Source: Octopus sinensis (Eukaryota). Taken from it: a stretch of 8,185 nucleotides of DNA. Made by a program: the position numbers and the translations under genes. The stretch spans positions 1 to 8,185 of the forward strand of contig NW_021828564.1 of the NCBI RefSeq assembly GCF_006345805.1. Direction: 5' to 3'. This document shows, in pieces, positions 1 to 8,185 of the stretch. Every line of letters starts with the position of its first letter. Positions within the stretch are counted from its first letter, which is position 1. Under the pieces are notes generated by a model. That model saw only the letters and a list, made by a program, of their open reading frames with translations. It had not been told where the DNA came from and did no database searches.

Positions 1-441
1 AGATATAGAATAATTTTTAAATTCTATATCTTAATAGATATGGTTATTTTTTTAACATTCTCAATTTCCCTGTAGAACCGTAGTTTCATACATTTGGTGG
101 AAAATATAAGGTTTTCTTTTTCACTTCGAAATATGATTTTACTATGTCTAAATTTATTTTATTTTCAACTTAGAGTAACTTTATTATTGTTCATCAACAG
201 TCTATATGCGAATACGATACACTTGTTTATGTATTATATTATAGCTATATTCTATATTCACATATTTTGTTTGCAAGAAATTGAAGTATACCCGCATATC
301 CACTCTATATAATATTTCAGCCTACCCACTTATCCACTGTATGTTATAGTTTAATCTGTTAATGATTTTAAAATCCGCTCAATTCTGAGTAAACTTAGAT
401 TTTTATGAGCATTGTTATATTCACTGTTCCTTGTGGTGACA

Positions 442-662
442 GGAGGTGAATTGGTGGAATCGTTAGCACGTCGGACAAAATGCTTGGCAGTAATTATGCT
501 GGGTCTTTATATTCTGAGTTCAAATTCCGCCGAGATAAACTTTGCTTTTCATTCTTTTCGGGTCGGTAAATGAAGAATCAATCATCTACTGAGATCGATG
601 TAACTAAACTTCCCACTCCCTTCTGCATTGCTGGATTTGTGTCCAAATACGAAAGAAATATT
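442..662 (+). mobile_element. Diverged tRNA-derived SINE (family A, tail type B)
   Basis: Head ggaggtgaattggtggaatcgttagcacgtcggacaaaatgctt with A-box-like motif; B-box-like gagttcaaattcc; core actttgcttttcattcttttcgggtcggtaaa. Aligns by eye along its length with the younger copies at 4477-5020 and 5805-6038. Confidence 0.88.
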
Positions 663-753
663 TCATAAGGTGTGAAAACCTTCATGGCTTTCTGCACGCA
701 GCATGGTAACTAACATCTATTTAATTTCATTGAATGGAAAATCAGTAAATAAT

Positions 754-942
754 TAGAGTGGTTGTATACTGTCAACTTAACGTGACAGTCCTGTAAGGGA
801 ATTACACCACCGCTGTTTAGCCCTAGGAAGCATCAACGTGTCAAGGCCGACAAGAAGCGTTGATGCTTCCTAGGGCTAAACAGTGGTGGTGTAATTCCCT
901 TACAGAACTGTCACGTTAAGTTGACAGTATACAACCACTCTA
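754..942. repeat. Long inverted repeat / fold-back element: 85-bp arms, 19-nt spacer
   Basis: 754-838 is the reverse complement of 858-942 except at 790/906 (C/A) and 812/884 (G/T). The spacer 839-857 is tgtcaaggccgacaagaag. The outermost bases are TA on both sides. Confidence 0.97.
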
Positions 943-1651
943 TCGCTCCACCACCGTACATATCTCTATGAAATATTTAGAAATTTAATATTTCTGATGA
1001 GTAAATAATTAGTTCAATGAAAAGGAAACAAAAAGCGAGAAGAAAAATCCTCTAAAAGACATGTTCAGAGGCATTTCAAAATGTACCAATAACTGATTTT
1101 CAACATATGCTTAGAATTATATCGGCGACTAGGACGCAGAAATGCAACGAAAATATTGACTCCTTAAGAAATTTGAACATAACAATATTTATGCTCTTCA
1201 GAAATTGCTAAAACGGCTTTTCTAGCATGCAATTGCTTTAGTTTCAACACACGATTCTAGATAAAGTGGCGACTTGTCCAAACAATTACAGTTTCGTAGA
1301 CATTTATTTCTATTGAAATCTAACAACGTTTTGCAAATTTTTTCAACATTATTTGGAGTTTATTGAAAATGAAAAAACAAATTGGAAATTTTGGAGAGAA
1401 AAAAATAATGTTTCCCGTTTACAAGTGATATGTTCTGACGTTATACAGATTCATACACTTCGGATGAATATAAATATAAATAATGGAATCGCTAGTGGAT
1501 GTGACAGGCTTCCTTCATATTTCACCTTTGCTATATTTTTTTCCTTTTCATTTCTACACAACCACATATGGCTATATGATAGGCATAAGTAAATGTAGAT
1601 TTATTTCACGTAATATAATAAGAAATCAGCCAATAATTCGAACACACGCAG

Positions 1652-1671
1652 ACGACCATATATATGGTCGT
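1652..1671. repeat. Perfect 20-bp palindrome
   Basis: acgaccatat|atatggtcgt is its own reverse complement. Confidence 0.9.
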
Positions 1672-1789
1672 GTAAAAAGACACACGTGTAAACGTAAGAG
1701 TCCCCCACATACACACATACACACACATTTACGCAAAGACACATTTCACACATATATACATATATGTACTTTGCATTTAAATGTGTATA

Positions 1790-2170
1790 TATGATATATA
1801 TTATATTATATAAATATATATATCTAGGTATCTCTCTCCTCTATATACGTATGTATATATCGCTATCTATTATATATATATCTAGACAGAGATGGATAGG
1901 GTAGTGACAGATAGAGGAGCCATTACCTAAATTTGTATGAAACATATAGATACACAAGTGCCACTTATACAACATGTGTCGTGTCAGTTGTAAGCATATT
2001 TTACAATAGTATATATGTATATTTATATTATATGATATCTTAGTATACATATTATTATATAATATATATATATATATAATATATACATATATTATAGATA
2101 TACTATACTATTCAAGATATATATATAACATCTATATATATATACATATATCCCTATATATATATTATAT
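1790..2170. repeat. Degenerate (TA)n-rich low-complexity tract
   Basis: Frequently interrupted TA/TATA/TAGA runs. It forms the left flank of the tandem array. Confidence 0.85.
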
Positions 2171-2340
2171 AACTAAGCAATAAGGGTTTAGCAACGAGTT
2201 GCCTTACCACTCGATAACCGAATTTAGACACATATCCCGACCTTGTCATCAAGGGTTATAGCTCTTTCTTCGAACGTAAAGAGGTGTGAGCAGTAAGGCG
2301 TGATATTCGACACCTTGCCAATCTAATCATCACCTTTTTT

Positions 2341-2460
2341 AGTTATCCCGGTCACGTGTGAAATCAAGTTTTTATCGTTACAGTCATAAGAATTAAATAT
2401 TAAATCTTAAATAATTCTATCTTGACCGAAACTTCTTTCTGGTCTTCAGCGTATAATACT
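2341..2460 (-). ncRNA. Degenerate hammerhead ribozyme copy (array unit 1)
   Basis: Minus strand: AGUAUUAUACG-CUGAAGA (core 2449-2443 intact), long stem II, then the GAAA/stem III/GUC segment is corrupted (ACACGUGAC), then CGGGAUAACU. Confidence 0.6.
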
Positions 2461-2954
2461 ATAATCAAAATATTATATATTGAATTTTGAGATACCAGAA
2501 GGTCACCAACTCAACTCAGTTATCAGAGCGAGCTAAGAATCCGCAACTGGTATCACCACGAATTCAATTTGTGAATGAAACGTTGTGTCAACAGCCCCAC
2601 TTCCACACCTCGGTACCAAACCCAGATGCTGTGGTCATCTACTGAATAAATATATGTTATCCGTAATAATGAAGTGGTGAACATTAATTAATTTGGAACA
2701 CAATCACTTCACACACAGTACCACCAAAGTCGTCTTCGGCATGTAAAAGCCTCTTCGGGAAAATTTAAGTAATACTAACAATAAGGGTTTAGCACGCGGT
2801 TGCCTTACCACATACCGAATTTAGAATAGCAGTCAACGGTTATAGCTATTTCTTCTACTAAAAATAGGGAGATCTCAGTAAAAACAGAATTTGGAAGGCA
2901 AGACACAACAGGTAAGAGAGAATGAATTGACTGCAATCTATCATACATTTTTTT

Positions 2955-3067
2955 AGTTATCCACGGACGTCGTTTCGAAATCAAGTTTTAGGAAAGCATA
3001 AGAATTAAATATTACATAATAATAATTCTATCTTACCGAATTTCTGTTCTCTTCAGCGTAGAATACT
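2955..3067 (-). ncRNA. Type I hammerhead ribozyme with extended stem II (array unit 2, complete)
   Basis: Minus strand: stem I 5' arm AGUAUUCUACG (3067-3057); CUGAAGA (3056-3050); 73-nt imperfect hairpin closed by GAA/UUC (3049-2977); GAAA (2976-2973); CGACG-UC with GUC triplet; stem I 3' arm CGUGGAUAACU (2965-2955). 9 of 11 stem I positions pair. Predicted cleavage is between 2966 and 2965. Confidence 0.82.
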
Positions 3068-3540
3068 ATCATCATAAATGATTATAATTGAATTTTGAAG
3101 ATACCAGAGGCACAACCAACTCAGTATCAGAGCGAGCTAGAATCCGCAACTGGTATCACCGATTCAATTTGTGAATGAAACTATTGTGTCCACAGCCCCT
3201 TCCCACCCGTGTAGCAAAACAAGATGCTGTGGTCATCTACTGAGATAAAATATTGTTTATCCGTAATAATGATGGTGAAATTAATTAATTTTGAAAATTA
3301 TCAATTACACCAGTAGTCTTCGCATGTAAAAGCCCGCATTCGAGGAAAATTTAAGTATACAAGCAATAGAGGGTTTAAGCAACGAGTTGCCTTACCACAT
3401 ACCGAATTTATAAATAGCAGTCAAAGGGTTATAGCTATTTCTTCTACTGAAAAAGGGAGATCTCAGTAAAAACAGCATTGGAAGGCATACACAAACAGGT
3501 AAAGAGAATGAATTGACTGCAATCTATCATACATTTTTTT

Positions 3541-3600
3541 AGTTATCCACGGACGTACGTTTTCGAAATCAAGTTTTTAGAAACTAATAATTAAATATAA
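3541..3600 (-). ncRNA. 3' half of hammerhead ribozyme (array unit 3, truncated inside stem II)
   Basis: Minus strand: ...CUUGAUUUC-GAAA-ACGUACGU-C-CGUGGAUAACU, with palindromic stem III ACGUACGU and a GUC triplet. The CUGAAGA half is replaced by a (TA)n tract at ~3598-3618. Confidence 0.7.
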
Positions 3601-3977
3601 ATATTATATATATATATATTTTATGTTCCCAAATTTGTACCCACATGCATCTCTTTCACACTTTCTACGTATAAATATAAGTATATATGTGTATATACTC
3701 ACTTACGCACTCAAAGACACATGCACAGACCCAAATACGTATATATTTACATAGATACGTGTATCCCTGTATAGAATTGTTTTAAATCAAAGCTTTCTCA
3801 AGAACTGAAGTTTTCAGTATATTCTATTAAATGTGACATGCATTATAATGCTAGTATTTTTTTTTAGAGAATGTATTTATTGAATTTATCAGAATGATTA
3901 AGAATATGGTGCATTGTATTGCATAGAACGTGAATGGGGTATGTTATCTATGAATTATGCAAGTAGTATGTGAAATC

Positions 3978-4298
3978 ACGTGCCTGATGATTAGCGTGTT
4001 GCACTCACTATTAGAGCACCACGGTTTCGATTCCCAGGACAGGTGGTACGTTGCGATAATGAGAAAATATATTTGATGTTGTTTCGGTTCACTCAGCAAT
4101 GAACGGTTCAGGGGTTTTGATTGCAGGACCGGAAGGTGCGTTGCTGTTTTTTTTTTTTTAAGCAAAATACATCATTTCGCGTTGCCTCAGTCCACTCAGC
4201 TACAAAATGGTTAAACCAGCGACAGACAGGCGTCCTGTCCAGGAGTGCTGTTGTGACCCCAGTCCCGTACACTCCGTGGCAACCACGTAACCGGCCCT
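3978..4298 (+). mobile_element. Old tRNA-derived SINE (family C, CORE-like) with internal duplication
   Basis: A-box-like gtgcctgatgattagc (3980-3995) and B-box ggtttcgattccc (4023-4035). The body ending in cactcagc occurs twice (4023-4097, 4113-4200). The 3' part gcgacagacaggcgtcctgtccagg resembles the gcgatggactggcgtcccgtccaggg motif I recall from aquatic-animal SINEs. Confidence 0.68.
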
Positions 4299-4413
4299 AG
4301 ATTTTATGTGCAGGTTGCATGCTTTACATTGTTTTGTTTTTTTCATACCTGTGTTTTCTCAAATACGTGGTGGACCAAAGGTCACGCACCAAAACATTTG
4401 ACATTTTATATTA

Positions 4414-4414
<1 letters not shown>

Positions 4415-4474
<60 letters not shown>
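4415..4474 (+). repeat. Compound microsatellite (ATT)10(GTT)10
   Basis: 4415-4444 is ATT x10 and 4445-4474 is GTT x10. This explains the poly-L and I10V10 ORFs. Confidence 0.97.
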
Positions 4475-4476
4475 AA

Positions 4477-5020
4477 GGCAACTAGCTACCAGAAACGTTA
4501 ACACGCCGGGCGAAATGCTAAGCAGTATTTCGTCTGCCGCTACGTTCTGAGTTCAAATTCTGCCGAGGTCGACTTTGCCTTTCATCCTTTCGGGGTCGAT
4601 TAAATAAGTACCAATTGCGCACTAGGGTCGATATAATCGACTTAATCCGTTTGTCTGTACCCTCTGTGTGTAGCCCCTTGTGGGCAGTAAAGAAGTAGGT
4701 ATTTCGTCTGTTTTTCCGTTCTGAGTTCAAATTCCGCCGAGGTTGACTTTGCCTTTCATCCTTTCGGGGTTGATAAATTAAGTACCAGTTACGCACTGGG
4801 GTCGATATAATCAACTTAATCCGTTTGTCTGTCTTTGTTTGTCCTCTCTGTGTTTAGCCACTTGTGGGTCGTAAAGAATTAGGTATTTCGGCTGCCGCTA
4901 CGTTCTGAGTTCAAATTCCGCCGAGGTCGACTTTGCTTTTTATCTTTTCAAAGTACCAGTTACGCACTAGGGTTAATTTAATCGACTATCCCCCTCTCCC
5001 AAAAATCTCAGGCCTTATTA
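4477..5020 (+). mobile_element. tRNA-derived SINE family A, tandem trimer (one head, three bodies)
   Basis: Head 4477-4524. Body units start gtatttcg at 4525, 4699 and 4883 (periods 174 and 184). Each has B-box gagttcaaattc and core gtcgactttgcctttcatcctttcggggtcgat..aagtacca, which resembles the MetaSINE-type central domain from memory. Units 1-2 end in tail A; unit 3 has an internal deletion and tail B. Confidence 0.93.
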
Positions 5021-5053
5021 TTTACATGAATATTGTTGTTGTTGTTGTCTAAA

Positions 5054-5119
5054 GGCAGCGAGCTGACAGAATCGATGCCGAATCGCTGGCAGAATCGAGA
5101 AAAATGCTTAGCAACATTT
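5054..5119 (+). mobile_element. Head-only fragment of SINE family A
   Basis: ggcagcgagctgacagaatcg...gctggcagaatcgagaaaaatgcttagcaacattt, with the A-box segment duplicated. Preceded by (GTT)n at ~5033-5048 and cut off by the family B SINE. Confidence 0.75.
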
Positions 5120-5519
5120 ACTCTTTACTCTCTTTTACTCTTTTACTTGTTTCAGTAATTTGACTGTGGTCATGTTGGAGCACCGCCTTTAGTCGGGCAC
5201 ATCGACCCCAAGACTTATTCTTTGTAAGCCTAGTACTTCGTCCATCGGTCTCTTTTGCCGAAACGCTAAGTTACGGGGACGTAAACACACCAGCATCGAT
5301 TTTCAAACGATGTTGGGGAGACCAACACAGATATACAACATATACACTCACACACATATATACGACAGGCTTCTTTCAATTTCCGTCTACCAAATCCACA
5401 CAAGGCTTTGGTCGGCCCGAGGCTATAGTAGAAGGCACTTGCCCAAGGTGCTACACAGTGGGACTGAACCCGGAACCATGTGGTTGGTAAGCAAGCTACT
5501 TACCACACAGCCACTCCTG
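5117..5519 (-). mobile_element. Near full-length tRNA-derived CORE-type SINE (family B, octopus OR-like)
   Basis: Minus strand head caggagtggctgtgtggtaagtagcttgcttaccaaccacatggttccgggttcagtcccac (A and B boxes); CORE-like accttgggcaagtg; internal TG/TA-rich stretch; 3' tail of (GAGTAAA[A])n repeats at 5117-5147. The OR name is from recall. Confidence 0.88.
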
Positions 5520-5633
5520 ATTTGTACTAAAGAGTTAAATCATGACCAAAATTTCACAATTTCGTTTCCCAGCACAAGACTCTCACTCGACGAATTCAAT
5601 TATCGGATACAGACAATTATAAATGATTAGAAA

Positions 5634-5684
5634 GTGCGTGTGTGTTTTTGTGGTTTTGTGTATGTACGTGTATTTGTGTATGTA

Positions 5685-5715
<31 letters not shown>
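5634..5715 (+). repeat. (GT)n microsatellite, imperfect then pure
   Basis: Pure GT run ~5688-5715 preceded by degenerate GT/AT repeats. Confidence 0.93.
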
Positions 5716-5719
<4 letters not shown>

Positions 5720-5804
5720 GCATGCGTATATGCAAAACGAGATTGAAATGATCTTTCTCATACAATGTCTTCGGTTTTATATATGACTAGTATGATGATT
5801 GCCA

Positions 5805-6038
5805 ACCTATTTCTTCACTACCCACAAGGGGCTAAACACAGAAGGGACAAACAAGGACAGACAAACGGATTAAGTCGATTACATCGACCCCAGTGCGTAA
5901 CTGGTACTTATTTAATCGACCCCGAAAGGATGAAAGGCAAAGTCGACCTCGGCGGAATTTGAACTCAGAACGTAACGGCAGACGAAATACCGCTAAGTGT
6001 TTCGCCCGGAGGCCTAACGTTTCTGCCAGCTCGCCACC
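5805..6038 (-). mobile_element. Full-length monomer of SINE family A with 19-bp target-site duplication
   Basis: Reverse complement of the 4477-4700 unit. Flanked by identical tatgatgattgccaaccta at 5791-5809 and 6040-6058. Confidence 0.96.
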
Positions 6039-6154
6039 ATATGATGATTGCCAACCTACCATATTCGTATACTCCATATTCATCCTGACCTGTGTGTATC
6101 GCATTCTTCGTTTGGGCTTACATATGATTTCCGCTTTTTTCCTCACCGCAAAAA

Positions 6155-6361
6155 TGTGTGTGTGTGTGTTTTGTGTGTGTGTGAGTGTGTGTGTGTGTGT
6201 GCGAGTGTGTGCGTTTGTGTGTGTGTGTATGTTCGTGTGTGTGTATGTTCGTGTGCGTGTGTGTTCGTGTGTGTGTGAGTGTGAGTATGTTTGCGTGAGT
6301 GTGTGTGTGAGTGTGAGTGTGTGTGTGTGTGAGTGTGAGTGTGTGTGTGTGTGAGTGTGTG
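6155..6361 (+). repeat. Long imperfect (GT)n microsatellite
   Basis: About 200 bp of GT repeats with GA/GC/TC interruptions. Source of the CV- and HT-rich ORFs. Confidence 0.96.
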
Positions 6362-6423
6362 CACTTACCTACGTTTCTCAGCATATGGGAACATTTATAA
6401 ATATTTTAATATGAATTATTCAC

Positions 6424-6508
6424 TTTCTGTTTCTCTCTCTCTCTCTCTCTCTCGCTCTTTCCCTCTCTCTCTCCCCCTCTCCCAACCTTTCTCTCCACCC
6501 TCTCTCTG
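6424..6508 (+). repeat. (CT)n / polypyrimidine tract
   Basis: Near-continuous C/T sequence with CT dinucleotide runs. Confidence 0.92.
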
Positions 6509-6693
6509 CATGACTGAATGTATGTACTTTTGTAGAAGAAGACAGGAAAAAACATTGTAACAATGCCAGGATATTTGGAACATCTTACGTGTTGCAACCT
6601 TGACTTTCCGAATTTGTAGATTTAAACTAAGTGGCTACGATGGTATACTACAAATCTCTCAATTCACAAAGTATCAACGTATACTATTATACG

Positions 6694-6744
<51 letters not shown>
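6694..6744 (+). repeat. Compound (TC)n(TA)n microsatellite
   Basis: TC run 6694-6707 followed directly by an AT run to 6744. Confidence 0.95.
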
Positions 6745-6747
<3 letters not shown>

Positions 6748-6852
6748 GTATATATATACATAATAATGTATTATATAAATCCGTCTGTCTGTATCTGTGT
6801 GTGTGTTCTAGGATCTCGGGCATCCTCCATCCGATTGCGCTCCACACCTTTG

Positions 6853-7101
6853 CAGTCCACACCTTTGAAACATCACGTATTCCTCATGAAGAGTTTGAGC
6901 ATGCTACTCCAAAGCGCACTGCTAGCGTAGTGAATGGGGCAAGCTGGGTTTGCAATGTTTGCAGTCGTGTATGCTTGTCAAGTGCACGGCTCTTTAGCCA
7001 TCAACAAAGCTGTAAATGCAAAATTTAAGTTGGTCCTAGATCACACAATGTTCCTAAAGGTCAGCAATTGTATTCCTCGCTCACGAGGGGAGGGCATTCA
7101 T
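6853..7101 (+). mobile_element. 5'-truncated non-LTR retrotransposon 3' end (RTE-like): ORF C-terminus with zinc finger plus short 3' UTR
   Basis: The frame of ORF 6600-7028 reads VHTFETSRIPHEEFEHATPKRTASVVNGASWVCNVCSRVCLSSARLFSHQQSC, with C-x2-C-x12-H-x3-C at 6951-7013 just before the stop. This matches the C-terminal finger typical of RTE-clade ORFs. A 3' stem-loop cctcg-ctca-cgagg lies at 7075-7088. Confidence 0.75.
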
Positions 7102-7131
7102 GTATATAAACATATATATATATATATATAT

Positions 7132-7360
7132 GGGAAAAAAGTCAAGATAAAAGATGCTAAAATAGTTTTATAAAAAACTTTTCAGTACCGGTTTCAGTCA
7201 TTGAGACTTTTTCAATTGAAACGATTAAATAATTAAATTTAGAAAAATTAAAAGAAAAGTTTTTTTTTAAAGAATATTTGTATAGTGTTCAGAAATAAGT
7301 GACATTTTCCTTGTTTCTGCCTGTCTGTCTCTCTTGTTTACTCTTGTGGGTTCGAGGTCC
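7132..7360 (-). mobile_element. Probable Penelope-like element (pLTR) fragment embedded in (TA)n
   Basis: A 229-bp segment bounded by (TA)n at 7112-7131 and 7361-7397 that contains a minimal type I hammerhead. Such motifs are an established feature of Penelope-like element pLTRs. Confidence 0.62.
7180..7221 (-). ncRNA. Minimal type I hammerhead ribozyme, U3-A8 core variant
   Basis: Minus strand: UUUCAA (7221-7216), UUGAAAA (7215-7209), AGUC-UCAAU-GACU (stem II), GAAA (7195-7192), CCGG, UA, CUGAAA (7185-7180). Stem III is the palindrome ACCGGU, with a GUA triplet. Stem I has 5 bp plus an A/C mismatch next to the core. Confidence 0.75.

Positions 7361-7397
<37 letters not shown>
7361..7397. 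repeat. (TA)n microsatellite
   Basis: Near-pure TA run; similar runs at 7112-7131 and 7730-7748. Confidence 0.95.
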
Positions 7398-7401
<4 letters not shown>

Positions 7402-7610
7402 CATATACTAGAGCACCCAACATATTTTGCCCCTGAATCTTTCTAGACGTGTTAAGAGTAAATTTGGAAGTATTCAGCATTGATTTCACTGTAGAAGTTG
7501 TCAACAATGATTTTTTTTTATCGGATGGTAGCTACAAGGACCGGTCACTAAAAATTTCCGTTTGCTGAAAGTATAATCAAAATATGGGCTTTGGCTAGTC
7601 TTAAGGTTAC

Positions 7611-7661
7611 GGTTACTTGTGTTTGAGGGGACACAATATGCCGAAACACCGGTGTTCAACC
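7611..7661 (+). ncRNA. Possible decayed type I hammerhead motif
   Basis: CC-GAAA (7643-7646), palindrome AACACCGGUGUU (7645-7656), then CAACC, whose AACC can pair with GGUU at 7611-7614. No clean CUGANGA is present (closest is UUGAGGG). Confidence 0.35.
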
Positions 7662-7855
7662 AGAATACTGTACACCAATAGGAGAGATCGAGAGAGAATG
7701 TGTGCGAGTGTGTTTGTGCGTGTACAAAGATATATATATATATATATACTACACGCGCTTATTTACATGTTATACACACTCAGCTAGACACACACATCTT
7801 CATATATAAAATGGGGAAAAGCAAAATGATTTTATGTTTGTTAATTTGTTTGTAA

Positions 7856-7941
7856 ACACACACACACATATACTTCCATATATGTTTATATATATATATA
7901 CATACATATATGTGTGTGTATGTGTGTGTGTGTGTATGTAT
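7856..7941. repeat. Mixed (CA)n/(TA)n/(TG)n simple repeat
   Basis: CA run, TA run, then TG run. Confidence 0.9.
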
Positions 7942-8185
7942 AATTGTTTGAGTGCTGATATAAAAATAAAATCCGAAAGAGAGAAAGCAACAGAGGAAAA
8001 AGGCGAAGCAAATTCTTTTGATCTTACAATAAATAACCTACGATAGCTCCGTATTCCATCATTAGACTTCTTAGCTCTATTTTCAAACACGGAAAATTTA
8101 CTAGAAAGAAACACTTTGTGTTTTCTTCTTTGTGCTTGTGACACTTTGACATTCTGATATTTTGGTCAACAAGTTTAAATAAAAG

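Follow-up and report, generated by a model that had tools for sequence, protein, structure and literature searches.

A Dispersed 599-nt Retrozyme-Like Family in Octopus sinensis Whose Insertions Carry a Penelope-Like Footprint

A Tandem Array With Hammerhead Motifs

The stretch of DNA considered here, referred to as the window, comprises 8,185 nucleotides of contig NW_021828564.1 from Octopus sinensis. On the minus strand, positions 2171-3600 hold about 2.4 head-to-tail units, which we interpret as a one-armed insertion of a family with a 599-nt unit, consisting of a terminal segment of ~195 nt, two units and a further ~55-70 nt. Anchor sequences recur at spacings of 584-601, and none of the 27 open reading frames of at least 70 amino acids in the window overlaps the array. 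The motif readout likewise agrees with the preliminary description of this DNA, according to which about 2.4 non-coding copies carry a minus-strand hammerhead that is complete in copy 2 and partial in copies 1 and 3. Family coordinates are given below as M1-M599, counted from the predicted cut of the ribozyme.

In copy 2, the type I hammerhead motif is complete (2954-3066) and reads, on the minus strand, UCUACG-CUGAAGA (CUGAAGA at 3056-3050), a stem II of 73 nt, GAAACGACGUC (GAAAC-GAC-GUC, 2976-2966) and CGUGGA, with UCUACG and CGUGGA pairing to form a stem I of 6 bp. From this motif, the cut is predicted to fall between 2966 and 2965. Copy 1 (2340-2460) has CUGAAGA at 2449-2443 and a 3' core that is broken as assembled, with neither GAAA nor GUC, whereas copy 3 is 5'-truncated ahead of CUGAAGA and retains the 3' half of the motif (3540-3600), with GAAAACGUACGUC at 3564-3552 and a predicted cut between 3552 and 3551. 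The cut-to-cut monomer (2966-3551) is 586 nt long as assembled and 94% identical to a clean copy of the family. The proposed monomer of ~587 nt is thus right for the window and too short for the family, in which it measures 599 nt.

According to the array mapping, the variable, truncated 5' end of the insertion lies near 3600, next to an AT-rich or (TA)n tract at 3596-3622. The fixed 3' end (2171-2200, M193-195), which may mark the first priming site, is located just downstream of a hairpin closed by GG...CC and abuts the (TA)n target tract at 2010-2171. A conserved structured domain, M100-300, encompasses both fixed end sites discussed below and corresponds to 2658-2880 on the minus strand, with the second site, ~M300, at about 2658; by the same domain comparison, its counterpart in the next copy is at about 3258-3470.

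A hammerhead descriptor matched once in the array and in none of 1,000 dinucleotide shuffles. Rfam returned 57 matches in the window at E<=5, none of them a hammerhead and none above the gathering score, and Tandem Repeats Finder missed the 599-nt unit because of its period limit of 500. A scan for bacterial promoters, which is irrelevant to the array, gave hits at chance level. Neither a second copy of the window locus nor an empty site was found.

Identity between the window copies and the family amounts to 89-94%. Compared with one natural copy, the two units contain 14-16 substitutions plus 25 and 50 indel bases, whereas 97 other full units have medians of 4 substitutions and 4 indel bases against the same copy, and an indel maximum of 26. 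Furthermore, the two window copies have no private change in common and contain no markers of the older subfamilies. Given the excess of indels and these two absences, errors in the consensus of this small contig are the likely cause of the broken motif in copy 1 and of the 6-11% divergence of the window copies in general.

A Dispersed Family and Its Relatives

Searching the 2.72-Gb genome of the species returned 222 matches from the 39 candidates that were scored out of 1,676, and an exact 28-mer spanning the hammerhead cut site was matched 1,151 times genome-wide and never in the control. The family monomer, measured from cut to cut, is 599 nt long with a GC content of 0.35, a clean example being L007:2514-3112, and the family is estimated to occupy ~350 loci. 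These exact matches and the absence of ORFs from the units sustain the earlier proposal of a dispersed, non-coding tandem family. As far as was checked, nothing that the preliminary description had listed as speaking against its reading, such as a unit confined to a single locus or a consensus without the core motifs and stem I, was found.

When the hammerhead pattern was relaxed, the number of matches rose to 5,423 in the genome (control 1). They include sister families with units of ~540-570 nt as well as older 600-nt subfamilies, and the inserts in stem II range from 25 to 78 nt. The ~540-570-nt sister families have the hammerhead fold in common with the 599-nt unit. On contig C1, loci L121-L150, L166 and L169 contain such sister families, with units of ~541-568 nt and short stem II inserts, and among the first 100 hammerhead matches listed they outnumber the 599-nt family. 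They end at the same two sites, located at ~199 and ~291 in their own units.

Solo hammerhead motifs were also observed, at L063:3334 (-), L103:7521 (+), L109:5667 (+), L146, L153, L155, L157, L163 and L164. These have a palindromic loop 3 and a long stem II in a sequence unrelated to the 599-nt unit, and most of them end 140-300 nt upstream of (TA)n. At L230:1-1060, a separate tandem repeat of ~365 bp with an inverted arm contains a hammerhead-like motif of the U3-A8 type and probably represents another retrozyme class.

Conservation of the Hammerhead and of an Internal Domain

Each unit of the family contains a type I hammerhead motif, which in the family copies reads UCUACG CUGAAGA, followed by stem II (GAAA, a 3x3 internal loop, a long hairpin and UUUC), GAAAC GUAC GUC, the cut, and CGUGGA. 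Stem II is ~75 nt long, with the conserved internal loop after 4 bp. Thus, CUGANGA, GAAA, GUC and stem I are conserved and stem II is long, as expected from the initial reading. Stem III consists of 2 bp and is palindromic, and the self-complementary ACGUACGU is predicted to form a duplex of -11.2 kcal/mol; a self-complementary stem III is also described for hammerheads that cut as dimers (PMC4209133; PMC7229834). On a clean family copy, the sole Rfam match was Hammerhead_1 (RF00163), which aligned over model positions 1-45 of 45 with E 0.16. The two checks put forward at the outset diverged, the descriptor finding the motif and Hammerhead_1 remaining below threshold, with 17.8 bits against a gathering threshold of 34.

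Both sides had changed in 6 of 28 hammerhead pairs across 11 subfamily copies (one of the 28 was never paired), a level of covariation reached in none of 500 shuffles. The domain M100-300, which is common to the sister families, showed changes on both sides in 9 of 38 pairs (0/500 shuffles); for both comparisons, the structure was drawn from one aligned sequence and the aligned sequences are related. In the gappy alignment of the 3' domain, RNAalifold kept only 6 pairs. Folding of the monomer gave a z-score of -6.47 on the ribozyme strand (0/100 shuffles) and -3.45 on the opposite strand, and 64% of the bases were paired when it was folded as a circle. The hammerhead region folded alone was as stable as its shuffles (z -0.2).

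The Insertion Footprint of a Penelope-Like Enzyme

Insertions were mapped in 40 stretches (the first listed exact-match loci on contigs C1-C2 plus 8 top matches), in L167 and in the window, as well as in 20 further stretches picked as long arrays, from which one duplicate assembly was dropped. Among the one-armed insertions, 26 of 28 end at M189-201, the other two ending at M300-305 beside larger arrays. Among the insertions composed of two head-to-head arms, 30 of 34 combine an end at M186-201 with an end at M290-310, the exceptions being L031, L035, L064 and L260. The 5' ends are scattered over M5-M590, and head-to-head arms join via short overlaps of 1-10 nt. Both fixed end sites are situated just 3' of a GG...CC-closed hairpin and are fused to (TA)n.

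The array insertions carry a Penelope-like footprint: two fixed internal 3' ends, an inverted 5'-truncated arm and microsatellite targets. The purified enzyme of Poseidon, a Penelope-like element (PLE) from Anolis, cuts AT-rich DNA and extends both strands, and in vitro it initiates at two internal positions, both downstream of the hammerhead, which gives rise to the "tail" (PMC11167929). PLEs are furthermore described as having an inverted arm and a tail on one end (10.1101/2021.04.23.441226). The fixed internal 3' ends and the head-to-head arms match these start sites, tail and inverted arm, which indicates a Penelope-like enzyme. The two fixed 3' ends and the head-to-head arms are the strongest evidence in our analysis and were absent from the preliminary description; its view that the non-integer arrays bear signs of reverse transcription from RNA accords with these footprints.

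Intact ORFs with a reverse transcriptase and a GIY-YIG endonuclease, of 775 and 781 aa, are present in the genome, in elements that we take to be of the Neptune type; their ends have minimal hammerheads of their own and are fused to (TA)n. An alternative is that the 599-nt unit serves an as yet unseen autonomous PLE as its terminal repeat (pLTR), with the arrays as truncated products of that element. The insertion footprint would be identical, and in Xenopus, 24 of 57 retrozyme families are reported to match known elements, with PLEs in 21 of 22 (10.64898/2026.07.22.740005). The GIY-YIG search scored 150 of 5,029 candidates, which leaves some room for such an element; among the 50 PLE loci fetched from these 150, no terminal repeat shows homology to the unit. 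Against the pLTR reading, no mapped array runs into an ORF, no ORF with both domains was found between array repeats, and the PLE ORFs near arrays (L049, L086, L093, L169 and L174) stand apart from them, with (TA)n in between at L086, L093 and L169. Moreover, a life cycle of its own is indicated by arrays of 10-24 ORF-free units and by the existence of more than one sister family. We consider it very improbable that the unit is a pLTR, and favor a non-coding element that borrows its enzyme.

Individual candidates for an autonomous partner were rejected. At L169, where a PLE ORF lies between arrays of a sister family, as well as at L086 and L093, a base-by-base reading revealed the intervening (TA)n tracts. 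The family at L157 is another, older retrozyme family, with a PLE ORF in 0 of 30 loci. At L117:7971-8768, a frame of 266 aa matches a PLE endonuclease region weakly and is unlike the other families; it possibly belongs to a Naiad-type element.

Cutting and Expression

Arms that start at the cut provide a genomic trace of the ribozyme. For the ~558-nt sister families, 9 of 11 matches are arms starting exactly at the cut, the other two being a deletion and an unrelated sequence, whereas at control sites in the same families arm starts account for one of two matches and none of one. The excess corresponds to p 0.02 when only the first control is used and to p 0.0009 when the two are combined, if the controls are assumed to cover 85% as many copies. 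In the 599-nt family, three arms at two loci start exactly at the cut among 21 matches, the rest comprising 12 one-base losses, four GUU variants and two nearby junctions. The arms starting at the cut, and their small number in the 599-nt family, suggest that the hammerhead likely cuts in vivo and that read-through is the rule. Imprecise ligation at the cut was also considered, since one C is missing in 12 of the 21 matches, and was rejected because the rate is not clearly above background.

Two findings in related systems weigh against the proposed route. In vitro, the Poseidon enzyme uses mainly uncut RNA as its substrate and can dispense with its own hammerhead (PMC11167929), and 8 of 9 dimers of Xenopus retrozymes are reported not to cleave in vitro (10.64898/2026.07.22.740005).

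The unit or part of it is present in 20 of 24 listed sequencing runs, from 12 studies, none of which is on record as RNA. In three runs presumed to be RNA, 30 of 30 bins along the unit are covered, with contigs that cross the cut and wrap around the unit, a pattern in which a circle, a tandem transcript and DNA carry-over look the same.

Circle, Multimer or Both

Changes that occur in at least 75% of the units of an array and are private within the sample were found in 13 of 42 multi-unit arrays, in both arms in eight of them; the remaining 29 arrays have no private change and are uninformative on the template. At L246/L247, A132G, A153G, A161G and A201G are present in 15-17 of 15-17 units. 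A second assembly of this locus repeats the four A>G changes as well as unit-specific changes, and thus polishing did not simply homogenize the array. The term "private" refers to the sample only, as two such changes at L044 recur at L266. The array-wide private changes are best explained by one monomer that was read many times.

As a separate observation on the assembly, the unplaced contig G000:C10246 (L255, L268 and L269) is a redundant assembly of the array at C6:55.42 Mb together with the sequence on either side, and contains the end of the array in two copies.

The same element and enzyme might instead use a linear template as a rule, in the form of an uncut multimer or of cut monomers joined by template jumps, with circles being rare or a by-product. 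Several loci point in this direction: at L167 and L264, a change is confined to the outermost unit of both arms, and at L265 a change occurs in one unit. Such patterns are not obtainable from a monomer circle, and a mixed template fits these three loci, with conversion between inverted arms as another explanation for L167 and L264. The use of linear cut RNA is also apparent from arms that start at the cut, and the substrate preference of Poseidon in vitro agrees with it (PMC11167929). However, the junctions between units are seamless, with loss of a C at the cut in 3 of 140 cases, compared with 19 of 2,158 at 22 other CC/GG pairs. One array has the same four private changes throughout its ~17 units, which requires that a single monomer was reread, and copying of multimers alone should only shorten arrays. 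A mainly linear template is for these reasons rather unlikely in our judgment, and repeated reading of a monomer, probably often a circle, is the explanation that we prefer.

Nine minority changes are common to two or three units, in six arrays. They would fit a minisatellite that is amplified and spread at the DNA level, in which the hammerhead is a relic. Unequal crossover can yield tandem homogeneity, and local amplification has been proposed for retrozymes (10.64898/2026.07.22.740005). Yet a minisatellite provides no reason to expect two fixed 3' ends combined with random 5' ends, (TA)n targets and head-to-head arms, nor arms that start at the cut, covariation, strand-biased folding and the A>G bias described below. 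This explanation is strongly disfavored and highly improbable, and we continue with copying through RNA.

An A>G Bias and Possible RNA Editing

The array-wide private changes are biased, with 9 of 20 being A>G on the ribozyme strand compared with 2 T>C (p 0.011). Counted per array, the ratio is 6 to 2 (p 0.07). Among the changes in single units, which are mostly errors, 7 of 131 are A>G (Fisher p 1e-5 against the array-wide changes). A132G was found at four additional loci, with differing backgrounds. In the three presumed-RNA runs, the numbers of A>G and T>C places are 22:8, 12:2 and 17:17, compared with 5:2 in a DNA run; these runs are from other individuals and the counts include polymorphism in the family. 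A neighbor preference typical of ADAR is not clear, as a 5' U or A is found at 7 of 9 A>G sites and at 112 of 169 A's in the unit.

ADAR editing is heavy in cephalopods and is the likeliest source of the A>G bias, with selection for helix-strengthening changes and polymerase error as possible alternatives. We tentatively suggest, as an idea that may well prove wrong, that circular ribozyme RNAs were A-to-I edited and then copied repeatedly by the Penelope-like enzyme, so that the edits entered every unit of a new array in the germ line. If the signal does reflect RNA editing, it would represent a route from edited RNA to heritable DNA. Among the papers listed in a literature search, none reports editing in retrozymes.

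A Proposed Life Cycle and Its Relation to Known Systems

Taking the findings together, we think it likely that this is a young, dispersed, non-coding non-LTR retrozyme of 599 nt, the RNA of which is copied into (TA)n, probably often from a circle, by a Penelope-like and probably Neptune-type enzyme with reverse transcriptase and endonuclease activities. Read-through transcription would give rise to multimers, in which neighboring hammerheads may pair via the palindrome ACGUACGU and cut after GUC. Stem I would then hold the ends of the 599-nt monomer together, such that ligation yields a circle. The borrowed enzyme may bind the M100-300 domain, cut (TA)n DNA, prime within the RNA at ~M195 and go round the circle up to ~15 times, across the ligated cut, until it stops at random. 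Often, a second cDNA would be primed on this RNA by the other DNA end, at ~M300, and would be joined to the first in head-to-head orientation through 1-10 nt. A minority of the insertions may derive from linear RNA, either cut monomers or multimers.

As predicted from its sequence, the 599-nt family works like an animal non-LTR retrozyme in the features that were compared, with a predicted ribozyme and a putative circle. Animal retrozymes are likewise described as non-coding tandem repeats with one type I hammerhead per unit, a self-paired monomer and a GC content under 45%, compared with 35% here, and PLEs have been proposed as their mobilizers; those of amphibians have the same short palindromic stem III and cut as dimers (PMC7229834). 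The 599-nt family differs in the length of its unit, as those retrozymes measure ~170-400 nt, and in its stem II of ~75 nt, where a conserved internal loop follows the first 4 bp (PMC7229834 for the comparison).

The preliminary description took the repeats for a larger-unit family. Size does not make the family novel, and nor does its class, since units of 51-972 bp, a range that includes 599 nt, and an origin from PLEs are already reported for animal retrozymes in a 2026 preprint (10.64898/2026.07.22.740005). In that survey of vertebrates, Neptune-type PLEs co-occur with the retrozymes, and the 35 species include no mollusc as described. The link to PLEs is there based on pLTR homology and co-occurrence, whereas for the 599-nt family it is based on the insertion footprint, with no pLTR homology found in the 50 PLE loci fetched.

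Features in common with the PLEs are a pair of internal start sites located downstream of the hammerhead, a tail restricted to one end and an inverted 5'-truncated arm (PMC11167929; 10.1101/2021.04.23.441226), as well as AT-rich or microsatellite targets and a palindromic loop 3 (PMC11167929; PMC4209133), and circular templates had been hypothesized in 2014. Unlike the PLEs as described, the family has no ORF, its tail measures ~100 nt compared with 30-40 nt in those elements, and an arm contains up to ~15 units. Furthermore, genomic 5' ends are located at the cut in the retrozyme arrays, whereas the Anolis study found no RNA reads that end there (PMC11167929).

As far as we searched the literature, the features that appear to be new are the lineage, the long stem II with its conserved internal loop and the ~100-nt tail, together with genomic footprints that tie a retrozyme to priming of the PLE type, to cutting in vivo and to copying of a single template. 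No report on a hammerhead or a retrozyme in octopus or other cephalopods was found, and Repbase or Dfam may hold the family; in an octopus repeat annotation, the word "ribozyme" has no occurrence in the main text (PMC13282606). The more than 5,000 hammerhead motifs represent a large radiation in this lineage. Mobility of animal retrozymes has so far been a hypothesis, in which circular RNA is copied by some autonomous, perhaps Penelope-like enzyme, and cleavage by their hammerheads in vivo has likewise had the status of a hypothesis. The two priming sites, the arms that start at the cut and the single-template arrays of this family specify exact RNA sites and products, by which the copying route becomes testable.

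Other Features of the Window

A fragment of a 3' terminal repeat at 7126-7369 (-) shares 87% identity with the corresponding repeat of the Penelope-like element at L169. Positions 7215-7186 contain a hammerhead-like motif with a core of the U3-A8 type, UUGAAAA...GAAACCGGUA. At 754-942, a near-perfect inverted repeat of 85 nt with a 19-nt spacer possibly represents a MITE or a fold-back insertion; short matches to the sequence on its right (960-1010) were found at 32 other places. Finally, 457-625, 4481-4987, 5121-5520 and 5805-6033 are copies of abundant repeats that we take to be SINE-like, including a 174-bp tandem of 2.4 copies.

Follow-up and report, generated by a model that had tools for sequence, protein, structure and literature searches.

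The locus described here raises the question of whether a motif on the minus strand of a short Octopus sinensis contig is a genuine hammerhead ribozyme, and if so, to what kind of element it belongs and what is to be made of its long stem II. The stretch of DNA analysed (the window) is the entire 8,185-bp contig NW_021828564.1 from a genome of 2.72 Gb. A sequence-only reading had described, at positions 2955 to 3067, a hammerhead with a stem II rod of roughly 30 bp, for which cleavage as a dimer and recognition by Dicer or ADAR were proposed.

The minus strand from 2954 to 3068 contains every part of a type I hammerhead (Table 1). Stem I is laid out as 6 bp, a 2x2 loop and 4 bp, with UCUACG (3062-3057) pairing with CGUGGA (2965-2960); at core position N7, relatives may have any of A, G, U and C; the letters predict a cut between 2966 and 2965, and the 73 nt claimed to separate the two core strands are confirmed. 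The motif is therefore a genuine type I hammerhead motif, but the copy in the window is noisy and is not predicted to fold as one. As written, the whole motif folds no better than its shuffles (z -0.20), stem II by itself reaches z -0.17, with 215 of 500 shuffles equally good and a probability of 0.00 for its first four pairs, and within the whole array its first three pairs have probabilities of 0.002-0.003. The fourth pair of helix IIa is broken in this copy. The Rfam hammerhead models find no match in the window at E<=1, and dimer cleavage among the window's own three units was considered and rejected, the required stem I swaps having a probability of 0.0 with the letters as given.

Table 1. 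Features of the insertion and of its hammerhead motif, in window coordinates
Feature	Position	Strand	Basis
Single-armed insertion of family A, a putative retrozyme; 2.4 tandem non-coding units of ~600 bp	2172..3610	-	
Ends of the insertion: 3' end at 2172, into (TA)n; 5' end truncated at ~3610, into (TA)n		-	
Target microsatellite, rich in (TA)n, adjoining the fixed 3' end of the element	2010..2171	.	
Unit 1, the last on the 3' side and very noisy; has CUGAAGA (2449-2443) and a corrupted 3' core strand	2172..2770	-	
Unit 2, full, ~92% identity to family units, mostly indel differences	2771..3356	-	
Unit 3, truncated on its 5' side at the AU-rich stem II apex; 3' hammerhead half only	3357..3610	-	
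Unit 3 palindromic stem III ACGUACGU, one extra A ahead	3553..3560	-	
Unit 2 stem I 5' strand: UAGU, AU internal loop, UCUACG	3057..3068	-	
Unit 2 core strand CUGAAGA (C3-A9)	3050..3056	-	sequence
Unit 2 stem II region, 73 nt (typical copies 76 nt)	2977..3049	-	
Stem II parts in the family: 4-bp helix IIa GAAA/UUUC, internal loop AGA/UGA, AU-rich distal arm			
Unit 2 core GAA (2976-2974), stem III ACGACGU (2973-2967; family ACGUACGU), C17 (2966)	2966..2976	-	
Unit 2 stem I 3' strand: CGUGGA, U1.7-A internal loop (2959-2958), ACUA	2954..2965	-	

The flagged motif lies in unit 2 of the array, and all three copies depart from the family unit: copy 2 by 15 substitutions and 27 indel events over 606 columns, copy 1 by 20 substitutions and 57 indel events, and copy 3 by 5 and 13, respectively. 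The corresponding figures for 58 other full units are 0-11 substitutions and 0-14 gap openings, most units having far fewer. Since the window is a whole small contig whose differences are rich in indels, and since short-read contigs agree with the family letters at many of the differing positions, the deviations are likely uncorrected long-read error, real decay being a possible alternative. The stem III ACGACGU, earlier taken for a structural variant, is sequencing noise on this account and was rejected as a genuine form: its 24-mer occurs once in the genome, in the window itself, as opposed to 1,179 palindromic copies, and the palindromic form appears at position 2971 at the loose ends of short-read contigs in three of four runs. 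The palindrome that had been noticed in copy 3 is present, with one extra A ahead of it, and the short-read contigs lack a base at 3560; that copy is truncated inside stem II and lacks CUGAAGA. In sum, the window's own copy adds nothing over the family.

The family itself is large. An exact 25-mer of the 3' core of family A has 1,179 copies genome-wide, and a 201-base query gave 1,817 first-look candidates, of which 40 were scored. Units elsewhere are ~600 bp long and mostly 98-100% alike, with stem II forms of 69, 76 and 83 nt that differ at the AU apex, the longer size class having 257 exact matches. Sister tandem families exist with shorter arms: B, with a 596-bp unit and a 60-nt stem II, and E (~60 nt) are 71-85% identical to family A; C has a 565-bp unit and a 31-nt stem II, and one relative has a stem II of 24 nt, groups C/D being more distant. 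Relatives with the same palindrome, G-C closing and a short stem II gave 0 exact matches, and 10 matches of intermediate length were set aside as degenerate or deleted copies of the ~60-nt group. The unit is non-coding (the longest stop-to-stop frame in the array is 60 aa), has a GC content of 0.348, and as a circular monomer is predicted to fold at -154 kcal/mol (z -5.3 against 40 shuffles) with 66% of its positions paired. Contigs from runs guessed to be RNA cover the unit, with a joint leading 600 nt back that is as compatible with a tandem as with a circle.

In a clean family copy, stems I and II are predicted to form with probabilities of 0.89-0.99, so that the hammerhead claim holds for the family where it fails for the fold of the window copy. 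Family copies have a closing G10.1-C11.1 pair and three stems around the core, with stem I open. Stem II, 76 nt in length, folds at -13.8 kcal/mol (z -2.46; 10 of 500 shuffles as good; pair probabilities 0.94-0.98), and comprises 24 bp, no helix exceeding 7 bp, in place of the rod of roughly 30 bp initially envisaged. It is indeed long and unusual, but in reality it is made up of three parts: a helix of 4 bp, an internal loop and a weak arm rich in AU, whose differences in length arise by slippage at the apex.

Conservation was assessed in 130 distinct hammerhead sequences from four groups, with stem II lengths of 24-83 nt and the window copy left out; these were selected for their core, in group B also for helix IIa, and in most arrays for the 3' 25-mer, and their conservation is thus partly built in. 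U1.7 is kept in 125 of the 130, R..A at the base of the internal loop likewise in 125, and URA in 124. Pairing of the 4-bp IIa is intact in 68 of the 72 sequences from A and in 32 of the 33 from B. The core elements CUGANGA, GAAA and UH are present, and are unchanged in 156 of 169 full spans, a figure that is partly ascertained. Substitutions per 1,000 positions over 49 loci amount to 0 in the 5' strand of IIa (685 positions) and 1.7 in the first core strand, compared to 12.2 in the distal arm and 8.6 in the remaining unit. The covariation that had been proposed as a check is seen in stems I and IIa, and not in the distal arm: between families A and B, both partners have changed in pair 6 of stem I (UA/CG) and in pair 2 of IIa (AU/GC), and the covariation score of 16 hand-picked A and B sequences (0.082) was reached by 0 of 500 shuffles. 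The count of four double-change pairs was matched by 77 of 500 shuffles; relatedness inflates such scores, and the signal corresponds to approximately two independent events between related subfamilies. Pairs of the distal arm are invariant, broken or gapped, with no convincing covariation.

These patterns suggest that an internal loop, with a 5' purine and a 3' URA, replaces terminal loop 2 above a canonical 4-bp helix, and that its 3' A would dock on U1.7 of the stem I loop. The model for this prediction is the hammerhead of CChMVd(-), for which the available text of Dufour et al. (PMC2632901) describes in loop 2 an RNnA motif that engages the 5' U of loop 1 in a reverse Hoogsteen pair, and rates of 2.58 per min, versus 2.36 per min when shortened. 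The two systems have in common an extended domain II, an internal loop as loop 2, a 5' purine, a 3' A and the 5' U of loop 1; CChMVd(-) differs in being a viroid ribozyme in which loop 1 caps a hairpin and which has a 2:6 loop of asymmetric shape, whereas loops 1 and 2 of family A are both internal. Since CChMVd(-) combines an internal loop 2 with a domain II that can be shortened, the distal arm of family A is, by analogy, probably a dispensable passenger of variable length above the canonical docking site. A decoy hairpin at the arm base (GAAA-AGAAG-UUUC), noticed by eye in family A, is absent from B and was dropped.

An architecture of this type had been expected to escape motif searches, and it does: the Rfam hammerhead models give no match at E<=10 in locus L002, which holds three intact copies, and the 60-nt sister B reaches 22.3 bits, where the gathering score is 34. 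Abundant animal hammerheads can therefore be missed by Rfam when loop 2 opens into an internal loop and a long arm, and current retrozyme counts are likely underestimates.

The proposal that selection maintains the long arm as a substrate for Dicer or ADAR, through which cleavage would be regulated, can be weighed against the same measurements. A pre-miRNA forms a stable hairpin whose duplex is long, almost uninterrupted and conserved in length. The arm of family A does fold better than its shuffles, and the lack of matches for G-C-closed relatives with a short stem II implies that some arm is always kept; however, at ~-0.18 kcal/mol per nt (range -0.16 to -0.23), with a longest helix of 5-7 bp, a GC content of 20-28%, a length that varies from 24 to 83 nt and distal pairs that do not covary, it does not resemble such a precursor. 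No Rfam miRNA model matches within 2955-3067, and four short arm motifs and one core motif are absent from the available supplementary text of PMC9699675, which may be without the miRNA tables.

Regarding editing, the 45 variant sites shared within arrays include, on the ribozyme strand, 12 A>G versus 3 T>C changes (p 0.0045, uncorrected and from sites that are not independent), and the four differences from the family shared by the units of L125 (unit 5, 535, 556 and 564) are all A>G; singleton sites count 16 A>G and 12 T>C. The excess hints that edited templates were written back to DNA. Nevertheless, A>T changes are likewise asymmetric at array-shared sites (8 versus 2 T>A), so that the A>G bias may not be editing, and it is not concentrated in stem II, where 3 of the 12 array-shared A>G sites fall and ~2 are expected (28 of 170 As being located there). 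Four runs guessed to be RNA display A>G:T>C places of 1:0, 9:9, 15:2 and 10:1 (runs X17 and X18 being one sample), and 1 of 12 displayed A>G places lies within stem II; as unit positions 219, 437 and 556 are also genomic array variants, these places are no evidence of editing. A regulatory role for the arm through Dicer or ADAR is consequently regarded as quite improbable, and the passenger interpretation is retained.

Stem III, on the other hand, bears out the dimer proposal, within the limits of nearest-neighbour predictions. A monomer would form a stem III of 2 bp at a cost of +2.4 kcal/mol, whereas the palindrome would provide an 8-bp duplex; the minimum-energy dimer is a domain-swapped double hammerhead (-57.2 kcal/mol, versus -42.6 for two monomers), and in a natural two-unit transcript the 8-bp stem III has a probability of 0.80-0.95 between units and of 0.002 within a unit. 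The hammerhead is thus predicted to cut only in pairs. Palindromic, dimer-type stems III are the norm for animal type I hammerheads, as described in the available texts of PMC4209133, PMC6765202, PMC7229834 and PMC3088659.

The manner in which the arrays spread is recorded in their ends, which were scored in 51 locus records (all clusters of the 25-mer on contig C1, the first five on C2, and others; two pairs overlap). The 77 scored 3' ends, one of them counted twice and one a locus-edge artefact, fall at unit ~593-600 in 50 cases, at ~93-113 in 24 and elsewhere in 3, and 75 of the 77 continue into TA repeats, a context that would mask target-site duplications. The 5' ends (n=76) are scattered, and do not pile up at the cut site (2 of 76 within 399-409, 1.4 expected). 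Both end classes are represented in 17 of 21 two-ended inverted insertions. Arrays of up to 15 units read through every cut site, and rare variants are common to all or most units and to both arms of single insertions. Matching these ends to PLE anatomy as given in the available texts of PMC3846280 and 10.1101/2021.04.23.441226 reveals the hallmarks of that type: 5' truncation, an inverted truncated copy, a one-sided tail and a microsatellite target. In the part of PMC11167929 that is available, a PLE protein in purified form is described as cleaving AT-rich DNA on both strands and extending them, with internal priming at two sites that define the tail. The arrays have likely been copied by the enzymes of a Penelope-type retrotransposon.

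The nature of the template is less clear-cut. Shared rare variants would result from repeated copying of a single monomeric template, likely a circle, and equally fit the copying of an already uniform, uncut multimer. The latter possibility, in which the hammerhead would be slow or inactive (hampered, for example, by its arm) and circles would not be the template, could draw on the long arrays that cross every cut site and on the lack of a truncation peak there, as well as on two precedents: the PLE hammerhead (PAc) required protein and was dispensable for in vitro insertion, according to the available text of PMC11167929, and 8 of 9 predicted Xenopus retrozymes showed no in vitro cleavage in that of 10.64898/2026.07.22.740005. 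It is nonetheless unlikely, in view of the maintenance of the core, of helix IIa and of the two tertiary positions across groups that are 71-85% identical to A (B, E) or farther (C/D), and of the unchanged core in the great majority of full spans, with the ascertainment mentioned above. A reading with a circular template would proceed as follows. In transcripts of two or more units, pairing of the 8-bp palindrome would give rise to domain-swapped double hammerheads that release 600-nt monomers, and these would be ligated into circles that cut poorly alone; a PLE reverse transcriptase/endonuclease would nick the (TA)n target, reverse transcription would start internally at unit ~598 or ~101, and the enzyme would run round the template to yield 5'-truncated and often two-armed arrays. 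Taken as a whole, the reading of the window as a noisy unit of a young non-LTR retrozyme, moved by a PLE, with a passenger arm, dimer cutting and a circular template, is considered probable. A more elaborate joint version is doubtful: that the arrays record rolling-circle reverse transcription, in which the PLE primes both (TA)n strands on one circular RNA, at two sites separated by ~100 nt, and every unit inherits the A-to-I edits of that molecule, the circle stemming from a dimer-only hammerhead with an internal-loop/internal-loop contact.

The fetched loci contain no autonomous PLE whose pLTR matches the unit. By tblastn, RT/EN pieces are present in only five locus records and none is joined to the unit; RT/GIY-YIG-like pieces beside arrays end on their own terms, give a Pfam GIY-YIG E of 0.0033 (below cut-off) and have no match to the Pfam RT domain. 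PLE-like ORF pieces in L032, L037/L038, L021 and L110 were examined as autonomous partners and rejected, having different ends and a different hammerhead. These observations also bear on whether the repeat could be the isolated pLTR of an autonomous PLE, or else a satellite spread by local unequal crossover. Retrozymes derive from pLTRs (available text of 10.64898/2026.07.22.740005), and a rare ORF-linked copy could be missed among fetched loci that represent the best non-autonomous copies; no fetched array, however, runs into an ORF, nearly all 3' ends lead into TA repeats, and local crossover alone would hardly produce fixed ends, inverted arms and a spread across many contigs; this pair of explanations is the most improbable of those weighed. 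Family A has the sequence features of a non-LTR retrozyme, with circular expression and cleavage as predicted properties.

As far as the available texts of Cervera and de la Pena 2020 (PMC7229834) and Li et al. 2026 (10.64898/2026.07.22.740005) go, metazoan non-LTR retrozymes are likewise dispersed head-to-tail non-coding arrays with a GC content of 35%, one type I hammerhead per unit, a short palindromic stem III, a dimer fold and a PLE link. The 600-bp unit exceeds the 170-400 nt of the 2020 paper (PMC7229834) and lies within the 51-972 bp of the 2026 one (10.64898/2026.07.22.740005). Family A is unlike these known elements in its 76-nt stem II, where loop 2 is internal and not terminal, and in its regular two-armed (TA)n insertions; its expression as circles is a prediction. 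With the hammerheads of PLE pLTRs and with EN+ PLEs, as they appear in the portions available of PMC4209133, PMC3846280, PMC11167929 and 10.1101/2021.04.23.441226, it shares a palindromic stem III, 5' truncation, an inverted 5'-truncated copy, a one-sided tail and AT-rich or microsatellite targets. It differs in the lack of an ORF, in a canonical 6-bp stem I, a canonical 4-bp IIa and loop motifs in place of a minimal hammerhead, and in a tail of ~100 nt instead of 30-40 bp, its partner PLE not being found among the fetched loci.

Neither this family nor an animal type I hammerhead whose stem II measures 60-80 nt is described in the literature compared, although subscription papers, Repbase and supplements may contain such an account; in the available texts, the 'long helix II' of PMC13725137 is 6 bp, and the main text of PMC13282606 does not contain the word 'ribozyme'. 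With respect to these sources in the form available, two features are new, namely the combination of a 60-83-nt stem II and an internal loop 2 in a type I hammerhead of an animal, and the regular record of two-armed insertions; a tertiary contact between two internal loops, as predicted here, is undescribed in them. The natural series of arms of 24-83 nt offers a ready test of tertiary docking via internal loops, while the young, near-identical arrays lend themselves to testing whether retrozyme circles template PLE enzymes, and are also suited to testing the origin of PLE two-armed insertions with a one-sided tail.

A number of further observations concern the arrays and their surroundings. 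Rare variants are shared by both arms of the inverted insertions in L105/L106, L128, L096, L124, L115, L094 and L103, and a single insertion at C1 95,521,787-95,532,856 forms a palindrome of ~11 kb. Families B and E (L051-L092, L134-L143), with a 60-nt stem II, are older and have the same two end classes. Sister C (L032:2115-3430; L039-L050; L033:4308-4378; 1,671 first-look candidates) has the same palindrome, but with A opposite A in the basal position of stem II and with GUU as its cut site, and is likely a slower ribozyme. A 9-bp hairpin in the GAAAUAGCU/GCUAUUUC region (L013:1174-1212, unit ~514-546), upstream of the fixed 3' end, is partly common to families A, B and C and is a candidate recognition signal; near it, a cluster of partial A>G places occupies unit 511-527 in possible-RNA contigs.

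Broken PLE-like elements with RT and GIY-YIG, located in (TA)n, adjoin arrays at L037:8500-10000 with L038:1-2300, at L032:4800-6760 and in L110; their tail measures ~37 nt, as judged by eye, and their hammerhead is short, with ACCGGU as its palindrome. In the window, a near-perfect inverted repeat at 754-942 (85-nt arms, 98%, 19-nt spacer) is followed by CTGATGA (994-1000) and then GAAAC, and may be another two-armed remnant of PLE type. The window also contains copies of SINE-like repeats, putative octopus SINEs, at 492-625, 4476-4991, 5150-5520 and 5805-6031, including a 174-bp tandem at 4525-4949, the copy at 5805-6031 being inverted.
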